Of a DNA stretch of 64,000 bases, positions 1-64,000 are shown one piece after another. Under the pieces are notes generated by a model. That model had not been told where the DNA came from and did no database searches. It saw only the letters and a program-made list of their open reading frames with translations. Location of the stretch: IMG/VR virus record IMGVR_UViG_3300032018_000001, positions 77,807 to 141,806 of that record, one strand, 5' to 3'. How positions within the stretch are numbered: position 1 is the first letter of the stretch; each line of letters opens with the position of its first letter. This stretch comes from a virus. Both the position numbers and the translations under genes were made by a program.

Positions 1-12
1 GGTATTCCATTT

Positions 13-273
13 GTGAAGGGTAAGACTCCATGGATTGATGTAATCAATGTCGTGTGCGGTAGCAACTACTTGGCTGAATCAAAGGATACTACTTTTGAGG
101 TCATGGTTAAACGCTATCTGGCACCGCTGCATGCTAAGATAAAAAAGCAAGCCAAGAAAGAGCCTGAGAATGTTCAGCTGCAAAAGAAGGCTGCTACGAT
201 TGAGCAGTACTACCATGACGTGCGCCGGGAATTTATGCTGCTGAGCGCTATCTATACCGGGATTAAAAAATGA
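13..273 (+). CDS. hypothetical protein (probably truncated at window edge)
   Basis: ORF track; frame open to window start. Confidence 0.5.
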   Translation: MKGKTPWIDVINVVCGSNYLAESKDTTFEVMVKRYLAPLHAKIKKQAKKEPENVQLQKKAATIEQYYHDVRREFMLLSAIYTGIKK

Positions 274-439
274 TGTGGCTGTGTAATTCTTGTGCTGTTG
301 CCAGGATAAAGGCTGGCACGTTAAAGCCTCTTAACTACTACTGGCCACCTAATGAGGCCCCGTGGAAAGAGGGCAGCTGCGATGACTGCGGTAAAACGGA
401 GCACGTATCTAACTGGCCGGTGCCCAAAAGCAATAAGCC

Positions 440-802
440 ATGAAAACAAAGCTTATCGTCATTGAGGACAAAATCCTCATTAAGTATGCAGCCACGATTG
501 AGAGCAAAACCCGCGGCGGGATTATTATTCCTGACAAAGAGGATAGGGAAATTATTTGCGGGTACGTCAAGGAACGTGGAGAAGGCACTCCGCATTATGA
601 TTTTGATTCAGATAGCGCCGGTGTTCCTGGCACAAAGAAGAGCAAGATATTCTATATCCCTCTTAAGGTATCAATAGGTGACATGGTTTATTTTTTCAGT
701 AGTCGTGCCGCTGACCTTATGGTAGACGGAGAGCGATTTTTTATAACGGAACAGAAAAACATCCTGTTGATTGTTCAGCAGGACATGATGGAAGGGGTGT
801 AA
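440..802 (+). CDS. groES: co-chaperonin GroES (Cpn10) family
   Basis: DKILIK..KTRGGIIIPD mobile loop, G.V...GEG, PLKVSIGD.V, VDGE.F.I.EQ.NIL; extra residues in the roof-loop region. Confidence 0.9.
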   Translation: MKTKLIVIEDKILIKYAATIESKTRGGIIIPDKEDREIICGYVKERGEGTPHYDFDSDSAGVPGTKKSKIFYIPLKVSIGDMVYFFSSRAADLMVDGERFFITEQKNILLIVQQDMMEGV

Positions 803-803
803 C

Positions 804-1055
804 ATGCTACAGATGACCGTTGCTATTCTCATTTTCTTGCTCGGTGCTCCTTTGGGGTACGGCGCTATCAAACTGTTAAAGCTCCTGGGAGCAAACATGG
901 TGACACTGGGGGATGTGGCCAAGGCTTACTTTTTTAGCTTCGCCGTATCGCTTGCTGTGGCCTGCTTCATGTATGCTGTTGTCAATTACTATGTGGTAGA
1001 GGCCCGGAAGCGAAAAGAATGCTGCCAGCTCGGATTTGTACAACTGTCAATTTAA
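804..1055 (+). CDS. small membrane protein (2 hydrophobic segments)
   Basis: two hydrophobic stretches, basic C-terminus. Confidence 0.6.
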   Translation: MLQMTVAILIFLLGAPLGYGAIKLLKLLGANMVTLGDVAKAYFFSFAVSLAVACFMYAVVNYYVVEARKRKECCQLGFVQLSI

Positions 1056-1283
1056 TATTGGAGAGCGCAATGAGCATTTTGTGGGCCGGGCGGACGGTGC
1101 CGTAAAGAATGCTCGTTCCTATCTTCAACCGTACATAGTATAACATGCCAAAACTGACACCTTACTATCGGCGTGGAATCGGGAAAACCAGTTGGTTTCA
1201 AATTGGTGGCCGCGTGAGCATGCTTTCCGGGCTCGCTAGGGTGACGCGGTGTTTTTTAAAAGATTAATATTTGTATTTTTATC

Positions 1284-1313
1284 TTGACTTGCTAATGCTC
1301 ATTTGCTTATATT
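1284..1313 (+). promoter_or_regulatory. sigma70-type promoter
   Basis: TTGACT-18nt-TATATT with AT-rich upstream; GCTTATATTA shared with other early promoters. Confidence 0.65.
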
Positions 1314-1349
1314 ACTACTAACGAAAAAATAATTTAACAGAAGGAGTGT

Positions 1350-1535
1350 GTGATGAGTGTGAAGAACGGATGTCCTAACCCGAAGTGCGATGACCCCGAT
1401 TGCAAACTCGGAAAAATCATGCAGAGCGGCGGCCCGCTTACAGCGGAAGAGCGCAAGGCTCAGGATGCCATAACATCACCGGCGAAAGAGGTTGCTGCCA
1501 AATGCAAGATGAGGCCATCACGGGCAGCATCTTAA
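1350..1535 (+). CDS. hypothetical Cys-rich protein
   Basis: AAGGAG RBS, ORF track. Confidence 0.55.
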   Translation: MMSVKNGCPNPKCDDPDCKLGKIMQSGGPLTAEERKAQDAITSPAKEVAAKCKMRPSRAAS

Positions 1536-1669
1536 ATTTTGCAAAAGCAGAAAACGCCCGGCAGCAGCTATCATGCTGGGAACTACGGAAAAGATTTTAA
1601 TCCTAGAACGCCTATCTGCGGTGATTGCGAATTGCGAGCGGATTGCCGAAAGACATTTTTGGAGTCATA

Positions 1670-1877
1670 ATGAGTTCAGAATTCAACATCAAAGTTACGC
1701 AGGATAAAAAAGACCCCAGCCTCCTGCACATCACCGGGGGGTATTCCTGCCAAGCTTTTGTTTGAACAGCTGCGTATTGCTACGAATAAGCGTGCTATTG
1801 TTAAGGAAGGCGAGAAAAACTTTCTGGTAATATACGAAGATGACGGATTTACACCTTGGCTAAAAAGGGAATTATGA
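1670..1877 (+). pseudogene. small gene frameshifted at G6 run (1736-1741)
   Basis: GGAG RBS; removing one G gives MSSEFNIK...GIPAKLLFEQLR...LKREL ending in ATGA overlap with next start. Confidence 0.5.
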
Positions 1878-2755
1878 TAACCGAAAAATCTGAATTCTCA
1901 AAGCAGTGGATTATTCGTACCGGAATTCCTATTGTGGAATCCTATAATGGCAATATTACTCTGCGTGCGCTTCACTATCAGCTGGTTGCTAATGGGATGA
2001 CAAACGATATTGCTCACTACAAGAAGGTAGTGAATGCCATGATTGAGGCCCGCTGGAAAGGGCTCGTGGCCTTCGATGCTTTCCTTGACCACGAAAGAGA
2101 GACGCTGGGCTCTACGGATTACGAAGAGACAAACGTGATAGATGCGTCTGACCGGGCCAAAGAACAAATCCGGGCGTGGGCTACCAGTTACCACAAAAAC
2201 CGCTGGGAGAATCAGCCGGTGTATCCGGAGGTCTTTATTGAGAAGAAGGCGCTGCAGGGCGTCTTTGAGGCACCGTGCAAGCACTGGGATGTGGCGCTGA
2301 ATCCGTGCAAGGGTTATCCATCGTTGACATTTCAGTACGCATGCAAGAAGCGCTTTGATGAAGCGATTTCATTAGGCAAAGAGCCTATCATTCTTTACTT
2401 TGGCGATTATGATTGTTCCGGGGAAGACATACCGCGGAGCATTGGTGATACGTTTTCTCGCATGGGCACTCCTGTGGAGGTGAGGCGAATTGCACTTATG
2501 AAAGATCAGGTGATAGCGTGGCGTCTTCCCCCGGCTCCTACAAAACAAGAAGATACGCGGAGCCGCAACTGGGATGGCCTGGGACAGGTAGAGCTGGACG
2601 CTGTAGAGCCCCGCAAGATTGTGAAGCTCTGCGAGAAAGCCATTCAGGATGTTTTCGATGACGGGCTCTGGGAAGAGCTGCAGGATGTACAGGAAGAAGA
2701 ACAAGATAAATTCAAAAAGATTCTGAAGCGTGATTTCAAAACACTTCTTGACTAG
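1874..2755 (+). CDS. Topo VI-A/Spo11-like TOPRIM domain protein
   Basis: TLRALHYQL winged-helix Tyr, VFIEKKAL, KGYPS, LYFGDYDCSGEDI (DxD), RRIAL, VELDA; start placed at coupled ATG 1874. Confidence 0.75.
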   Translation: MITEKSEFSKQWIIRTGIPIVESYNGNITLRALHYQLVANGMTNDIAHYKKVVNAMIEARWKGLVAFDAFLDHERETLGSTDYEETNVIDASDRAKEQIRAWATSYHKNRWENQPVYPEVFIEKKALQGVFEAPCKHWDVALNPCKGYPSLTFQYACKKRFDEAISLGKEPIILYFGDYDCSGEDIPRSIGDTFSRMGTPVEVRRIALMKDQVIAWRLPPAPTKQEDTRSRNWDGLGQVELDAVEPRKIVKLCEKAIQDVFDDGLWEELQDVQEEEQDKFKKILKRDFKTLLD

Positions 2756-2763
2756 GAGATAGC

Positions 2764-3348
2764 ATGAACGGCATACGAAAAGAGAACGACAACGTGGCGC
2801 TGTTTGACCTTGACGGTACGCTGTGCGACTACGACAGCGCCATGCTGAAATCCATGAATGCTATCCGGGCACCCTCTGAGCCTGAGATTAAGCATGTCCC
2901 TCAGGACGGGATACCTCCTTTCATGCAGGCCCGGATAGACCTGATATGCGCGGATGAGCTCTGGTGGGAAAACATGCCTCCGCTCGCGGCCGGGTTTGAC
3001 ATCCTTATGGTTGCAAGAGACCTGGGATACCGGCCTATGATTCTGACTCAGGGGCCTAAAAGAAATCCTTATGCATGGTCAGGAAAGAAACGATGGGTAG
3101 ACCGGAACATTGGAGTGAACGTGGACATAACCATTACACGGGACAAGGGGTTGGTTTACGGAAAGGTTATGGTTGACGATTACCCTAAGTACATTTTGCG
3201 CTGGCTGCAGTGGCGAAAAAATGGGCTGGTCATCATGCCACCGAATGAGGGCAATAAGGATTTCAAACATCCTCAGGTCATCCGGTACGACTGCAGCGAG
3301 AAGCTTCCTGAGATTCATGAAGCAATGAAAAAGAGGTTGTCAAAATGA
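2764..3348 (+). CDS. HAD-family 5'(3')-deoxyribonucleotidase (NT5C-like)
   Basis: FDLDGTLCDY motif I, ILT, K..WV, DKGLV.G.VMVDDYP. Confidence 0.8.
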   Translation: MNGIRKENDNVALFDLDGTLCDYDSAMLKSMNAIRAPSEPEIKHVPQDGIPPFMQARIDLICADELWWENMPPLAAGFDILMVARDLGYRPMILTQGPKRNPYAWSGKKRWVDRNIGVNVDITITRDKGLVYGKVMVDDYPKYILRWLQWRKNGLVIMPPNEGNKDFKHPQVIRYDCSEKLPEIHEAMKKRLSK

Positions 3349-3569
3349 TACTACGCACCGTAAAGGATTTTCAGGACATGCTGCTTTATCGCTTTGGCCT
3401 CTTACCGGATAGCATGTTTATTGCTTCAAGCAGCCCCAGCGTTTTTGTCATCATGTACAAGCAGCGCCTCAGGACTCTGTGGTATCGTAAGAAAATAATG
3501 GAGGCCATTGCCGAAAGTAAGTTTGTAGGCAACAGGGTGGGAGTATCAATAATCATAGGTATGGTGTAG
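3345..3569 (+). CDS. hypothetical protein
   Basis: ATGA coupling to previous gene. Confidence 0.5.
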   Translation: MILRTVKDFQDMLLYRFGLLPDSMFIASSSPSVFVIMYKQRLRTLWYRKKIMEAIAESKFVGNRVGVSIIIGMV

Positions 3570-3691
3570 TATGCTAACTAAATTTGTAGTAGCAACCAGC
3601 CCCCGGAGAGCAGCGCAAGCAGTCCGCGGTGTGCCTTGGGATGAGAAGTTTGACAGGAAACGCGCTGCTACAATTTTAAAAAGCAGAAACA

Positions 3692-4054
3692 ATGAAACAA
3701 CCAACACCTGACTTCGATAAGCCCCTTGACTTACTGGCTTTTATTTATAATAGTTTTGGTATCTGCGGATGCTCGCAGTTTGACGTTATTGTCAATGAGC
3801 TTAAACGTTTTTTGACGTGGGCGGGCGCTCCTATGGAAAACAGAAGTCTGTACATTACGCTGTATCCGCGTGATGGAATTTTTTATCTGATAGCAGGAAT
3901 GCTGGACAGGGCCAAGCTAATAGAGCACGGCACTGCTGTGCGTCATCCGTGGCTTACTGATACTGGTAAGGCTTTTCTTGCTGGGCTTAATAAGTACGCA
4001 GTGGAGCAGATTGACGAAGCTAAAGGTGATGCCTATGATGGTTGCACCTATTAA
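3692..4054 (+). CDS. hypothetical protein (winged-helix-like C-terminus)
   Basis: CGC motif, LIEHGT...WLTDTGK. Confidence 0.6.
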   Translation: MKQPTPDFDKPLDLLAFIYNSFGICGCSQFDVIVNELKRFLTWAGAPMENRSLYITLYPRDGIFYLIAGMLDRAKLIEHGTAVRHPWLTDTGKAFLAGLNKYAVEQIDEAKGDAYDGCTY

Positions 4055-4075
4055 CACACATTAAAAGGAGACAAA

Positions 4076-4456
4076 ATGAGAATCCTACAAATCGGAACGC
4101 AGAAGTACACGCAGGTTATTTGCAAGGATGAGCCTAACAGTGTGAATGGTGGCGGAGCCTGTCATTCCTACGCGGTGCTCCCAACAGAGGCGGATTTTAG
4201 CAAAGATGCAGCGGGAATACAGCTTGCTACTGTAAACTTTCAAAACGGCCCTATCAAAGAAGCGGGCGTGAACGGGTGCCACAACGAAGACCTGCTTGCA
4301 ATCGTCATTGACCGGCTGGAGCATTTCCAGAAGGGCTCCTTTGCTTGCCGGGAGAACGCGCTGGCACTGACCAAGTTGGAAGAGGCGATGCACTGGCTGC
4401 GGCACCGCACAAGCGCCAGGGAGGCCCGCGGCGTAGAAGGCACCAGCCAGAAATAG
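4076..4456 (+). CDS. tad1: Tad1/Acb2-family anti-defence signal sponge (Thoeris anti-defence 1-like)
   Basis: NFQNGPIKEAGVNG..NEDLL..VIDRLEHFQ...FACRENALALTKLEEAMHWL..RT..R..RGVEGT matches the Tad1 signature; AAGGAG RBS. Confidence 0.85.
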   Translation: MRILQIGTQKYTQVICKDEPNSVNGGGACHSYAVLPTEADFSKDAAGIQLATVNFQNGPIKEAGVNGCHNEDLLAIVIDRLEHFQKGSFACRENALALTKLEEAMHWLRHRTSAREARGVEGTSQK

Positions 4457-4514
4457 GAGATGTTATGGAAATAACATACAGTCCTGCTCAGTTACGGCAG
4501 TACATCGAGAAGCT

Positions 4515-4781
4515 GTGATGGAAATAAAAATCGGTAATGCAGTTATAGGAAAAATTGACTCCGTGAAAACGCGGGACAAAGAGCGAGTGCTGAGCATAGA
4601 CCCGGCTGCGCTCGCTAAGGATTTTAGCACCTGGGCGTCTTACCTACCAGGGACGGGGATATTTACCGTGGAGCTGACAAGGCCTGCCAAGTGTCCAGTC
4701 TGTAGCAAGCTTGGTTGTAAAGAACATATTGCTGTAAAGCAGGATTGCTTGAAATTGAAGGAGGATGCTAATGGCTTGTGA
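4515..4781 (+). CDS. hypothetical protein with CxxC-x3-C-x2-H motif
   Basis: ORF track. Confidence 0.5.
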   Translation: MMEIKIGNAVIGKIDSVKTRDKERVLSIDPAALAKDFSTWASYLPGTGIFTVELTRPAKCPVCSKLGCKEHIAVKQDCLKLKEDANGL

Positions 4782-4844
4782 TGGAAAATGTTTATCCTGC
4801 AGTGCGTGGAAGACGTGTACTAATTTTAAACGATAGAGGTAACT

Positions 4845-5189
4845 ATGCACACTGTATTACCGTGGATACTTATTGCTCTGGCCATTGCAGCTTTTGTTTT
4901 GGCGCAGTACCTGAAATTTAAGAACGGCACCGTCATGCGCCTTAATGACAGGATTTTAAAATTGGTAAGTAAGAAGGGTACGTTTACCAAAGAAGAACTG
5001 TTTCAGCTTGCGGAAGACTATCAATCGCTGGAGCGCATTTACCTGGAGCGCAAGGAAACTGCCAAGGCAAAAGTCTGTCGTGCCTTTGCTGATGGGTTTA
5101 TGGAAATGTCTGAGGGAGCAGACCGGCGCACTCCTCCTGCTCCCACAGGTGCGCCTGATGACCGTGTAGCCGGTAGCTTGCTATTATAA
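4845..5189 (+). CDS. membrane-anchored hypothetical protein
   Basis: GAGGT RBS, N-terminal hydrophobic helix. Confidence 0.6.
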   Translation: MHTVLPWILIALAIAAFVLAQYLKFKNGTVMRLNDRILKLVSKKGTFTKEELFQLAEDYQSLERIYLERKETAKAKVCRAFADGFMEMSEGADRRTPPAPTGAPDDRVAGSLLL

Positions 5190-5392
5190 ACCTGCGGCCT
5201 GAGCCGTAGTACCTTGCTACTACTATCATGAGCGTAGCAGCAAGGTCTTTTAAATTCGCAGGGTAATAAGTGATAAACATCGGGGATGTAATGTGTAGCC
5301 CTTGTAAAGGGAGCGCGGAGAATAATTCCGGTGTTGCTTACGCCCTGCTACCATTTTTATATTGTTTGCAGAGAATGCTCTTTCAAATTTTA

Positions 5393-5740
5393 GGGGGTGA
5401 ACGGACTCGATTTGAGAATTTAAGTAGTAGGTGCATGCTGAGGACGCAGGTGGGCCTCATAAAAATCCTGCAACAAACAAACAACGAATCCAATGTTGTT
5501 TCTCTGGCCACGCGCCAGAGCGCTGCCTTACAGCTCTCTTTCGTAGCTGCAAGGGCCAGTGTCGCAAACGAAGCGCTCCGTCTCGCAGCGTAAGCGAGAT
5601 TGATTGCGGGCTAAGTCCCGTTGCTGGCGTGAAACTGGTGCTGGGTAACTGACACGTCATAAGATGAGACCCGGATAAGCATGTAGTACCTACGCGGACG
5701 TTTTCAAAGACCGGGCTATCATAGGCCCGCACCTCCACCA
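5393..5740 (+). ncRNA. ssrA: tmRNA (one-piece)
   Basis: 5' GGGGGTG pairs with 3' CACCTCC-ACCA giving G3:U; GGACTCGA D-loop-like motif; tag frame ending ..LRLAA-TAA (5591-5593) inside hairpin TCTCGC/GCGAGA. Confidence 0.93.
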
Positions 5741-5800
5741 TATTTTTTTTCGGAGCAGCAGTTACTTTTTTCCGGATAGCTGCTGCATCGTTTGTTGTGG

Positions 5801-5834
5801 GCCCTGCTACTCTAACCAGTAGCAGGGCTTTTTT
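5801..5834 (+). terminator. intrinsic terminator, CCCTGCTACT/GTAGCAGGG family
   Basis: stem plus T-tract after tmRNA. Confidence 0.8.
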
Positions 5835-5857
5835 ATTGTGTAAATTAGCAGGCTGGC

Positions 5858-5868
5858 CGTATTAATAT
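5858..5868 (+). promoter_or_regulatory. CGTATTAATAT motif (putative phage promoter class), copy 1
   Basis: identical 11-mer upstream of starts at 56305, 61508 and 63434. Confidence 0.55.
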
Positions 5869-5914
5869 GGTAAGAGGCTAAAGGGTACTACTACTATAAA
5901 AAGGGGATAGACTT

Positions 5915-6508
5915 ATGTTATTAGATGCTAGAAAAATTATAGGTAAACTTTGCGGTAATAAAAAATATCATACACTTGATGTTCGGATTATTGCTGAGCT
6001 TGTTTATGATATAGCTACTATTGCTAATTCGGAATCTTCCGATGCTAATTCGGAATCTTCCGATAAAAAGAAACACCCTATTCAGTCACAAAGAACAGGT
6101 TTTGTGGATATTGGAAGTTGCCAGCGGAGTATTTTGGATTTGTTGGCCGTGGGCAGCTCTGACCAAGCCAAGATTTGCACTTCTTTAGGTATTAAGAGCC
6201 CTACTGCTAATATAGCACTGAATAAACTTCATAAAAAGAAACTTATTTCTCGTAAGAAATCTGGCAAGTGTTTTATTTATCGAGTATATACAAACGGAAA
6301 GAGACAGGAAACTTTTGATGTGCGTACCAATATGACTAAACGCGAGAGAAATTCTCTTATCTATGATAAATTTAAGCAGGGAGAAACCAAAGCACAGCTT
6401 GCTGCTGCTTTTTTTCTTGATAATAATACTGTTGACCATATTATTAAGAAATGCAAAGAACAAAGTCAGGTGGTTAAGCCAGTTGCAGAATTATCAGCAG
6501 TATCATAA
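5915..6508 (+). CDS. DNA-binding protein with winged helix and C-terminal HTH
   Basis: QAKICTSLGIKSPTANIALNKL..KKLISR..Y and ERNSLIY..F..GET..QLAA.F.L...TVDHII; AT-rich; 21-bp tandem duplication 6023-6064. Confidence 0.65.
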   Translation: MLLDARKIIGKLCGNKKYHTLDVRIIAELVYDIATIANSESSDANSESSDKKKHPIQSQRTGFVDIGSCQRSILDLLAVGSSDQAKICTSLGIKSPTANIALNKLHKKKLISRKKSGKCFIYRVYTNGKRQETFDVRTNMTKRERNSLIYDKFKQGETKAQLAAAFFLDNNTVDHIIKKCKEQSQVVKPVAELSAVS

Positions 6509-6520
6509 AGGACGTAACGG

Positions 6521-6703
6521 ATGAATAAGCCCATGCGTAAGCTGGCCAAGAGGGTTGCTAAGGATTTGCGAAAGCAGATTGACAAAGAGTGCAAGGAAAA
6601 AGGAAAGCCTTTCGGTACGCTTTCTGACAAATATAAGGTTGTGGCGTTCCTGGGCTACAGGCCCAGAAACGATTTTCTTATTGCTGGTCTGGGGGGAATT
6701 TAA
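6521..6703 (+). CDS. hypothetical basic protein
   Basis: AAGGA RBS. Confidence 0.5.
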   Translation: MNKPMRKLAKRVAKDLRKQIDKECKEKGKPFGTLSDKYKVVAFLGYRPRNDFLIAGLGGI

Positions 6704-6939
6704 TGGCTAAGGTCATTGAGCGGTTATCTCCTAACGGCCAAGCTTACATGCGTGACAACGTGATGACCGGCTACGACTCTGATTTTGGCCGGTCAACTGT
6801 TTTTGTGGTATGCCCTTTTGTGCAGCAGGCTGATGCTTTGGGTTTCGGCCCTGTCAAAAGCTTAAGCCTGTTGCTTCTGCTCGCCAATTCCTGCACTGGT
6901 CTGCACATCAATATTCGGGCTGTGAGGACGGGGATTTGA
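6703..6939 (+). CDS. hypothetical protein
   Basis: overlaps previous stop; 3' frame uncertain. Confidence 0.4.
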   Translation: MAKVIERLSPNGQAYMRDNVMTGYDSDFGRSTVFVVCPFVQQADALGFGPVKSLSLLLLLANSCTGLHINIRAVRTGI

Positions 6940-6981
6940 CTACCCGTTCCCGTGAAGTCTGAACCTCAGCTGCAGGGAGAG

Positions 6982-7013
6982 GCCCTGCTACTCCAAGGGT
7001 AGCAGGGTTTTTT
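6982..7013 (+). terminator. intrinsic terminator, CCCTGCTACT/GTAGCAGGG family
   Basis: stem plus T-tract. Confidence 0.8.
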
Positions 7014-7057
7014 GTCTTAGTAGGGTAAATTTAAAGATAAATACTTTCATTATTTGC

Positions 7058-7086
7058 TTGCATTCCTGATTGTAATTGCTTATATT
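7058..7086 (+). promoter_or_regulatory. repeated early sigma70-type promoter
   Basis: TTGCAT-tcctgattgtaattgct(17)-TATATT, near-identical copies at 53819, 54301 and 58433. Confidence 0.85.
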
Positions 7087-7100
7087 AGTAGTGTAGGGAA

Positions 7101-7388
7101 ATGAGTATCACTGAGAAATCAAAAAAGCTCTTCATTGATTACGTGAAGGATGCTGGGAACTGGTCTGGATGCCCTGTAGTGGGCGGGAACGTGGGAGGAA
7201 GCAAGGAAGACCGCGGGAACCTTACTCACCTGAAGAAGCTCGGACTCGTAGTAGGCGTTGATGATGAGGAGACTCCTTACATCGTTTTTACCAAAAAAGG
7301 TTTTGATTATGCTTGCAAGCTTGGCCTTGCGGAATACCTGGAAGAGAGTGATTGTACGGCTCAGTCTGAAATAAAGGAGAACTCATGA
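7101..7388 (+). CDS. early hypothetical protein (winged-helix-like)
   Basis: directly after promoter; RGNLTHLKKLGLV...FTKKG. Confidence 0.7.
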   Translation: MSITEKSKKLFIDYVKDAGNWSGCPVVGGNVGGSKEDRGNLTHLKKLGLVVGVDDEETPYIVFTKKGFDYACKLGLAEYLEESDCTAQSEIKENS

Positions 7389-7521
7389 AGCCCCTATCAG
7401 AATTGGAAAAGCTCGTTCTCTCGGAAGAAAACAGGAAGCAGCAGGCGCGGAACCTGTACGTGAACATTTCACGGGAAGACCTTCGCAGGATGGTACGCGC
7501 TTATCGCAGGAAGGAGAAAGC

Positions 7522-7803
7522 ATGAGCCTTGAACTTGATATGGCGCTGACGCGAATAGACCTGGACAAAGAGAACGCGGACAGGAAAGAGCGGGCGCGTT
7601 ACCAGGAACGGTTGCTAAGCATGATTAAGGCCCAGATACCCCACCGGTACGAAGACTGGAAAAAGGAAATCCTTTCAGGTACTATCCAAGACCCGCGCCT
7701 GAAAGTCTGGATAGGAAATGAGCGGTACAAGTCCGGGCGCGGAACGCTCTGGTCAAATTACGTTCAAAGCATCATCGACACATTTCCTGATACGATAAAA
7801 TAG
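7522..7803 (+). CDS. early hypothetical protein
   Basis: AAGGAG RBS. Confidence 0.65.
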   Translation: MSLELDMALTRIDLDKENADRKERARYQERLLSMIKAQIPHRYEDWKKEILSGTIQDPRLKVWIGNERYKSGRGTLWSNYVQSIIDTFPDTIK

Positions 7804-7960
7804 GAGGTACTATGAGTCCTGAAGAAAAGGTAAAAAAGTTGAGCGGAGATTTGGTCAAGGCTCTTGCAGAGTTGCCAGCGTATCCTTACGATGTTGTTTC
7901 TGGGTTAGTAGCCTCTGCCCGGCAGCTGAAAGACAAAATCAATAAACACCTGGAGGGTAA

Positions 7961-8215
7961 ATGATTAGTAACATAACCATTATTCCTAACCGGGTGAAGC
8001 ATGGCCGGTCACTGACCCTTGCTAAGGGTGAAGCAACCTTTGAGAACGGACTGATAGTATCCTTCCGGTTATCGGAGAGTAGCAAGGGGATTCAATGCCT
8101 CTGGAGGGGCGTGAAGTTTTCCAGCGATGAAATCAAGAAGCAGGCGTCCAATCGAGTATTAGCAACCTACGTGATTAATCACTGCATGGACGATAAGAAG
8201 GAAGGGGTACTATGA
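7961..8215 (+). CDS. SpoVG-like nucleic-acid-binding protein (tentative)
   Basis: LAKGEATFENGLIVSFRLSESSKG strand pattern and C-terminal helix ..NRVLATY. Confidence 0.4.
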   Translation: MISNITIIPNRVKHGRSLTLAKGEATFENGLIVSFRLSESSKGIQCLWRGVKFSSDEIKKQASNRVLATYVINHCMDDKKEGVL

Positions 8216-8380
8216 CATTTAATCAATGGTGGAAGAAATACTTCCCTACCTCAAAGAACACAACGGATGGCGGTGTACGGCTTTGAAAAGAAAAGAGCTT
8301 AAGAAATTAAAAAAGAACGGCGGTTTTTAACTAAACACAACAACCTTATACGAACAGGTTTTTAAAGAAGGGAGCGTAGT

Positions 8381-8584
8381 ATGCTAAGATTCAGGAAAGT
8401 TTTAGAAAGGCCATCTTGTTTTGAAATGCTTCGCAATAATAATTCAGACCGTAGGGGAGTGCTTCGTAAGAGTAGGGTAGGATTTCTTTATAAGGCGAAC
8501 AACGGTATTGTTATTGAGCAAGAGCTCACAATTCTTACCGCGGCAGAGATGAAACAGTGCCTGCGTAAACTTAAGGAGCTGTAG
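8381..8584 (+). CDS. hypothetical protein
   Basis: GGGAG RBS. Confidence 0.5.
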   Translation: MLRFRKVLERPSCFEMLRNNNSDRRGVLRKSRVGFLYKANNGIVIEQELTILTAAEMKQCLRKLKEL

Positions 8585-8585
8585 T

Positions 8586-8876
8586 ATGAAAGAGCTGACC
8601 CTGAAAGATGTTGACTGCCTTGTCACATGGCCCCCTGGAAGCGTGGGAGAGCTTTCAGACCGGACAATGTTGAATGCCTACCTGGAGCTGTGCAAACACC
8701 ACGGGTACGGCCGCACGGGACAGATAGCAGAGTCCGTGGAGGACATCTGGAGGCATCCGGAGAAGACGGCCGATTATCAGGAACAGAAAACCAAGCACCT
8801 GCGGGAGATGGACGAACTTTTACTTAATGGTGTAGCAGGGTCTGTATTATTAACTCACTCTTGGTATTTTCTCTGA
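8586..8876 (+). CDS. hypothetical protein
   Basis: AAGGAG RBS. Confidence 0.6.
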   Translation: MKELTLKDVDCLVTWPPGSVGELSDRTMLNAYLELCKHHGYGRTGQIAESVEDIWRHPEKTADYQEQKTKHLREMDELLLNGVAGSVLLTHSWYFL

Positions 8877-8890
8877 AGTATTTATTTACT

Positions 8891-8940
8891 GTGCGGTAGA
8901 GCAGAGTCGAGTAATGCATCGTATCGTATAGGTTTTTTAA
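8891..8940 (+). repeat. pentamer-periodic GYA-NN array unit A (putative guide RNA)
   Basis: GTGcg GTAga GCAga GTCga GTAat GCAtc GTAtc GTAta GGTTTTTTAA; G exactly every 5 nt. Confidence 0.85.
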
Positions 8941-8955
8941 CAAAAGGAGAGGCAG

Positions 8956-9549
8956 ATGAAATCATTCAGAATTGGAATTGAGGCGAATCCGGTTTTTCCC
9001 TATTACATGCAGCACCGTATGGATGACACTAAACTAGCTGACTGGGAAAAGAATCGCGGAAAGATTATGGAGCGTCCGGAGCTTAGCAAGGAAGACAACC
9101 TGAGGGCGGAGTATCACGCTTACCGGGATGAGAGGGGTTACTACATACCAACGGAGCACATCCTTGGTGCAATCAAGATTGCCAGTAAGGAATTCAAATC
9201 CAAAACAGGCTCTGGAAGGAAGAGCATGAAGGATGAGGTAGCAGGAGGATTCTTTATTCAGGGAGATGAGAATCCGTAAAAACTGTACTTTGAATTTTCA
9301 GATTTTCAAATTGATAAACGGTCAGCCGTGAATCAGAATAACAAGGCCCGCATAATTGTTATCCGTCCTAAGTTTAAAGGATGGAAGGCACAATTCAATC
9401 TCATGGTGGATAACGAAACTGTGACCCCTGAGACCATCAGAGGTATTGTGGAGCACGCCGGGCAGTATGTGGGAATAGGAAGCTACAGGCCTCCTAAGGG
9501 CGGAGCGTTTGGGAGATTTAAGATTAGTACGTTTGCAAAAGCAGCGTAG
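8956..9549 (+). pseudogene. stand-alone RAMP/Cas7-like protein (197 codons) interrupted by one in-frame TAA at 9277-9279
   Basis: track ORFs 8956..9279 and 9328..9549 share a frame; YYIPTEHILGAIK helix motif and Gly-rich loop VGIGSYRPPKGGAFGRF; AAGGAG RBS. Confidence 0.7.
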
Positions 9550-9689
9550 CCTATTGCAGTGTACGTCATGTATTGTTTCGCTTTTATTTTTCTCGCATGG
9601 TAATGTATTGTAATGCACGGTAAGGTAAAGGTTTTTTAAATTGTATGCCGTGTCGTAATGTAATGTGTCGTTTGGTAACGTAGTGCAGC
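9541..9689 (+). repeat. pentamer-periodic GYA-NN array units B, C, D (putative guide RNAs)
   Basis: B 9541-9584 degenerate; C 9595-9640 GCAtg GTAat GTAtt GTAat GCAcg GTAag GTAaa GGTTTTTTAAA; D 9650-9689 GTGtc GTAat GTAat GTGtc GTTtg GTAac GTAgt GCAgc. Confidence 0.85.
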
Positions 9690-9722
9690 CCTGCTACTCT
9701 AACGGGTAGCAGGGCTTTTTTC
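9687..9722 (+). terminator. intrinsic terminator closing the array, CCCTGCTACT/GTAGCAGGG family
   Basis: AGCCCTGCTACTC-taac-GGGTAGCAGGGCT plus T-tract. Confidence 0.8.
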
Positions 9723-9859
9723 CCCCTGCTATTAGTACCTTCCGTAGTAGCTACCTGCTACGCTTTCGACATCCCCTGCCACTAATCATTATAATTGAAT
9801 TTTATCTTATTTGTGAAAAAGGAATAAAGCTCACACATCCTCACCGGCTGGAGCAGTTA

Positions 9860-11419
9860 ATGGCACAGGTAGAGCTCAAAGAAGTTTTCTCCAATCTAAA
9901 AATAATCCGCGAGCAGGACGGCGGCAAAAAAGCCGTCTACAAATTCTCTGGCCCCTTCCAGGAAATGAATGATGTCCGGGGCACCAAAAACAAAAACGGC
10001 CGTATCTATAATAAGAAACTCTGGGAGCGCGTGTTCGGTGACGCCGGTGTTCAGGAGCGTTTGAGTAGCAAGCGCATGCTTGGCGAGCTCGACCATCCTA
10101 CTGATGATGGACAGATTCGGCGCACAAGTCATATTATAACAGAAGCGCGTCCTGACTGGAATGATGGCGTCATTTACGGAACGCTGGAGCTTCTGAATCA
10201 TGACCAGGGAGATGCTGCTCTTATTCGTGCTCTGGTTGACCAGGGCGTTCAGTTGTGTGTATCAAGCCGCGGGTTTGGTGAGTTTATGAAGGACGGTTGC
10301 ACTATCGACCCCGAAACTTACAAACTTGTCACATGGGATATTGTTCTCGACCCTTCCGTACCAATAGCAACCCTGAAGAAGGTTGCTGAATCGGTGAATC
10401 ATAACTTACCGATTGAAAGCAGGGCCAGGGCTAATTTCATAGAAACCCTTGCGGGCGCAAATAAGGAAACCAAAGAAACAAAGTCCGAAACAAAAACCAT
10501 ACAGGAGGATTCGATGGATGAGAAAATTGTAAGTCTCATGGAAAAGAACGGCGAGCTTCAGGCCACCAACGCGAAGAACGAAGCGAACCTGAACAACATG
10601 AAAGAACTGCTCACGAACAAGAACGAGCGGATTTCCGCGCTCGAAAACGCGAACAAGTCCCTCACGGAAAAATCCGCCAAGCTGGAAGAGACCAGCGCGG
10701 CCCTGACCAAAGCCAATGAAGCGACCACCAATCTTCAGAAGCAGCTCAAGGAATATGAGGAAATCGAAGACCGCGCCATCAAAGTCATCGAATCCCTCAA
10801 AGCCAAACTGGAGCACGCGGATACCCTCAGCGAAAAAGCCGCGGACACCATCGAAGAGCTCATGTCCAAAGTGAAAGAGCGCAAAACCAACGAAGCCGAT
10901 GACGCCGACAAAGCGGACAAGGACGTTGACGTTAAGGGAACGCTCCGCAACTGGACACCTGACCCCAGCAAGGGCGATGAGCTTGAACAGCTCAAAGGCC
11001 TTGTGAAGACGATGGAAAAGAAACGCGAAGAGGGCAAGAAGAAAATGGAAGACGCCGATGCGGACGCGAAAGCTGCTGCTGACAAAGCCGCGGCTGACAA
11101 AAAGGAAAAGGCGAAGAAGGAAGACATCGCGGACATGCAGAAGGCGAAAGATGCCAAAGACGCGGCCGACAAAAAGGAAAAGGCGAAGAAGGAAGACGCC
11201 GACCACAAGGAACCGGATGCGGATGACAAGGCCAAGGACGAAGATGATGACGCCGACAAGGATGCGGACGGTAAGGCCAAGACCAACGAAAATGATGACG
11301 AAGACGATGATGACAAGCCTTACGAGCCCACGGCCAAGGAAAAGAAAGAAGCCCGTATCAACATGCTGAAGAACCTGAGCGAGCAGACCGTGCGTGACGG
11401 CGCTCCCAAGAAACTGTAA
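9860..11419 (+). CDS. prohead protease (T4 gp21-like) fused to coiled-coil/acidic scaffold (gp22-like)
   Basis: NKNGRIY, LGELDHP, TSHII, VSSRGFG, TWDIVLDPS; long coiled-coil and D/K-rich C-terminal half. Confidence 0.9.
   Translation: MAQVELKEVFSNLKIIREQDGGKKAVYKFSGPFQEMNDVRGTKNKNGRIYNKKLWERVFGDAGVQERLSSKRMLGELDHPTDDGQIRRTSHIITEARPDWNDGVIYGTLELLNHDQGDAALIRALVDQGVQLCVSSRGFGEFMKDGCTIDPETYKLVTWDIVLDPSVPIATLKKVAESVNHNLPIESRARANFIETLAGANKETKETKSETKTIQEDSMDEKIVSLMEKNGELQATNAKNEANLNNMKELLTNKNERISALENANKSLTEKSAKLEETSAALTKANEATTNLQKQLKEYEEIEDRAIKVIESLKAKLEHADTLSEKAADTIEELMSKVKERKTNEADDADKADKDVDVKGTLRNWTPDPSKGDELEQLKGLVKTMEKKREEGKKKMEDADADAKAAADKAAADKKEKAKKEDIADMQKAKDAKDAADKKEKAKKEDADHKEPDADDKAKDEDDDADKDADGKAKTNENDDEDDDDKPYEPTAKEKKEARINMLKNLSEQTVRDGAPKKL
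10514..11419 (+). CDS. nested in-frame scaffold protein
   Basis: internal AGGAGG RBS then in-frame ATG 10514 (MDEKIVSLME) at the domain boundary. Confidence 0.6.
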   Translation: MDEKIVSLMEKNGELQATNAKNEANLNNMKELLTNKNERISALENANKSLTEKSAKLEETSAALTKANEATTNLQKQLKEYEEIEDRAIKVIESLKAKLEHADTLSEKAADTIEELMSKVKERKTNEADDADKADKDVDVKGTLRNWTPDPSKGDELEQLKGLVKTMEKKREEGKKKMEDADADAKAAADKAAADKKEKAKKEDIADMQKAKDAKDAADKKEKAKKEDADHKEPDADDKAKDEDDDADKDADGKAKTNENDDEDDDDKPYEPTAKEKKEARINMLKNLSEQTVRDGAPKKL

Positions 11420-11439
11420 GAGGTTGCAGAAAGAAAATG

Positions 11440-11468
11440 ACCGCTCCCCTTAACCGGGGAGCGGTTTT
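11440..11468 (+). terminator. stem-loop between scaffold and capsid genes
   Basis: ACCGCTCCCC/GGGGAGCGGT then TTT. Confidence 0.6.
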
Positions 11469-11547
11469 GAAAACAAACGCCCAGACAAAAACGCACTTCG
11501 TTTTCGGCAAGGGTTAAACACAGAAACCAAAACAAGGAGTTTTTTCA

Positions 11548-12975
11548 ATGAAAGAAAAAGACGTTTATTCCAATGACGTTATCGTTGAAGGTCTCCGTGC
11601 CTGCGAAAACAAGCGCAACAAATCTTTCGTGGAATCCTCAATCGGGATTTACGAGAAACTGCACGGCCGCAAACCTGACACGATGTTCATGTCCGCTCTC
11701 GGCACCGTTCTGGAGAATTTCCGCCAATGGCGGCACGCCAACTTGGTTGAAGCCACCAATCAGGCGTCCTTCCCGGCCCTGCGCGATTACGGCTTTGAGC
11801 TCATCACGGCTCTGTTCCCCGGCCTGATTGCGAATGAAATCTTCACCATCCAGCCCGCGAAGTTTAAAAACTTCAGTATCTTCTACCAGACCTTCAAGTA
11901 TCAGACGGCCAAAGGAATCACACCGGCGAATACGCCCAACTTCGATGCTCTGAAATACTTCCCGATTGACCAGAATTACACTCTGGATTCGGAAGTCAAC
12001 AAAGTCATCGGCACAGGCACCGGCGCGACTGCGGCCTTCTCGTACAACCCGGCACCCTTCCGTCCTCTCGTTCCGGGCACCGTTTCTGTTACCTCCATCA
12101 ACACGGCCAACGCCGCAATGGCATTGGTTGACAACGGCACCGGCACGATGGTAGGCGATGGCACCGGCTCGGTGGACTATACCACCGGCGTAATCGCTGT
12201 GACCTTCAACGCCAACGTGAAATCGGGCGCTCCCGTTCTCTCTTCTTACCAGTTTATCGGTGAAGGCTCCAAAGAAAATGCCGCGGAGCTCGGCCTGACA
12301 ATCACCGAAATTCAGGGACAGGCGAAGGAACGCAGGCTGCGTTACAATTTCTCAATCGAATCGCAGTTCAGCTACAGGCAACAGTGGGGCCGTAGCATGG
12401 ACGCCGACCTCCTGGCCGCGGCGATGGCTGAAATCCGTAAGGAAATCGACCAAGACCTCATCCAGCTCGGCAACACAACGGCACTCGACCCGGCTTCCGC
12501 GGGCAGCGTTGTGTGGAATCGTACACCGGACGTGGGCGTGCAGTACTTCTTCTGGCGTGAGCAGTTCATCGACACGCTGAACGCTGCAGGCAACCTCATC
12601 GTTAAAGCCACCGGCTTTGGCGAAGGCAATATCGTGGTAGGCGGTCTGAATTTCAAGCAAATCGTTGAAATCATCGGGCCCCGTTTCACACCTTCCGGAG
12701 TCGCAGGCGTCAAAGGCTCGCGCTTCATCGGAACCATTGACGGCACGCGCCGTTGCTACTATGACCCCAGCCTGAGCGACAACCAGTTCTTCGTGACGTA
12801 CAAATCCCCGAATCCTCTGGAGCCGGGAATTGTGTACAGTCCTTGGATGCCCTTATTCGCCAGTGACCCTCATATGTTAGCCGATGGCAGCTTACACCGT
12901 TACCTCATTACCAGCACCGGTAAGACGGTAATCAACAAAAAGCTGTTCGCGGCCGGTACTATCGTTCAGTCTTAA
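11548..12975 (+). CDS. major capsid protein, T4 gp23-like
   Basis: LIANEIFTIQP, AKERRLR..FSIES, MAEIRKEIDQDLI, GIVYSPWMPL; follows protease/scaffold; strong codon bias. Confidence 0.92.
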   Translation: MKEKDVYSNDVIVEGLRACENKRNKSFVESSIGIYEKLHGRKPDTMFMSALGTVLENFRQWRHANLVEATNQASFPALRDYGFELITALFPGLIANEIFTIQPAKFKNFSIFYQTFKYQTAKGITPANTPNFDALKYFPIDQNYTLDSEVNKVIGTGTGATAAFSYNPAPFRPLVPGTVSVTSINTANAAMALVDNGTGTMVGDGTGSVDYTTGVIAVTFNANVKSGAPVLSSYQFIGEGSKENAAELGLTITEIQGQAKERRLRYNFSIESQFSYRQQWGRSMDADLLAAAMAEIRKEIDQDLIQLGNTTALDPASAGSVVWNRTPDVGVQYFFWREQFIDTLNAAGNLIVKATGFGEGNIVVGGLNFKQIVEIIGPRFTPSGVAGVKGSRFIGTIDGTRRCYYDPSLSDNQFFVTYKSPNPLEPGIVYSPWMPLFASDPHMLADGSLHRYLITSTGKTVINKKLFAAGTIVQS

Positions 12976-13010
12976 CAGAGGCCGGCAGTAGTATGAGGTG
13001 AGTAAAAAAC

Positions 13011-13045
13011 AAAGGGAGCAGGGTTGCATACCTGCTCCCTTTTTT
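13011..13045 (+). terminator. intrinsic terminator after capsid gene
   Basis: AAAGGGAGCAGG/CCTGCTCCCTTT plus T-tract. Confidence 0.8.
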
Positions 13046-13059
13046 GTTAAATTACAAGC

Positions 13060-13695
13060 ATGAGTTTAAAAGACAAACAATATCACGAAGCGCATAAAAA
13101 TGACCCTGCTTATGTTGAACGCCGAAGACTGGCGAGCAAGCGCTTTAGAGAGAAACGCTTAGCAGGTCACAAACTTTATAGAGAGAAACACCGGGAAGAA
13201 ATAAAGTGCAAAGAAAAAGAGTTCAGAGATGCCAACAAAAATAATCCTGAGTACAGAAAAAAGCGTGCTGCTTACAGCAGGAAATTTTTTAAGAATCATC
13301 ATGAGGACAGACTTGCTGACCATAGAGCTTACTACAAGAAGAATAAGCATAAAGTAAATGCACAGACGGCTGCTTATCGTAGCACTGGAAGAGGAAAAGC
13401 TTTGTCTATCAAAAATCACAGAAAATATCACCTGAGTAGCAGGTATGGAATTACGCCTGAGCAGTTTGAGCAAATGCGAATTGCTCAAGGTAGCAGGTGT
13501 GCTATTTGTAATGACAGCTTTAAGCATGTCGAAATAAAAACAGGAAACAAGTTCACCTGCACAATAGACCACGACCACGCTACAGGTAAGCTCAGGCAGT
13601 TGCTTTGTGACAGGTGTAACAAAGTTTTAGGTTTTGTTTCTGAGAATAGTATGCTACTCAAAAATATGATTGATTATTTAGGTAAGTGGAAATAA
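13060..13695 (+). CDS. endonuclease VII-family (His-Me finger) endonuclease, probably homing
   Basis: YGITPEQFEQM..AQ..RCAIC...IDHDH.TGK.R.LLCDRCN..LG; basic repetitive N-terminus; AT-rich. Confidence 0.85.
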   Translation: MSLKDKQYHEAHKNDPAYVERRRLASKRFREKRLAGHKLYREKHREEIKCKEKEFRDANKNNPEYRKKRAAYSRKFFKNHHEDRLADHRAYYKKNKHKVNAQTAAYRSTGRGKALSIKNHRKYHLSSRYGITPEQFEQMRIAQGSRCAICNDSFKHVEIKTGNKFTCTIDHDHATGKLRQLLCDRCNKVLGFVSENSMLLKNMIDYLGKWK

Positions 13696-13728
13696 AGGTA
13701 GACTGTCAATTTAAACAAGGAGTAAGAG

Positions 13729-14412
13729 ATGAATCAGCAAGGCGCAGAAGTAGTGAAAGGTTATGTTGTCATTCGTAACCTGTCGAAAGGCCCCAAGGGT
13801 TTTTCAGACCATAGAAACAGCCCGGTCACGCTGGACGCATTCGGCGGAGCAAACGACCAGATTAAAATCCTGCTGGAAGAAAGCAACCTGGATAAAGCGG
13901 TACGGCATTACGTTACGTATCGCAAGGCTGCAATGCAGGTCACGTTCTCAGAAGGTATCGTTGACAAGTTCCCGGAATTCAAAGACCATCTCACCGTGCA
14001 TTCGACTGCCGGTGTTGACCAGAGCCTTGCTGACCGCGTGGAATTCGTCCGCAAGTCACAGGCCGATAAGAAATCCCAAGAAGACAGTGCTGCGGTACGC
14101 CTGGTGCGTGCCCGCGCTCAGAATACTATCGCTGACAATAGCAAGGAACGCACTGCTATGTCCAGCTCAGATGCTCACCCTGGCAACTTTCAGGAACGCC
14201 ATGTACCGGCTGCGGATAAGGCCGCGCCCGCCCGCGCTCCTATGGGAAACGAAGAGCAAGAAGGAGACGTACTGACTGTGGAAAACCTGAGTCAGAAAGA
14301 AGTGCCTGAGCTGATTGAGATTGCGTCCAAACTCGGCGTGAAACTCAAAGCAGACGTGGCCAAGGGTGCTGCTGTTAAGAGCATCCTGTTGTCGCTTAAC
14401 AAGCAGGGCTAA
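13729..14412 (+). CDS. hypothetical virion protein with C-terminal Rho-N/HeH-like helix bundle
   Basis: LSQKEVPELIEIASKLGVKL....K...VKSIL; AAGGAG RBS. Confidence 0.6.
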   Translation: MNQQGAEVVKGYVVIRNLSKGPKGFSDHRNSPVTLDAFGGANDQIKILLEESNLDKAVRHYVTYRKAAMQVTFSEGIVDKFPEFKDHLTVHSTAGVDQSLADRVEFVRKSQADKKSQEDSAAVRLVRARAQNTIADNSKERTAMSSSDAHPGNFQERHVPAADKAAPARAPMGNEEQEGDVLTVENLSQKEVPELIEIASKLGVKLKADVAKGAAVKSILLSLNKQG

Positions 14413-14619
14413 TTGAAAGCGGTCAGAATCTGGATTAAGAATCTGTGGATTCTAGCCAACTTGAATTTTAGGGAACAAGACCTTCCGGGCTGGCTGTATA
14501 AGCTTCGCCCGGAAGACCTTGACAACTTCATGACCTACAGAGGCATTATCTATCTTAAAAACTTTTCACGGCAAATGATTATTGACATGATACTTCAATC
14601 TACAGGAAAGAAAAAATGA
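14413..14619 (+). CDS. hypothetical protein
   Basis: tight packing between neighbours. Confidence 0.45.
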   Translation: MKAVRIWIKNLWILANLNFREQDLPGWLYKLRPEDLDNFMTYRGIIYLKNFSRQMIIDMILQSTGKKK

Positions 14620-14873
14620 AAATATACGCTGTCTTTATCATGCTATTGATAGCAACTGCTTTTACGGCAGCGGTTATCTCTCCTGCTGTCAAACAGCAAG
14701 CAACCAAAACAGTAGTAGCTGATTCAACCAAGATTGCAGTAGTAGACACCCTGCTCATCATTAGGCATGACACGGTGAAGGTTACTAATGCTTTCAAAGA
14801 TACCATCAAGCTTATCAAATCGGACACGGCGCACGGCCTGCGGTACGATACCCTCAGAATTAAAAGGAAGTAA
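14616..14873 (+). CDS. secreted/periplasmic small protein with DT/DS repeats
   Basis: N-terminal signal peptide. Confidence 0.55.
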   Translation: MKIYAVFIMLLIATAFTAAVISPAVKQQATKTVVADSTKIAVVDTLLIIRHDTVKVTNAFKDTIKLIKSDTAHGLRYDTLRIKRK

Positions 14874-15685
14874 TGGGCTTTCAAGTACTACTCCGTAAGA
14901 CGGATGACCCTGCTGCCGGGCTCTTCAGATGGAAGCGCGGGCATGTTATCGGCGTTACTACGCTGGAGGATTGCTTTGGTGGCGCTGACCCGGAGACTAC
15001 TATTACTGTAGTAGTGTCTGATTCAGGTGCTACGGCTGATTTTAAATACTTGACTGAATCCTGGTACAGGAAGACAGCCTATGCTATTCTTGCAGCCGAC
15101 TTGTCGCGGGACTGGTACAGCGTTAAGGTTTATACGTTGGCTGAGACGTTAGGTGCAAAGTCAGAAGGTAAGATTACCGCGGCGGATATGCAGGCCTTTT
15201 TGCAGCGCTGGGGTGCTCAGATAGACGAAGCAGCATCCACGGATAACGATGTGCGCTTCACCCTGGACGCAGTATCAGCCTTGAATGCTCAAGGCTTTAT
15301 TGACTTTGGCACGGAAGAGGAGTTTGTCAATTTCACGGAAACGGCTTACGATGTGGAATCCGGCACGCACAGCATTAGCATGGACTACTCTTTGTCTTCT
15401 TTGAATTCTGACAGGCTGGAAAAGTTCATAACGGATAAAGGCCTTACTATAGTATCGCATGACAGAGAGCGTGCTATTCTGGTTTTTACCGTGACACGCA
15501 CTCAGCTTATTCAAGCGTTAGAAGCAGGTGTGGAAAGAGAATTCAATAAGCAGGTTGCTATGCGTAGATGGAAGATTGACCTGACTGGGATTGAGACATT
15601 CATAACAGACCCGAAGTTTCCCAGCACAGCGCACATAACGCTTTCTGATTTCCAAGCTAGAATCGTTGACCTGATAGAAGGATAA
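14873..15685 (+). CDS. hypothetical virion protein
   Basis: coupled ORF in structural operon. Confidence 0.65.
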   Translation: MGFQVLLRKTDDPAAGLFRWKRGHVIGVTTLEDCFGGADPETTITVVVSDSGATADFKYLTESWYRKTAYAILAADLSRDWYSVKVYTLAETLGAKSEGKITAADMQAFLQRWGAQIDEAASTDNDVRFTLDAVSALNAQGFIDFGTEEEFVNFTETAYDVESGTHSISMDYSLSSLNSDRLEKFITDKGLTIVSHDRERAILVFTVTRTQLIQALEAGVEREFNKQVAMRRWKIDLTGIETFITDPKFPSTAHITLSDFQARIVDLIEG

Positions 15686-17710
15686 ATGCCTACATTATCA
15701 CGCTCTGTATGCGTAGCAAATGTGCAGAAGACGGCGGGAACGCTGGCTATCAGCTCTGATGGCCTCACGGTAACGCTTTCAGGTGCTACGTTTGAAACGC
15801 GATGGGGAAAGGGTGATAAGATTGTTTGCGGCGGAGATACGGTATACGTACTGAGTAAAACCAGTAGCACTGTCATGACCGTGCAGGTAGCATTCTCCGT
15901 AGGCAACCGCAACACCTCAGGAAATTCTTACACGCTGAACAGAGCCTACTCTGGTGCTACTGCTATTGCTACGGCTTACGCGGCGTGTCCCTCCGACCTC
16001 CAAGCCATTACTTCTATTTACGAAATGGTACTGTACAAGGATGGCGGAAATTTTTTGGAGCAGATAAATTTTAACACTGCTATTACTACGGGTTACGGCG
16101 TTGATACCGGGTACTATATTAAACTCACAGCGGCAACTAAAGACCGTCACACCGGAATCCGCGGCACAGGAGTTAGAATAAGACCAGCTCCCGGCTCACT
16201 GTCAGGTACGTGTCACTACTTTAACAATCCTACAAGAATAGAGTGGATTGAATGGGATGGCGCTGATGTAAGTACCGTATGGTCAGGCACATTTGATGGC
16301 ACTGCAATAGCTTTGAATAGCAGTGCGGCTGATTATGGGCCCGCATACTTCCGGAATAATATTGTTTATGATTGGAGTAGAACATCCACGGGCGGCAGTG
16401 CTTACGGTGTTATTGTTTTAGCCATGGGTGCTCTTTACAGAGGTAATTACGCCTACAACAATAGATTTTTTGGAAATGGAAAATCCGGATATGCTACTGC
16501 TGTGCTGCACTTAGCTGTCTCAGGAACGCATGCTTACACAGGAAATTCTTTACTCCACAATAGCAGTCTTACTGGCACAAATCACAAAGGTATCACCTAT
16601 TCCACAATAATCTCTGAGGTTATCATTGCGTATAATAATGCTGTTTTAGATTTCAGTACCTGTCTTAGTTTGTATACAGGTTCCACAGAAGATTACAACC
16701 TTGTCTCTGACACTTCAACAACCGGAGCTCACAGTTTAAACAGTAAGACATCTGCTAACCAGTTTGTCAATGTAACCAGCGGAACGGAAGACTTGAATTT
16801 GAAAGCTGGCGCGGATGCTATCGGTGTTGGCAGTAACATGGGTACTACCTATGAGAACCTTAACATTGATATTCTGAATAATACCCGTGGTAGCACCTGG
16901 GACATCGGCGCGTCACAGAAAACCAAGATTGTTAAAGTGCATGTCCTGGACGGACAGCAGAGTATAGGAGGAAGTTTTTCTGCTACTACGGCTTCCTTCG
17001 CGCCTGCAGCAAACAAGCTGTATATAATTTCTGTGTGGACTACTACGAGTTACGGCTCTACCGGAGACCCGGTGCTCACTTCGTCTACTGGGCTCGCGCC
17101 TGTTCTCGTGGATAAGATTAATGGTACAAATACTTTTGATTTGCGACTGTGGACGTACCGGGCTATGAAACCTTCCGGCCTGAGCAGCGGCACGCTTACA
17201 TTTACCTGGAGTGGCGTTCCTGTTGACCGCATACGCTGGAGCATCGAGGAGTTTGACGGAGTGGACACCAGCGGAAGTGATGGCTCAGGTGCTATTGTTC
17301 AATTTGCACACAATACTGGCGCTGTGAGTGCAGGTAATGAATTCCTGCCCGTAACGCTTTCTGATTTTTCAAACTCAAATAATTTCGGCTATATGAGCGA
17401 GGGTGCTTATGGTTATGACCAGCAAACAGTAACTGCTACTGGTTTCTGTCCTATGGCAAATCTCATAACAGAGGGCAGCACTGCTAATTCTTTCTCTACA
17501 TGGATTAGAGATGGAAATCCCTCAGTCTCTGCTAATATCATACACCAGATAAATTCAAATTCCGCGGTGGCCCTGGCTATAGCTTTGGAAGTAAAAGCTC
17601 AGACTACTACAGCAATAAGCAAAGTGAACGGTGTGAGTTTTTCTGCTATCACAAAAATAAATGGCGTCAATAAATCAGCAATCAACAAACTTAACGGCGT
17701 GCAAGCGTAA
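15686..17710 (+). CDS. virion appendage protein with right-handed beta-helix domain
   Basis: NNIVY/YNN ladders, DLNLKAGADAIGVG..WDIGA motif; C-terminal 3x AIxK(V/I/L)NGV. Confidence 0.7.
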   Translation: MPTLSRSVCVANVQKTAGTLAISSDGLTVTLSGATFETRWGKGDKIVCGGDTVYVLSKTSSTVMTVQVAFSVGNRNTSGNSYTLNRAYSGATAIATAYAACPSDLQAITSIYEMVLYKDGGNFLEQINFNTAITTGYGVDTGYYIKLTAATKDRHTGIRGTGVRIRPAPGSLSGTCHYFNNPTRIEWIEWDGADVSTVWSGTFDGTAIALNSSAADYGPAYFRNNIVYDWSRTSTGGSAYGVIVLAMGALYRGNYAYNNRFFGNGKSGYATAVLHLAVSGTHAYTGNSLLHNSSLTGTNHKGITYSTIISEVIIAYNNAVLDFSTCLSLYTGSTEDYNLVSDTSTTGAHSLNSKTSANQFVNVTSGTEDLNLKAGADAIGVGSNMGTTYENLNIDILNNTRGSTWDIGASQKTKIVKVHVLDGQQSIGGSFSATTASFAPAANKLYIISVWTTTSYGSTGDPVLTSSTGLAPVLVDKINGTNTFDLRLWTYRAMKPSGLSSGTLTFTWSGVPVDRIRWSIEEFDGVDTSGSDGSGAIVQFAHNTGAVSAGNEFLPVTLSDFSNSNNFGYMSEGAYGYDQQTVTATGFCPMANLITEGSTANSFSTWIRDGNPSVSANIIHQINSNSAVALAIALEVKAQTTTAISKVNGVSFSAITKINGVNKSAINKLNGVQA

Positions 17711-17719
17711 GGAGCTATA

Positions 17720-18043
17720 ATGCGTAATGACCTTGTGAAGAAAGCAGTTGCTGACTTTTTTAAGGATTATCCTTTGAAGACAGCTGGAAAGGGAACATCC
17801 TTTTCCGTTCCCGGATGGATTACACAGAATGCTCCTGAGCTGACCTCTGAAGAGCGCCGGGAAGTCAATGTGCTGGTTGACCGGCAAATCATGTCCAAGA
17901 AATCAGAAGGTGTGGCCCGGCTGGAGGAGACCCTGGAAAACATCGGCAACTTTGGCGGCAAGAAAGCTCCTCCGTTTAAGAAGAAAGAAAAAAGCCGTCT
18001 GGAAAGTCTACTCGGTGAAAAAGAAACCCCCACATCAAAATAA
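17720..18043 (+). CDS. putative internal head protein
   Basis: ARLEETLE / SRLESLLGE motifs. Confidence 0.55.
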   Translation: MRNDLVKKAVADFFKDYPLKTAGKGTSFSVPGWITQNAPELTSEERREVNVLVDRQIMSKKSEGVARLEETLENIGNFGGKKAPPFKKKEKSRLESLLGEKETPTSK

Positions 18044-18108
18044 CTTAGGCTCGGTGGGGATGCCGGGGCTGCAGCGCGACTGGGTAAAAACAAGTATTAA
18101 GGATTAAA

Positions 18109-18297
18109 ATGCGAAAGCTTGATAAACTTTTAACTGAGCGTTACGGCATGGAGCGTACCGGGTTTGCTCAGGGCCTGCGCGTGGACATAAACCAGTACGG
18201 TATCAAGGCTGTCATTCACGGACTGGTGGATGTGCTGAATACCAGCAATCCGGATGAGAAGCGGGTAAGCGATGCACTTAGCAAGGTACTACCATGA
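18109..18297 (+). CDS. putative internal head protein
   Basis: N-terminal RKLDKLLTE. Confidence 0.55.
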   Translation: MRKLDKLLTERYGMERTGFAQGLRVDINQYGIKAVIHGLVDVLNTSNPDEKRVSDALSKVLP

Positions 18298-19055
18298 GCA
18301 ATAAAACATCCTTCAGAGATAACATTAAGCGGGCGCTAGGCTTTCCACTCCTTGACGTGGAGCTAGATGAGAAACTAAACATCAATGACAATAACACCAA
18401 GGATGATTACGACTGGATTGAAGAGCAGGTACTACGGAAGATTCGCACGTACTTCCCCTGCGAGTACATCATCTCCCGGCCGGTGCCCGGCACGCAGGGA
18501 GATAATAAGGTATCTATCGGTGGCAACGGCTTTATTGACCTGTCCAACGAAGACATCCTGACCGTGAAGGAAGTTTACAGTATTAGGCCTAAGGTTGCTT
18601 CGGGTGACGTGCTACTCCCGTGGAGCCTTGTCAGAATCTGGGAAAAGATTTGGGTAGGGGCCAGCGAGTTTGTTGGCACTGACCTGCTACTGTACAAAAA
18701 TGAATTGAGCATGCTGGCCAAGGCCTCAGATAATGTATTCTGGTGGAAGTGGTATGAAGCTGAACGAAAGCTTTATATTTGCAACACGCCCAGCTGGGCT
18801 AACAGTATCGGTATTATGTGCCTGAAGGGCGTGGACAGGATTGACCACATTGATGAGCGCTCAATAGAATACGGACTGGCCCTGAAGCTTGCTATCGGAT
18901 GGGCCAAGGTTAAAATAGGCCAGACCTTCCGCAAGTATGAAGTGGATGGCATGAGAATGCCCGGCCAGAATTACACGGATGAGGGCAAAGACGAAATTGA
19001 CAAGGCTGAAGAAAAAATTGAAGAGATGAGATACTACCCCGGAGGTTTATCATGA
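18294..19055 (+). CDS. neck/head-completion protein, T4 gp13-like
   Basis: IKRALGFPLLDVELDE N-terminus; KIGQTFRKY...MPG...EG.DEI...EE C-terminus. Confidence 0.75.
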   Translation: MSNKTSFRDNIKRALGFPLLDVELDEKLNINDNNTKDDYDWIEEQVLRKIRTYFPCEYIISRPVPGTQGDNKVSIGGNGFIDLSNEDILTVKEVYSIRPKVASGDVLLPWSLVRIWEKIWVGASEFVGTDLLLYKNELSMLAKASDNVFWWKWYEAERKLYICNTPSWANSIGIMCLKGVDRIDHIDERSIEYGLALKLAIGWAKVKIGQTFRKYEVDGMRMPGQNYTDEGKDEIDKAEEKIEEMRYYPGGLS

Positions 19056-19378
19056 AGAAGCTCGCAAGTGTTGTCGAAAAAGCAAGTAACTGGATTCAAA
19101 AGGCCTTTGGCAAAGAGGAAGAGGCCTATGAGGCTTGGCAAGAAAAGGCTGTGGCCAATCTCATGAAAGAACGCGGCATGAGTAAGGAGGAAGCTGAGAA
19201 CTGGATTCAGAAGGCCATAAAGCACCCTGGCGCTCTTTCCAAAGAGTATCCGGGCATGGCCAAGGATAGCAAGGATGAATTCACAAACGCTCAGCTTGAC
19301 AGAATTGCTGCTAAGGGTGGCATTGATGCGAAGCGTGCCAATTTGGCTAAGACGTTGAAAAAGTTTCACAAAGAATAG
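19052..19378 (+). CDS. putative internal head protein
   Basis: KKLASVVEKA; repeated NWIQKA; KRANLAKTLKK. Confidence 0.6.
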   Translation: MKKLASVVEKASNWIQKAFGKEEEAYEAWQEKAVANLMKERGMSKEEAENWIQKAIKHPGALSKEYPGMAKDSKDEFTNAQLDRIAAKGGIDAKRANLAKTLKKFHKE

Positions 19379-19414
19379 TGTATCTTAAACGTATAACTTT
19401 TTAAGGAGGTTCAG

Positions 19415-19804
19415 ATGGCAGCAGGTTTTGTTTACATTACGGATGTGGTTGCGGTTGACGGCGCGGTCACGAAGACCATGAATGCAGACGGTGTTACTGT
19501 CAAAAGTGTCGAAGCAAACGGTTACGGAAAGCTGGTGACTGTTTCTGTTGCGGCCGAAACGGGCGAGCAGGAATACAAGCCGAAAGTTTCCGTGAATGGC
19601 GCTCTCTGCGCTAACCTCACCCGGCAGTCAAACGGTGACTGGACAGGCACCGTGGAAGTTTACATTGTGGGCGAGACACAGCTGGTTGCCAAGCACGAAG
19701 ACGGCGATGATTACGTGGTTCCGCTTATCACGGATGCCACGACAACCACGACCACGACCACAACGACAACGACAACCACGACAACGACCACAAGCGGCGT
19801 ATAA
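19415..19804 (+). CDS. virion decoration-like protein: ~100-aa beta module + T18-SGV tail
   Basis: paralogous module in 21975, 23342 and 26641 genes; AAGGAGG RBS. Confidence 0.7.
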   Translation: MAAGFVYITDVVAVDGAVTKTMNADGVTVKSVEANGYGKLVTVSVAAETGEQEYKPKVSVNGALCANLTRQSNGDWTGTVEVYIVGETQLVAKHEDGDDYVVPLITDATTTTTTTTTTTTTTTTTTSGV

Positions 19805-19852
19805 CGAAAAAGGATAGCAGGCTGGGATAAAACCCAGCCTGCTACTACTAAT

Positions 19853-20347
19853 ATGAGCGAGAGATTAAAAAGCGTTTTGGAAAAGGCCCGCGGAATCATC
19901 AAGGAGGATTCATCTACTATCCTTCCTGAGAATCTTCCTTTTGGTATTGATGAGCGGGTACTACGGTACTTCGTTCAGAATCCCATGCCTGCGGACAAAG
20001 ACTTCCACAAGTTTGCTGCAGGGATAAAGGTTGACCCCAGCAAGGCGGAAGAGAACGCTTACATCCTGGCTACTATCGGTGCGATGTTTGTAGCCGGTGG
20101 CCGGTCAAACGCTGAGGGCGTGGGCGAGAAGGATGTGGATGCGGAAGAGATGCGTAAAGGTATTATTGTGGAAGCTGAGCATACAGTAGCAGGCGATAAC
20201 AAGGTTGCTGTGTTTATCCGGAAACGGATTATGCTCGACCATCCCGCGGAGCTTGGCAAGAAGTCTGCTAAGGATAGCAAGTACTACGCCCGGCTTGCCG
20301 AGCTTGAAAAAGCTGACAGAAAAGAGGCTGGCATTGAAAAAGCTTAA
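19853..20347 (+). CDS. DUF5661-like putative internal head protein
   Basis: KGIIVEAEHT...IMLDH..E....YYARL..LEK. Confidence 0.6.
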   Translation: MSERLKSVLEKARGIIKEDSSTILPENLPFGIDERVLRYFVQNPMPADKDFHKFAAGIKVDPSKAEENAYILATIGAMFVAGGRSNAEGVGEKDVDAEEMRKGIIVEAEHTVAGDNKVAVFIRKRIMLDHPAELGKKSAKDSKYYARLAELEKADRKEAGIEKA

Positions 20348-20747
20348 TGAAGTAGTAGGCGCTCTTGAACGCCTGGAAAATGCTGGCTACACGCAAATCT
20401 CCAAAGGGGATTTTCGCTGTGGTCTATGCACGGCTATTCAGAAAGAAAACAACTGTAGAATTAACCATGCTACGGTTAATCCTGGCAAAGGTTGCTGCAA
20501 CAAATTTTATCCTCAGGGCGGAGCGGAAGGAAAAGATGAATGGCCTGATGCTGTGACGGCTGAAGATGTTGTTGAAAAATTACGAAACATAAAGAAGCGC
20601 AAAGAGGGTGCGTGGTCACTTATGAGTGAGCCTGCGAGAGAAGCGCTTTTCAGAAAGACACCGGCTGACCGGTATGCTGCTGATACCCGTAGCATGCTAA
20701 AGAAACAGCAGCACAAACTTCCTACTGATATTCCTGAAAGCAAATAG
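20334..20747 (+). CDS. putative internal head protein with HiPIP-like 4-Cys motif
   Basis: Y......RCGLC.....C.......P..GCCNKF; start estimated at TTG 20334. Confidence 0.5.
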   Translation: MKKLNEVVGALERLENAGYTQISKGDFRCGLCTAIQKENNCRINHATVNPGKGCCNKFYPQGGAEGKDEWPDAVTAEDVVEKLRNIKKRKEGAWSLMSEPAREALFRKTPADRYAADTRSMLKKQQHKLPTDIPESK

Positions 20748-20768
20748 AAACTTATTAAGGAGCACACC

Positions 20769-21773
20769 ATGCCAATCGAGAAAAAAGACGGGACATTCAA
20801 ACTGGCCGAAATTCTGGAAGATAACGAATTAAAATATTTATACCATGTCAAGGAGAATTCCATGAAACTGAAAGAAATTCTGAAAGGCCACAACGGCACC
20901 AAACTGTCTGAAGCGCTCGACAAGGCCGAAGACATGACCCCGGAAATCGGCAAGAAGATGGGACGCCCTGACCTTGGCGCTTACGGCCAGAAGAAAAAAG
21001 GCGAAGGCGCTCAGGCTGAAGACAAAGTGAAGGCCAAGAAAAAAGAAAGCGATGATGACCTTCAACGTGTGAACAAAGACGCGGATGTGGAAGGCCCTCT
21101 TCGCCGCTGGTCAGAGCCTACCAGAATCACGACCATCGTAAAGGAAGCGGAAGACTTCCTGAAAAAGGGCGATGATGACTGCGGAGATGACGATGAGCGG
21201 GAAGACGTAGGCGCGGCTGGGTCAGATGACAAAGGCAAGAAAGAGCCTGCCAAAGATGAAAAGAAGAAGGGCGATGAGGACATGGGTACTATGGGTAATG
21301 AGCCCAAAATTGCAGAGGTATTACGGCAGGCCGAAGACATGACCCCGGAAGTCGGCAAGAAGATGAAACGTGATGACCTGGGTAAGTACGGCCGCAAGGG
21401 CTGGGAGAAGGAAGTTAAGACGGACGGCGAAGCGCCGAAAGTCTCCAAAGGCGAAGCACGGCTGCAGAGTGCTCTCCAGCGCTACACAGAGGCTGACCAA
21501 TTCAAGTACACCGGGAACGCGGACAAGGATTTCACGGATGAGCACCCGCTGATTCCTGACCTTGCTATCGAGACGGCTGTGGAGAAGCACCGCGGCGTGG
21601 AGCCTGAAGATGTTGAAACGGTAGCCGACATCATGAAAAAGAAATTTAAGGATGTGTACAAAGCAAATTCCAGCTGGGGCAAACAGATTCTGAATGGCCG
21701 GGGTAACACTGGCCGGGATATGCTTTACACGTTTGTAAATCACTGGGTTGACGCCTATCTTGCTAAGAGGTAG
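20769..21773 (+). CDS. highly charged prohead core/internal protein with internal repeats
   Basis: 2x AEDMTPE(I/V)GKKM.R.DLG.YG; motif shared with scaffold. Confidence 0.65.
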   Translation: MPIEKKDGTFKLAEILEDNELKYLYHVKENSMKLKEILKGHNGTKLSEALDKAEDMTPEIGKKMGRPDLGAYGQKKKGEGAQAEDKVKAKKKESDDDLQRVNKDADVEGPLRRWSEPTRITTIVKEAEDFLKKGDDDCGDDDEREDVGAAGSDDKGKKEPAKDEKKKGDEDMGTMGNEPKIAEVLRQAEDMTPEVGKKMKRDDLGKYGRKGWEKEVKTDGEAPKVSKGEARLQSALQRYTEADQFKYTGNADKDFTDEHPLIPDLAIETAVEKHRGVEPEDVETVADIMKKKFKDVYKANSSWGKQILNGRGNTGRDMLYTFVNHWVDAYLAKR

Positions 21774-21774
21774 T

Positions 21775-21978
21775 ATGCGGTGGTTACTATTGTTCTTTTT
21801 ATTGCTGGCAGGTTGTGGCGTTCAGAAGACGCTCATTGTGTGTCCGGATGGCCGCAACATCCAGAAGTGCGCAGAGGAAACTCTGAAGAAGAAAATCAGA
21901 ATCTTGGATATTAATTCTGGGTCTGAAAAAGGAATTTTTGAAATTAAATATCAAATAGAAAAGGATAATAGCTTATGA
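21775..21978 (+). CDS. lipoprotein
   Basis: MRWLLLFFLLLAGC lipobox. Confidence 0.7.
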   Translation: MRWLLLFFLLLAGCGVQKTLIVCPDGRNIQKCAEETLKKKIRILDINSGSEKGIFEIKYQIEKDNSL

Positions 21979-23333
21979 TTTTTAAAACACTGAAAGCTGG
22001 AGGAGATTACGCGACAGCTGCTGCTATGTGGGCGGATATTGGGGCCATGCTTCAGGCAGGCCTTACTGACCACATAGACGTAGAAGTTGACGGCGTGTTT
22101 GGTGACCCGGCTGTAACTTATACACATTCCACAGGAGCAGGACATAACTTTAATGCTTTCAATGTAACCATCCATTCTGCATCTACTCCTGCTACCCTAC
22201 TGGGTATTTTTGTTTTATCTCAGCCAGGAAGCCCCGCAGGCACTGGCAACTTGTATTTCAATCGTCTAATGATGGGGTCAAACAACTACTATGTTGTCAA
22301 AATGGCTACCAGCGCATCTAATAGAGCATTTTTTCAAGGATGCTTACTTGCCTTTCGCACTAACATTGCTGTTAGCGTTGCCGACTCTTCTGCTCAGGGA
22401 GCGGGAAGCATTAATAATTGTATCATCCTTATCTCAGGCACTGGTGGCTTAGCTATTTACACCGTAGGTACGTTCTATAATAACTTTGTGGGATTTTTTA
22501 GCGATACTGAGTTGACTCTGCAAAATGGCGGAGGTCAGGCTAACTCTGATAACACTTTCTGGAATTACGGAAGTGGAGCATTCACTTTTGCTGGAACATG
22601 GAATGCAACAACAAGCGACACTGATCCTCTTCTTGTTGGTGGAAATGTTATTGCCAGTGCTACCGATAGTGTTGCTGATATGCTTGCCGCAAATAGTCAA
22701 TCTTCTGAACTTTCCTGTCTTGTGAATTCTGTAGGAGCAGGTGGACTTGCTTTCGTGTATTCTCCTGACCTGCTAGGTGTGGAGCGTCCACAGGGAGCGG
22801 CTTCTGACAGAGGGTGCTATGAGCTGGTAATTGCGACCACCACAACCACAACCACAACCACGACCACAACCACAACCACGACCTTGACAACTACGACAAC
22901 CACAACCACAACAACTCAGACGGAAACCACGACTACAACCACGTTGACAACTACGACAACCACGACAACAACACTGAATCCGTTTCCGGATACGCCGCCC
23001 GTGCCGGTAGTACCTACCCCCGGTGCAGCAGGCTCAGTCTTCATTCATGATGTGGCGGGCATTGACGGTCTGGTTGTCAAAAACTTCAACTCAGACGGAA
23101 CGGTGCGTTACATTGAAGCAATCGGCGGAAGCAAGATTCAGGTGTCAGTATCGGCCCGCGTAGGTACACATAACTACAGGCCGGTAGTGACGGTGAACGG
23201 TGCCGTGGTTGATACCTTTACACGGCAAGCAAATGGTGACTGGCTAGGCACAGTGCTGGTGGCTTTGGATGATGAGCTGCATGTCCGCCATGAAGATAAC
23301 GGGCACTCAGCAATTCCTGTTGTACGAACATAA
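21975..23333 (+). CDS. beta-helix + 46-aa Thr-rich linker + ~100-aa shared module
   Basis: Thr tract 22836-22973; C-terminal module paralogous to 26641 gene. Confidence 0.7.
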   Translation: MIFKTLKAGGDYATAAAMWADIGAMLQAGLTDHIDVEVDGVFGDPAVTYTHSTGAGHNFNAFNVTIHSASTPATLLGIFVLSQPGSPAGTGNLYFNRLMMGSNNYYVVKMATSASNRAFFQGCLLAFRTNIAVSVADSSAQGAGSINNCIILISGTGGLAIYTVGTFYNNFVGFFSDTELTLQNGGGQANSDNTFWNYGSGAFTFAGTWNATTSDTDPLLVGGNVIASATDSVADMLAANSQSSELSCLVNSVGAGGLAFVYSPDLLGVERPQGAASDRGCYELVIATTTTTTTTTTTTTTTTLTTTTTTTTTTQTETTTTTTLTTTTTTTTTLNPFPDTPPVPVVPTPGAAGSVFIHDVAGIDGLVVKNFNSDGTVRYIEAIGGSKIQVSVSARVGTHNYRPVVTVNGAVVDTFTRQANGDWLGTVLVALDDELHVRHEDNGHSAIPVVRT

Positions 23334-23341
23334 GGGGAAAT

Positions 23342-25318
23342 ATGTCTGAACAAGAACGCACAGTCAGTGACCTGCTTGCTATCTTTCACGATAACAATAG
23401 CAAGGACATCTCTGCCGGTAGTAGTAGAGACTTTATCTATTCTTCTTATGGTAAGCTGCACGGTAAGCAGCTTACCGCAGCAGACTCTACGTACACGATG
23501 ACGGCGGATGACTTTGCTTTGTATTGTGACACTGCGCAAGGCAATATCAATGTTATCCTGCTGGAAGGTGTGGATTCTAACAGCAGGTTTGTTCTTATTG
23601 TCAATGTTGGCAGTAACGCTGTCGTGTTGACGGCTAACGGAGCTGACACCTTTTTTCGCGGCGGCGAGAGCTTAACCATTAAAGGTATGACATCTGCCCT
23701 ACTTTATAAAATAGGGACAGTGTGGTCTGCTATTAACGGTTCAGGCAATGCTGGCGTTTTTATTACTGATGCTAATCCTACAGCAGGAGGCACAGTAAGC
23801 GGCAAAACTTATGCGGATGGTATAGTACTCACATCCTTTGATTCAGACACGCGAAGCCTTACCATTTCAGTTACGGCGCTCACCGGTACTACACACTGGA
23901 AACCTGTAGTAAGCGTCAACGGATTTTCTGTGACCAACTTTACACAGCAAGCTGATGGACGCTGGACAGGCACCGTTGATATTGTTCTGCCGGGCAGTGA
24001 TGCTTCCTATCCGATTGTGGCGTTGCATGAAGATGGCGGAGCAGGAGTATCCTTGCTAAGCATAGCAGCAGGGCCGGTACTTACTGACCTGCGCCTCACC
24101 GGAGGCTATCCTGTAAGCCAGTCAGAGCTTAAGCAGAATGATTCTTTTTCAATCACATTTACCGCGGACAGTCCGTGTGCCCAAATTGAGATTGAAGATT
24201 TTGAAGCTGCACAGGCAGGACTGCTTACTGTTTCAGGAACAGGCCCTACTGTTGTTAGCGTTGCTATTGCTAATCGCGGAGCTGGTACTATAGCAAACCA
24301 GCGCGTTAAGGTGCGCTGCAAAGGTGCTAATGGTATTTGGGGCGGTTACTTTATGACTGATGCCTTTGGTGTAGGAGATGGTTCAGCCTATGTGCAGCTC
24401 AATAATGATGTTCCGGTTATAAGTGCTATTGCTCAGGTCAACATTGATTACCCTGCTACACAGGCTGCGTTAAAGAACGCAGAACAGGCTATCGTCCACC
24501 ATACCGTAACTTTTCCCACCGGAACGGGCTCTGCAGCGTACACGAGCCCTAACGGCGACTTAACGGTTGCTAATCCTTCTACGTATGAAACTGCCAAGGT
24601 TGTTACGCGAGCAGGCGGAAGCTACAACGTGGGTACTACTAACCTTACTATCGTAGCAACCAAAACCAGCAATCAAGCTCAGGTCACAAGAAACGCGGTT
24701 GTGTGCATTGCTAATGTTGCCTGCACGCTATCGGTTGCTACACCTTATGCACGACTCAGAAGCGGCGGCAGCATGGGAACCAGCGCTCAGAATTACAGTA
24801 TCACGCTTACTGCAAACCAGCAGCTCTACGCTGCTCCTACGCTTGCAGCGCCGGTAGGCAACTGGCAAGGCGGTGGCTTTGCGGGCGGGCCTTCCGTATG
24901 GACGCGCACACTTCAGATTGATGATACCATGGCCAAGGGCACACAAAGCTGGGGTGCTGTATCAGGTACTAATCTTGCAGGCATTGTTACCAGTGCTATT
25001 ACAGGAACGTCAACGTACGTTCTAGGCGGTTTTGTTTCCAGGAATCTTGTGATGACACCCGCATGGCCTAACAGAGAAACGAGCATAGGTACGCAAGTAT
25101 CTGACACGAGCAAATTAACCTGTCTTAATAACAGCAAAGGTTCCGGATACAGCATTACCTTTCAAACTTCAACCACAAACGCTGTTGACAAGTTTACGGT
25201 TACGCAGCCTACTACAGTGTACAATCCTGCAGGCAACCTGCTGTACAACTGTGACCAGGCCAACGCAGTAAATAACACTCTGGGAACGGATGTCTTCGTA
25301 CTGGAAGAGGTGGTATAA
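23342..25318 (+). CDS. fibre/appendage protein with Ig-like repeats and one copy of the shared module
   Basis: Gly/Thr/Val-rich beta sequence; AGVFITD..KPVVSVNG..QADG.WTGTV..HEDG. Confidence 0.65.
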   Translation: MSEQERTVSDLLAIFHDNNSKDISAGSSRDFIYSSYGKLHGKQLTAADSTYTMTADDFALYCDTAQGNINVILLEGVDSNSRFVLIVNVGSNAVVLTANGADTFFRGGESLTIKGMTSALLYKIGTVWSAINGSGNAGVFITDANPTAGGTVSGKTYADGIVLTSFDSDTRSLTISVTALTGTTHWKPVVSVNGFSVTNFTQQADGRWTGTVDIVLPGSDASYPIVALHEDGGAGVSLLSIAAGPVLTDLRLTGGYPVSQSELKQNDSFSITFTADSPCAQIEIEDFEAAQAGLLTVSGTGPTVVSVAIANRGAGTIANQRVKVRCKGANGIWGGYFMTDAFGVGDGSAYVQLNNDVPVISAIAQVNIDYPATQAALKNAEQAIVHHTVTFPTGTGSAAYTSPNGDLTVANPSTYETAKVVTRAGGSYNVGTTNLTIVATKTSNQAQVTRNAVVCIANVACTLSVATPYARLRSGGSMGTSAQNYSITLTANQQLYAAPTLAAPVGNWQGGGFAGGPSVWTRTLQIDDTMAKGTQSWGAVSGTNLAGIVTSAITGTSTYVLGGFVSRNLVMTPAWPNRETSIGTQVSDTSKLTCLNNSKGSGYSITFQTSTTNAVDKFTVTQPTTVYNPAGNLLYNCDQANAVNNTLGTDVFVLEEVV

Positions 25319-26631
25319 TGGGAACAGATTATGAAAATGGCGTAAATGCAAAACTGCCTACTAAGCTTGGCATAGATGTCATGCCTGTTAGCGGAAATGC
25401 TACAGCCGGATATTTCTTTCAATTCAACGGCGTAGGCTTAACCGGCTCGCAGGTTCCCGCTATTTCATTGGCACAGACCGTTGTGGTTGCTAAAGCTGGT
25501 GGACAATTTACAACTATCCAAGCTGCTATTGATTCTATCACGGATGCTACGATTACCAAGCCTTACGTAGTTCTTATTTACCCAGGCACGTACGCAGAAA
25601 ATCTTACGTTAAAAAATTGGGTTCACTTACAAGGGTTTGGTGGTCAAGGAAATAGCACAATACCCTCTGTTAATATTATTCCAGCATCAGGTATTGTTTT
25701 TAATATACCTTCTCAGGCTACCCAAAGTAATATTCAGATTCTTGATATTGCGGTGAATGTATCAAATCCTACTACTGCTATAGATTACACTGTTTTTTAC
25801 TTTCAGGGTGGCGGAGGCAGTCTTATTAATAATGTTTCTGTTTATAACTGTTACATTAGTGTAGCTACCAAAGGAAACCTTAAAGCAATTGACATGGCAG
25901 CGGATGCTGCGGCAACTTTTTATGCTACCGGGTCAAGTTTTATATTTGCCTCTATCGTTCCTGGTGGCCCTTCAGTACAGACCTTGTTTAACCTAAATAA
26001 TGTTAGCGGTGCTAAAATTGTATTTAGCACACTATCAATTAATAACAACGTGGCAAATTCTACCACTACGCTATTTTATGATAATACGGCTGGCAGTTTA
26101 GGTTTTGATGTTGAATACTGTAATCTTACTATGGTTGCTACGTCAGCGGCCGGAACAAAGATTTTTGCTAAAGCCGCAGGTTCGGCAGCAAGCTGGAAAT
26201 TTATCAATAACACTATTATTACAGGTAAGACATCAGGCTCCACAACGATGACGGTTAATGTTTTTGATTTGAGCGTTCCCACTTCAGGAATTACAACTCT
26301 TCAGGCTAATACTGTAGTATATGCGGCCGTTACCCCTGCCACAAAAAACTACTGCATAACAGGAACAGGTGTTGTTGTAAATTCTACCTTGGATGTGATT
26401 GCCGGTATGGCAGTATCTGGAACAGGCACGTTCAATAAATCTACATTTTCCCCTAGTGCTGGGCAGCTTCAACTAGGAGCAGGCCCGGCAGTGAGTGATT
26501 TATCACTCATGCCTTATACTGCGGCAGTATCGGGTAATTGGCTAACGTCTGCGCCTACTAATCTGAAAGATGCTGTTGACAGAATAGCTGCATTGGCTGT
26601 AACATTGAATAGCGGAAATCCTATTCCCTAA
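25318..26631 (+). CDS. pectin-lyase-fold (beta-helix) spike protein
   Basis: VVAKAGGQFTTIQAAIDSI..KPYVVLIYPGTYAENLTLK signature. Confidence 0.75.
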   Translation: MGTDYENGVNAKLPTKLGIDVMPVSGNATAGYFFQFNGVGLTGSQVPAISLAQTVVVAKAGGQFTTIQAAIDSITDATITKPYVVLIYPGTYAENLTLKNWVHLQGFGGQGNSTIPSVNIIPASGIVFNIPSQATQSNIQILDIAVNVSNPTTAIDYTVFYFQGGGGSLINNVSVYNCYISVATKGNLKAIDMAADAAATFYATGSSFIFASIVPGGPSVQTLFNLNNVSGAKIVFSTLSINNNVANSTTTLFYDNTAGSLGFDVEYCNLTMVATSAAGTKIFAKAAGSAASWKFINNTIITGKTSGSTTMTVNVFDLSVPTSGITTLQANTVVYAAVTPATKNYCITGTGVVVNSTLDVIAGMAVSGTGTFNKSTFSPSAGQLQLGAGPAVSDLSLMPYTAAVSGNWLTSAPTNLKDAVDRIAALAVTLNSGNPIP

Positions 26632-26640
26632 AGGTAAACG

Positions 26641-27156
26641 ATGGCCGGTGCTTACACTGATGCATACTCTGATGCTTACGATAATGGAGAGCTTGTGACA
26701 ACCACAACGACTACGACAACTACAACAACGACCACAACTACTACCCTAACGTCAACTACTACCACGACCACAACTACTGTTACAACGACCACGACCACTC
26801 TTGCTCCTCCTCCTAAGTTACCGGACTTGCCGGTTATAGAAGGGGCGGCAGGGTCTGTCTTTATTCATGACGTGGGAGCGGTGGATGGCACAGTTGTAAA
26901 GAACTTTAACAGCGATGGAACGGTTAAGTATATTGAAGCCATCGGCGGAAGTCAGGTTGATGTTTCTGTTTCGGCGCGGGTAGGCACACAGCATTACATG
27001 CCAACCGTTACTGTGAACGGAGCAGTGGTTACTAATCTTGTCAGGCAGCCAAATGGAGACTGGTTAGGAACGGTACTTGTCGCACTGGATGATGTACTGC
27101 ATGTCAGACACGAAGATGAAGGACAGTCCGCTGTCCCGGTAGTGAGGATAGAATGA
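26641..27156 (+). CDS. AYxDAY motif + Thr-rich linker + shared ~100-aa module
   Basis: Thr tract 26698-26799; module closely similar to that of 21975 gene. Confidence 0.7.
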   Translation: MAGAYTDAYSDAYDNGELVTTTTTTTTTTTTTTTTLTSTTTTTTTTVTTTTTTLAPPPKLPDLPVIEGAAGSVFIHDVGAVDGTVVKNFNSDGTVKYIEAIGGSQVDVSVSARVGTQHYMPTVTVNGAVVTNLVRQPNGDWLGTVLVALDDVLHVRHEDEGQSAVPVVRIE

Positions 27157-27362
27157 TAAAGCTTCCGATTGAAGTAGGGGATACTATTCTGACCGGCAAG
27201 TTTCGTAATCACCGTACAACGGTGGAGACGATTGAGACGGATGAGTGGGGGCACCCTACTATCAACGGAAAGCCAATTCTGAAAGTCAGGATTGAAAAGC
27301 TCATGACTGCAAAGAAGGAAAGCGGCCGGGCGCGTCTTGAACGTCTGATAAAGGGTTGCTAA
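27153..27362 (+). CDS. small hypothetical (putative internal head) protein
   Basis: IEVGDTILTGKF..; C-terminal ARLERLIK. Confidence 0.6.
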   Translation: MIKLPIEVGDTILTGKFRNHRTTVETIETDEWGHPTINGKPILKVRIEKLMTAKKESGRARLERLIKGC

Positions 27363-27925
27363 TGTCCACGACTACTACGACAACCACGACTACTACAACA
27401 ACGACAACTACGCTTTGTCCGTTCACGCCGCGCATTAATTTGATGCCCAGCAGGAAAGAATCGGCGTTCTACCGGAGAAAGAACGATGAGCGCGTGGAGC
27501 TGCGTGGCGCTGGCTGCAGGCTGTTCAGGTCACAGGACGGCCCCGGCAAAATCATTGACAAGTTTGACAATGTAGTAGTAGCACCTGGAGCTGAGCCGGT
27601 TGCTATTCAGACGCGGGTAATTATCGAGCCGTATCAGGTGGCCAGAAACAAAATAGGGGATGACCATTCCACGGAATACACGGACTTCCCTTTCACGGCT
27701 ACGCTGCGGTTTTGCGATGATGCACGCCGCCTGGACTTGATAGAGATTGCTTATGAGTATGCGCGTGCGGCCGGGCTCACACGCTTTGCTTCAGGACAGC
27801 CGCGGGACATTACGCATATTTTCTATACTCGTTTCAAACTGGTCAACCGGGTTACGAGCGGAATCAATGCTGACCTTGTGAACAAATTCTTTATCAGCCC
27901 TACGGAGGAATCATGGAACGCTTAG
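27362..27925 (+). CDS. neck/head-closure-like protein with N-terminal T15 tract (tentative)
   Basis: coupled start at 27362; position in morphogenesis operon. Confidence 0.45.
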   Translation: MSTTTTTTTTTTTTTTTLCPFTPRINLMPSRKESAFYRRKNDERVELRGAGCRLFRSQDGPGKIIDKFDNVVVAPGAEPVAIQTRVIIEPYQVARNKIGDDHSTEYTDFPFTATLRFCDDARRLDLIEIAYEYARAAGLTRFASGQPRDITHIFYTRFKLVNRVTSGINADLVNKFFISPTEESWNA

Positions 27926-28170
27926 AACGACTTCTGGAAAGTTACCCGAAGAGCCCCAAGGGTACTAAGGTTTTCAAGAAGCAGATTAAAGAAGGCTGGC
28001 TGGCCGGTAATTTGGAAGGCGCAGGCAAGGCCTTTGTGGGCAAGGTATCCGCCGCTCTGGAGTACGGCGTAGAAGATGCACGGGCATTCTGTGTGGCGCT
28101 GCTGGAGGATGTGAATGACCATAAGGGCGCTGAGGCTGTGAACAACCTTCTTTCCAAGATGAGTGTATGA
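27913..28170 (+). CDS. putative internal head protein
   Basis: MERLERLLE; GGAGG RBS. Confidence 0.6.
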   Translation: MERLERLLESYPKSPKGTKVFKKQIKEGWLAGNLEGAGKAFVGKVSAALEYGVEDARAFCVALLEDVNDHKGAEAVNNLLSKMSV

Positions 28171-28463
28171 AAAAGCTCGATGAGCTCACACGAAAAATAG
28201 CCAGACGGGAAACTGTCTGGGAGAATCCGGATGGGACAAAAACCAAACAGACGGATGAGGGTATTGAAGAAATATCTGAATCCAAGAAGCGCGAGTGGGA
28301 TATGTGGGACGGACTCAGCCCTATGTGTAGTGTATCGGCCCGCCGCAAGCGCCTGGAGAAAGTAATCAGGAAAGCTGAGGATGATGACACCATAGGAAAT
28401 TTTGCTTACAGCAAAAGACCTATCGCCAAACTTTACCGCGATGAAATGGAAGGTGACATTTGA
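28167..28463 (+). CDS. putative internal head protein
   Basis: KKLDEL, KRLEKVIRKAE. Confidence 0.55.
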   Translation: MKKLDELTRKIARRETVWENPDGTKTKQTDEGIEEISESKKREWDMWDGLSPMCSVSARRKRLEKVIRKAEDDDTIGNFAYSKRPIAKLYRDEMEGDI

Positions 28464-28969
28464 GAAAGCTGCTATCCTTGCTTCTTGAATACAATATGAT
28501 TCCTGAGCTCACGCCTACTAAGGGTACGCTGGGTATTCCCCGCGCACTCATGCCTCAGATAAGCAAAGACCATCAGCAGTCTTTCTTCGACCAGCTCAAA
28601 GAAGAGGGTATCAAGATTCACAAGATTAGCATGCGGGCCAAAGACATCTCACCGTCCCAGAATGAAATCAATTCCGATAAGGTTGACACATGGGTTATTG
28701 GAAAAAAGCCTATGGTCATTTCATCGGACAATTATATCCTGGACGGGCATCACCAGTGGGCTAAAGCAATGGTGGAAGATGAGGACATGAAGCTGGACTG
28801 CTACAAGATAGAGCTTCCTATCCGCAAGCTTTTGGATTACGCTCGCAATTTTGAACACACCGGCTATAAGGATTTTCACGATGCACTTATCAAGGAGCAT
28901 GCTATGCAACAGCAACAGCGATTAGAGAAGGTTTTGAAAGAAGCAGGAACAATGGCAGGTGCCCTGTGA
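28460..28969 (+). CDS. ParB/Srx-like domain protein (putative internal head protein)
   Basis: R..MPQI, I.PSQNEI..DKV, PMVISSDNYILDGHHQW. Confidence 0.75.
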   Translation: MRKLLSLLLEYNMIPELTPTKGTLGIPRALMPQISKDHQQSFFDQLKEEGIKIHKISMRAKDISPSQNEINSDKVDTWVIGKKPMVISSDNYILDGHHQWAKAMVEDEDMKLDCYKIELPIRKLLDYARNFEHTGYKDFHDALIKEHAMQQQQRLEKVLKEAGTMAGAL

Positions 28970-29069
28970 ATCTGTATCATAATACCGTCTTTATTTGCTT
29001 TGTGTTTTTTCTTGCCGGATGGGGCCTTAACGAATTACTCAGCAGATTAAAAAGGTGGCTATGAAAAAG
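28948..29069 (+). repeat. 122-bp direct repeat copy 1, encoding a 32-aa membrane peptide (28966-29064)
   Basis: near-identical to 29767-29888. Confidence 0.9.
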
Positions 29070-29195
29070 GTCAAAGAGCAGAAAAGGTTTTTTGACGCCA
29101 TTGAGGCGAGCGGAGCGGATTCTGTTTTACGCAACATAGCAAAAACAAAAATTGATAAAGCGCTTGAACCTGTGTTTCAGGAGTTGGTAGCGTAG
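29061..29195 (+). CDS. 44-aa hypothetical protein
   Basis: ATGA coupled; MKKVKEQKRFFDAIE... Confidence 0.45.
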   Translation: MKKVKEQKRFFDAIEASGADSVLRNIAKTKIDKALEPVFQELVA

Positions 29196-29197
29196 CA

Positions 29198-29788
29198 ATG
29201 GACTTAATCCTTCAGGTAGAGGACAATAAGCTGTGGAGCCCCGGCAAACGAAAGATAATGAATCTGGAGCAGACGCCAATAGTATTCCGGGAGGAGCTGC
29301 TACGGCACTTCACAAAGTACATGGCGGGAGTGTACGCGGACGAATTGGAGAGGGCGATAACGGAGCAGCGTTACAGCGATGTGTGGACGCCTCTGTCTCC
29401 GCACTACTTGCTACTGAAAGAGAAGATGGGATGGAGCAGCAATATCTGGGAAGCAACCAGCAAGCTCAAAGCATCAATCGACTGGTGGCGGTCTCCTGAC
29501 CGGAAAGGTTACGTTGTGGGAGTCAGTCCTAAAAAATATTACCGCGCTGCTAATGGTGAGCACATCCTTGTCCGGGACGTTGCGCTCTGGATGGAATACG
29601 GCACCGGCGAGCAGGCGGAAGGTGGCAAAGGAAAGACAGGCTGGCACGGCATGCCTGCCCGGCCGCTGTTCAGGCCCCTGCGGGATTACCTTAGCAAGCA
29701 CATTGATGACTTCTACAAAAAGTTCCTGGATGCATACGAAGATGACATTGACGATTTGCTGGTCATAACAATGGCAGGTGCCCTGTGA
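29198..29788 (+). CDS. virion morphogenesis / tail-completion protein (HK97 gp10-like)
   Basis: W.PLSP.Y...K, ALWMEYGT...MPARPLFRP. Confidence 0.7.
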   Translation: MDLILQVEDNKLWSPGKRKIMNLEQTPIVFREELLRHFTKYMAGVYADELERAITEQRYSDVWTPLSPHYLLLKEKMGWSSNIWEATSKLKASIDWWRSPDRKGYVVGVSPKKYYRAANGEHILVRDVALWMEYGTGEQAEGGKGKTGWHGMPARPLFRPLRDYLSKHIDDFYKKFLDAYEDDIDDLLVITMAGAL

Positions 29789-29888
29789 GCCTATATCATA
29801 ATACCGTCTTTATTTGCATTGTGTTTTTTCTTGCCGGGTGGGGCCTTAACGAATTACTCAGCAGATTAAAAAGGTGGCTATGAAAAAG
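29767..29888 (+). repeat. 122-bp direct repeat copy 2, encoding a 32-aa membrane peptide (29785-29883)
   Basis: near-identical to 28948-29069. Confidence 0.9.
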
Positions 29889-30179
29889 CTTTTAGAAAAA
29901 GTCGCTGAGGTGGAAGAGCTCCTGGAAAAGAAAACTCATTTTGAGATTCTTAAAAAGAACAAGGTGAAGCTGACTGATGAGGAGCGCGATACCGTGATGA
30001 ATGGAAAAGCGGTTTGGCATCACGGCCCAAACGGTGAAGAGTCACCGGCCGTGTGGAAGAGCAAGAACAGTGCAGGAGAGGATGTTTTCGTAGCTAATAC
30101 ACACCGTTGCTATAAGACAGCGAGCACGGTTAAGGGTGCTATTCATCACTATCACAACGGAGTGAAACAAAGTGCGTAA
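29880..30179 (+). CDS. putative internal head protein
   Basis: KKLLEKVAEVEELLE; LKKNKVKLTDEER..VM...AVWH. Confidence 0.6.
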   Translation: MKKLLEKVAEVEELLEKKTHFEILKKNKVKLTDEERDTVMNGKAVWHHGPNGEESPAVWKSKNSAGEDVFVANTHRCYKTASTVKGAIHHYHNGVKQSA

Positions 30180-30657
30180 CATACTAATCATCCTGATTCT
30201 GTTTTGCGCTGTGGTCATGGGTACTAATCTGAAAGAGCGCCTGGACAAACTCCAGAGTCATAACGTGCAGCTGCTTACTAAGCAGAAGATGGATACTATC
30301 CCTATTCAGTCTGTAGCGGATGCACCTGCTACTGTTCCCGCTCCTATGCGTAGGAGCCTGTCCCGCGGCCTCACGCGGGTAGAAATAAAGCAGGAGTACA
30401 TGGACGATGACATCAAGCTTCTGAAAACTCAGATGCTTGAGACCAAAGACCTCCTGAACAAAATGGTCACGACTATGGAAGTTCAGACCGCGTTGGCGGA
30501 GACTACTACGAATAAGGGCGGCAGGAACGAATTGATACTGGAGATTGTCCTGGGCATCCTGGGATTTTTCATCACAGGCGGCACCGGCTATTTTGGATGG
30601 AAGAACAAGCACATCGTACTCAATAGGTTCAAAGGCAAGGATGCTACTGATGAATGA
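30172..30657 (+). CDS. membrane protein (signal anchor, coiled coil, C-terminal TM); possible lysis accessory
   Basis: hydropathy pattern. Confidence 0.55.
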   Translation: MRNILIILILFCAVVMGTNLKERLDKLQSHNVQLLTKQKMDTIPIQSVADAPATVPAPMRRSLSRGLTRVEIKQEYMDDDIKLLKTQMLETKDLLNKMVTTMEVQTALAETTTNKGGRNELILEIVLGILGFFITGGTGYFGWKNKHIVLNRFKGKDATDE

Positions 30658-30724
30658 GCTTAAATCATTTTTGAAATACATTCTTTCGCCGGGCGGCAAG
30701 CACGGTAAGAAAAGGAGATACGAG

Positions 30725-31363
30725 ATGAGTGGCATATCACGGCTTCAGAAAGCTCTGGGAGAATCAACTTACGATGAAACGAAGAAGGCCGTTGTTGCCT
30801 TAGCAAGGGCCATTGACTCAGGAAAAAACTGGGAAAGCGAGATTGACAAAATTGCAAAGCAGTATAAGGTGGATGTCGCTGACCTGCGTGCTGACTTTGA
30901 AGAGGAGTACGGAGACATTCAGAAGTACTCTGACAAAGCGGACAGTAAGGGAGAAGGCACCAAGTTGACAGGCACGGCCCGCCTGGAAAAAGAGATGATG
31001 ATTTTCACGGGCAATGAAGAGAGTCCTGCCTCCTTCGCGTTCAAGGTTCACCCGGCTGACCAAATCAGGGCGGAGAAATTCCTGAAGGCGAAACAGTGGG
31101 AGTACACCATTAGCAAGGAAGAGCTTGTTAATGGGTACGTGACTGTGACCGTGCCGAATGATTACGTCTTCATGGATAAGAAAATGGGCTACGGTGATAT
31201 GGCCCGGATGATGAGCGAGTACGGTATCAGGGTTTTGAAAGACCGTACTAAGGATAACGGCCATGAAGTGCGGACGGTGGCGGAGAAGAAAAGGAAGCAC
31301 GGCTGGCACGGCCTGCGCTCTTCCGGGAAGTTTTCAAAGGATGAGTACGATTACTATTGGTGA
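30725..31363 (+). CDS. putative internal head protein
   Basis: AAGGAG RBS before ATG 30725; SRLQKALGE. Confidence 0.6.
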   Translation: MSGISRLQKALGESTYDETKKAVVALARAIDSGKNWESEIDKIAKQYKVDVADLRADFEEEYGDIQKYSDKADSKGEGTKLTGTARLEKEMMIFTGNEESPASFAFKVHPADQIRAEKFLKAKQWEYTISKEELVNGYVTVTVPNDYVFMDKKMGYGDMARMMSEYGIRVLKDRTKDNGHEVRTVAEKKRKHGWHGLRSSGKFSKDEYDYYW

Positions 31364-31378
31364 TGAAAGGAAAATTTT

Positions 31379-31591
31379 ATGAGACCTGAGACCTGTCAAA
31401 ATAAAGATTGCAAACCCGTAAATAACGCCTGCGGAGCCTGCATAAACAGGAGTGCTATTGCTAAGGAAGGCTACGCGCTCATTCAGGCTATTGAGGCATG
31501 CGGTGCATCTACCGCTTTGACTGCGGCTGTAAACAAGGCAGAAGCTTTTATCAAGCTTGCAGAAGAGGAATCACTGAAGGGACGCGAATAG
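31379..31591 (+). CDS. small Cys-containing hypothetical protein
   Basis: AAGGA RBS; IQAIEACGAS..LT.AV. Confidence 0.55.
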   Translation: MRPETCQNKDCKPVNNACGACINRSAIAKEGYALIQAIEACGASTALTAAVNKAEAFIKLAEEESLKGRE

Positions 31592-31592
31592 C

Positions 31593-32387
31593 ATGCCCAT
31601 AACTGATTTGACTTACTACCGGCAGATTGAGGACTACATAGACGCCCTCAGGGCCTATCTGGCAGTCGCTACAGGCCTGCCACCGGAAAGGATAGTGTTC
31701 GGGCCTCCTGACATCGCCAAACGCAAGCTGAAGGAGCGTCTGGCCGTTCAGAATGGGTATCCTACGGACGGGAAGACCCTGGAGCTGGACAAGTTCCTGA
31801 GCTTCCATTTCCCCCTTACTACTCCAAACATCGCCTTTAACCGGCAGTCTCCCATGACTGTATTTTCCGGGAGCCTTGCGGGAGCGAGTGGCTACCGCGG
31901 CTTTCAAGACCAGTACGACCTGCCTGTGCAGGTAGACATCTGGGGCGGGCCTGCTCAGGATAGCAACTCCTTTGTTTTTGAGACGAAGACCAAGCTACAA
32001 TTCTGGCTGGAGCGGCACCAGAGGATTCAGGTGCAGTTCAGGGACTTGATTACGAAAGACCCCACACATCCGTTTGACCCTTATGATGTTTCCTGCTGGT
32101 ATGAGATTCTGCGGTGGACTGCTAATGATAATTCCAGGATTGAAAACTTGTTCACGGAAGGCACCGTTTACAGGGTGACATTTGAATTCAACTGGATGAT
32201 AAGCCTTTACCGCTTCTTTATCAACGATAATGAGAAGGTGCATTCCATCGGGCATATCATACTAATGATGCTTAATGATGAGACCAAACAGTATGACCAG
32301 GAATGGGATACTAATGATTACACGACTACTACGACAAGCACTACTACGACAACGACCACAACCACGACTACTACAAGCGGCATATAG
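31593..32387 (+). CDS. tail terminator / sheath stabiliser (gp15-like position) with poly-Thr-SGI tail
   Basis: immediately upstream of sheath; YDLPVQVDIW, VYRVTFEF strands. Confidence 0.55.
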   Translation: MPITDLTYYRQIEDYIDALRAYLAVATGLPPERIVFGPPDIAKRKLKERLAVQNGYPTDGKTLELDKFLSFHFPLTTPNIAFNRQSPMTVFSGSLAGASGYRGFQDQYDLPVQVDIWGGPAQDSNSFVFETKTKLQFWLERHQRIQVQFRDLITKDPTHPFDPYDVSCWYEILRWTANDNSRIENLFTEGTVYRVTFEFNWMISLYRFFINDNEKVHSIGHIILMMLNDETKQYDQEWDTNDYTTTTTSTTTTTTTTTTTTSGI

Positions 32388-32422
32388 GAATTTTATATTA
32401 TTAACGAGAAAAGGAGATTAAC

Positions 32423-34309
32423 ATGGCCCAGCACTTAGGCGTTACCTTCAATGAGCGCGACCTTTCCAAGTCCACATCTGCTCTTCCTGTTCCGGGCGGA
32501 GCAATGGGAATTTATTCTGTGAAAGGCCCTACTGACAAAGCATACCTTTGTCAGAGTGAGGATGACATTCGCAGGATTTTCGGACAGCCTCTTGCCAGCA
32601 TGGGAGATGATGGAAGCTTCTTTGATTACAACCGCGGCCTGCAAAACGCTTTTCGTTTTGTACGCGCTGGTCTTCCCATGTTCCTCATGCGTGCTATTCC
32701 CAGCGGCACTCCTCCGGACGTTGCCTCTATTCTTTTTCAGAGAGAATTAGTAGGCTCCACAGATGCTGATTCCATCAAAGCAGTTGCTAAAGGTCATGGC
32801 ACGTTCTATAACGGCCTGAGCGTTTACATCAAAGGCATTGCTTCTGTCACAACCAGAATCAATCCTGTGCAGGATGTTCCGTTCTCACTGGGCGATAACG
32901 TGCTGCCCGGCTCACTGCAGATTCACAGCGCTGCCAACGTCAACGATGTTGACGATGATTTGAGTATCAGCTATGCGGAACGCAACTCCGGTGTTAAGGT
33001 TCTTACCACGACACTCACTGGAAACGTCACGGTTGCTTATGAAGATAACACCGTGAGCGGATTCACCAGCTTGACTGTTGACAACACGGTTGCACTTCCG
33101 GACGGTCTGGTTGTATCTTATGAGCAGACCACGCAGCAGCGTGTTGTGCGTCTCTTCATTGTCAATGATGGTGAGACTGACCCGGTGACAAACAACCTTG
33201 AGAATTATCTTGTCAGTTATAAAGCCGATGGTGTTGACCAAGCTGGCAACGGAATTTTCATCGAAGACGTCATTAACGGTGTTTCAGAAATCATTGATGT
33301 GCATGTGGGCGGCACGTATGATGATACAACGCTGCCTGTGCATTATCTTGCGAGTATAGCAAATAATGCTATCGCAGGAGGAACAGACGGCGTGTACGCG
33401 AGTGCGGATTCGGACATCTTCACCGCGCTTCTGGAATTCGACCCTGACCAGAAAAATGGACGGCATTACGACATCCTGTATTTCTTCGATGCGGGATACA
33501 ACGATAATGTCAAGAAGCAGATGGGCGCGATTGCGGCCAAGAAGCTTTTCCCGCATGTGTACCTTGACCCTGACCAGAGCCTCTTTATCGAGAACGGTAA
33601 CAAGCTCAAATCCGGTCTGGTTGCAAGCACGCTGGTGCAGCAGCTGGTGGGCTGGCGGCAGGGCCTGGGCAACATGGAATTTGCGTCCCTCTCAGGTTCC
33701 GCGTGGGGCCAGATTACGGACACGTTCAACGGCGGCAGGATGCTATGGGTAGGGCCGACTTACGAAGTAGGTGCGGCTGCTATCATCGTTGACAACACGC
33801 TGGGCTCCTGGAATAGCGTTATGGGCCCACGGCGCGGTGTCACGCAGTTCAACAAACTGGCAATCAACCTTTACGATTACCGGGACACTTTGAATGCCAA
33901 GCAGGTCAACCCTATCGTGGTTGATGAGCGCGGTGTGCAGATGTACTACGGCAATAAGACGCTGAAGGTTGTGGCGTCCGCCATGCAGCAGACACACGCA
34001 CGCAAGACCCGCGGCCGTATCTCCCGCGAATTTCTGTACTCCGCCTTGGACTACGTTGCGGAAAACCTTGTGCAGTCCACCTTCAACGGTCTTCAGGGTG
34101 AATTTGAAGTTATCCTGAACGACCATTACGGCGCGGCACTGGAAAGCTTCTCAGTGGTTGTAGGCCCCCCTGCTACTACGCAGGATGACATCAACAACCA
34201 GCTTCTGCGGATTAAGGTAGGTTTGATTTTCAATCAGATTGCGGAGGAAATCAATATCACAACAACCGTGTTCCGCAATGGTACGGACTTGTCCGTGAAC
34301 GTAGCGTAA
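32423..34309 (+). CDS. contractile tail sheath protein (gp18-like)
   Basis: GVTFNERDLS, KGPTDKAYL..SE...RRIFG.P, W.S.MGPRRG, RDTL..KQVNPI, YGNKTL, AEEI.I. Confidence 0.92.
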   Translation: MAQHLGVTFNERDLSKSTSALPVPGGAMGIYSVKGPTDKAYLCQSEDDIRRIFGQPLASMGDDGSFFDYNRGLQNAFRFVRAGLPMFLMRAIPSGTPPDVASILFQRELVGSTDADSIKAVAKGHGTFYNGLSVYIKGIASVTTRINPVQDVPFSLGDNVLPGSLQIHSAANVNDVDDDLSISYAERNSGVKVLTTTLTGNVTVAYEDNTVSGFTSLTVDNTVALPDGLVVSYEQTTQQRVVRLFIVNDGETDPVTNNLENYLVSYKADGVDQAGNGIFIEDVINGVSEIIDVHVGGTYDDTTLPVHYLASIANNAIAGGTDGVYASADSDIFTALLEFDPDQKNGRHYDILYFFDAGYNDNVKKQMGAIAAKKLFPHVYLDPDQSLFIENGNKLKSGLVASTLVQQLVGWRQGLGNMEFASLSGSAWGQITDTFNGGRMLWVGPTYEVGAAAIIVDNTLGSWNSVMGPRRGVTQFNKLAINLYDYRDTLNAKQVNPIVVDERGVQMYYGNKTLKVVASAMQQTHARKTRGRISREFLYSALDYVAENLVQSTFNGLQGEFEVILNDHYGAALESFSVVVGPPATTQDDINNQLLRIKVGLIFNQIAEEINITTTVFRNGTDLSVNVA

Positions 34310-34343
34310 AGGTAAGGACAAACAAAACAAGGAGATTTACATT

Positions 34344-34961
34344 ATGGCAAAGCCTTCATTTGCAAGCGTAAGTGGCGCGGCGGCGTGGGGAGACTTGGCT
34401 GAGATTTCTGAGCCCATGCTTGGAAACCTCTTCGCAGTTTCCATCGCGCTTCCTACAGCGCTGAGAACACTGTATCCCACGGGCGGGCCGATTGTGTCCA
34501 TGCTGGCCGTAAAGGCTGAGCTTCCGGATGAGGCCCTGAGGATTGCGGCCGTTGAAACCAAGCTGTCAAACTACGATGTGGTCATTGGCAAAGACCGCGG
34601 AGACCTGAGCTTCACGTTCCGTGACCAAGTGGGCGCTCCCGTAGCAGCCCTGTTTGATGCATGGCACCGGCTGGCTTGCGACTCCAGAGGCGCAGGTATC
34701 GGCTTTCCTGCTGCGTACAAAACCGAAGTCTGGGTAGCAGCCCTGACCGGTGACGGCGTGCCTTACTACTGGTGGGGCTTCAGTCGCTGCTTCCCGAAAA
34801 ACCGCGGCAAGTATGATTTCGGCAACGAAGACAACTCTCCGCGGGATGTGGTTGTGCCCTTCTCTTATCTGCAGCTTCTTGACGTTGCGGATAAGCTGAG
34901 CGGTGAAGGCGGGAAGATGGTCACGAACATCGCAAGTGCAGCGGCTCTCATAGGCGTATAA
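34344..34961 (+). CDS. tail tube protein (gp19-like)
   Basis: follows sheath; NLFAV.I, AELP, LSFTFRD, AW, YK.EV, CFP, VPFSY. Confidence 0.85.
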   Translation: MAKPSFASVSGAAAWGDLAEISEPMLGNLFAVSIALPTALRTLYPTGGPIVSMLAVKAELPDEALRIAAVETKLSNYDVVIGKDRGDLSFTFRDQVGAPVAALFDAWHRLACDSRGAGIGFPAAYKTEVWVAALTGDGVPYYWWGFSRCFPKNRGKYDFGNEDNSPRDVVVPFSYLQLLDVADKLSGEGGKMVTNIASAAALIGV

Positions 34962-34976
34962 TAAAAAGATAACTGG

Positions 34977-35005
34977 AAAGGGTGCCCGAAGTTCGGGCAC
35001 CCTTT
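34977..35005 (+). terminator. stem-loop after tube gene
   Basis: AAAGGGTGCCCGAA-g-TTCGGGCACCCTTT perfect inverted repeat. Confidence 0.7.
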
Positions 35006-35052
35006 ACCGATAAGTCCGAAATTTCCGCTAGGTAAAAAAGGAGGAACAGGTA

Positions 35053-35916
35053 ATGGAAATTACTCTGCAAGGTAAGTCTATTTACGGAATCACAGGCTGG
35101 GATGGCAAGGTAGACATCGAAGGCCTGAAATTTTTCCAAACAAAACGTCTGGCAGGCTCCCGCAACAACGCTTCCCTATTCCGCAAGCTGGTTAAGATTT
35201 TCAAAAGCGACTACACTCCCATTAAGCTTCCGAAAGAGCTGTCTCCGGAAGACCTGGACATGGGAGACTTCACGCAACTAATGATAGGCATTGCTGCCAT
35301 GTCAAAGGGGCGCTCAGTACGAAAAATATACGAGTGCCCTCACTGCAAGAAAGAGCAGCCGCGTGTCATTGACATTCTGAAAGTTTTCATTCCAAAGAAA
35401 CCTGAGATTGAAGGCGGAATGGCAGACGTGGAAATAGAAGCTGCAGCGGCCAGCAAGCAGGCTGAAATAGTAACCTGCAAATATTTGCGGGTTAAGGATT
35501 ACATTAAAATCAACGACATGGTTGATAGCATCAAGGATTCCCTTTACAAAACCATCAACAACAAACAGGTGCTCGACCTTACTACGGTAAAAGAAACCTA
35601 CGGCATGCTGTGTGACTTCTCAGACCTGGAAGACGTTCAGGATTTTTGCGAGCAACTGACAGATGTGGGACTGGTTGCTATGCGTGTTAATAATCCAAAG
35701 ATTGCAGATGAAAACCGTTTCATGGCTACTGTGAAGTGGCTGTTTCATCTACAGGGAGAACAGGTGGAGATTTATTCAAAAATCTCCTCTACCATTATGA
35801 AGCTGTCTGCGGACATTAGCAACACGTATGAATCAGTGTGCAATGACTGTAAGAAGAAATTCACAGCAGACCTGGAGCCTACCGAATATTTTTTCGGTTT
35901 ACAGTTTCCTTCCTGA
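35053..35916 (+). CDS. tail/baseplate assembly chaperone (gp26-like) with two CxxC
   Basis: L.MGDF..LMI.I, YECPHCK, VCNDCK...EYFF; between tube and tape measure. Confidence 0.7.
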   Translation: MEITLQGKSIYGITGWDGKVDIEGLKFFQTKRLAGSRNNASLFRKLVKIFKSDYTPIKLPKELSPEDLDMGDFTQLMIGIAAMSKGRSVRKIYECPHCKKEQPRVIDILKVFIPKKPEIEGGMADVEIEAAAASKQAEIVTCKYLRVKDYIKINDMVDSIKDSLYKTINNKQVLDLTTVKETYGMLCDFSDLEDVQDFCEQLTDVGLVAMRVNNPKIADENRFMATVKWLFHLQGEQVEIYSKISSTIMKLSADISNTYESVCNDCKKKFTADLEPTEYFFGLQFPS

Positions 35917-36077
35917 CAGACCTTGAGGTTGCAGTCCTGAGTTACTTCAACACTCAGCTGCGGGAGGACACTGACATGCGGTTTGTGTTGGAGTGCTACG
36001 AAATAATTGAGGATGCTACTGCAAAGAAGGCAATGCAAAAGGGACACGGAAAATCAAAAAGCAGAGGTAAACGGTAA
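35889..36077 (+). other. -1 ribosomal frameshift site (T TTT TTC) and 62-codon extension frame
   Basis: slippery heptamer 35889-35895; -1 frame open to TAA 36075-36077 overlapping tape-measure ATG. Confidence 0.7.
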
Positions 36078-37708
36078 TGGCTGCAAAGAGTGATGTAAAA
36101 GCTTTTGTGGAAGGCCTTTCAAAACCATTCGCGGATATGCGGATGCGTAAGACCGCTTTATTTTCTAAGTTCCTTTCCGTTATCAGCGCCATTGAGGATG
36201 TTCAGAAGTCCGGTCTGAAAACTCTGGCTGCAGGAATCACCAAAATATTTAAGAGTAGCAGCTCAGCCAAGGAAGCGGTAGCAGGCGTAGCCAGGGATGT
36301 TACCAAGGGTAAATCTGGAGGAGGCTCGGCTGTAAGCAAAGAGGCCAAGAAAGCTACTTCAGCAAAACCAAAAGCGGAAGAAAAACCAGAAGAAACACCA
36401 GCCGCGAAAGCTAAAAAAGAAAGGGCCCTGGATAAAGCCAAGCACCTAAAAGTTTCTAGTCTTACTGCGGGAAAGACAGTTGTTGACAAGCTGGTTGTCG
36501 ATACGCTGGTTACTAAGGATGAATCTCGCAGGATAGCAAAAGCGGAGAAGGATAAGAGTGAGGCGGAAAAGTTACTGGAAGCAAAGGAATTACAAACAGA
36601 CCTACAAGACCGGACGCTGAAGCTTCAGGAGGCCTCAGTAGACTTTGAAGACCGGCAGGCCGCGCTCGCAGACCGGCGCTGGGATAAATCTCTACCAGGA
36701 TTGCTCACAGAGCATGCAACTGAAATAAGCGAAGACTTCAAGGAGAACCTTGGTGGCGTTGCTGGCGAGCTTCTGGGGCCTTTGCATGAGACGGCCAAGA
36801 AGGTAGGCAACCTTGCTATTGCTACGGTTAAGCATTTTAAATTTGACATAAAGGATAAGCTCAAAAATAAAGCGCTTGCTGCTAAGCAGTGGTTTACAGA
36901 CAGTAAAGAAAAAATTAAACAGTCGAAAGTTCTTAAAGCCATAGAGAAGCACACGCTGGGCTCTTTGGTATTCCAAAAAGGGCAAGCTGCGCTGCAGTCA
37001 ATGTTTCAGGTATTCAGTAGTATAATTCAGACACTTATGGGCGGGATACTATCCGTACTGGGTACTATTGCTCAGGCATTGATAGCAGCGGAGCTTGTGA
37101 ATATTGTGGCTGGCGCTTTAGGACAATTCTTTGATGCTAAGATACTACCGCTACTTCCTGACTGGATGAAAAAGAGCTTTACTGCGGCTCCTGACCTTCC
37201 TAAAGGAGAGACGGGCGGATTTCTGCATGCGCTCAGACATCCCATTGATGAAATATCTACAGCAATGGATGTCATTGATGCAAAGCTGGGTAATGTCGAG
37301 CAGCGCGAGAAGGCTTTAAAGAATCTTGGTTATGATGATAAATACATCAATGCCACAGCAGCAGAAAAAGGTGAACGCTCTGCGGGCGCAGAAGGAAAAA
37401 TAACCGCCAAAGAAAAAGCAGAAGCTAAAAAAGTTCAAATGCAAATGGCCGCTGAGGGAAAGGCATTCAGTCACGAATTACCCATGAAGATTAGCAACCG
37501 GCTGTTCAGTGATGTGCTGCCTGAAAAATTTGATGAGCTTGGTGCTAAGGTGGACAATTTGAATAGCAACATGATGAATGCTGCTAAGCCCAGCATGCCT
37601 TCTGTTATTTCAGCTCCTGCGAGCTCCGTAGTTAATAACGCGGTTAGCGGCGGAGGAGACAGTGGCCGCGGAGATTACACGCTGGAGATGCTTAGCCCGG
37701 CGAGATAA
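36077..37708 (+). CDS. tape measure protein (putative)
   Basis: Ala/Lys-rich helical sequence with hydrophobic segment; follows chaperone. Confidence 0.7.
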   Translation: MAAKSDVKAFVEGLSKPFADMRMRKTALFSKFLSVISAIEDVQKSGLKTLAAGITKIFKSSSSAKEAVAGVARDVTKGKSGGGSAVSKEAKKATSAKPKAEEKPEETPAAKAKKERALDKAKHLKVSSLTAGKTVVDKLVVDTLVTKDESRRIAKAEKDKSEAEKLLEAKELQTDLQDRTLKLQEASVDFEDRQAALADRRWDKSLPGLLTEHATEISEDFKENLGGVAGELLGPLHETAKKVGNLAIATVKHFKFDIKDKLKNKALAAKQWFTDSKEKIKQSKVLKAIEKHTLGSLVFQKGQAALQSMFQVFSSIIQTLMGGILSVLGTIAQALIAAELVNIVAGALGQFFDAKILPLLPDWMKKSFTAAPDLPKGETGGFLHALRHPIDEISTAMDVIDAKLGNVEQREKALKNLGYDDKYINATAAEKGERSAGAEGKITAKEKAEAKKVQMQMAAEGKAFSHELPMKISNRLFSDVLPEKFDELGAKVDNLNSNMMNAAKPSMPSVISAPASSVVNNAVSGGGDSGRGDYTLEMLSPAR

Positions 37709-37721
37709 AGGTAGGGTACTA

Positions 37722-39059
37722 ATGCCTCTTGCTACTGACAGAGAAGACCTCAGACTGAACAGAATCTGGCTTAGGATTGAGCCCAGGTTTGATTTTGATA
37801 CCATCATCGACCGATTTTCTTTTCCTGGTGATTACGTGGATTTGATTCACGGTGTTAGCAGAAACCCTGACTTCGACAATGCTTTCTATTTTCCAATATC
37901 CGGTGACATTCCCGCTTACTTATTTACCGGCTCGTACAGTAAGCAAACTCCTGAGTGGAGCGGCGTTGGTAAATCAATGGCTGACATTATGGGAGGCCTA
38001 GCAAAATCAGCCGGTAACATTCTTAACAAAATAGGAAATCTTGAGGCTGTTAAGATTGGCGGAAAGTCAATGCTAGGAAGATTAGGCGGACTGGCTACCG
38101 GAGCTGGAGAATTTCTGCACCTATTCACCGGTGACATTGACTCTCCTAAAATCTGGGACAGGTCTGAAGTAGCACCTGTCACGCTGGAGAGCACCGTTGC
38201 TTTTGAAAACGAATATGAGCAGAAGTATTACAAGGCTGCGGAGATACTGCTTACTCTTATGACCATGCCGGTAACAACCGGAGAATTTGATAACGTGGCC
38301 AGAATAGGAAAACTGCTTAACACATCATCGGAAGGCCCTATTCGCAAATACAAAATATTTACGATGGGCGAGCCTCTTTCAGACTGCGATATTGACATTG
38401 TAGTAGGCAAGCAGCAGCGCGACCTAAAAGCATTGTATGATGTGGTTACAGTTGATGCAAGTGCTACTTCCGGTAGCCTTAATCTGTTTGCTATGCGGGA
38501 ATGCTTCCTGGCAGCGTTCAGCCTTTCCTACGGAGCGGATAGTGCGGCCGGTTTTGATGAGCGCGGAATACCGCGTTTACTTAAGTACAGCTTTACGCTT
38601 GACCCTAAATCACTGCAGTCCATCATTGACGGGTACGCTGATATTCTTAATTTCAATAAGCACACTCAGCTATCAGACGTTCCCATAGGCGTGCTTCCTG
38701 GATATGCCATGCCTGCTACGGTTGATGACATTCCTGAGGGCCCTTTCAACGGTATGATGCTGGCTTATGCTGGGCGGCAGGTACGTTTCGCGGCAGGCAT
38801 GACAATCCGTAGTATCCTTAATAACATTCTTTTTGGTAGCGTATCCGCGGCTGCAGCGGCCTACGTGGGCCAGCGCGTAATCAATTCCGTAACGCCGGTT
38901 AGAGTGCTTGTAGGCGCTGGAGGCAACAGCACTCTGCTACCGGCCGGGTACGCAGGGTACATCAAAGAGGCAGGGCATAACATAGCCAAGACTTCCCAGA
39001 GCAGCCCCTTGGCGGTTACTACCGGCGCTGCAGCTATCGCAGCAGGAGCATTACTATAA
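37722..39059 (+). CDS. baseplate tail-tube initiator/cap-like protein
   Basis: position; tube-fold-like C.LAAFSLSYG...G.P motif. Confidence 0.5.
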   Translation: MPLATDREDLRLNRIWLRIEPRFDFDTIIDRFSFPGDYVDLIHGVSRNPDFDNAFYFPISGDIPAYLFTGSYSKQTPEWSGVGKSMADIMGGLAKSAGNILNKIGNLEAVKIGGKSMLGRLGGLATGAGEFLHLFTGDIDSPKIWDRSEVAPVTLESTVAFENEYEQKYYKAAEILLTLMTMPVTTGEFDNVARIGKLLNTSSEGPIRKYKIFTMGEPLSDCDIDIVVGKQQRDLKALYDVVTVDASATSGSLNLFAMRECFLAAFSLSYGADSAAGFDERGIPRLLKYSFTLDPKSLQSIIDGYADILNFNKHTQLSDVPIGVLPGYAMPATVDDIPEGPFNGMMLAYAGRQVRFAAGMTIRSILNNILFGSVSAAAAAYVGQRVINSVTPVRVLVGAGGNSTLLPAGYAGYIKEAGHNIAKTSQSSPLAVTTGAAAIAAGALL

Positions 39060-39701
39060 ATGGCATACGAATCAGTTTTCGATGAGGCCACCAGAAAGTT
39101 AGAGTCTGACTGGGCTGTTTTTCAGTACCTGCAAGACCCGGTAAAATGGGATGCCTTGGTAGCTCAGATTATCAAACTGAAACCGGCCGGTGTTCATTCC
39201 ATGCAGAAGGACGGAAGACTGGACATAGCAAGTTATCAGATTTATGACAATCCGCAGCTGGACTGGGTACTATTAGTTTACAACGGAATAAAGCATGTGG
39301 GGTCTGATGTGCCTACTCAAAACACAAAGGCAATCAACCTAACACTGGACGGCGGAGAGAGCAATCTTTTTGATGTACCACTACTTGCTGCAGATATGAT
39401 TTTTGTTTGGAATGGCACGGCACAGCCCATCTTCAATAATCAGATAGGGTACTACGTTATTCTGGACGGCGGAACAGACCCGGAGATTTACATCATCTTC
39501 AATAGCAACGGGACAGTTACTATACGCAATGTATCAACTAACCGGTACACATTCAGTGTCTCATACATTGAGCGCGTGAATGATGATTACTTGATGACAG
39601 GACAGCAGATTTTGTTTCCTGATTACAGGGCCACACTGAAGCTCGTTCAACAAATTAATGCGGAATCGGAACGCGCAGTTTCCGGATTTGCCAGACTATA
39701 A
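39060..39701 (+). CDS. baseplate wedge protein, gp53/LysM-like
   Basis: RLDIASYQIYDNPQLDWVLLVYNGI...GQQILFP. Confidence 0.75.
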   Translation: MAYESVFDEATRKLESDWAVFQYLQDPVKWDALVAQIIKLKPAGVHSMQKDGRLDIASYQIYDNPQLDWVLLVYNGIKHVGSDVPTQNTKAINLTLDGGESNLFDVPLLAADMIFVWNGTAQPIFNNQIGYYVILDGGTDPEIYIIFNSNGTVTIRNVSTNRYTFSVSYIERVNDDYLMTGQQILFPDYRATLKLVQQINAESERAVSGFARL

Positions 39702-40754
39702 ATGAAAACACAGCAGGTAAACATTACGCTGAAAAGCGGACAGAAGTTCACTAAGCATGAGCCTGCTACGCTTTCGTATTATATGGCATTTGCAAGCAAG
39801 GCTGACTTTCTATTTTACGATGTTGGTCTTTACGAGCCTTTGGCTTTATCTCCCTACGATGAGGTGACGTTTGATATTATTCCATCTGTGGGAGATTCTA
39901 TAAAATTCGTGGGCTACCTTTACAATAAGAAAAATCTTGGCAAAGCAAATACTGTCAGGCTGCATTTTGTCAGTAAGTATTTTAAAGGCATGCTGTCGAT
40001 GGAGCCTTTGTATGGTAAAGGAAAGCTGAGCGATATAGCATCCGCGTTCTACACAAAGGCTGGAGTTCTCAGCGTAGTAGCAGACCCTTCAGACATTACC
40101 GTGGATAGCATTCTGTTCCCGCGGACGGCACGCATTGATGATGCTATCAGCTACTTGATTAATCGCGCCACCGCTCCCACGGATAGCTATTTGGTGAGCA
40201 CCATCATCGGTGACACAGCGTATATCCGAAATATCAAGAAGGGAAAAGAAGACATAAAAGCAACCGCGCAAACAGAAGAGGCCCGGACTTCTGGTGGAGG
40301 TTCAGTAAAGGCTGGCGGACTGTATTACATACCTACGCAGGTAAAGGATGATAGGTTCCGTGTGGATGCTATGGGAGGGTTAAAGCTTTCTGTTTTTTCT
40401 GATGCTGCTAATGTTGACCCTCAGAGCTTTTCCTCCAAGGGTACTAATGAAGTAACAAATAATTTGTTTTACGGATTGACAGATAAGCTACTTGTCAAGG
40501 CTAAAGGCCGCGTGGCACAATTAACATCCTACTATACATCATACACAGCGCTGCTGAGCGTGCTGGGTAGCGTTCCGCTTTTAGGTTCAAACCTGATTGT
40601 GGATAAGAATGATATTACGTCAAGCAGCACTTGGTTTAAAACTCTGGATGAGGGAAAGTACTTTATTAATTCTCAGGCAATCTTCATTGATTTTAAAGAG
40701 AGCTATCCTAAGACGCAAATTGGCGTGCAGATGGTTGATGACCAGCTTGTTTAA
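39702..40754 (+). CDS. baseplate hub protein (gp27-like)
   Basis: position before spike; LSDIA, GKYFI C-terminal motif. Confidence 0.55.
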   Translation: MKTQQVNITLKSGQKFTKHEPATLSYYMAFASKADFLFYDVGLYEPLALSPYDEVTFDIIPSVGDSIKFVGYLYNKKNLGKANTVRLHFVSKYFKGMLSMEPLYGKGKLSDIASAFYTKAGVLSVVADPSDITVDSILFPRTARIDDAISYLINRATAPTDSYLVSTIIGDTAYIRNIKKGKEDIKATAQTEEARTSGGGSVKAGGLYYIPTQVKDDRFRVDAMGGLKLSVFSDAANVDPQSFSSKGTNEVTNNLFYGLTDKLLVKAKGRVAQLTSYYTSYTALLSVLGSVPLLGSNLIVDKNDITSSSTWFKTLDEGKYFINSQAIFIDFKESYPKTQIGVQMVDDQLV

Positions 40755-40766
40755 CTTTATATTATT

Positions 40767-41285
40767 ATGATGGAATACAGGGACGAATACAAAGGTACTA
40801 TCGTAGACGTGAACGACCCGCAGAATCTGGGCCGGGCGCGGGTACGGGTTAAAGGCCTCTTCGATGAGATTCCTAATGAATTTCTTCCGTGGGCTTATCC
40901 CAAATCCCACGAGACCAGCGCCAAGGGCGGCAGCTCTGAGATTCTGGTGAAGGGACAGAAGACGTGGGTACGCTTCCTAGAAGGTGACGTGAATTTCCCT
41001 GTCTTCCACGGCGGCGTTATTGAGACCAAAGATGACCTGCCAAAGAACAACGATGCTAAGCGGGCAATCATTTACGAGTCTCCAAATAAGGACATTGTGA
41101 TAGCAGTCAACGAAGACCTAGAGGACATCGAAATTAAGACTAAATCATATAATACAACTTTGGGAACTATCATTGACCTGCTACTGAGTCATACACACAT
41201 GACACCTACAGGAGTTAGCGGAAATGCGGGCAGCGGCATTCCACCAGTGCTCTCCGCGAATCTTAATACCGGAAAGCTGAAATAG
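40767..41285 (+). CDS. baseplate central spike (gp5/VgrG OB-fold, C-terminal HxH)
   Basis: G.IVDVNDPQNLGRARVRV..LPWAYP..G.K.WVRF.EGD..FPV; SHTHMTPTG. Confidence 0.88.
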   Translation: MMEYRDEYKGTIVDVNDPQNLGRARVRVKGLFDEIPNEFLPWAYPKSHETSAKGGSSEILVKGQKTWVRFLEGDVNFPVFHGGVIETKDDLPKNNDAKRAIIYESPNKDIVIAVNEDLEDIEIKTKSYNTTLGTIIDLLLSHTHMTPTGVSGNAGSGIPPVLSANLNTGKLK

Positions 41286-41286
41286 T

Positions 41287-41694
41287 ATGGCACTCGTCAA
41301 CGACACACAACTTCAGACGCTTGCTACGGATTTAATCAATGACGTTTCATACGTTGGTAGTGGCGGCGTGGTGAGTGAGAAGTACGCAGTGACGCAGGAA
41401 GGGCACGACAAATCAGTGGCTAAGATGAAAGATTTTTTAAAGCGTGCTTTTGGTTACGTGTCTGGCGGAGGCCCTGGCGCATATAATAGCAACAAAGGCT
41501 GGCTGGAAGTTAAAGGGGTTACGGCCGCACTCGATACAGGCGTAGGCCGTGTCATTGAAACGTATGTGGGAGGCTCAGGAGACCACGGCGGAGCCCTTGC
41601 TTCCGCAACGGGAGGGCCGGTATCAGGAACGGTTGTGGATGCTAAGGAAGACACAACCGCGCAGACCAATAACGGAACAGGACTGGTGAGCTAA
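41287..41694 (+). CDS. baseplate-associated Gly-rich protein
   Basis: position after spike. Confidence 0.55.
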   Translation: MALVNDTQLQTLATDLINDVSYVGSGGVVSEKYAVTQEGHDKSVAKMKDFLKRAFGYVSGGGPGAYNSNKGWLEVKGVTAALDTGVGRVIETYVGGSGDHGGALASATGGPVSGTVVDAKEDTTAQTNNGTGLVS

Positions 41695-42071
41695 TGGCTT
41701 CAACACAATCCATTTTGAATATCGCGGGAGTTCCCAGTGATGAGTTTATTGAGGAAGTCACGGATTCAAAGACCATAAAGAAGAATGAAATATTCTTCGC
41801 CATGCTGGTAGACGGTCTGCCCGGAGACCCGGCATTTGGCCTGGGGATAAGTGATTTGGTAGGGAGTCTGAACACCAATAAGCTGAAGGGCGACCTGAAT
41901 AGAAAAGCCGCAAAGCAACTTCCTGATTTGGTTAGTGGAATACGCTATGAAGGTCTGGCTGTGGCACAGGATGTCAGCAATCAGCATATTGCAGCTGACT
42001 TTCATTTCGTGGACTTGGATGCCAATGCTCCTATCCTCATTCCTTTAGCATTCCCGAAAGCGGTACAATGA
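41694..42071 (+). CDS. baseplate wedge/sheath initiator, gp25-like
   Basis: G.PGDPAFGLGISDLV motif. Confidence 0.7.
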   Translation: MASTQSILNIAGVPSDEFIEEVTDSKTIKKNEIFFAMLVDGLPGDPAFGLGISDLVGSLNTNKLKGDLNRKAAKQLPDLVSGIRYEGLAVAQDVSNQHIAADFHFVDLDANAPILIPLAFPKAVQ

Positions 42072-42421
42072 ATCAGGTCAACGCTATGGACTTACTTAGG
42101 CTGTTTGATTTTGACCTTAGGACTTTTCTTTCCGGTAAACATCCTACTTGTCAAGAAGACTTGAATGTTCTAACAGCAGAAGCAAAGGCGGAAATAAAAG
42201 TTAGGTTTCATGCGCTGGCATTACAGCATCATCCGGATAAGGCCGGGGATGCAGAACGCTTTAAGGAATTGAGTAATGCATATAAACTGATTCAGGACAA
42301 TTTACGTTTGGTTGTTCAACGGCCGCAGCAGCCCATTATTCAGATTATTTATTATAGCAATTATGGTGGGTATAGCAATCAAGGTTTTACTTCAACAACG
42401 TCAGCGACATATTCCTGGTAA
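42068..42421 (+). CDS. J-domain (DnaJ-like) protein
   Basis: EIKVRFHALALQHHPDKAGDAERFKELSNAYKLI, intact HPD. Confidence 0.85.
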   Translation: MNQVNAMDLLRLFDFDLRTFLSGKHPTCQEDLNVLTAEAKAEIKVRFHALALQHHPDKAGDAERFKELSNAYKLIQDNLRLVVQRPQQPIIQIIYYSNYGGYSNQGFTSTTSATYSW

Positions 42422-42433
42422 GGAGAAAAAATA

Positions 42434-45148
42434 ATGGCTACTGATAACGCACTTCAGCAGGTTGCTTTGGGCTTAGACCAAGCCAAGCAGACCATTTACA
42501 GAATAATGAAGCAGTATTATCCTAAGATTGAGGATAGCAAGTCTTCCCTGGTGAATGCAATAGTATCCGGTATTGCTTACATCTATTCCACCTTTCAGGT
42601 ATTCGCCAAGCTCCTGCAATCAGAGCTTTACGTTTCCACGGCGCGGGAGCTGGAGAGTCTGTACAAACTGATTCCCTTCGTGGGAATTACCCTTGACCAG
42701 CCTACGCCCATGCTGATAACAGCCACGACACAGCCCCAAGATGACAGCATTACGGATAGCACGGTGCCTCCGCTTTACATTCAGTTCCCTGACCCGTTCC
42801 TGGATTCTGCCAGCTTCAATTTCCATCAGACGTATAAGCAGTATCTCCGGAAGGTAGTCTTCGACTTCACCATTAGGTTTAATTCTAATAGTCTGAGTCC
42901 TTTAAATTTCTTTGTGAGCGGAAACAGTCTTACTGTTTCTTTGGGAAAGCAATTAGGTGATAATTTTATTCCTCCTGCTATGGCTGCTACTAATGGAGAC
43001 TACTTATCCGTGGAATTTCCTTACGTGGTAGGAGCAGTTATTCGTAAGGGAAGAATAAAGTTCACCGCTTCTTTACAGAATGTCGGCGTGCTGACTGGAG
43101 CCAGCGTAACGAATGACGGTAGTGACGTACCGGCCGATATTTTATTGTCACAGTGCTCTCTGGATGTAGGAACAGGAAAGTTGTGCTTGACTGTTCAAGT
43201 GTATGCTTCTTTTGCTGGAAATCTTATTGTAGGACTGCCGGTTAATGTTACATACAATGTACGGGCTACTTACCTTAAACCAGCAGTAGTAACTGGAGCC
43301 TTGCTTCCAGCCTCAGGAAGTGACTTTGCTGCTTACGGAGATGTGACTCCCGGATTTTTTGACAGGTCTATCCTTTTCAGCTTTCGTCATAACACAGTAA
43401 CACCTGAATCCCCACTGACTGATTTAGTAATTACAAATTCTGCCGGTAACACCACTTTGGTGTTTTTTGCCTACAGCGGAACTGATGACAATGGAAAATT
43501 GCGAAGGGTTGCTATTGATCCGTTTACTGTTAAAATAACAGGCTTGTTAGATAGTACTATTATTTTTGATTTTGCAAAGGCTGAAGTTTTACGCGACCCA
43601 TATTTCGGTACGATATATCGTGTTAAGTTTTCCTACCCTGTGAACGGTTTTGACTTTTATGCTTACGTACTGGATGAGTACGCTGGTGTTATCTACGTTG
43701 AAAACCCACAGATGGTTTCTGTCAACCAGGCTACCTTCAAGTTTGATTACACGACTAAGCCGTCAAATAAAGTCTTTTTGCAGCAGTTCGATACTAAGGT
43801 AAAGTCTGTTAGCCCCCCAGCGGATTTTAATACGGACAACAACACGTTTGTGTTGGAAGATGATGACCCTATTATGTTCAACAATTTTAAAATTCAAATA
43901 ACGGATGCTGGGTACAGCACTTTGCAATTTAAGCAGGTGACAAGCCTTGTGACTGTTAGTGGAAATTCAATACTGGCTTACTTTGAAGTTCGTGTCTTGG
44001 CTCCTACTAAGGTGGAGCTTAAGTTCGGCCGCTCGATTGACTATACTACTATTCAGAACATGCTTATCAACTACCAGACAGTCAAGGATATTTCCTTATA
44101 TAAAAGCGGTGAGGTGCTGACAGGTGTCGTTCAATTGTATTACGGAACAAATGGTTCATTGTACAGCCTATCTGGTAAAACCGATTTTCCATTTTCTGCT
44201 GTTAATGTTTCCAGTTTAGCCGGTGCTTCTGGGATTCCTACGCTGGAAGGCCTACGGGACGCTTTGACAAAAGCAGCATACACGCTTAATATAAACGTAA
44301 CCAGAATCAATTACGAAAGTGCTATTGAGAGCTACTTCTTGGGTCTGGGATACGATTCGAGAATAAAGGTTTTCGATTACTCGGATTTCGGAAACCCCAG
44401 CGTGCTATTGAATTCCGTTAATGGAAATATCGTCTACTTTATCGGACTGGTTAATCACTATCCTAATTCTGACTTTGTGGTAGTAGTACCCACGGAATTG
44501 AATAGCACACCTTATGTTGAAGGGACGGCTCAGTATAGCAGGTTGGAGTTTTCTGGCCAGGTTCCTGCAGCGCTTACGGACATCGGCCTGGACATGATTG
44601 TACCGGTGGGTAAATCTTCTAATGACCTTGACATACTACAGAATAGTATTCGAGATGATTCTGCTCTGACCAACATCATTTTCACGGAAGGTTCCAACAA
44701 TGTGACGCTGGGCATCACTCCCTTCAGCGTTATGTACGCAATCTATTTTAAAGCGCTACTTAATCCTGCGGACGGCTTCACGTACACACAGGCCAAGGTG
44801 GATGTGAGCAATTATTTGGCATCCCTGTTTAAATGGAGCACGCTAAATTTCATTCGGGACATCAACGTGTCTGATGTTTACCGTGCTATTGATAGCCTGC
44901 CCTCAGTGGATAAAATATTGTTCAGCAACCTCAGCCATTTCAGGAATAATGGCGTGGACGGCTCTTTGGTTGTTCACGACATCACATACAAGAAATTTTT
45001 CGGGCCTTATCCCACCGTTCCTTTACCCGCGGATATTATGGCTAATCCTTTGTGGGATTTTTCAAATGTGAATACTACAGGAAGAGGAATAAAGATTCAT
45101 ATCCTGGGCCTGGGCGGCATAGAATTATCACCTTACCCTAACGTATAG
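42434..45148 (+). CDS. baseplate wedge protein, gp6/BpJ-like
   Basis: ELYVSTARELESLY N-terminus, VKFG, VT..NYES, INVSDVYRAI..LPSV C-terminus. Confidence 0.8.
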   Translation: MATDNALQQVALGLDQAKQTIYRIMKQYYPKIEDSKSSLVNAIVSGIAYIYSTFQVFAKLLQSELYVSTARELESLYKLIPFVGITLDQPTPMLITATTQPQDDSITDSTVPPLYIQFPDPFLDSASFNFHQTYKQYLRKVVFDFTIRFNSNSLSPLNFFVSGNSLTVSLGKQLGDNFIPPAMAATNGDYLSVEFPYVVGAVIRKGRIKFTASLQNVGVLTGASVTNDGSDVPADILLSQCSLDVGTGKLCLTVQVYASFAGNLIVGLPVNVTYNVRATYLKPAVVTGALLPASGSDFAAYGDVTPGFFDRSILFSFRHNTVTPESPLTDLVITNSAGNTTLVFFAYSGTDDNGKLRRVAIDPFTVKITGLLDSTIIFDFAKAEVLRDPYFGTIYRVKFSYPVNGFDFYAYVLDEYAGVIYVENPQMVSVNQATFKFDYTTKPSNKVFLQQFDTKVKSVSPPADFNTDNNTFVLEDDDPIMFNNFKIQITDAGYSTLQFKQVTSLVTVSGNSILAYFEVRVLAPTKVELKFGRSIDYTTIQNMLINYQTVKDISLYKSGEVLTGVVQLYYGTNGSLYSLSGKTDFPFSAVNVSSLAGASGIPTLEGLRDALTKAAYTLNINVTRINYESAIESYFLGLGYDSRIKVFDYSDFGNPSVLLNSVNGNIVYFIGLVNHYPNSDFVVVVPTELNSTPYVEGTAQYSRLEFSGQVPAALTDIGLDMIVPVGKSSNDLDILQNSIRDDSALTNIIFTEGSNNVTLGITPFSVMYAIYFKALLNPADGFTYTQAKVDVSNYLASLFKWSTLNFIRDINVSDVYRAIDSLPSVDKILFSNLSHFRNNGVDGSLVVHDITYKKFFGPYPTVPLPADIMANPLWDFSNVNTTGRGIKIHILGLGGIELSPYPNV

Positions 45149-45155
45149 TACTACT

Positions 45156-48100
45156 ATGTCATTAGCAAAAACACTGTTACCGCGTAGCCTCCTGATAGGA
45201 GAGACTTTCAATAAGCTCTCTGGCATTCAGCAGGATATTCAAAACGATTGGCAGACCTCTGTGGGTGAGGTTGCTAACTCTTATGATATTGACAAGCTTA
45301 ATGAGGATGATTTGAGGAGCTTGTTGGCTTCCTTTGACCTGCTGGATTTGTACAGCTCGCTGCCTCCTTACTATTTAGGCTCTTTGGTAAATGCAGAAGA
45401 AACTCAGTATACTACTCCTATTGCGGGTGGACGTATGCCTTTCATGCGTAATTTTGCCAGAGAGATGCTACGCATGCGGGCTCAGACTGGTATCGTTAAA
45501 ATATTTGATTCTATTATGGGACTGCTCGGCGTTCCGGTAGGTCAATTTACCGTGCTCCAAAATTTCCGATACGGAAACAGTCTTGATGTTAATCCTACGC
45601 ACTACCAAGGAGCACCTGATTCCGGAGCGCACCCTGAATGGGATGTTATTTTGGAACGTGTCATTTATTCATCTGTACATATTAATGGCGTGTACGAGCC
45701 CGCTCCCTGCTACCGCAAATATGGGCCTTTGGTTTACAATACTATTACGAATCCTATTCCTGGAAAAATAGACGATGCTCCTAATACCCCTGACCCCATA
45801 CCATTGACACATCAAGCATTTTTTATTGACATTTCTGGTAAGCGTATGACGCCCACACAGACTGTTACCATTGATGTTTTGTCGCCTATAGCATTTGGGA
45901 TAGAAGCTGAGTTTATTGCAGCAGTACGGCTCCTGACAAACTTTTTAAAGCCCACATTCGTTGTATTTAAAGACATCATTCCTTCCGTGTACTTGTTCAT
46001 GGACTTTTTCTATCAGGTTCCCATGAGCCTCAAAGGAAGCTTTGTAAATCCTCAGCCAGGCGCTCCCGATTACCGCATTGATTTGTATACTGCCGCATCT
46101 GCGGATGCTGGCACAAACAGGTTCAACTTTACTTCAGCTAATCCGGTAGCGGCTGGAATGCGACCGGGAATGCTTTTAACTGTTACTGGATTTTTGGCTA
46201 ATCCCGTTATTAACGCTCAGATAGTAGCTATCGGAAATACTTACGTTCAATTGAGCACAGCGGATGTTACCCTAGTAACCGGCCCCGGAGTAGGAAATTT
46301 CCACGCTGACTACGACCACTCATTTCAGGATGTACTTGTGGAGATTCCTGGCCTGGACGTAACCATGACCGGCGTTTTTTCTGTGTCTGCAATTAACAAG
46401 ATTTCCCGCAATGACGCCGTGCCCGGAGTGACAGGCTTTGATATTGATGGCTTTAGCAAGGATAAGCTGCTACTGTTGTCAGGCTTTACCAATGATGCAA
46501 ACAATATCCGTGAGGTCAAACATGCTATCATCACACAGGTTGCTAATGACTACCTGCTGATAAGCTATATCGGACTTGTCGTGGAAGCAGCAGCAGCGCA
46601 GACAGTCAAGGTTGAAATGGTGGAAGCTTTTGATATGGCGGAGCCTGATATTATTTCTCCGTACCGTAAGAAGGTGCACAAGCCTTTTATCGAAGACAGT
46701 AGCAATACGATGCATCCTGTTATCCACCAGCCCGGCCCGGTGCCCACGCTGGACACGCGGGGCTCATATAACAGACAGAGTGCTACGGAAAGACTTGATA
46801 CTTTGGATGGAATGCACTTTAACAATTTGGGTGCACGCATAGGGGGCGCTATTGAGTTTGACGAATCTCCTGAGCCATTGACGCTTGACCGTTTTTGGCG
46901 CGGGGCAGGTAACTGGAGCGATTCTGCTAAGTGGTCTTTCTACTCTGATTCTTTCGTACAAGCTCCCGTGCCTACTAATGAAGATACTGTTTATTTTGAC
47001 GAAGTGTCTTCCAGTTGCATTGTTGACATCAATGCTCACTGTAAAAGTTTGAACATGCTGAACTACATAAACACCCTGGATATGAGCGGTGCCGCTAATA
47101 TGACTGTGGAAGGAACCGCAAATCTTAAAGGTAATGTTATCTTAGGCAGCGGAATATTAACGCTGCATAATTCTTTAGGAGGAGAAAGTTCAATCACCAA
47201 CGTAAACTTGACGCTGGGCTCTGGTTCTATTCGCATAAATAGAACATCCACTATTGGTACTGGCGGCGATACTATACCGTTGCCTACAGTAGCAGCAGCA
47301 CTTCCAGGGGAGACAGTAACTTTTGCAAATGGTTGCTACGCTGCGGCGAGTTTGTCTGTCCTTGGCGGTAACATAAAAGTTTATACGATAGCTTTCACTG
47401 GCGCAGGAAACATAAACCTTGCAACTGGTAGTTCTATTAGCAGGACATATTCCGATGAACCTTTGTTTAGCTTTTTTGGCGCTGGGCTTTTTACACTGTC
47501 TGGCGATTGGTCGAGCACGGACGGATTAGGCGTGCGTTTACAGACTGCAGCAGACTTTACCATGCAGCAGCAAGCTGATGTTACTGTGGGCTGGGTACAA
47601 GTATCCGGCTCTGGTATTTGCCGCTGGACAGGTAACGGTCATGGCTTGACCTTAACCTCTAAAGGTAATTTGGGAATTGCAGCACTTGCTCTAGGTGGCA
47701 TATTTGATAATGTCGGCGGCTTCCTTTCAGTAACCGGGTCTGTTTTTGGACAGTATGGAATTTTAGACTTGACAGATTGTACTGCTACTATTTCTGATGA
47801 CTTATTAGTGGGACAGTTTACAGGCTCAAATAATTCACTGTCAGTAGGAAATAATTTTGAGATGCGAGGAACTGCCTTCTTAGCTGGCGGCACAATAAGC
47901 TGCAGGCAGTTTACTATCACCGATTTGGGCGTTGTTACGCAAGGTTCCGGGGTTATAACTGTCGAGGTCAGTGCATTTTTTGCCTCTGGTTGCTCATGGA
48001 CTAAGAATGCTGCCGGTCTTTTGCGCTTAGCTCCTACTGGTACTTATGCTCTTATTACTGACCCGGATGTTCACGCTTTGGGTAACATTGAGGCAGCAGG

Positions 48101-48398
48101 CTCCAATGTAACTAAGTTTGCTGGCGCAGTTAATTGCGATAACTTTACCTTGAGTTCAGCAGGCTCGGTAAACACGCAGAGTAATGCCTGGACTATTCAT
48201 GGTCAGACTGTGTTTAATAGCACAGCCGATACTGTAATTCCGGGAAGCTCGCTGATTACTATTTATGGAGACCTTACTAATTTGGGAAGCTGTATTGCTT
48301 CAGATTCTGAAACGTGGTTGATTATTGATAATAACCAGACTGTTGACTTTGGCTCTGATGAGGTTTTTATCTTACAGCTAGGGGCAGGTGGCGAATGA
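45156..48398 (+). CDS. large baseplate wedge (gp7-like N-terminus) fused to beta-solenoid appendage
   Basis: LLP.., LL..FLKP motif; RFWRGAGNWSD..W....P...D.VYFD beta-helix start. Confidence 0.6.
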   Translation: MSLAKTLLPRSLLIGETFNKLSGIQQDIQNDWQTSVGEVANSYDIDKLNEDDLRSLLASFDLLDLYSSLPPYYLGSLVNAEETQYTTPIAGGRMPFMRNFAREMLRMRAQTGIVKIFDSIMGLLGVPVGQFTVLQNFRYGNSLDVNPTHYQGAPDSGAHPEWDVILERVIYSSVHINGVYEPAPCYRKYGPLVYNTITNPIPGKIDDAPNTPDPIPLTHQAFFIDISGKRMTPTQTVTIDVLSPIAFGIEAEFIAAVRLLTNFLKPTFVVFKDIIPSVYLFMDFFYQVPMSLKGSFVNPQPGAPDYRIDLYTAASADAGTNRFNFTSANPVAAGMRPGMLLTVTGFLANPVINAQIVAIGNTYVQLSTADVTLVTGPGVGNFHADYDHSFQDVLVEIPGLDVTMTGVFSVSAINKISRNDAVPGVTGFDIDGFSKDKLLLLSGFTNDANNIREVKHAIITQVANDYLLISYIGLVVEAAAAQTVKVEMVEAFDMAEPDIISPYRKKVHKPFIEDSSNTMHPVIHQPGPVPTLDTRGSYNRQSATERLDTLDGMHFNNLGARIGGAIEFDESPEPLTLDRFWRGAGNWSDSAKWSFYSDSFVQAPVPTNEDTVYFDEVSSSCIVDINAHCKSLNMLNYINTLDMSGAANMTVEGTANLKGNVILGSGILTLHNSLGGESSITNVNLTLGSGSIRINRTSTIGTGGDTIPLPTVAAALPGETVTFANGCYAAASLSVLGGNIKVYTIAFTGAGNINLATGSSISRTYSDEPLFSFFGAGLFTLSGDWSSTDGLGVRLQTAADFTMQQQADVTVGWVQVSGSGICRWTGNGHGLTLTSKGNLGIAALALGGIFDNVGGFLSVTGSVFGQYGILDLTDCTATISDDLLVGQFTGSNNSLSVGNNFEMRGTAFLAGGTISCRQFTITDLGVVTQGSGVITVEVSAFFASGCSWTKNAAGLLRLAPTGTYALITDPDVHALGNIEAAGSNVTKFAGAVNCDNFTLSSAGSVNTQSNAWTIHGQTVFNSTADTVIPGSSLITIYGDLTNLGSCIASDSETWLIIDNNQTVDFGSDEVFILQLGAGGE

Positions 48399-49033
48399 TT
48401 ACACTAAAGGGCGGCACGTTCTTAAATCCGTTAAAGATTGCTCATTTGAATATGGGCCCCAGCGCAGAAACTACGGTGCATTTTACTGCGGGTCATTATT
48501 TCGAGGTAATAACTGGAATCAGTTTTCCTGTTGTGGGTTGTGTTTGGACTTCTGATGGAGACTGGTTCTTAAAGTGCGATGATGTCTTTACCGCGCTCTA
48601 CTGCACGGTTGACCACTCACACGTAACAGGTACTCAGGTAGATGCAACAGATGCATCAAATGTGGATAATAACAATAATGAGAATTGGATATTTAATCCG
48701 CACACGTCTTCAGATGTTTTGGCAGGTGTTCCAAATGGCGGCGGTAGTTGGTCAATGGATGTTTTTGATTTTGGCACCTGGCCGTGGCCCGCAGGTACTG
48801 TTGCTTGTAATGTAAGCATGTTTTTGACTTCAGGCAACGCAGCATCTGTTTGGAATTATACATGGAACGGTTCGTCTTTGGCCTATGTAAGCAATTCAGG
48901 AGATTTGTTTGGCCCTACAGGCTCAGGTAGCCATGGTGTTTCCATCTCAGGAACGAAGTTAGTTTTCAGTGGTACGATAGGGCCGGGTAACGGAGGAACA
49001 GCACACGGCTCGATGACGTGGACAAAAACATGA
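48395..49033 (+). CDS. fibre/appendage-associated protein
   Basis: coupled; continues beta-solenoid style (DNNNNENWIF). Confidence 0.55.
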   Translation: MITLKGGTFLNPLKIAHLNMGPSAETTVHFTAGHYFEVITGISFPVVGCVWTSDGDWFLKCDDVFTALYCTVDHSHVTGTQVDATDASNVDNNNNENWIFNPHTSSDVLAGVPNGGGSWSMDVFDFGTWPWPAGTVACNVSMFLTSGNAASVWNYTWNGSSLAYVSNSGDLFGPTGSGSHGVSISGTKLVFSGTIGPGNGGTAHGSMTWTKT

Positions 49034-49076
49034 TAAGAGAATCTTGGAAAATAAGACGATTAAACAAGGAGTTGAC

Positions 49077-49820
49077 ATGCCGCAGGTAATTTTTTCACCC
49101 ATGGCCATATACAAGTACTTTCGTCAGCTAGTGCAGGGTCACACAGGCACCGGCTCAGAAGTACAAGGATTTTACGTTGATAAGTCCATAGGAGCCCCAG
49201 GACAGCCCATTAAACAGCTTAAGTATTTTATGGTGGGTATGGGCGGGCCAGCGACAGCAGAGCTCACGGAAACCTTTTTCCATGATAACTGCATGACCAC
49301 GCCTAAAGGAAAACTGGCGTCTCCTATTCGCCTTTTTTCTTCCGGGTCTGACCCTCAAGCTTACGGCGGAGACCCGTATAAGCATGCTCTCGATGATACC
49401 AACTTCTACAATTATGGAAACTCGCAGGATTCAAAGGTTATAGGTGTGCTTAGTGTGCTTCCTCGTTCAGGTGGCGACTTGGGGAAATACTGGGATATTC
49501 CTGGTGTGGCATTCCAGGTGGCCTGCCACTTATCTGCAGGAGAGGGTAACTATACCAATGTTCCATCACCTAATACTCCTGTAGTATCTCCGGATGTTGT
49601 CCTTATTAACGAGGTGGGAGTTTTCGATGAGGATGACATCCTGATTTTGTACGGCGTGTTTCCAGCACGGTCAAAGAATGATACGCTGTCATTCAAAGCA
49701 AACTGTGTGGCCATGCTGAAGATTCTCGATTATCAGTTGGTGTTGTTGCCTACTACGACTACAACGACAACCACGACTACAACCACGACAACTACGACCA
49801 CAACGACTTCCGGTATGTAA
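49077..49820 (+). CDS. tail fibre attachment (collar-like) protein with T19-SGM tail
   Basis: INEVGVFDEDD.LI.Y..FP.RSK motif; AGGAG RBS before 49077. Confidence 0.65.
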   Translation: MPQVIFSPMAIYKYFRQLVQGHTGTGSEVQGFYVDKSIGAPGQPIKQLKYFMVGMGGPATAELTETFFHDNCMTTPKGKLASPIRLFSSGSDPQAYGGDPYKHALDDTNFYNYGNSQDSKVIGVLSVLPRSGGDLGKYWDIPGVAFQVACHLSAGEGNYTNVPSPNTPVVSPDVVLINEVGVFDEDDILILYGVFPARSKNDTLSFKANCVAMLKILDYQLVLLPTTTTTTTTTTTTTTTTTTTSGM

Positions 49821-49837
49821 AATAAAAGGGAGAGCTT

Positions 49838-52462
49838 ATGCCTACTATCACAAGTCCTACACTGACCGCGGAAATTCTGACTGGCAGAATGCCGTTGTCA
49901 GATTCTTTTAACCGTGCAAATGCGGCGAATACCAGAATGGGCATCCATCATGGTCTTCAGCTGTCATTTCTTGACGGCACAAACTGGCCGAATAAATCTT
50001 ACATCACGGAGTTTCTGCAAATTAATGCAGGCTCCGCGGTCATAGGTGCTACGATAACAAATGCTGCGTCTGCTATCGAGCCAGTACTGCTGACTGCTAT
50101 TCTATCTTCAAATTTTGTTATTGACCTGCTTGCTTATGGCATTAGTGCGGGAGATGCTACTACATACCGCGTGTACTTACAGGTTGCTTATGTTCCTCCT
50201 GTAGTCAATAATACTACTGGGCTTGTTTCCAACATAGGCTCTAACGATGTAGCGCTTGTTATTGAAAACGAGAGCGTTGATTTTGGAAACAGGAGAGGCC
50301 TGCTTATCGGTCGCTTTAACCGGCAGCAGAAGTTTGTTGAAACTGTGGGAGACCAAGTATTCAATACCTCTGACATCAATATGGATAATGCTGAGGGTTG
50401 TTTGCCTAACAGCGTAAAGAATTCATTACAGCTGGGACAGGCCGTGAAATCTTTTGTGCTTAGAAGCGCTTCAAACCTCAAGAAGCATATTCGGGTGGAA
50501 AATGTTTCTGACCCTGCTATCGCTGAGACACTAGGCACAGCAGTAATGCCTCTGGCCGGGATAACAAATTCCGTTGCTACATCAGCCGGAGACATTGGCA
50601 GCTGGTCGCTTCCTGTGGATTGGTACAATCAGTCATTAACAAACGAAATTGTTAATCTTGGTATCTACCGGGATGTAGAAAAGTTTGAGCTGTTCAATTG
50701 TCGTTTTAAGAATAGCATGCAGTTTGCTTTTCATCGCACTCCCGGACATAACAAGATGGGTGATTGGATTCAAACCGTCAATGTCAGCAAGCTCATTACC
50801 AAAAGCGAAGTAGCGGCCTACGCAGATTTTGGCGCTCAGCAGTTTATCTTTGATGCTAAGGGCTCCATGTTTGAAGGAGACCTGACCCTGGATTTGGTTT
50901 TGGACTTCACAGGTCTTGCTCATCAGCATCCGTATAAAATTATCATTCGTAATCTTACCGTCATGGGTAACTTGATAATCAATTATGGGCAGTCATGGTT
51001 AGGCTTAGCAGGCGGAACGCTGGGAACGATTGAGTACGATAATGTACAGGTTTTTGGTACGAATAATACTGTACGGCCTTGGCCCTGTGTGCAAGGTGCT
51101 ACTATTACAGACCCGGTAACGAACGCCCCTTACAATGCTTTCGGCTTCACTACAGTTCAGTATTTTGTCAACACAGCAGCGGAGATTGCTATTACAGGTT
51201 ACGCACAGTCTCCAGGCCCGGCTCTTCTTCAGAATTGGAGAGACACTGTTGGAACGGCGTATACTAAAGGTGTGCTGGTTCTTACTTACTTGCACAATAA
51301 GATTGCAGGGCCGGGAATAGTACCTATGCTTATGGGAGACCCGTGGTTATTGGAAGGCAATGACGCCGGGGTGCTATTCAAAAATTCCACACTGCCTACT
51401 GCCGTACTTCCTATCTTGCTCGCCAGTGACCCGGCTTGCGGAGCAGACCAGGCGGGCGCTATGGTCAGAGTTAAGTTGCAAAATTGCAAGTATCAGAATA
51501 GGGCATCATCCTACAATTCTTTTGGCTATCTGAATGCATCAGAGCTTGCTATTCTCGATGACCACATTTACACCTTGCTTGCCTTTAACACAACAAATCC
51601 CTGGGATTTACACTTCAAAAAGAATGTCACTGTTGTTGGTAACGTAGGTTGTGACAATGTCAATGCTTCAGGTTCTGTTTCTGCTACTGGCAACTTGGTT
51701 GCTGGTAGCAAGGTAATAACTACGGGCGGAGCGGACATTGGCGCTGGCGGAATTATCCGCGGTAGTACGCTTACGCAGGGTCTCACGGTTGTTCAAGGAA
51801 TGACTGTTCAAAAGGATGTTGCCCTTAATCAAAACCTTAGCGTAGCTCAGAATATAAATGTCGGCCTGGACATTATAGGCGCTAAGGGTTTGGATATTGC
51901 AAAAGGTGGAATCATTCGCGGTACTACGCTTACACAGGGATTGACCGTTGTTCAGGGTTTATTTGTCAGCGGCATTATCGACAATGACAGTGGCGTCAAG
52001 AGGATAGGAAAAAGTGTTCAGCCCGGCACCGGTTTTGATAATACACAGCAAGTCATACGTGCTCCTTTTGCTACTATAGGTGCTGTTTCAAACGGCGGAG
52101 CAAATGTTCAGAGCGTGTGGGAGTACATATTTTCTTTTGTTATTTTCGGAAATAATACCCCTTCTCACACTTTCTCTGTTGAGTTGACAAAACTAGCAAA
52201 CTTTAATCCTGGCGTTTTACCGGGCGGAATCATTGGCGGCAAGATAATAACAGTAGAGTACTCATTCATTCCGTATTTAGTAGTTAATGCTTTTTCTGGT
52301 AACAAGACTTTTGTTTCTGGCCCGCTACAGACAATATTTAATTTCAATTCTGGAGAGAACATTTTAGATTTTACCCCAGCTACGGGCGTATTCAGACTGT
52401 ACGGTACGCTGAGTGCTAATGCAGATTTTAATTTATTTCTTAAGGTGTACGTGCAGATTTGA
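49838..52462 (+). CDS. tail fibre / receptor-binding protein
   Basis: triple-beta-helix-like repeats, duplicated GGIIRG.TLTQGLTVVQG. Confidence 0.7.
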   Translation: MPTITSPTLTAEILTGRMPLSDSFNRANAANTRMGIHHGLQLSFLDGTNWPNKSYITEFLQINAGSAVIGATITNAASAIEPVLLTAILSSNFVIDLLAYGISAGDATTYRVYLQVAYVPPVVNNTTGLVSNIGSNDVALVIENESVDFGNRRGLLIGRFNRQQKFVETVGDQVFNTSDINMDNAEGCLPNSVKNSLQLGQAVKSFVLRSASNLKKHIRVENVSDPAIAETLGTAVMPLAGITNSVATSAGDIGSWSLPVDWYNQSLTNEIVNLGIYRDVEKFELFNCRFKNSMQFAFHRTPGHNKMGDWIQTVNVSKLITKSEVAAYADFGAQQFIFDAKGSMFEGDLTLDLVLDFTGLAHQHPYKIIIRNLTVMGNLIINYGQSWLGLAGGTLGTIEYDNVQVFGTNNTVRPWPCVQGATITDPVTNAPYNAFGFTTVQYFVNTAAEIAITGYAQSPGPALLQNWRDTVGTAYTKGVLVLTYLHNKIAGPGIVPMLMGDPWLLEGNDAGVLFKNSTLPTAVLPILLASDPACGADQAGAMVRVKLQNCKYQNRASSYNSFGYLNASELAILDDHIYTLLAFNTTNPWDLHFKKNVTVVGNVGCDNVNASGSVSATGNLVAGSKVITTGGADIGAGGIIRGSTLTQGLTVVQGMTVQKDVALNQNLSVAQNINVGLDIIGAKGLDIAKGGIIRGTTLTQGLTVVQGLFVSGIIDNDSGVKRIGKSVQPGTGFDNTQQVIRAPFATIGAVSNGGANVQSVWEYIFSFVIFGNNTPSHTFSVELTKLANFNPGVLPGGIIGGKIITVEYSFIPYLVVNAFSGNKTFVSGPLQTIFNFNSGENILDFTPATGVFRLYGTLSANADFNLFLKVYVQI

Positions 52463-52463
52463 T

Positions 52464-52832
52464 ATGGAAAACAATTACATTTATCGCTTTCATCCGGAGT
52501 TTATTGAAAGCGGTTCTACCTTTTTCGGACGGCTGGATTTGGGTATTGACGTTTGTATACGCAAGAAAATAAAGCTTGTGAATATCAGATGCCACTCTCC
52601 TCAAGTCTCGGCCGGTATCGAATCAAAGAAGTACGTTGAAAATCTTATGAAAGACCGTGAGGTTTTCTGTAGGACATTCCGGGACAGATTCCGGAAATGG
52701 TCAACCGTTCTTGCCGTGGTTTACATAAAGAATGGGATTGACTATATTAATCTTAATGACATACTGGTAGAGAAAGAGTTTGCGTCATCTATCCGGGAGG
52801 AGCAAAATGAAATACTGGATATTCGCAATTAG
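52464..52832 (+). CDS. thermonuclease (SNase)-fold protein with substituted catalytic residues
   Basis: Y.Y.., LDLG.DV...KIKL.NI, AG.ESK.YV..L, VLA.VY, .LND.LV...FA. Confidence 0.6.
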   Translation: MENNYIYRFHPEFIESGSTFFGRLDLGIDVCIRKKIKLVNIRCHSPQVSAGIESKKYVENLMKDREVFCRTFRDRFRKWSTVLAVVYIKNGIDYINLNDILVEKEFASSIREEQNEILDIRN

Positions 52833-53001
52833 CTGGCTGGTTGTTTTCCTGATGGGTTTCCTGGCAGGTGTGACAATTTATCATTACACAGAGCTCCCTC
52901 TGAGTCTCCTTATCTTTGTTTCGGTTACTATCGTCCTATTCACAGCAGTTGCATTTGTAGCAGCATCCTACACAGGGAAGGCTATTTTTCTACGTGAATA
53001 A
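52807..53001 (+). CDS. small 2-TM membrane protein (holin-like size)
   Basis: hydropathy; GGAGG RBS. Confidence 0.55.
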   Translation: MKYWIFAISWLVVFLMGFLAGVTIYHYTELPLSLLIFVSVTIVLFTAVAFVAASYTGKAIFLRE

Positions 53002-53638
53002 GATTCAGATTACAAAGCTTTGGAATGAGGCCTACTTTACACCGGCCAGCGACCCGGCGTACCGGCTGAGCGACATTCAGCTCAGTATGGCCAAGACTAT
53101 CCATTATAACCTTCTCCAGGTCATGAAGCTGTTTCCGGACAACAGCTTCTACCGGGATATGGGCCTGATGCTGGACAAGGATAGGGCGGATGCCGCTCTT
53201 ACGGGTAGGGTGATACCAGAAACCTCCGATTTGGCCTTTGGCGGGCCTGTGGCGCTGTTTCAGCCTGCTAATCTGAGGGTATTCGGCCGGGTGTATTCCT
53301 TCAGCGTGGGGGCCTTGCAGCTTACTACGGAAGGCCCGGCGAGCATGTTTGACATCTTTAAGACGGCTGTGGTCATGGCACGGGAAGGCAGGAAGGCCCG
53401 CTTTGGTGATATAGCATACTATGCTGGGGGAGCCCTGGCGGAGCCCGCGGTCTGCTTCTCCAATAGCAGGTACTTCTATTACGACTCACTGTTCCTGAGA
53501 AGGTTCTTCCGGGTCAGCTATACCACATCTTACAATGGCGGCGTGACCATCAATCAATATTTAGTCAACAAAGACCTCACTCCCAGCGCGGCAGTCAAGC
53601 AGGCTAAGCCTGAGCCTGAAGAGGATGACGAAGATTAA
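52994..53638 (+). CDS. hypothetical protein
   Basis: ORF track; acidic C-terminus. Confidence 0.6.
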   Translation: MNKIQITKLWNEAYFTPASDPAYRLSDIQLSMAKTIHYNLLQVMKLFPDNSFYRDMGLMLDKDRADAALTGRVIPETSDLAFGGPVALFQPANLRVFGRVYSFSVGALQLTTEGPASMFDIFKTAVVMAREGRKARFGDIAYYAGGALAEPAVCFSNSRYFYYDSLFLRRFFRVSYTTSYNGGVTINQYLVNKDLTPSAAVKQAKPEPEEDDED

Positions 53639-53640
53639 GC

Positions 53641-53790
53641 TTGACTTCCTGATTCACCATAACGTATATTAAGAACTCATCGTAGGGAGGCCGCAAGGCT
53701 GTCCCTATCCCGGCCCTGGGTTAAAGGGTTTATGGCTTAAGGTTAAAATGGACGGCACAGGTTGCCGTCCATTTTGTTTTAGGCCATAAA
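53641..53790 (+). ncRNA. candidate small structured RNA with its own promoter
   Basis: TTGACT-18-TATATT (53641-53670), GCAA tetraloop hairpin, then a long terminal hairpin; no ORF. Confidence 0.4.
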
Positions 53791-53818
53791 TAATTGTATT
53801 ACTATTTTAATCTTTTGC

Positions 53819-53847
53819 TTGCATTCCTGATTGTAAATGCTTATATT
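53819..53847 (+). promoter_or_regulatory. repeated early promoter (probably leaderless mRNA)
   Basis: TTGCAT-17-TATATT; ATG 6 nt downstream with no RBS. Confidence 0.8.
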
Positions 53848-53853
53848 AGTAGT

Positions 53854-54240
53854 ATGCGATACCACCTTATAGCTGATAAGGCCCTGATGCTGCTTCCCGT
53901 GGATGGGGAGCTCTCAGAGAAATTGTGCGAGCACGTCTGCAGCCGGTTTAATCTGCCTCTTGTAAAAGTTGGCTTCTTTCCGCGTGGTGGATTTTCAGGC
54001 GGAGTGCCCAAAGACATCCTGGGCAATTACGGAAACATTACACTTAATCGCAAGCCGGTGCCGGTGATTCATTTATTTGGAGCAGAGGGAGCTCAAGCGG
54101 AGTGCTTGATTCATGAGCTCGCTCACCATCTGGCCCACAAGCGCCGGGTCAAGGTTATGCACGGCCGGGACTTTGTACGGGCCTACTTCGATGTGCTTGC
54201 TGTGGCCAAACCTTTCCTTAGCAAGTGTTCTTCTTTGTAA
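53854..54240 (+). CDS. SprT-like zinc metalloprotease
   Basis: LIHELAHHL...HGRDF. Confidence 0.7.
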   Translation: MRYHLIADKALMLLPVDGELSEKLCEHVCSRFNLPLVKVGFFPRGGFSGGVPKDILGNYGNITLNRKPVPVIHLFGAEGAQAECLIHELAHHLAHKRRVKVMHGRDFVRAYFDVLAVAKPFLSKCSSL

Positions 54241-54329
54241 CTCATTGATTTCTACCTGTTTATGAATATAAAGAAAAAACTAAATAATCTTATTATTTAC
54301 TTGCATTCCTGATTGTAAATGCTTATATT
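54238..54329 (+). promoter_or_regulatory. repeated early promoter with upstream IHF-consensus site
   Basis: TAACTCATTGATT (54238-54250; reverse = WATCAANNNNTTR); TTGCAT-17-TATATT 54301-54329. Confidence 0.8.
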
Positions 54330-54345
54330 AGTATAGGAGGGAAAA

Positions 54346-54570
54346 ATGGCAAAAGCTTTCGGAATCCCAGGTCTTTACAACACTCCTATGAAATGGAATA
54401 AGGAAAATGTGAACGGCAGGCAGGTAGAGTGGCGCTGTCGCTTGTGGCACGGAAATGTTATTGGTTACTATGTCAAATCAAAAGCTGCTGGTATTGAAAA
54501 ACAGCACCTTAACGCACTATCAGCCGGGGAAGCAATTATTAAGTTTATCGCTAAAAATTTCAAGAGGTAA
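54346..54570 (+). CDS. early hypothetical protein
   Basis: GGAGG RBS after promoter. Confidence 0.6.
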   Translation: MAKAFGIPGLYNTPMKWNKENVNGRQVEWRCRLWHGNVIGYYVKSKAAGIEKQHLNALSAGEAIIKFIAKNFKR

Positions 54571-54572
54571 TC

Positions 54573-55946
54573 ATGGAAAACGGAATCTACAAAATCTCTG
54601 AGTCAAAGCTGGAAGCGGTGAAGGCAAAAGTCCTGGTGATGAATAGGAAAGCGGCCAAGCTGGGTACGGAGCCTGTTGTGCCTTCAGTAGTAGGTGAAGA
54701 GATGCGGCCGGTTTACGAAAAAGATTTGCTGTCTGGCGAATTTACGGACAAGGTTTTATACCAGCGGAAAATAATGCTGGTCAGCTTTTCTGGTGAAGCG
54801 CCAAGGCTTGACGGCTGGGCTTTCGTTGCTGCGGTGCTTCACGGCGAGAAGGAAAACATTTTCCGCCAGCTGCGCCATGACATTTCAATTCCAAAAGAAT
54901 TCAGGACTTCAGCTTATACCCGGTGCGACCATTGCAATACAGAGCGCTACCGGAAAGACACTTACCTACTGAACAACGGCGCGGACTGGAAGCAGGTGGG
55001 CCGTTCCTGCCTGAAAGATTTCCTGGGCGGCGTCAATCCTTCCTCTGTACTTTCCGCGGCTGAAATGATTTCCAATTTCCGTGAAGAGCTGGAGGAGTAT
55101 GAATCTGAGGGCGGCAGCGGCGAGCGCGGCTACCGGGAGCGCCCTTACTATCCTTTAAAGGAAGTCATGCTGGTAGCTGCTCGCTTTATCAAAACTTACG
55201 GATTCAAATCTTACGCGAAGGCCTCAGAGGAAATGGCGGAGAGTACGGCTACTTCTTACTGTGTGCGCGGTTTCTTTTCGGCCAAGAAAGAAGACAACGC
55301 TGAGCTGAAGCTGGAGCCTGTGACTGAAGAGATGGCTGCGGAAGCTGCGGCTGCTATCAAGTGGGCTGCTGAACTCCCTGAGGATTCAGATAATGATTAC
55401 CTGTGGAATATCCGGGCTGTGTCCCAGAATGAAAGCATTGATGAGCGGATGATGGGCCTTGCGGTTTCAATTCTTCCTGCTTATCGCCGGGAACAGGAAA
55501 AGAAAATGCCTGACTTCGTGGATGATTACTACGGTCAGGTGGGTACTAAGATTGATGTCATAGGCGTGGCCCTGAGGGAGATACCGTTTGAGAGTCAGTG
55601 GGGCGTTGGTTGTATCATCAAGTTTCGGGTTGATGACAAGCTTGTGGTATGGAAAACCAGCGGTACAGGACACGTTACTGTGGGCGAGAAAATCAGAATC
55701 AAGGCTACTATTAAAGGCAACGATATTTATCAGGGCAAAAAACAGACTGTGATTACACGGGCGAAACTGATGAGTCCTGAGAGCGTGAACTATAAAGGCC
55801 AGTGCGGTGATTGTGATAAGTGTGAGCCCGGAGGCATTCAGTCTCAGTGGCGCTGTAAAAAGCATGGCGTGGATACTAACCTTAACTGGGACTGTAAAAC
55901 TGTCAAGCAACGTAAAAAAGAATTAGAAGTACAGGAGGTAAAATGA
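54573..55946 (+). CDS. conserved phage early protein with Zn ribbon and OB-fold
   Basis: RCDHCNTERYRKDTY..QVGRSCLKDFLG; ES.WG...VWKTS...IKAT.K..Y.G.KQT.I.R. Confidence 0.7.
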   Translation: MENGIYKISESKLEAVKAKVLVMNRKAAKLGTEPVVPSVVGEEMRPVYEKDLLSGEFTDKVLYQRKIMLVSFSGEAPRLDGWAFVAAVLHGEKENIFRQLRHDISIPKEFRTSAYTRCDHCNTERYRKDTYLLNNGADWKQVGRSCLKDFLGGVNPSSVLSAAEMISNFREELEEYESEGGSGERGYRERPYYPLKEVMLVAARFIKTYGFKSYAKASEEMAESTATSYCVRGFFSAKKEDNAELKLEPVTEEMAAEAAAAIKWAAELPEDSDNDYLWNIRAVSQNESIDERMMGLAVSILPAYRREQEKKMPDFVDDYYGQVGTKIDVIGVALREIPFESQWGVGCIIKFRVDDKLVVWKTSGTGHVTVGEKIRIKATIKGNDIYQGKKQTVITRAKLMSPESVNYKGQCGDCDKCEPGGIQSQWRCKKHGVDTNLNWDCKTVKQRKKELEVQEVK

Positions 55947-56007
55947 ATTATGAGGTGCTGTTAGAATGCTATGCCGGTAGGAAGCTTGAAAATTCTACAT
56001 CTGGTCT

Positions 56008-56304
56008 GTGACGCAGGGCGAGATTTTCAGGCCCCTGCGGGAATTCATCAAAGTGAAGAGCACCATTTTCGGAAAGCTGATTGAGTGCCCTATGTGCTTT
56101 GGGGTCTACACGGGCTGGCTGGTACAGGGCCTGATTCTTTGGAGTACGGGCGAGCCGGTGAAGGCTTATCATATCCTTTACGGATTCATAAATTCCTTCT
56201 GTGCCTACTACCTGATTGTCATCATAAATACCGTGGAGGAGCACTGCGTTTACATAACGGAAAAAAGAAAAACTGAGCCGCTACGCATGAAAGATGCGGC
56301 TTAG
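56008..56304 (+). CDS. DUF1360-like membrane protein (5' end apparently disrupted)
   Basis: T..EIFRPLRE...KLIECPMC.G; upstream RBS/ATG 55943 is in another frame. Confidence 0.5.
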   Translation: MTQGEIFRPLREFIKVKSTIFGKLIECPMCFGVYTGWLVQGLILWSTGEPVKAYHILYGFINSFCAYYLIVIINTVEEHCVYITEKRKTEPLRMKDAA

Positions 56305-56328
56305 CGTATTAATATAGGAGGGTATGGG

Positions 56329-56514
56329 ATGTCAAACAAATCAAAAGGTATATATTATTTTAACCACAAAGCGGGCGCTGAAGGTTCAGCACGCAGTATT
56401 GCCGATGCTAAAGTTGAAAAACTTCCTAATGGTAGGTGGGTTGTCTCTCGCATGAATGGCGTGGGCAATATGCGAATAAAAGAATACCTGAGAATTAACG
56501 GGGAGGTAAATTAA
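56329..56514 (+). CDS. early hypothetical protein
   Basis: CGTATTAATAT motif + GGAGG RBS. Confidence 0.55.
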   Translation: MSNKSKGIYYFNHKAGAEGSARSIADAKVEKLPNGRWVVSRMNGVGNMRIKEYLRINGEVN

Positions 56515-56699
56515 TGAATGCAACAAAAGCTGCAATAAAGCTGCTTAAGAATCCCGGCGCGGCGTCTGATGGTGCGCTCATAATGGCAGTGAGGCAGGTA
56601 CTGGGATATTCTGTTTATACGGCCCTTGAGGGTCAGAATCTGTATTCTTCTACAGATTTACGGACGGACATTAAGGATTTTGCTTCTCTACTAAAGTAG
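56514..56699 (+). CDS. early hypothetical protein
   Basis: GGAGG RBS. Confidence 0.55.
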   Translation: MNATKAAIKLLKNPGAASDGALIMAVRQVLGYSVYTALEGQNLYSSTDLRTDIKDFASLLK

Positions 56700-56707
56700 G
56701 AGGAAAA

Positions 56708-57247
56708 ATGTCACAGATACCAACAGGTGAAGGTTATGAGTCAGCGCATGCACGGGCCGCAGCTCGCCGGGTGATTGTGGAGGCCCAGAGGCGGACTGAC
56801 CAAACCCGCGGAGTCTGAGAAAGCGTTTCAGCTTCACGTGGAATTTAACGAGTTGGCTACTGATGACCTTATACGAATAGTGGCTTACGTTCAATTTAAG
56901 GAGGAAGCGTGCGGTACTATCTCTGTAAAACTTCCGGGCTGGTTGATGGTTCAGCGTGCTATGCTTGCTATCAAAAACAACGTGCGTTCCTGGCTAAGCT
57001 TGCCAGCTACGGAGAGGTGCCACCAGACTTCCCTTTGAGCCGTCCGCTGTGTCAGAAGGCCCAGCTGGAATCTCCTGCATGCTTCTCATTGAAGTTTGTT
57101 ATGGGTAGTAGCACCTGCCTTGCCTGCGAGAGTAAGATGCGGCTACGCTGTGAAGCGTTGTTTATGGAAATGGCTGCGGCCCCGGAAGTGGCTCAAGAGA
57201 AAAAGGAAGAGGCTGCGAGACCGGCGCGTGTACCAAATTTACCTTAG
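56708..57247 (+). pseudogene. Cys-rich protein apparently split across three frames
   Basis: strong RBS + ATG 56708 with early stop; plausible coding continues in track ORFs 56775 and 56909. Confidence 0.4.
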
Positions 57248-57255
57248 GAGAAAGT

Positions 57256-57699
57256 ATGATAAAATTATTCAAACGCATTATCGGAAACTGGTGGGTAGTT
57301 AGGCGCTCCTGCTGGCCTTACCCGGCCGGTTACGTCACGTACAACAAATTCAAAAAGACAATGCTTGATTTTGTTCCTACGCTGGAGCAGGCATTGGAGT
57401 TGTGCATGACCTTCGGCAAAGTTGCCGTATCTGGTTATGACCACCCGCTCATGAATAAATTCTTCAAATCAGGCAAGTGGTTTAAAACAATCGGCCGGGA
57501 TAAGACAATTCATTCAACGAAAGATACACGACAAGAAGTGCTATGGTCGAATTATAATCCTGAAAACCAATCGAGCATATTCGCGAATGACAGCCAAACA
57601 ACAAACACCCGAGGAAATATTACAAGACATATATGCCCGTGCGGTTGCCGCACAAAAGAAAGCGGTTATATCAGACCGGGAAATTCGGGAACGGGTTGA
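57256..57699 (+). CDS. chimeric ORF carrying a Dam-type methyltransferase C-terminal remnant
   Basis: GKVAVSGYDHPL...RQEVLWSNY with no FxGxG or DPPY motifs. Confidence 0.45.
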   Translation: MIKLFKRIIGNWWVVRRSCWPYPAGYVTYNKFKKTMLDFVPTLEQALELCMTFGKVAVSGYDHPLMNKFFKSGKWFKTIGRDKTIHSTKDTRQEVLWSNYNPENQSSIFANDSQTTNTRGNITRHICPCGCRTKESGYIRPGNSGTG

Positions 57700-57824
57700 T
57701 TATGTATGCCGTGATTGTAATTGTTTATCTTAGTATAGGAGGGAAAAATGAAACAAGAGCTGAAGCAGTTTGAAAAAGATGACCTTGAGCGGGCTGTGAA
57801 TTTCGGAAAGGTGATTATCTACTA

Positions 57825-58139
57825 ATGCGTTACACTATTTTTGAGGCAGACGGCTCTTGGATTTTTGAGGGCCGTGAGCGAAAAAAGAAACCGGTCGCTG
57901 GCTGTACCGGAATAAAACCTGCACGTACTATGCAAAGCGCTCAATCATATAAATCAGCCGGGGAGGCCGCGCAAGCGCTTGCTGACTATCTTCAGGAGCC
58001 CGCTCCGGGACTTAAAGAGCGAGCAACACGCATTGCATTCCTGAAGTCCCGGCTTCAAGCAGAGAGCGGTGATGACGCCAAAGAGACTCAGAATGAGATT
58101 GCTTACTACGAGTCTGGAGAAGATTTACCCAAGCCATGA
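57825..58139 (+). CDS. hypothetical protein
   Basis: ORF track. Confidence 0.5.
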   Translation: MRYTIFEADGSWIFEGRERKKKPVAGCTGIKPARTMQSAQSYKSAGEAAQALADYLQEPAPGLKERATRIAFLKSRLQAESGDDAKETQNEIAYYESGEDLPKP

Positions 58140-58369
58140 ATCACTATCATCCATACGCGGCGTGTTACTGCGGTTACTATGACCGCGGCGATTAAGGTTA
58201 CGGACGGCGGAACGCGGAGAATCCGGGCTGAGGTTGAAAAGGCCGGTGACGGTGCCTACCACGAATTTGATTATGACGATTACAAAAACGCCGTGATAAT
58301 GGCCCCGGAAAAGGAAATGAGCCTGAGTGCTTACGCGAAAGAGAAGGGCTGGCAGTGAGTGGTATCGTA

Positions 58370-58461
58370 TAACTCATTGATTTATAACCTTATACCGTGA
58401 TAAAGAAAAAGATAAATACTTTCATTATTTCCTTGCATTCCTGATTGTAAATGCTTATATT
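58370..58461 (+). promoter_or_regulatory. repeated early promoter with upstream IHF-consensus site
   Basis: TAACTCATTGATT 58370-58382; TTGCAT-17-TATATT 58433-58461; same spacing as 54238 copy. Confidence 0.8.
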
Positions 58462-58475
58462 ATAAGTGTAGGGAA

Positions 58476-58736
58476 ATGAGTCAGAAAGAAAATCAACTGG
58501 AGGTCAGAATGAAAAAGAGTCAAATGAAAGCAGTTGCGGTAGCGGACATGGAAGCGGCAGGCATGGATGTTTCCAGCATTTCTTCAGTGATGGATGACAA
58601 CCCGATGATGCTGATGGAAGGGCGGAAGGAAAAGTCCCTGCGATACCAGGACGAAAACTACTCTGCGGAAATGGTGAATCAGGAAGCGGTGATTGATGAG
58701 ATGGTCATGATGGCCGAACTGGGACTGGGATTCTAA
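58476..58736 (+). CDS. Met-rich acidic early protein
   Basis: after promoter; alternative start 58509 with GGAGG. Confidence 0.6.
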   Translation: MSQKENQLEVRMKKSQMKAVAVADMEAAGMDVSSISSVMDDNPMMLMEGRKEKSLRYQDENYSAEMVNQEAVIDEMVMMAELGLGF

Positions 58737-58850
58737 CAATGGCACGGAGTAGCCGCAGAGTCCTTGTTATCGGAAGGTAACAGCTTTGGGAAACATGCGG
58801 GTAATGGATAAAGTCGTTCTCCGTGCTTTTTAAATTTAAAGAGGTGAAAA

Positions 58851-59524
58851 ATGGCAAAGTCAAAAAGCAAGGTTTCTGTGGCGGAAGCGGTAGCGGCGGT
58901 CAACGCGATGAATCCCCTGGACATGCTTAAGGCGAGCGCGGTGCCTGTGAGCGAGAAGAAAAAGAAGGGCAGCGCTCCGGTAGTCAGCCTTCCCGAAAAC
59001 CTGGAAGGGAACATGAAAGCCTTCATTGAGGCCAAGGCCCTGAAGGAAAATGCGGAAGCGGCAATCGCCTTGAATGAAGCGCCCATCCTTTCCTTCGTGC
59101 GCGGCATTCAGGATGACGCCGGGTGCGCCAAGGAGCCTTTCGTAGGTTCCTACGATTTGGTCTTCAACCTGAACGAGAATGAAAAAGGCAAGGCCAAATT
59201 TGTTAGTGTGGACAAATTCAAGCCTGCTCAGGATGCTGAGCTCAAGGGAGAGCTGGCCAGGGTTGTAGGCGAGAATAATGTGGGCCGGGTTGTGAAGGAA
59301 GTCATCTCCGTGAAGCTCAAGGAGTCGGTCATTGACAGCAGCGGTATGGTTAAGGAATTCCTGAAAAAGATGGGCGCTGACCTGACAAGTACTTTGACGT
59401 GGAAAGCAAGCTGGTTGCCGTCAAGGAACTGAATCGGAACATCTACGAGCTCGCCGGGTACGACAAGGTGAAGGTGGCCAAGGTGCGCGAGCTGGTGAAG
59501 CAGGACAAACCCAGCATCCGGTAG
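58851..59524 (+). pseudogene. early protein with 1-nt deletion near 59384
   Basis: restoring one G gives ..GADLDKYFDVESKLVAVKEL..DKPSIR-TAG with matching codon bias. Confidence 0.6.
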
Positions 59525-59642
59525 TCGCTGGGAAAAATTCAAACGGAGGACAAGCAATGAAGAAAATGTAAATCCTTTGGCGTGGGAATCGTGCGGGGGC
59601 CGCAAGGCCCTGCCCTTGATAAGGGAAAGGAGAGACGATGAA

Positions 59643-59888
59643 ATGAAAAAAATTGCTGAACTAAAAGAGCTGCTTAAGGTCTTGCTCGGTAAATACGGTC
59701 TGCCTGCTACGGATGACCGGATAGTATTCTTTGAATTTAAAATCAGACTTTTTGTTCCTTCAGGCTTGCCTGTAGGATTCAAAAAAGACCTGGATAAACT
59801 GCTCTCTGGCAACGGGCTTTATCGTAGCATCTCAGATTCTGATTCAGAAGTGATAACCATTTTAGAGAAGGGATGGCCGGTATGGTAG
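59643..59888 (+). CDS. hypothetical protein
   Basis: AAGGAG upstream. Confidence 0.5.
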   Translation: MKKIAELKELLKVLLGKYGLPATDDRIVFFEFKIRLFVPSGLPVGFKKDLDKLLSGNGLYRSISDSDSEVITILEKGWPVW

Positions 59889-60033
59889 TGATTCATCCAA
59901 AGAAAAACAAATTCTCCGGGCCTCTGGTTGACGAATTCATGAAGAAGGGTTTTGAGTTTGCCCGGCAAACGCCTTCTGCGGTTTATCTCTGCAAGAAGGG
60001 TGTAACAATTAAAATCATGGTGGGGAGGCGCTG

Positions 60034-60243
60034 ATGGTGTACACTCTTGAAATGGAAATAAAGAAGCTCAAAGCCAAGAAGGCTGAGCTTGATAAGTACG
60101 AATTTAATCCGGGCTTTGTGGATAGCAGGATAGTAGGAGCCCAGATTGATGCTTTGCAGAAAATCGTAAGCGCTGATTTGCGGGCTCAGCTCGGCCCTGA
60201 TTTTTCTCTTGGTACAGGGTTAGGCCCTGAGAAGGCAGGCTAA
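60034..60243 (+). CDS. hypothetical protein
   Basis: GGAGG RBS. Confidence 0.55.
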   Translation: MVYTLEMEIKKLKAKKAELDKYEFNPGFVDSRIVGAQIDALQKIVSADLRAQLGPDFSLGTGLGPEKAG

Positions 60244-60854
60244 TGTACTGGTTTCCAAATCGCCCTAAGCTGATGACCAAAGTGATATTTAAAGCTATGG
60301 ATGACCCTATCACCGGGGAATATTGGTCAGCGGAGATTAAGAAAAAGGGTGACAGGCTGGTGCTGCTATTTGATGGAAAGCACTTTCGCTTCATGAATCG
60401 CCATAAGCAGGAGATGCGTTACAAACCTCCTGCGGGCATGCTCGATGAGCTGCATGCTATGAATTTGAAAGGGCCTTGCCAGCTGGACGGCGAACTGATG
60501 CACTATCATACTAAGGAGACAAAAAACTTCATTTACTTCTACGACATTTATGTGCAGGACGGCGAGCAAGTCCGGGAGTTATTGAGTAGTAGGCGAAAAA
60601 GACTTGCTGACCTTATTAATATGGTGAGCCCTTGTCCCTTGCATTTTGCTCAGAGTGATGTCTGGGATATTAAAAGCTGCCTACACGGGTACGGCGAGCT
60701 GTTCAACGAAGTGATTAAATGCCCTGAGCATGAAGGGCTGGTCTTTAAAAATAAGAATGGGATGCTGGAATTTGACCCGATAAAGTCTCCGGATGTTCCC
60801 TGGATGATAAAAGTAAGGCGTCCGGAAAAGAATCACAAAATTTTTGAGAGGTAA
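60243..60854 (+). CDS. ATP-dependent ligase-like nucleotidyltransferase domain (no OB domain)
   Basis: EIKKKGDR (motif I variant), LDGEL, FYDI, EGLVFK, WMIKVR. Confidence 0.75.
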   Translation: MYWFPNRPKLMTKVIFKAMDDPITGEYWSAEIKKKGDRLVLLFDGKHFRFMNRHKQEMRYKPPAGMLDELHAMNLKGPCQLDGELMHYHTKETKNFIYFYDIYVQDGEQVRELLSSRRKRLADLINMVSPCPLHFAQSDVWDIKSCLHGYGELFNEVIKCPEHEGLVFKNKNGMLEFDPIKSPDVPWMIKVRRPEKNHKIFER

Positions 60855-61042
60855 CAGTGATATACTTCAACGGTGGAAGATTTTACATGCAGCTTAAGCC
60901 TGCGGGCTCTTGGCAAAAGAAAAGGCTGCGAGCACTATGCACTCTGGAGGCCGGTAAATAAATTCTTATTCTTTTGGGTTTCGGCGGGTAGAGCTTTCTG
61001 GCTGGGTATGTCTGGATTTTAAAAAGTTGAAAGGAGGTACTA

Positions 61043-61267
61043 ATGTCAGCGGAAGTAATAAAAAGATACCCTTTGGATATGCAAGTGTGTGTGCCTAAGG
61101 CTTTCACGGATGCGGAAGTTGTTAAGTTTGCGAATGAGAATAACATCGCCGGTACGAGTAGCGGCTGGCATATTACCAAAGCAGGCAGCAAGTATTTGGC
61201 AGGAGACCCTGAGCGCGTCAAATGTCAAGACCGGCCGGGTCACGTTCACATCATGCTTCACGTATAG
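61043..61267 (+). CDS. conserved small phage protein
   Basis: MQVCVPK.FTD.EV..FAN....AGT..GW; GGAGG RBS. Confidence 0.65.
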   Translation: MSAEVIKRYPLDMQVCVPKAFTDAEVVKFANENNIAGTSSGWHITKAGSKYLAGDPERVKCQDRPGHVHIMLHV

Positions 61268-61541
61268 GAGGGTGTTATGAAAGAGCCCAAGCTTGTCTGC
61301 AAATGGTGCCTTCGCTTTGATTGCGAAGTCAAAGGTGGCGTTCGCAAGGCCTGCCCGGCTCCTTGCCTGATGACAATCGGCGCATGGTCATAGCAGGTGC
61401 TAATGCTTCTTTTGAAAAGGGGCCCATGCGGGACTTTGTGGAATTCCTTGCGGAAATGATAAGCAAGGTTATGAAAAAATAATCTTTTGCTTGAAAAGCT
61501 TTTTCGGCGTATTAATATTTATATTATTCACGGAGGCAAAG

Positions 61542-62099
61542 ATGAACGTATCAGTAGTAGTCAAAGCGCTTCAGCACGGCAAAGAGGTTGTCCGAAAGCT
61601 CGACATCTCTTTCTCCCTGCTGAAATTTGGCCCGGAGTCCAGTAACCAGATTAAACTCAGGAAACTCATTGACCTGCTGGGGGAGTACCTTGCCCGTGAT
61701 AACTTTTTTGGCTACTGCCACGAGAGTATTTCTGTCAAGTGTTCTTACGGCCTAGCAGAAGCGGCCATTTCCTTTAAGGACTGGGCTGATGGTATCAGAA
61801 TTGCAGAAACGGAAATGTCCGTGCTACTGCTCAAAGAGCCTCAGGCTCTAGCGGAAGCGGATGACCCGCGCCTGAAGATTCCTAAAAAGAATCTTAACTT
61901 CGATGCGGCACATGCTATCCATGACCCGGATGCCAAGGGCTACTGCAAGCACTGCTTCAGGAAAATCAACAAACACAACATGAATGCTTTTTGCGAGCAG
62001 CGGCGTAAGGACATGCTGGCTGACGCTATGCCCGCGGAAAAGAAAAAGCGTATTGAGCAGGAAGCGGAACAGTACGCACTTTCAGGATTCAGGAGGTAG
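61542..62099 (+). CDS. hypothetical protein with C-terminal Zn-finger-like motif
   Basis: CGTATTAATAT motif, GGAGG RBS, CKHC...H....C. Confidence 0.6.
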   Translation: MNVSVVVKALQHGKEVVRKLDISFSLLKFGPESSNQIKLRKLIDLLGEYLARDNFFGYCHESISVKCSYGLAEAAISFKDWADGIRIAETEMSVLLLKEPQALAEADDPRLKIPKKNLNFDAAHAIHDPDAKGYCKHCFRKINKHNMNAFCEQRRKDMLADAMPAEKKKRIEQEAEQYALSGFRR

Positions 62100-62100
62100 T

Positions 62101-62544
62101 ATGAGCAGTGGAATGGGAAAAGGCTATTGGTTGAATCCGGAAACACAGAAGTTTGTCCAGGTGGAGCGCCACGAGATTTCTGCCAAAGACAAGCACGACC
62201 AGAAAGCACTAGGTCTCAGCAAAGAGCAGATGCTGGTACTGGATTTGGCCAAAGGCGATGAAGATTCTATTCGTTTGAAGGCTGTCAAGGTCGGATTGAT
62301 TCGCCTGCGGGATACTACAGACGGAGTTCACGTTCAGTTTTATGCTGAGCGTAATGAGGTTCATGGTTTTTTGGAAGCCATTTCTTTTATGATTAAGAAA
62401 ACGGAACTTAAGACTTCGTGGACAATATCCATAGAAAATATGCATCCCAGCGCCAAGGATTATGCCAGTCTGCCAATGGAAGAGTTTATGAGCTCTATTG
62501 AAGACGGCAAAGCAATCATGAAGGAATCAAGAAAAAGAAAATAA
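62101..62544 (+). CDS. hypothetical protein
   Basis: AGGAGG RBS before ATG 62101; GYWLNP..H. Confidence 0.65.
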   Translation: MSSGMGKGYWLNPETQKFVQVERHEISAKDKHDQKALGLSKEQMLVLDLAKGDEDSIRLKAVKVGLIRLRDTTDGVHVQFYAERNEVHGFLEAISFMIKKTELKTSWTISIENMHPSAKDYASLPMEEFMSSIEDGKAIMKESRKRK

Positions 62545-62733
62545 TTGCCGAAACAGGAAACTGTCTGCTGTGAGGTGGCTCCTCACGGTGCTGATGATGG
62601 CAAGCTAAAGCCGGTAGCGTTGTTGGCGCTACGGAAAAGAAAATTTTACCTGAGTAAGGTGTTGGCCAGCGCCGGTGACTTTATCACTGCTGTGAATTCC
62701 AGTTTCAGCTTTTCTTTTGTGTAGGAGGGTGCT

Positions 62734-63336
62734 ATGCGTGACTTCAAGCTGATAAAAGAAACAACTCTGTCGCGGGTGTGGCGGCATTTTACGAATGCTA
62801 AAATACCCGTTGGCATGATTTCCGCTTACACAAAGGTTCCTGCGGAGGCTGATTCCGGGGAAGTCAAGCGGCTGGACAAAGAGAATCTGTCAAGAAATAA
62901 ACGTCTGGCCTCAGAGGTGAGCGCGGCCGGGTACGGCTACGTCTTTGTGGATGGCAAGTATCGCTACAAGGACGGCGTTATGGGCGATGAGCAGACGCTG
63001 CTTATCGTAGGCGGAGAGAAGGACAACGGACGCCTTCAGGGCCTGCTGCAGGACTGGGCTGACAAGTATGACCAAGAAAGCGTCCTGTTCAAGGCTGAGG
63101 GTACTACGAAAGCCAGCCTGCTGTATGCGAGCGGGAAGCTGGAGCCGCTGGGAAGTATCAGTCCGGACAAGGTGGCGGACATTTACACAAAGCTTAAAGG
63201 CCGCGGAGACAGGACGTTTACTTTTGAGAAAGCTGTCTATCCGTTTTCATGGATGGAGAACATGCTACGGGAGAACATGATTACGAATCACAAGCTTTCA
63301 GAAAAAGAAATCGCCCAGTACCGGCGTTACTGTTAA
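62734..63336 (+). CDS. T4-like phage conserved protein with LxE-cleavable N-terminus (putative internal protein)
   Basis: LIKE-TTLSRVWRH, GMISAY, N..RN..L, G.Y, EQT, KYDQESVLF. Confidence 0.65.
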   Translation: MRDFKLIKETTLSRVWRHFTNAKIPVGMISAYTKVPAEADSGEVKRLDKENLSRNKRLASEVSAAGYGYVFVDGKYRYKDGVMGDEQTLLIVGGEKDNGRLQGLLQDWADKYDQESVLFKAEGTTKASLLYASGKLEPLGSISPDKVADIYTKLKGRGDRTFTFEKAVYPFSWMENMLRENMITNHKLSEKEIAQYRRYC

Positions 63337-63391
63337 GTCTCTTGAAGTCAGAGGTCTTGACTCCCTCTGATGGCATTTTTACCTCTTCTTA

Positions 63392-63422
63392 AAAAGCCCG
63401 GTGAAAGCCGGGCTTTCTTTTT
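63392..63422 (+). terminator. intrinsic terminator
   Basis: AAAGCCCGG-tgaaag-CCGGGCTTT plus T-tract. Confidence 0.75.
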
Positions 63423-63447
63423 CCCTTCTTGGGCGTATTAATATAGT

Positions 63448-63663
63448 ATGGAAGAAGATAAAAGGCTGATAGGGCCAGACCCTGCATTTTTTGGTTTTAT
63501 GCAATTACAGAAGCGGGAGGGCGGAGCTTGGGATTTTGAGCAGGCCCGCGTCATGTTTCAGACAGTGCATTTTGATACCATTTACTGCGTGAGAATTGAT
63601 AAGATGCTTATAGAGAAGTGTCACTCTTGCGCGGAAGCTGCGGCATTCTATGAGAGAACCTAA
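63448..63663 (+). CDS. hypothetical protein (probably leaderless)
   Basis: ATG 3 nt after CGTATTAATAT. Confidence 0.55.
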   Translation: MEEDKRLIGPDPAFFGFMQLQKREGGAWDFEQARVMFQTVHFDTIYCVRIDKMLIEKCHSCAEAAAFYERT

Positions 63664-64000
63664 TTTTCCCATTGAGCGGCATGCCAAACTTTCCAGCTTG
63701 GCCGGGAATATTAACCAGAAAATGTTTATCGACTTCTTTATTCAGGAAGTATCCCTGAGGGAGAGGCGCGGCCGTACACAGCTGGTAGGGCCTACGGTTG
63801 AATCCAAGTATGCAAAGATGCTTACCGGTATGGCTGTGCGCATTTGGCAAGTTAGCATTGACATGAAGGTGAGTGTGGTCAACCTAATTTTCATTTTCTT
63901 GAACAGGTACTATGCGTTTTTTATCAAAGAAAATCCTCTTAACAAGATGACATACTACTGGGACGAATTTTTGATTGATATTAGGAACCATGAATATTTA

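What the first reader, a model, noticed from the sequence alone, without database searches (positions are those of the whole stretch)
8891..9722. Candidate phage RNA-guided system: lone Cas7/RAMP-like gene flanked by pentamer-coded arrays
Seen: one 197-codon gene with RAMP-type hallmarks (N-terminal strand ..PYYMQH, YYIPTEHILGAIK, Gly-rich loop GIGSYRPPKGGAFGRF). One ~45-nt GYA-NN unit lies immediately 5' and three lie 3', closed by a strong terminator, so gene and arrays plausibly form one transcript. There are no cas1/cas3/cas6 genes and no repeat-spacer CRISPR. Established: Cas7/RAMP proteins oligomerise along guide RNA with fixed periodicity. Inference: each protomer grips the constant GYA and displays the variable NN, giving a non-contiguous guide for silencing rival phage or host genes. 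From memory (unverified), this layout resembles the recently reported VIPR systems with GGY/NN guides; the constant triplet here is GYA, so it may be a distinct variant.
Basis: partly seen in the sequence, partly recalled or inferred. Interest (0 to 1): 0.95.

Follow-up and report, generated by a model that had tools for sequence, protein, structure and literature searches.

The report
Phage VIPR locus with broken vipr
This is a real example of the VIPR system described in 2026 (a small Cas7-like protein plus guide RNAs built of five-base repeats) in a 142-kb sediment phage; it belongs to a known non-canonical branch, and its protein gene carries a premature stop codon.

Summary
Gene 8956-9549 (+) has 197 codons with an in-frame TAA at 9277-9279. 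It is flanked on the same strand by one 5' and three 3' runs of G-Y-N-N-N pentamers, closed by a strong terminator.

The protein is a Vipr. A profile of its family matches PDB 36pp, "SUSP1 Vipr protein" (E 1e-14, full length). Its model is closest to Csm3/Cas7 subunits.

14 of 15 IMG/VR relatives carry same-strand pentamer arrays beside the gene. No accessory gene is conserved.

Family-wide only G-Y is constant. A at position 3 is local to this window (18/23 units against 34%). Two relatives' guides match nearby genes only when the two bases right after G-Y are read with one base skipped. Preprints already report this scaffold as YNNNG; WGT/NN probably denotes the same.

The TAA is a genuine stop in this genome and sits where relatives mostly have Glu. 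The gene downstream of it shows no decay. I read this as recent inactivation.

No target of the window's guides was found.

The scan holds 305 earlier notes on VIPR-like loci in other genomes. Verdict: a new member of a known kind, of modest interest.

The parts
8891..8930 (+). vrRNA-like array A: 8 pentamers GTGCG GTAGA GCAGA GTCGA GTAAT GCATC GTATC GTATA
   Evidence: Its last 20 nt plus the tail are 83% identical to the end of array C.
8931..8940 (+). 3' tail of A, GGTTTTTTAA. It lies 15 nt before the vipr start. The ribosome-binding site AAGGAGAGG is at 8944-8952.
   Evidence: Relatives end their arrays with GTTTA GTATA GTTTT TT in the same place.
8956..9549 (+). vipr gene (Cas7-like RAMP), 197 codons, interrupted by TAA at codon 108
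   Evidence: PHROG 4652, E 1e-20. 138 homologues of about 190 aa. PDB 36pp SUSP1 Vipr, E 1.2e-14. AF2 pLDDT 80.5; top Foldseek hits are Csm3.
9277..9279 (+). In-frame TAA nonsense codon
   Evidence: The aligned column holds E in 32 and D in 13 of 56 homologues. TAA ends 49 of 107 long + strand ORFs. No tRNA gene in the genome. An independent Logan contig at depth 79 carries the same base.
9556..9594 (+). Array B, degenerate: GCAGT GTACG TCAT GTATT GTTTC GCTTT, then TATTTTTCTC
   Evidence: One 4-nt step breaks the period.
9595..9639 (+). Array C: 7 pentamers GCATG GTAAT GTATT GTAAT GCACG GTAAG GTAAA, then the tail GGTTTTTTAA
9643..9689 (+). Array D: GTATG+CC, then 8 pentamers GTGTC GTAAT GTAAT GTGTC GTTTG GTAAC GTAGT GCAGC
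9687..9722 (+). Intrinsic terminator: 13-bp stem (8 G-C pairs), 4-nt loop, T6

Best explanation
This is a VIPR (Viral Interference Programmable Repeat) locus in a circular 141.7-kb phage genome from a sediment metagenome. The phage has a T4-like head protease and a Gp23-like capsid protein.

The locus holds a vipr gene and four pentamer-repeat guide-RNA (vrRNA) units, one upstream and three downstream. It belongs to a large clade with no conserved accessory (vap) gene, whose repeat keeps only G-Y of the canonical G-G-Y.

By homology with the solved SUSP1 complex, one Vipr protomer would bind each pentamer. It would bury G-Y, plus the now unspecified base before it, and present the next two bases. 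Those two bases pair with double-stranded DNA while every third target base is skipped, and this silences transcription of a rival mobile element.

What is shown: the homology, the fold, the arrays, the family-wide association, and the reading rule in two relatives. What is inferred: transcription, RNA binding and silencing.

In this phage the vipr gene carries a genuine TAA stop at codon 108, ahead of the thumb and the G-loop. The locus is therefore most likely recently inactivated.

My odds: VIPR membership 0.93; guide bases are positions 3-4 rather than 4-5, 0.75; the protein is currently non-functional, 0.6.
For: Homology and fold:
- A family profile matches PDB 36pp_D, 'SUSP1 Vipr protein', over 1-187 of 190 positions, E 1.2e-14.
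- tblastn hits the phiSUSP1 vipr gene, 27.8% identity over 94% of the query.
- The AF2 model has pLDDT 80.5. Its best PDB folds are Csm3/Cas7 of type III-A and type VII complexes, E 2e-6, probability 1.00.

RNA-contact residues named in bioRxiv 10.64898/2026.04.26.720927, mapped by alignment:
- H17, R138, P139, R179 and the G-loop glycines are invariant.
- W178 becomes Y or F. D177, a contact of the first G, becomes Ser, which fits loss of that G.

Arrays and neighbours:
- 14 of 15 IMG/VR relatives have same-strand G-Y-N-N-N arrays next to the gene, 52 arrays in all sources scanned.
- The family logo has G 0.97 and Y 0.99, with about 0.1 bit at each other position.
- No neighbouring gene is conserved.

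Reading rule:
- A vrRNA of L011 matches its own vipr 3' end at 20 of 20 guide bases and the L006 vipr at 19 of 20. The guide bases fall on codon positions 1-2 and the skipped base on the wobble position. Position 5 matches the wobble base only 4 of 11 times.
- The same 18-base pattern occurs only three times in all of IMG/VR; two of the three are these vipr genes.
- The L013 vrRNA matches the adjacent ORF in frame at 17 of 18.
- Among eight reading rules, only 'positions 3-4 plus one skip' gives own-locus matches of at least 0.9 over nine units: 2 of 44 arrays, against 0 in 20 shuffles.

The stop codon.
Against: - No RNA data exist for this uncultured phage, so transcription, processing and binding are untested.
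- No target was found for the window's own guides.
- The window's arrays are short (7-8 units) and low in complexity: GTAAT occurs five times.
- A is enriched at position 3 and position 5 is unbiased, unlike in relatives. The paralogous ends of A and C differ only at positions 4 and 5.
- The part of the gene after the stop is as conserved as the part before it. A functional, read-through or polymorphic gene is therefore not excluded.
- The reading rule rests on two guides in relatives that share only 45-55% protein identity with this Vipr.
Confidence: 0.8

Rival explanations
1. This phage uses a shifted scaffold in which G-Y-A is the buried constant triplet and positions 4-5 are the guide bases. 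That would make it a distinct VIPR variant.
For: - A at position 3 in 18 of 23 units, against 34% in relatives.
- Position 5 is unbiased here but A/T-rich in relatives.
- The 30-nt paralogous ends of A and C differ only at positions 4 and 5.
Against: - The closest relative (67% identity) has A at position 3 in only 7 of 15 units.
- The residues that hold G2 and Y3 in SUSP1 are conserved here. According to 10.64898/2026.04.26.720927 the Y3 pocket excludes purines.
- In relatives the rule 'positions 4-5 plus one skip' gave no own-locus match.
- There are only 23 units, many of them copies of GTAAT or GTATN.
Confidence: 0.12
2. The locus still works. Either the TAA is read through or suppressed at a useful level, or the assembled consensus hides a population in which many genomes carry a sense codon.
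For: All invariant residues downstream of the stop are intact. The C-terminal part has 52.6% mean identity to relatives against 52.2% for the N-terminal part.
Against: - TAA is the commonest real stop in this genome.
- There is no suppressor tRNA gene.
- Two assemblies of the sample agree at depth of about 79, though both come from the same reads.
- A very recent mutation explains the intact downstream part equally well.
Confidence: 0.2
3. The phage is on its way to the 'solo vrRNA' state described in bioRxiv 10.64898/2026.10.15.759431. Its own vipr is dead, but the arrays are kept because they load onto the Vipr protein of co-infecting relatives and redirect it.
For: - A nonsense codon in vipr sits beside arrays A, C and D that still have an intact period and tails.
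- Phages that lack vipr but keep guides are documented for the SUSP1 family.
Against: - No target was found, so nothing shows that the guides are under selection.
- Array B is already degenerate.
- The published cases have deleted vipr rather than carrying a point mutation in it.
Confidence: 0.15
4. The pentamer runs are not guide RNAs. They would be terminators or A/T-rich spacers that happen to show a 5-nt period.
For: Array A with its T-run folds as a hairpin followed by U6 (-18.6 kcal/mol, z -3.3), which is like an intrinsic terminator for the upstream gene.
Against: - The same period, strand and G-Y phase recur beside 14 of 15 distant homologues, with up to 73 units per array.
- Runs of this length occur nowhere else in the genome.
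- Guides in two relatives decode to neighbouring genes.
Confidence: 0.03

Closest known systems
Type II VIPR of Escherichia phage SUSP1 (Vipr, vap1, four vrRNAs; bioRxiv 10.64898/2026.04.26.720920 and .720927; PDB 36pp)
   Same: - Homologous Vipr protein of about 195 aa with the same G-loop and thumb residues.
- One vrRNA upstream and three downstream, all on the gene's strand.
- 5-nt repeat with constant and variable positions.
- Phage-borne.
   Different: - 28% protein identity.
- The repeat keeps G-Y, not G-G-Y (D177 becomes Ser).
- No vap gene.
- The tail is a short GTAWA-GG-T6 instead of a roughly 60-nt pseudoknot tail.
- Units are about 45 nt rather than about 100 nt.
- vipr is interrupted by a stop codon.
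Non-canonical VIPR repeat classes already in print: YNNNG (methods of 10.64898/2026.04.26.720920); WGT/NN and TGH/NN (10.64898/2026.10.21.760802)
   Same: The family logo here is (A/T-rich)-G-T/C-N-N. This is what those names describe, and a Vipr-like fold is encoded next to the arrays.
   Different: I could not check whether this exact clade is among their clusters or which of the seven types it is, because the figures and tables are not held. The local excess of A at the first variable position is not described there.
VIPR-null phages with solo vrRNAs (bioRxiv 10.64898/2026.10.15.759431)
   Same: Guide arrays are retained without a working vipr gene.
   Different: Here vipr is present and otherwise intact, broken only by one nonsense codon. 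The published cases are in Enterobacteriaceae phages that use the GGY grammar.
Cas7/Csm3 backbone subunits of class 1 CRISPR-Cas effectors
   Same: RRM core, thumb and glycine-rich loop. These are the best structural matches in the PDB library searched.
   Different: No CRISPR array and no other cas genes. Periodicity is 5 nt rather than 6 nt. About 10% sequence identity.

Membership tests
VIPR | Vipr protein homologous to the described Vipr family | tested here: met
   Profile against PDB 36pp 'SUSP1 Vipr protein', E 1.2e-14, full length. tblastn to phiSUSP1, E 3e-9. Alignment.
VIPR | RAMP fold with thumb and glycine-rich loop | tested here: met
   AF2 model pLDDT 80.5, pTM 0.77. Foldseek top hits are Csm3/Cas7, probability 1.00, TM 0.45-0.51. 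The G-loop GIGSYRP...FGRF aligns to SUSP1 GVGDWRP..FGRF.
VIPR | Pentanucleotide tandem repeats with constant and hypervariable positions beside the gene, on its strand | tested here: met
   Also present in 14 of 15 relatives.
VIPR | Canonical GGY/NN consensus | tested here: not met
   Only G-Y is constant. The preprint admits 'a related consensus', including YNNNG, so this does not exclude membership.
VIPR | Gapped reading: two guide bases per repeat, one target base skipped | tested here: inconclusive
   Met in two relatives (L011 20/20, L013 17/18). No target was found for the window's own guides.
VIPR | Accessory vap gene (typical, not universal) | tested here: not met
   No neighbouring ORF is shared among the 16 loci compared (window plus L001-L015). 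The upstream 96-aa ORF has no Pfam, PHROG or PADLOC hit.
VIPR | Conserved 3' tail after the repeat tract | tested here: inconclusive
   A and C share GTAWA-GGTTTTTTAA. Relatives share GTTTA GTATA GTTTT TT. This is much shorter than the SUSP1 pseudoknot tail, and D ends in a hairpin instead.
VIPR | vrRNAs are expressed and bound by Vipr, and they silence the target | not testable with these tools
   Only one DNA run holds the sequence, and no RNA holder is listed.
VIPR | Intact vipr reading frame | tested here: not met
   TAA at codon 108.
CRISPR-Cas | Repeat-spacer array and cas1/cas2 or effector cas genes | tested here: not met
   No such array appears in TRF or repeat scans of the window. 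The ten flanking ORFs scanned between 5915 and 17710 are phage head, nuclease or unknown genes. PADLOC, run only on the vipr product and the upstream 96-aa ORF, gave no hit.

The most novel reading that the evidence does not exclude
The locus is a VIPR system caught at the moment it loses its protein, a point-mutated vipr with guides still intact. This would be a first intermediate on the road to the solo-guide state. In addition, this vap-less G-Y clade uses some guides on the phage's own genes: L011 on its own vipr and L013 on the gene next door. That would mean self-regulation rather than warfare only, a use the VIPR preprints did not find among the systems they tested for self-targeting.
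Probability: 0.15. Interest if true: 0.55.

Novelty: new member of a known kind. Interest (0 to 1): 0.3.

Why it matters
The locus adds an environmental example, in a large sediment phage with T4-like head genes, to a family known mainly from enterobacterial and Pseudomonas phages.

The comparison with relatives gives computational support that the branch keeping only G-Y still reads two bases and skips one. It also ties the lost first G to one residue change, Asp to Ser in the G-loop. That prediction is useful for anyone reprogramming these smaller scaffolds.

The premature stop shows that such loci can be lost by point mutation as well as by deletion. None of this changes the picture drawn by the 2026 preprints.

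Tried and rejected
Searches that gave nothing:
- Pfam found no family for the protein.
- blastn of the locus against GenBank phages found no match.
- Rfam found nothing above chance, and no hammerhead ribozyme.
- PADLOC found nothing.
- Only one DNA run holds the sequence, probably its source. No RNA holder is listed, so this says nothing on expression.
- The metagenome-contig search for close relatives found only a 30%-identical canonical GGY locus with an HNH-like neighbour.

Target searches for the window's guides:
- Eleven reading rules against the phage's own genome stayed within shuffle controls. The locus itself was masked in that scan.
- A scan against 19 vipr genes, this phage's own included, found nothing above controls.
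- Exact IMG/VR scans under 'positions 3-4 plus one skip' gave 12 hits for guide A, about 7 of them independent. Guide D gave 90 hits, about 42 independent among the 80 loci fetched. Both are close to what chance predicts. The hits fall into many unrelated genes, and the clusters are near-identical copies of one phage each.
- One site in L103, in a virion structural protein, matches 23 of 24 bases of guide D's joined triplets. Given 90 hits, I put its chance probability at about 0.03-0.3, so I do not trust it.

Other tests:
- A 10-unit seed from a guide of L009 found nothing in IMG/VR.
- A test of whether the clade's guides generally spell Vipr peptides was not above controls.
- The idea that position 5 also pairs, giving a contiguous triplet code, is rejected. 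It matches the wobble base 4 of 11 times in L011 and 2 of 12 in L013.
- Genome-wide recoding of TAA is rejected.

Full report
**What is in the sequence**

On the + strand an ORF starts at 8956 behind a good ribosome-binding site (AAGGAGAGG, 8944-8952) and runs to the TAG at 9547-9549. It is interrupted by an in-frame TAA at 9277-9279, so table 11 gives a 107-aa ORF and a 73-aa ORF in the same frame.

Four tracts with a 5-nt rhythm G-[CT]-N-N-N flank the gene on the same strand:
- A, 8891-8930: 8 units, then GGTTTTTTAA.
- B, 9556-9594: degenerate, with one 4-nt step.
- C, 9595-9629: 7 units, then GGTTTTTTAA.
- D, 9650-9689: 8 units. It runs into a 13-bp hairpin with a T-run at 9687-9722.

A, C and D are the only runs of 7 or more such units on either strand of the window and of the whole genome.

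**Genome context**

The window is the last 64 kb of a single 141,806-bp contig. Its ends overlap by 127 bp, so it is a circular assembly. The only public run that holds it is a sediment metagenome.

Directly downstream lie a T4-type prohead protease (Peptidase_S77), a Gp23-like major capsid protein and two endonuclease VII-like genes. The element is therefore a large tailed phage.

**What the protein is**

Pfam has nothing. PHROG 4652, of unknown function, matches across the stop codon (E 1e-20). At least 138 uninterrupted homologues of about 190 aa exist in metagenomes.

A profile of 16 of them matches PDB 36pp chain D, "SUSP1 Vipr protein", over its full length (E 1.2e-14). tblastn with the window's protein finds the vipr gene of Escherichia phage phiSUSP1 and more than 100 Felix O1-like phages at about 28% identity.

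An AlphaFold2 model built on 57 sequences has mean pLDDT 80.5. Its best PDB matches are Csm3/Cas7 subunits of type III-A and type VII complexes (Foldseek E 2e-6, probability 1.00, TM 0.45-0.51).

A profile search of 1.84 billion representatives finds 5,354 relatives at E of 0.001 or better, and 32 in the close clade at E of 1e-30 or better. The protein is a member of the Vipr family described in bioRxiv 10.64898/2026.04.26.720920.

**Do relatives have the arrays?**

Fifteen IMG/VR loci encoding relatives (43-57% identity) were fetched. Fourteen carry G-Y-N-N-N arrays on the gene's strand next to the gene.
- Arrays lie upstream, downstream or on both sides, and have 6 to 73 units.
- They often end in GTTTA GTATA GTTTT TT.
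- Arrays of 7 or more units number 52 across all sources scanned, the window's genome and later loci included.
- No other gene is conserved beside vipr, so this clade has no vap gene.

**Which positions are constant?**

Over 630 units from relatives, G is 97% and the pyrimidine 99% (T 87%). The three remaining positions carry about 0.1 bit each. Position 3 is A in 34%, and position 5 is A or T in 71%.

In the window, position 3 is A in 18 of 23 units and position 5 is unbiased. The closest relative (67% identity) has A at position 3 in 7 of 15 units. "GYA" is therefore a local feature, not the family scaffold.

The first preprint lists YNNNG among the alternative repeats. A later preprint (10.64898/2026.10.21.760802) lists WGT/NN among 21 non-canonical clusters with a Vipr-like fold next to them.

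**Register and reading rule**

The structure preprint (10.64898/2026.04.26.720927) names the SUSP1 residues that hold each scaffold base:
- G1: H17 and D177.
- G2: R138 and W178.
- Y3: E71, M72, R179 and C173.

In the alignment with SUSP1 Vipr, H17, R138-P139, R179-P180 and the loop glycines are invariant. W178 is Y or F, E71 is kept, and D177 is Ser. This predicts that G2-Y3 is retained and G1 has become free. The guide bases would then be the two directly after G-Y.

I tested this on the relatives.
- The vrRNA downstream of vipr in L011 (3601-3655), read this way, gives CA AA GG GA TT GG GT TT GA AT. This matches codon positions 1-2 of ten consecutive codons (HKGEFGVFDI) at the 3' end of its own vipr gene, 20 of 20. 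It matches the L006 vipr at 19 of 20.
- The fifth base matches the wobble base only 4 of 11 times. Other vipr genes match at 11-17 of 20.
- The 18-base pattern occurs three times in all of IMG/VR. Two of the three are these genes.
- The single vrRNA of L013 matches the ORF next door in frame at 17 of 18 (20 of 24 overall).
- In a systematic own-locus test of eight rules, only "positions 3-4 plus one skipped base" gave matches of at least 0.9 over nine units. That was 2 of 44 arrays, against none in 20 shuffles per rule.

There are caveats. This rests on two guides in relatives.

**The stop codon**

- TAA ends 49 of 107 long + strand ORFs, so it is not recoded.
- The genome has no tRNA gene.
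- Logan's independent assembly of the same run carries the same base at depth of about 79.
- In 56 homologues the aligned residue is E (32) or D (13), so a single G-to-T change of GAA explains the TAA.
- The part after the stop keeps every invariant residue and is as similar to relatives as the part before it.
- The 107-aa product would lack the thumb and the G-loop.

The simplest reading is a recent inactivating mutation. Read-through, or a mixed population, cannot be excluded.

**Transcription (inferred only)**

The spacers between B, C and D are too short for promoters, unlike the 30-48-nt A/T-rich spacers with -10-like boxes in relatives. The three downstream units are therefore probably made as one transcript with vipr, ending at the 9687-9722 terminator. 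The consensus scan finds no promoter upstream of A.

**Targets**

No target of the window's guides was found in its own genome, in 19 vipr genes, or in IMG/VR above chance. With 7-8 units, and fewer if the shared 3' portion is a handle, the guides are too short for a database-wide prediction.

**Comparison and verdict**

The locus meets the defining features of VIPR that can be tested in silico. It lacks the canonical first G, a vap gene and an intact reading frame. All three kinds of departure are, in general form, already in print: alternative consensus, types without vap, and phages that lost vipr but kept guides. The scan's own index holds 305 notes on VIPR-like loci in at least 223 genomes.

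It is a new member of a known kind. The interesting residue is the nonsense-broken vipr and, in relatives, the self-matching guides.

Noticed in passing
L011:3601-3655 against L011:3517-3546 (IMG/VR contig 3300014204_000232): A vrRNA just downstream of vipr decodes, with two bases read and one skipped, to a perfect 20/20 match with the G-loop codons of its own vipr gene, and 19/20 with the vipr of L006. The first VIPR preprint reports no self-targeting. This could be autoregulation, or a weapon against near relatives that also hits the phage itself.
   Followed up: partly
L013:3531-3590 against L013:4023-4058: The only vrRNA of this locus matches the ORF immediately downstream (3615-4241, 208 aa, unknown function). 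The match is in frame with the skipped base at the wobble position, 17 of 18 in the core and 20 of 24 overall.
   Followed up: partly
window 8889-8938: Array A together with its T-run folds as a hairpin followed by U6 (-18.6 kcal/mol for 8880-8955, z -3.3). It may also serve as the terminator of the upstream 96-aa ORF.
   Followed up: no
window 9688-9721: The terminator hairpin also occurs, with 2 differences, in a separate 6-kb contig of the same metagenome at depth 61. Partial copies of GTAGCAGGG / CCTGCTAC lie at 8832-8840 and 9754-9769. This may be a shared terminator element among co-occurring phages.
   Followed up: no
window 19737-19793, 22839-22973, 26698-26799, 27366-27411, 32322-32376, 49750-49807: Six + strand stretches, where ORFs run, carry ACC/ACA/ACG-rich tandem repeats, which would give Thr-rich linkers.
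   Followed up: no
L126 (metagenome contig Ga0074195_1015021): A Vipr at 30% identity is flanked by canonical GGY/NN arrays on both sides. It is followed by a small ORF whose sequence reads like an HNH nuclease (by eye, no family search), apparently one of the published nuclease-associated VIPR types.
   Followed up: no
L006:2619-2973 and L015:3599-3963: Continuous arrays of 71 and 73 pentamers are punctuated every 10-12 units by GTATT-TT. This looks like the 'staggered' overlapping vrRNA arrays mentioned in the first preprint.
   Followed up: no

What the first reader, a model, noticed from the sequence alone, without database searches (positions are those of the whole stretch)
9541..9689. 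Information content of the GYA-NN units: distinct dinucleotide strings with U-rich punctuation
Seen: G recurs every 5 nt, position 2 is T/C, position 3 is mostly A, and positions 4-5 vary. NN strings are A: CG GA GA GA AT TC TC TA; C: TG AT TT AT CG AG AA; D: TC AT AT TC TG AC GT GC. Unit B is degenerate (one 4-nt step, one G>C). Units A and C end in an identical AGGTTTTTTAA and B in GCTTTTATTTTT, which may be processing or boundary signals. Units share the scaffold but not the NN, which argues against slippage and looks like a multi-guide library of 14-16 specified bases each.
Basis: partly seen in the sequence, partly recalled or inferred. Interest (0 to 1): 0.85.

Follow-up and report, generated by a model that had tools for sequence, protein, structure and literature searches.

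The report
Phage VIPR guide-RNA repeat genes
These five-base repeats are the guide-RNA genes of a VIPR system, a CRISPR-like phage weapon first described in two 2026 preprints; the element is real but of a known kind, and its protein gene here carries a premature stop.

Summary
Three perfect period-5 G-Y runs (8891-8930, 9595-9629, 9650-9689) and one degenerate run (9541-9594) flank a single gene (8956-9549). There are no other perfect runs in the 141.8-kb phage genome.

The gene is a Vipr protein. A profile of its family matches PDB chain 36pp_D, 'SUSP1 Vipr protein', at E 2e-15, and its predicted fold matches Csm3/Cas7. All 19 related loci I fetched carry same-strand G-Y arrays beside the gene.

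This is therefore a VIPR locus (bioRxiv 10.64898/2026.04.26.720920 and .720927). In VIPR, Vipr forms a filament on a pentamer-repeat vrRNA, and the variable dinucleotides read DNA with a one-base skip.

Three corrections:
- Across the clade only G-Y is conserved (the 'YNNNG' variant named in the paper's Methods). The A at position 3 is peculiar to this phage.
- The pairing dinucleotide is probably positions 3-4, not 4-5. A related locus (L011) has a vrRNA matching 10 of 10 consecutive codons of its own vipr gene in that register.
- The vipr gene has an in-frame TAA and the guides are very short, so function is doubtful.

No target was found. Gapped strings of 16 bases occur tens of times by chance in IMG/VR.

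The parts
8891..8940 (+). vrRNA unit A: 8 pentamers (GTGCG GTAGA GCAGA GTCGA GTAAT GCATC GTATC GTATA) plus the 3' motif GGTTTTTTAA. It lies directly upstream of the vipr ribosome-binding site.
8956..9549 (+). vipr gene, 197 codons, encoding a RAMP/Cas7-like protein. It is read as one frame with an internal stop and ends at TAG 9547-9549.
9277..9279 (+). In-frame TAA at codon 108, ahead of the thumb hairpin and the G-loop. Most of the shown homologues have Glu at this column, consistent with GAA>TAA (inference; others have Gln, Asp or Lys).
9541..9594 (+). vrRNA unit B, degenerate: 5 pentamers (one with G>C), a 4-nt step, 2 pentamers, then the T-rich tail GCTTTTATTTTTCTC. It overlaps the vipr stop codon.
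9595..9639 (+). vrRNA unit C: 7 pentamers plus the 3' motif GGTTTTTTAA.
9650..9689 (+). vrRNA unit D: 8 pentamers. The last one enters the terminator stem.
9687..9722 (+). Intrinsic terminator (13-bp stem, 8 G-C pairs, followed by a T run) that closes the locus.

Best explanation
The interval holds three of the four vrRNA genes of a VIPR (Viral Interference Programmable Repeat) locus. The layout is vrRNA A - vipr - vrRNAs B, C, D - terminator, all on the + strand.

As shown for phage SUSP1 in the two 2026 preprints, one Vipr protomer binds each pentamer of the RNA. It sequesters the conserved G-Y (G-G-Y in SUSP1) and presents the next two bases, so the filament reads double-stranded DNA as NN-x-NN-x and silences it.

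This phage belongs to a clade whose repeats keep only G-Y (the 'YNNNG' variant), with a short U-rich 3' boundary motif and no accessory vap gene. I infer that the guide dinucleotides are positions 3-4 of each pentamer:
- A: GC AG AG CG AA AT AT AT
- C: AT AA AT AA AC AA AA
- D: GT AA AA GT TT AA AG AG

Shown here: homology of the protein, the architecture and its conservation, and the register in one relative. Inferred: transcription, RNP formation and DNA targeting in this phage. The premature TAA in vipr makes current activity uncertain.
For: 1. Protein. The clade profile hits PDB 36pp_D 'SUSP1 Vipr protein' at E 2e-15 over nearly full length. BLASTP to the Felixounavirus homologue gives 2e-18. 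tblastn finds 128 phage records, including phiSUSP1. The AF2 model (pLDDT 79, pTM 0.75) matches Csm3 and other Cas7 proteins by Foldseek at E 1e-6, probability 1.00.

2. RNA. Same-strand period-5 G-Y arrays abut the gene in 17 of 17 IMG/VR loci, in 2 of 2 MAG loci and in phage tootiki. They occur nowhere else in this genome.

3. Published mechanism. The Methods name YNNNG repeats as an alternative vrRNA form.

4. Register. The SUSP1 residues that hold G2 and Y3 are kept (R138=R137, W178=Y/F177, R179=R178). D177, which reads G1, is Ser here. The L011 downstream vrRNA matches positions 1-2 of 10 consecutive codons of its own vipr gene and 9 codons of L007's, in frame with the wobble base skipped. 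In 1.08 Mb of clade phage genomes, runs of at least 8 perfect pentamers number 7 in this register (5 of them overlapping L011-to-vipr hits) against 0-2 in shuffles.
Against: - vipr carries an in-frame TAA. TAA is the commonest stop in this genome (40 of 82 long frames) and the phage has no tRNA genes. The full-length protein is therefore probably not made.
- The units have only 7-8 pentamers. They are the shortest in the clade (median 14) and below the 9-16 reported for SUSP1.
- No natural target was found for any window unit.
- No expression data exist, and no promoter was recognised upstream of unit A.
- The register rests on a single natural example in a 46%-identical relative. The strong A bias at position 3 is unexplained.
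Confidence: 0.85

Rival explanations
1. In this phage the scaffold is G-Y-A, and the specificity bases are positions 4-5 (A: CG GA GA GA AT TC TC TA, and so on), read with a one-base gap.
For: Position 3 is A in 18 of 23 pentamers, far above the clade, so it looks scaffold-like here. Positions 4-5 are more diverse than 3-4.
Against: Position 3 carries only 0.11 bits across the clade. The G2 and Y3 contact residues are conserved, which places N4N5 right after G-Y. The only natural target found fits positions 3-4 and not 4-5. The 25 frame-aligned hits are unrelated proteins sharing ATVQ[DE][IM][IM][DE], about the number that amino-acid frequencies predict (my estimate).
Confidence: 0.12
2. Decaying remnant. 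The locus is a VIPR system that has recently been inactivated, and the arrays are no longer used.
For: There is a nonsense codon ahead of the thumb and the G-loop. Unit B has a frame slip and a lost G. The arrays are the shortest in the clade. The guide positions are A-rich and of low complexity.
Against: G-Y is intact in 23 of 23 pentamers of units A, C and D. The 3' motifs are identical and the rest of the ORF is open and conserved (67% identity to P0001). Any loss must therefore be very recent. The TAA could also be an assembly error or a minority variant in a metagenomic record (G000 is an IMG/VR virus record).
Confidence: 0.4
3. The repeat RNAs assemble Vipr filaments for a purpose other than sequence-specific targeting, such as a decoy or scaffold. 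On this view the variable bases are simply unconstrained.
For: No target was found for any window unit, nor for two long guides of relatives.
Against: Programmable DNA targeting was shown experimentally for SUSP1 and P. fulva systems. The L011 guide matches a coding sequence over 20 of 20 bases in the published code.
Confidence: 0.05
4. The repeats are a DNA-level feature (iterons, a packaging site or replication slippage) or arise by chance.
For: The 10-bp half-period could phase protein binding on DNA. TRF reports a period-10 array.
Against: The arrays are strictly co-oriented with the gene in every locus, and G-U pairs occur in a relative's tail hairpin. The units differ in content. The protein homologue is an RNA-binding RAMP solved with such an RNA.
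Confidence: 0.02

Closest known systems
VIPR type II of Escherichia phage SUSP1 / Felixounavirus (bioRxiv 10.64898/2026.04.26.720920 and .720927; PDB 36pp)
   Same: A homologous ~195-aa Vipr RAMP protein. Pentanucleotide-repeat RNAs lie on the same strand both upstream and downstream of the gene. The variable bases differ between units. There is no cas1 and no CRISPR array.
   Different: The repeat keeps only G-Y, whereas SUSP1 has G-G-Y, and the G1-reading Asp is Ser. The 3' end is a short U-rich motif or a terminator instead of a pseudoknot tail. No vap gene follows vipr. The units are 7-8 repeats long against 9-16. Protein identity is 29%. Here vipr has a premature stop.
Alternative 'YNNNG' vrRNAs listed in the Methods of the VIPR paper
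   Same: The same consensus as this clade: Y, three variable bases, then G.
Class 1 CRISPR backbone filaments (Csm3/Cmr4/Cas7 on crRNA)
   Same: A RAMP fold with thumb and G-loop. One protomer binds per fixed RNA step, and bases are flipped periodically. These are the top Foldseek hits.
   Different: The step is 5 nt, not 6. The guide is a genomically hard-wired repeat tract, not an acquired spacer. There is no repeat-spacer array, Cas1, Cas6 or large subunit. Target pairing is gapped (2 of every 3 bases).

Membership tests
VIPR system | A Vipr protein homologous to the characterised SUSP1 Vipr | tested here: met
   Profile A1 against PDB 36pp_D 'SUSP1 Vipr protein' gives E 2e-15, aligning 1-187 to 1-191. 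BLASTP gives 2e-18. tblastn hits include phiSUSP1.
VIPR system | A RAMP fold with an RRM core, thumb hairpin and glycine-rich loop | tested here: met
   AF2 model with pLDDT 79. Foldseek finds Csm3, type VII Cas7 and Cmr4 at E 1e-6 to 1e-4. The G-loop GIGSYRPPKGGAFGRF is conserved.
VIPR system | Tandem pentanucleotide-repeat RNA genes next to vipr on the same strand, with a conserved motif alternating with variable bases | tested here: met
VIPR system | The canonical G-G-Y motif (YNNGG) | tested here: not met
   The base 5' of G-Y is variable (0.18 bits). This is the YNNNG variant that the paper's Methods list as an alternative.
VIPR system | A conserved 3' tail capping each vrRNA | tested here: inconclusive
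   A conserved short motif, (GTTTA) GTAWA G T-run AA, ends units across the clade. No pseudoknot is present. Only unit D is followed by a hairpin, which is a terminator.
VIPR system | An accessory vap gene | tested here: not met
   No gene other than vipr is shared among 19 loci. The paper describes six vap genes for seven types and calls the vap 'typical', so one may not be required (my inference).
VIPR system | A natural DNA target matching the variable dinucleotides with a 1-nt skip | tested here: inconclusive
   Window units: no target above chance. Clade: the L011 vrRNA matches 20 of 20 bases of vipr codons in frame.
VIPR system | vrRNAs are expressed and co-purify with Vipr, giving programmable repression | not testable with these tools
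   This needs small-RNA sequencing, pull-down and reporter assays.
VIPR system | An intact vipr reading frame | tested here: not met
   TAA at 9277-9279. TAA is a normal stop in this genome, and the genome has no tRNA genes.
CRISPR-Cas (class 1) | A repeat-spacer array and an adaptation gene (cas1) | tested here: not met
   There is no Cas1 (PF01867) in the complete genome, while the controls rang. The arrays are pentamer tracts, not repeat-spacer units.

The most novel reading that the evidence does not exclude
The G-Y-only clade uses the SUSP1 code with a free fifth base, and some of its guides are aimed at vipr genes themselves. The L011 vrRNA matches the G-loop codons of its own vipr gene and a relative's. 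This would mean self-regulation of VIPR, or warfare between VIPR-carrying phages, in a lineage with no accessory gene. In the window phage the near-fixed A after G-Y could mark a further shift of the code.
Probability: 0.25. Interest if true: 0.55.

Novelty: new member of a known kind. Interest (0 to 1): 0.35.

Why it matters
VIPR was described only in 2026 and tested in two closely related systems. This locus adds a member from a distant, large T4-like phage with a complete 141.8-kb genome. Its wider clade appears mostly in uncultured phages, and two loci sit in Bacteroidota MAG contigs.

The clade shows how far the repeat can relax (G-Y only), that it can work without a vap gene, and, through the L011 example, that the one-base-skip register probably still holds. 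The window copy itself, with a nonsense codon and very short guides, is a candidate for studying how such systems decay. None of this changes the known mechanism.

Tried and rejected
- Rfam (gathering thresholds) on the window and on 17 loci gave nothing at the arrays, only tmRNA and tRNAs.
- DNA similarity of 8300-10000 to cultured phages gave no match.
- A single-sequence scan of IMG/VR with the protein found nothing. The alignment-based scan worked.
- I tested whether all three variable bases form contiguous codons. Stop-codon depletion was weak: 41 observed against 55 expected in sense, 54 against 49 in antisense. Not supported.
The hits are unrelated sequences, and the frame alignment is explained by common peptides.
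- 20-base seeds from long guides of L010 and L013 gave 0 hits.
- Seeds from L253 guides in 596 Gb of genomes gave 0 hits and 4 hits. The 4 are unrelated gene starts, and none of the flanking pentamers matched fully.
- All clade guides against 15 full clade phage genomes plus this genome (1.08 Mb) gave only the L011-to-vipr match.
- Degenerate-peptide matching of guides to 121 proteins (120 Vipr homologues plus tootiki Vipr) gave one 8-codon run, which is not convincing.
- A TRAP-like ring protein, DNA iterons and a pac site were considered early and dropped once the Vipr homology was clear.

Full report
**What is in the sequence**

Unit C (9595-9629) has seven pentamers beginning G-Y and is followed by GGTTTTTTAA. 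Unit D (9650-9689) has eight pentamers and runs into a strong terminator hairpin at 9687-9716. Unit B (9541-9594) is degenerate, with one G>C, one 4-nt step and a T-rich end.

Unit A lies outside the given interval, at 8891-8930. It is followed by the same GGTTTTTTAA.

The periodicity is far beyond chance: 13 pattern matches against 3.4 expected, with none of 100 shuffles reaching 13. In the complete 141,806-bp genome, perfect 7-of-7 runs occur only at these three places. Rfam has nothing here.

**The gene between the units**

Frame 8956-9549 is a single 197-codon frame with one in-frame TAA at codon 108. Its C-terminal part hits phrog_4652.

Read through, the protein has 138 uninterrupted homologues of about 190 aa in metagenomes. 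It also matches 128 cultured phage records at 28-29% identity, mostly Felixounavirus and including phiSUSP1.

Most of the shown homologues have Glu at the stop position, so GAA>TAA is a plausible origin. TAA is the commonest stop codon in this genome and the phage has no tRNA genes. The stop is therefore real as assembled.

The AlphaFold model (pLDDT 79, pTM 0.75) matches Csm3, type VII Cas7, Cmr4 and Cas7-11 (Foldseek E 1e-6 to 1e-4, probability 1.00). The stop lies ahead of the thumb hairpin and the glycine-rich loop.

**The association is conserved**

In Escherichia phage tootiki, the homologue is flanked by period-5 G-rich arrays that the depositors annotated only as 'repeat_region'.

All 17 IMG/VR loci found with the family alignment have same-strand G-Y arrays directly before or after the gene. 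So do both loci found in Bacteroidota MAG contigs.

Nothing else is shared between these loci, so there is no conserved accessory gene.

Array layouts vary:
- L014 has eight units separated by a conserved ~58-nt element with a 10-bp hairpin containing a G-U pair.
- L007 and L018 have continuous tracts of 73 and 90 pentamer steps, punctuated by T runs.
- L016 is a GC-rich version with G-C-N-N-N pentamers.

**What it is**

A literature search found two 2026 preprints that describe this kind of system. They name it VIPR, for Viral Interference Programmable Repeat.

A ~20-kDa RAMP protein, Vipr, polymerises one protomer per pentamer on vrRNAs made of 9-16 YNNGG repeats. It sequesters G-G-Y and presents the NN bases. 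These pair with double-stranded DNA with one base skipped per dinucleotide. The result is transcriptional silencing of satellites, prophages and rival phages. SUSP1, a Felixounavirus, is the model system.

The PDB copy holds 'SUSP1 Vipr protein' (36pp_D). The profile of this clade matches it at E 2e-15 over nearly its full length. The genome has no Cas1.

**How this clade differs, and which bases are the guide**

Over 766 pentamers from 16 loci, information is 2.0 bits at G and 1.47 at Y. The three remaining positions carry only 0.11, 0.11 and 0.18 bits.

The clade is thus the 'YNNNG' form that the paper's Methods mention without further detail. The A at position 3 is peculiar to this phage.

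In SUSP1 numbering (G1 G2 Y3 N4 N5), the conserved G-Y corresponds to G2-Y3. The residues that hold G2 and Y3 are retained (R138, W178 as Y/F, R179). The Asp that reads G1 is Ser in this clade. This predicts that the two bases right after G-Y pair with the target and the fifth base is free.

A direct example supports this. The vrRNA downstream of vipr in L011 has eleven pentamers, and positions 3-4 of the first ten read CA AA GG GA TT GG GT TT GA AT. These match positions 1-2 of ten consecutive codons (HKGEFGVFDI, the G-loop) of L011's own vipr gene, in frame with the wobble base skipped. The fifth base matches the wobble base only 3 times in 10.

The same guide matches nine codons of L007's vipr, which differs at several wobble positions. 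In IMG/VR, the 18-base seed hits only these two contigs and one unrelated short contig.

Against 1.08 Mb of full clade phage genomes, runs of at least 8 perfect pentamers number 7 in this register (5 of them overlapping L011-to-vipr hits). Shuffled guides give 0-2.

My rough estimate of the chance probability of the L011 match, allowing for the search space, is about 1e-3. It is one example found post hoc, so I put the register at about 0.65 for the window.

**Consequences for the window**

In the inferred register the guides are:
- A: GC AG AG CG AA AT AT AT
- C: AT AA AT AA AC AA AA
- D: GT AA AA GT TT AA AG AG

The last one or two pentamers (GTAWA) probably belong to the conserved 3' motif rather than the guide.

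These are the shortest units in the clade (7-8 pentamers; median 14) and are of low complexity. Combined with the nonsense codon and the damaged unit B, they suggest the locus may be freshly inactivated. However, G-Y is intact in 23 of 23 pentamers, and the record is metagenomic, so the TAA could be a variant or an error.

**Target search**

No window unit has a significant match in its own genome or in the clade genomes.

The hits are unrelated sequences.

That is about what amino-acid frequencies predict. A 14-16-base gapped string is specific within one cell but not in a database of this size.

Longer seeds from relatives' guides found nothing convincing. The target therefore remains unknown.

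**Verdict**

The corrections concern the scaffold (G-Y, not G-Y-A), the register, and the functional state of the locus.

The element is a new member of a recently published kind, not a new kind. The first-stage notes on the same window had already called the gene Cas7/RAMP-like and flagged the TAA, and my tests agree with both.

Noticed in passing
window 9277-9279: An in-frame TAA splits the vipr gene into 107 and 89 codons. Most of the shown homologues have Glu at this position. TAA is the commonest stop in the genome, and the phage has no tRNA genes.
   Followed up: yes
L011 3101-3155 versus L011 3017-3046: A vrRNA just downstream of vipr matches 20 of 20 bases (codon positions 1-2 of 10 codons) of its own vipr G-loop region, and 9 codons of the vipr of another phage (L007). 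This could be self-regulation or anti-VIPR targeting. The published study reported no self-targeting in its own sets.
   Followed up: partly
window 5393-5740; L015 3623-4026: A phage-encoded tmRNA (Rfam RF00023, 89 bits) lies 3.2 kb upstream of the VIPR locus. Another VIPR-bearing phage contig (121 kb) has a tmRNA about 560 nt downstream of its vipr.
   Followed up: no
L014 3083-3990: An array of eight vrRNA units is separated by a conserved ~58-nt element with a 10-bp hairpin containing a G-U pair. The layout looks superficially CRISPR-like.
   Followed up: partly
L007 2119-2483; L018 3079-3528: Continuous in-phase tracts of 73 and 90 pentamer steps are punctuated by T runs. These may be the 'staggered arrays' mentioned in the VIPR paper.
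   Followed up: no
window units A, C and D, position 3 of each pentamer: A occurs in 18 of 23 pentamers, against 0.14-0.55 in 16 related loci. GTAAT alone makes up 5 of the 23. The cause is unexplained; it could be target composition, filler pentamers or a local change of the code.
   Followed up: partly
window 9766-9795: A near-consensus sigma-70-like promoter (TCGACA, 18 nt, TATAAT) lies just after the VIPR terminator and upstream of the prohead protease gene at 9860-11419.
   Followed up: no
L253, L254: Clade vipr loci sit in contigs binned with Draconibacterium and Cyclobacteriaceae MAGs. L254 and L009 carry identical 9-pentamer guides. This hints at Bacteroidota hosts for part of the clade.
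   Followed up: partly
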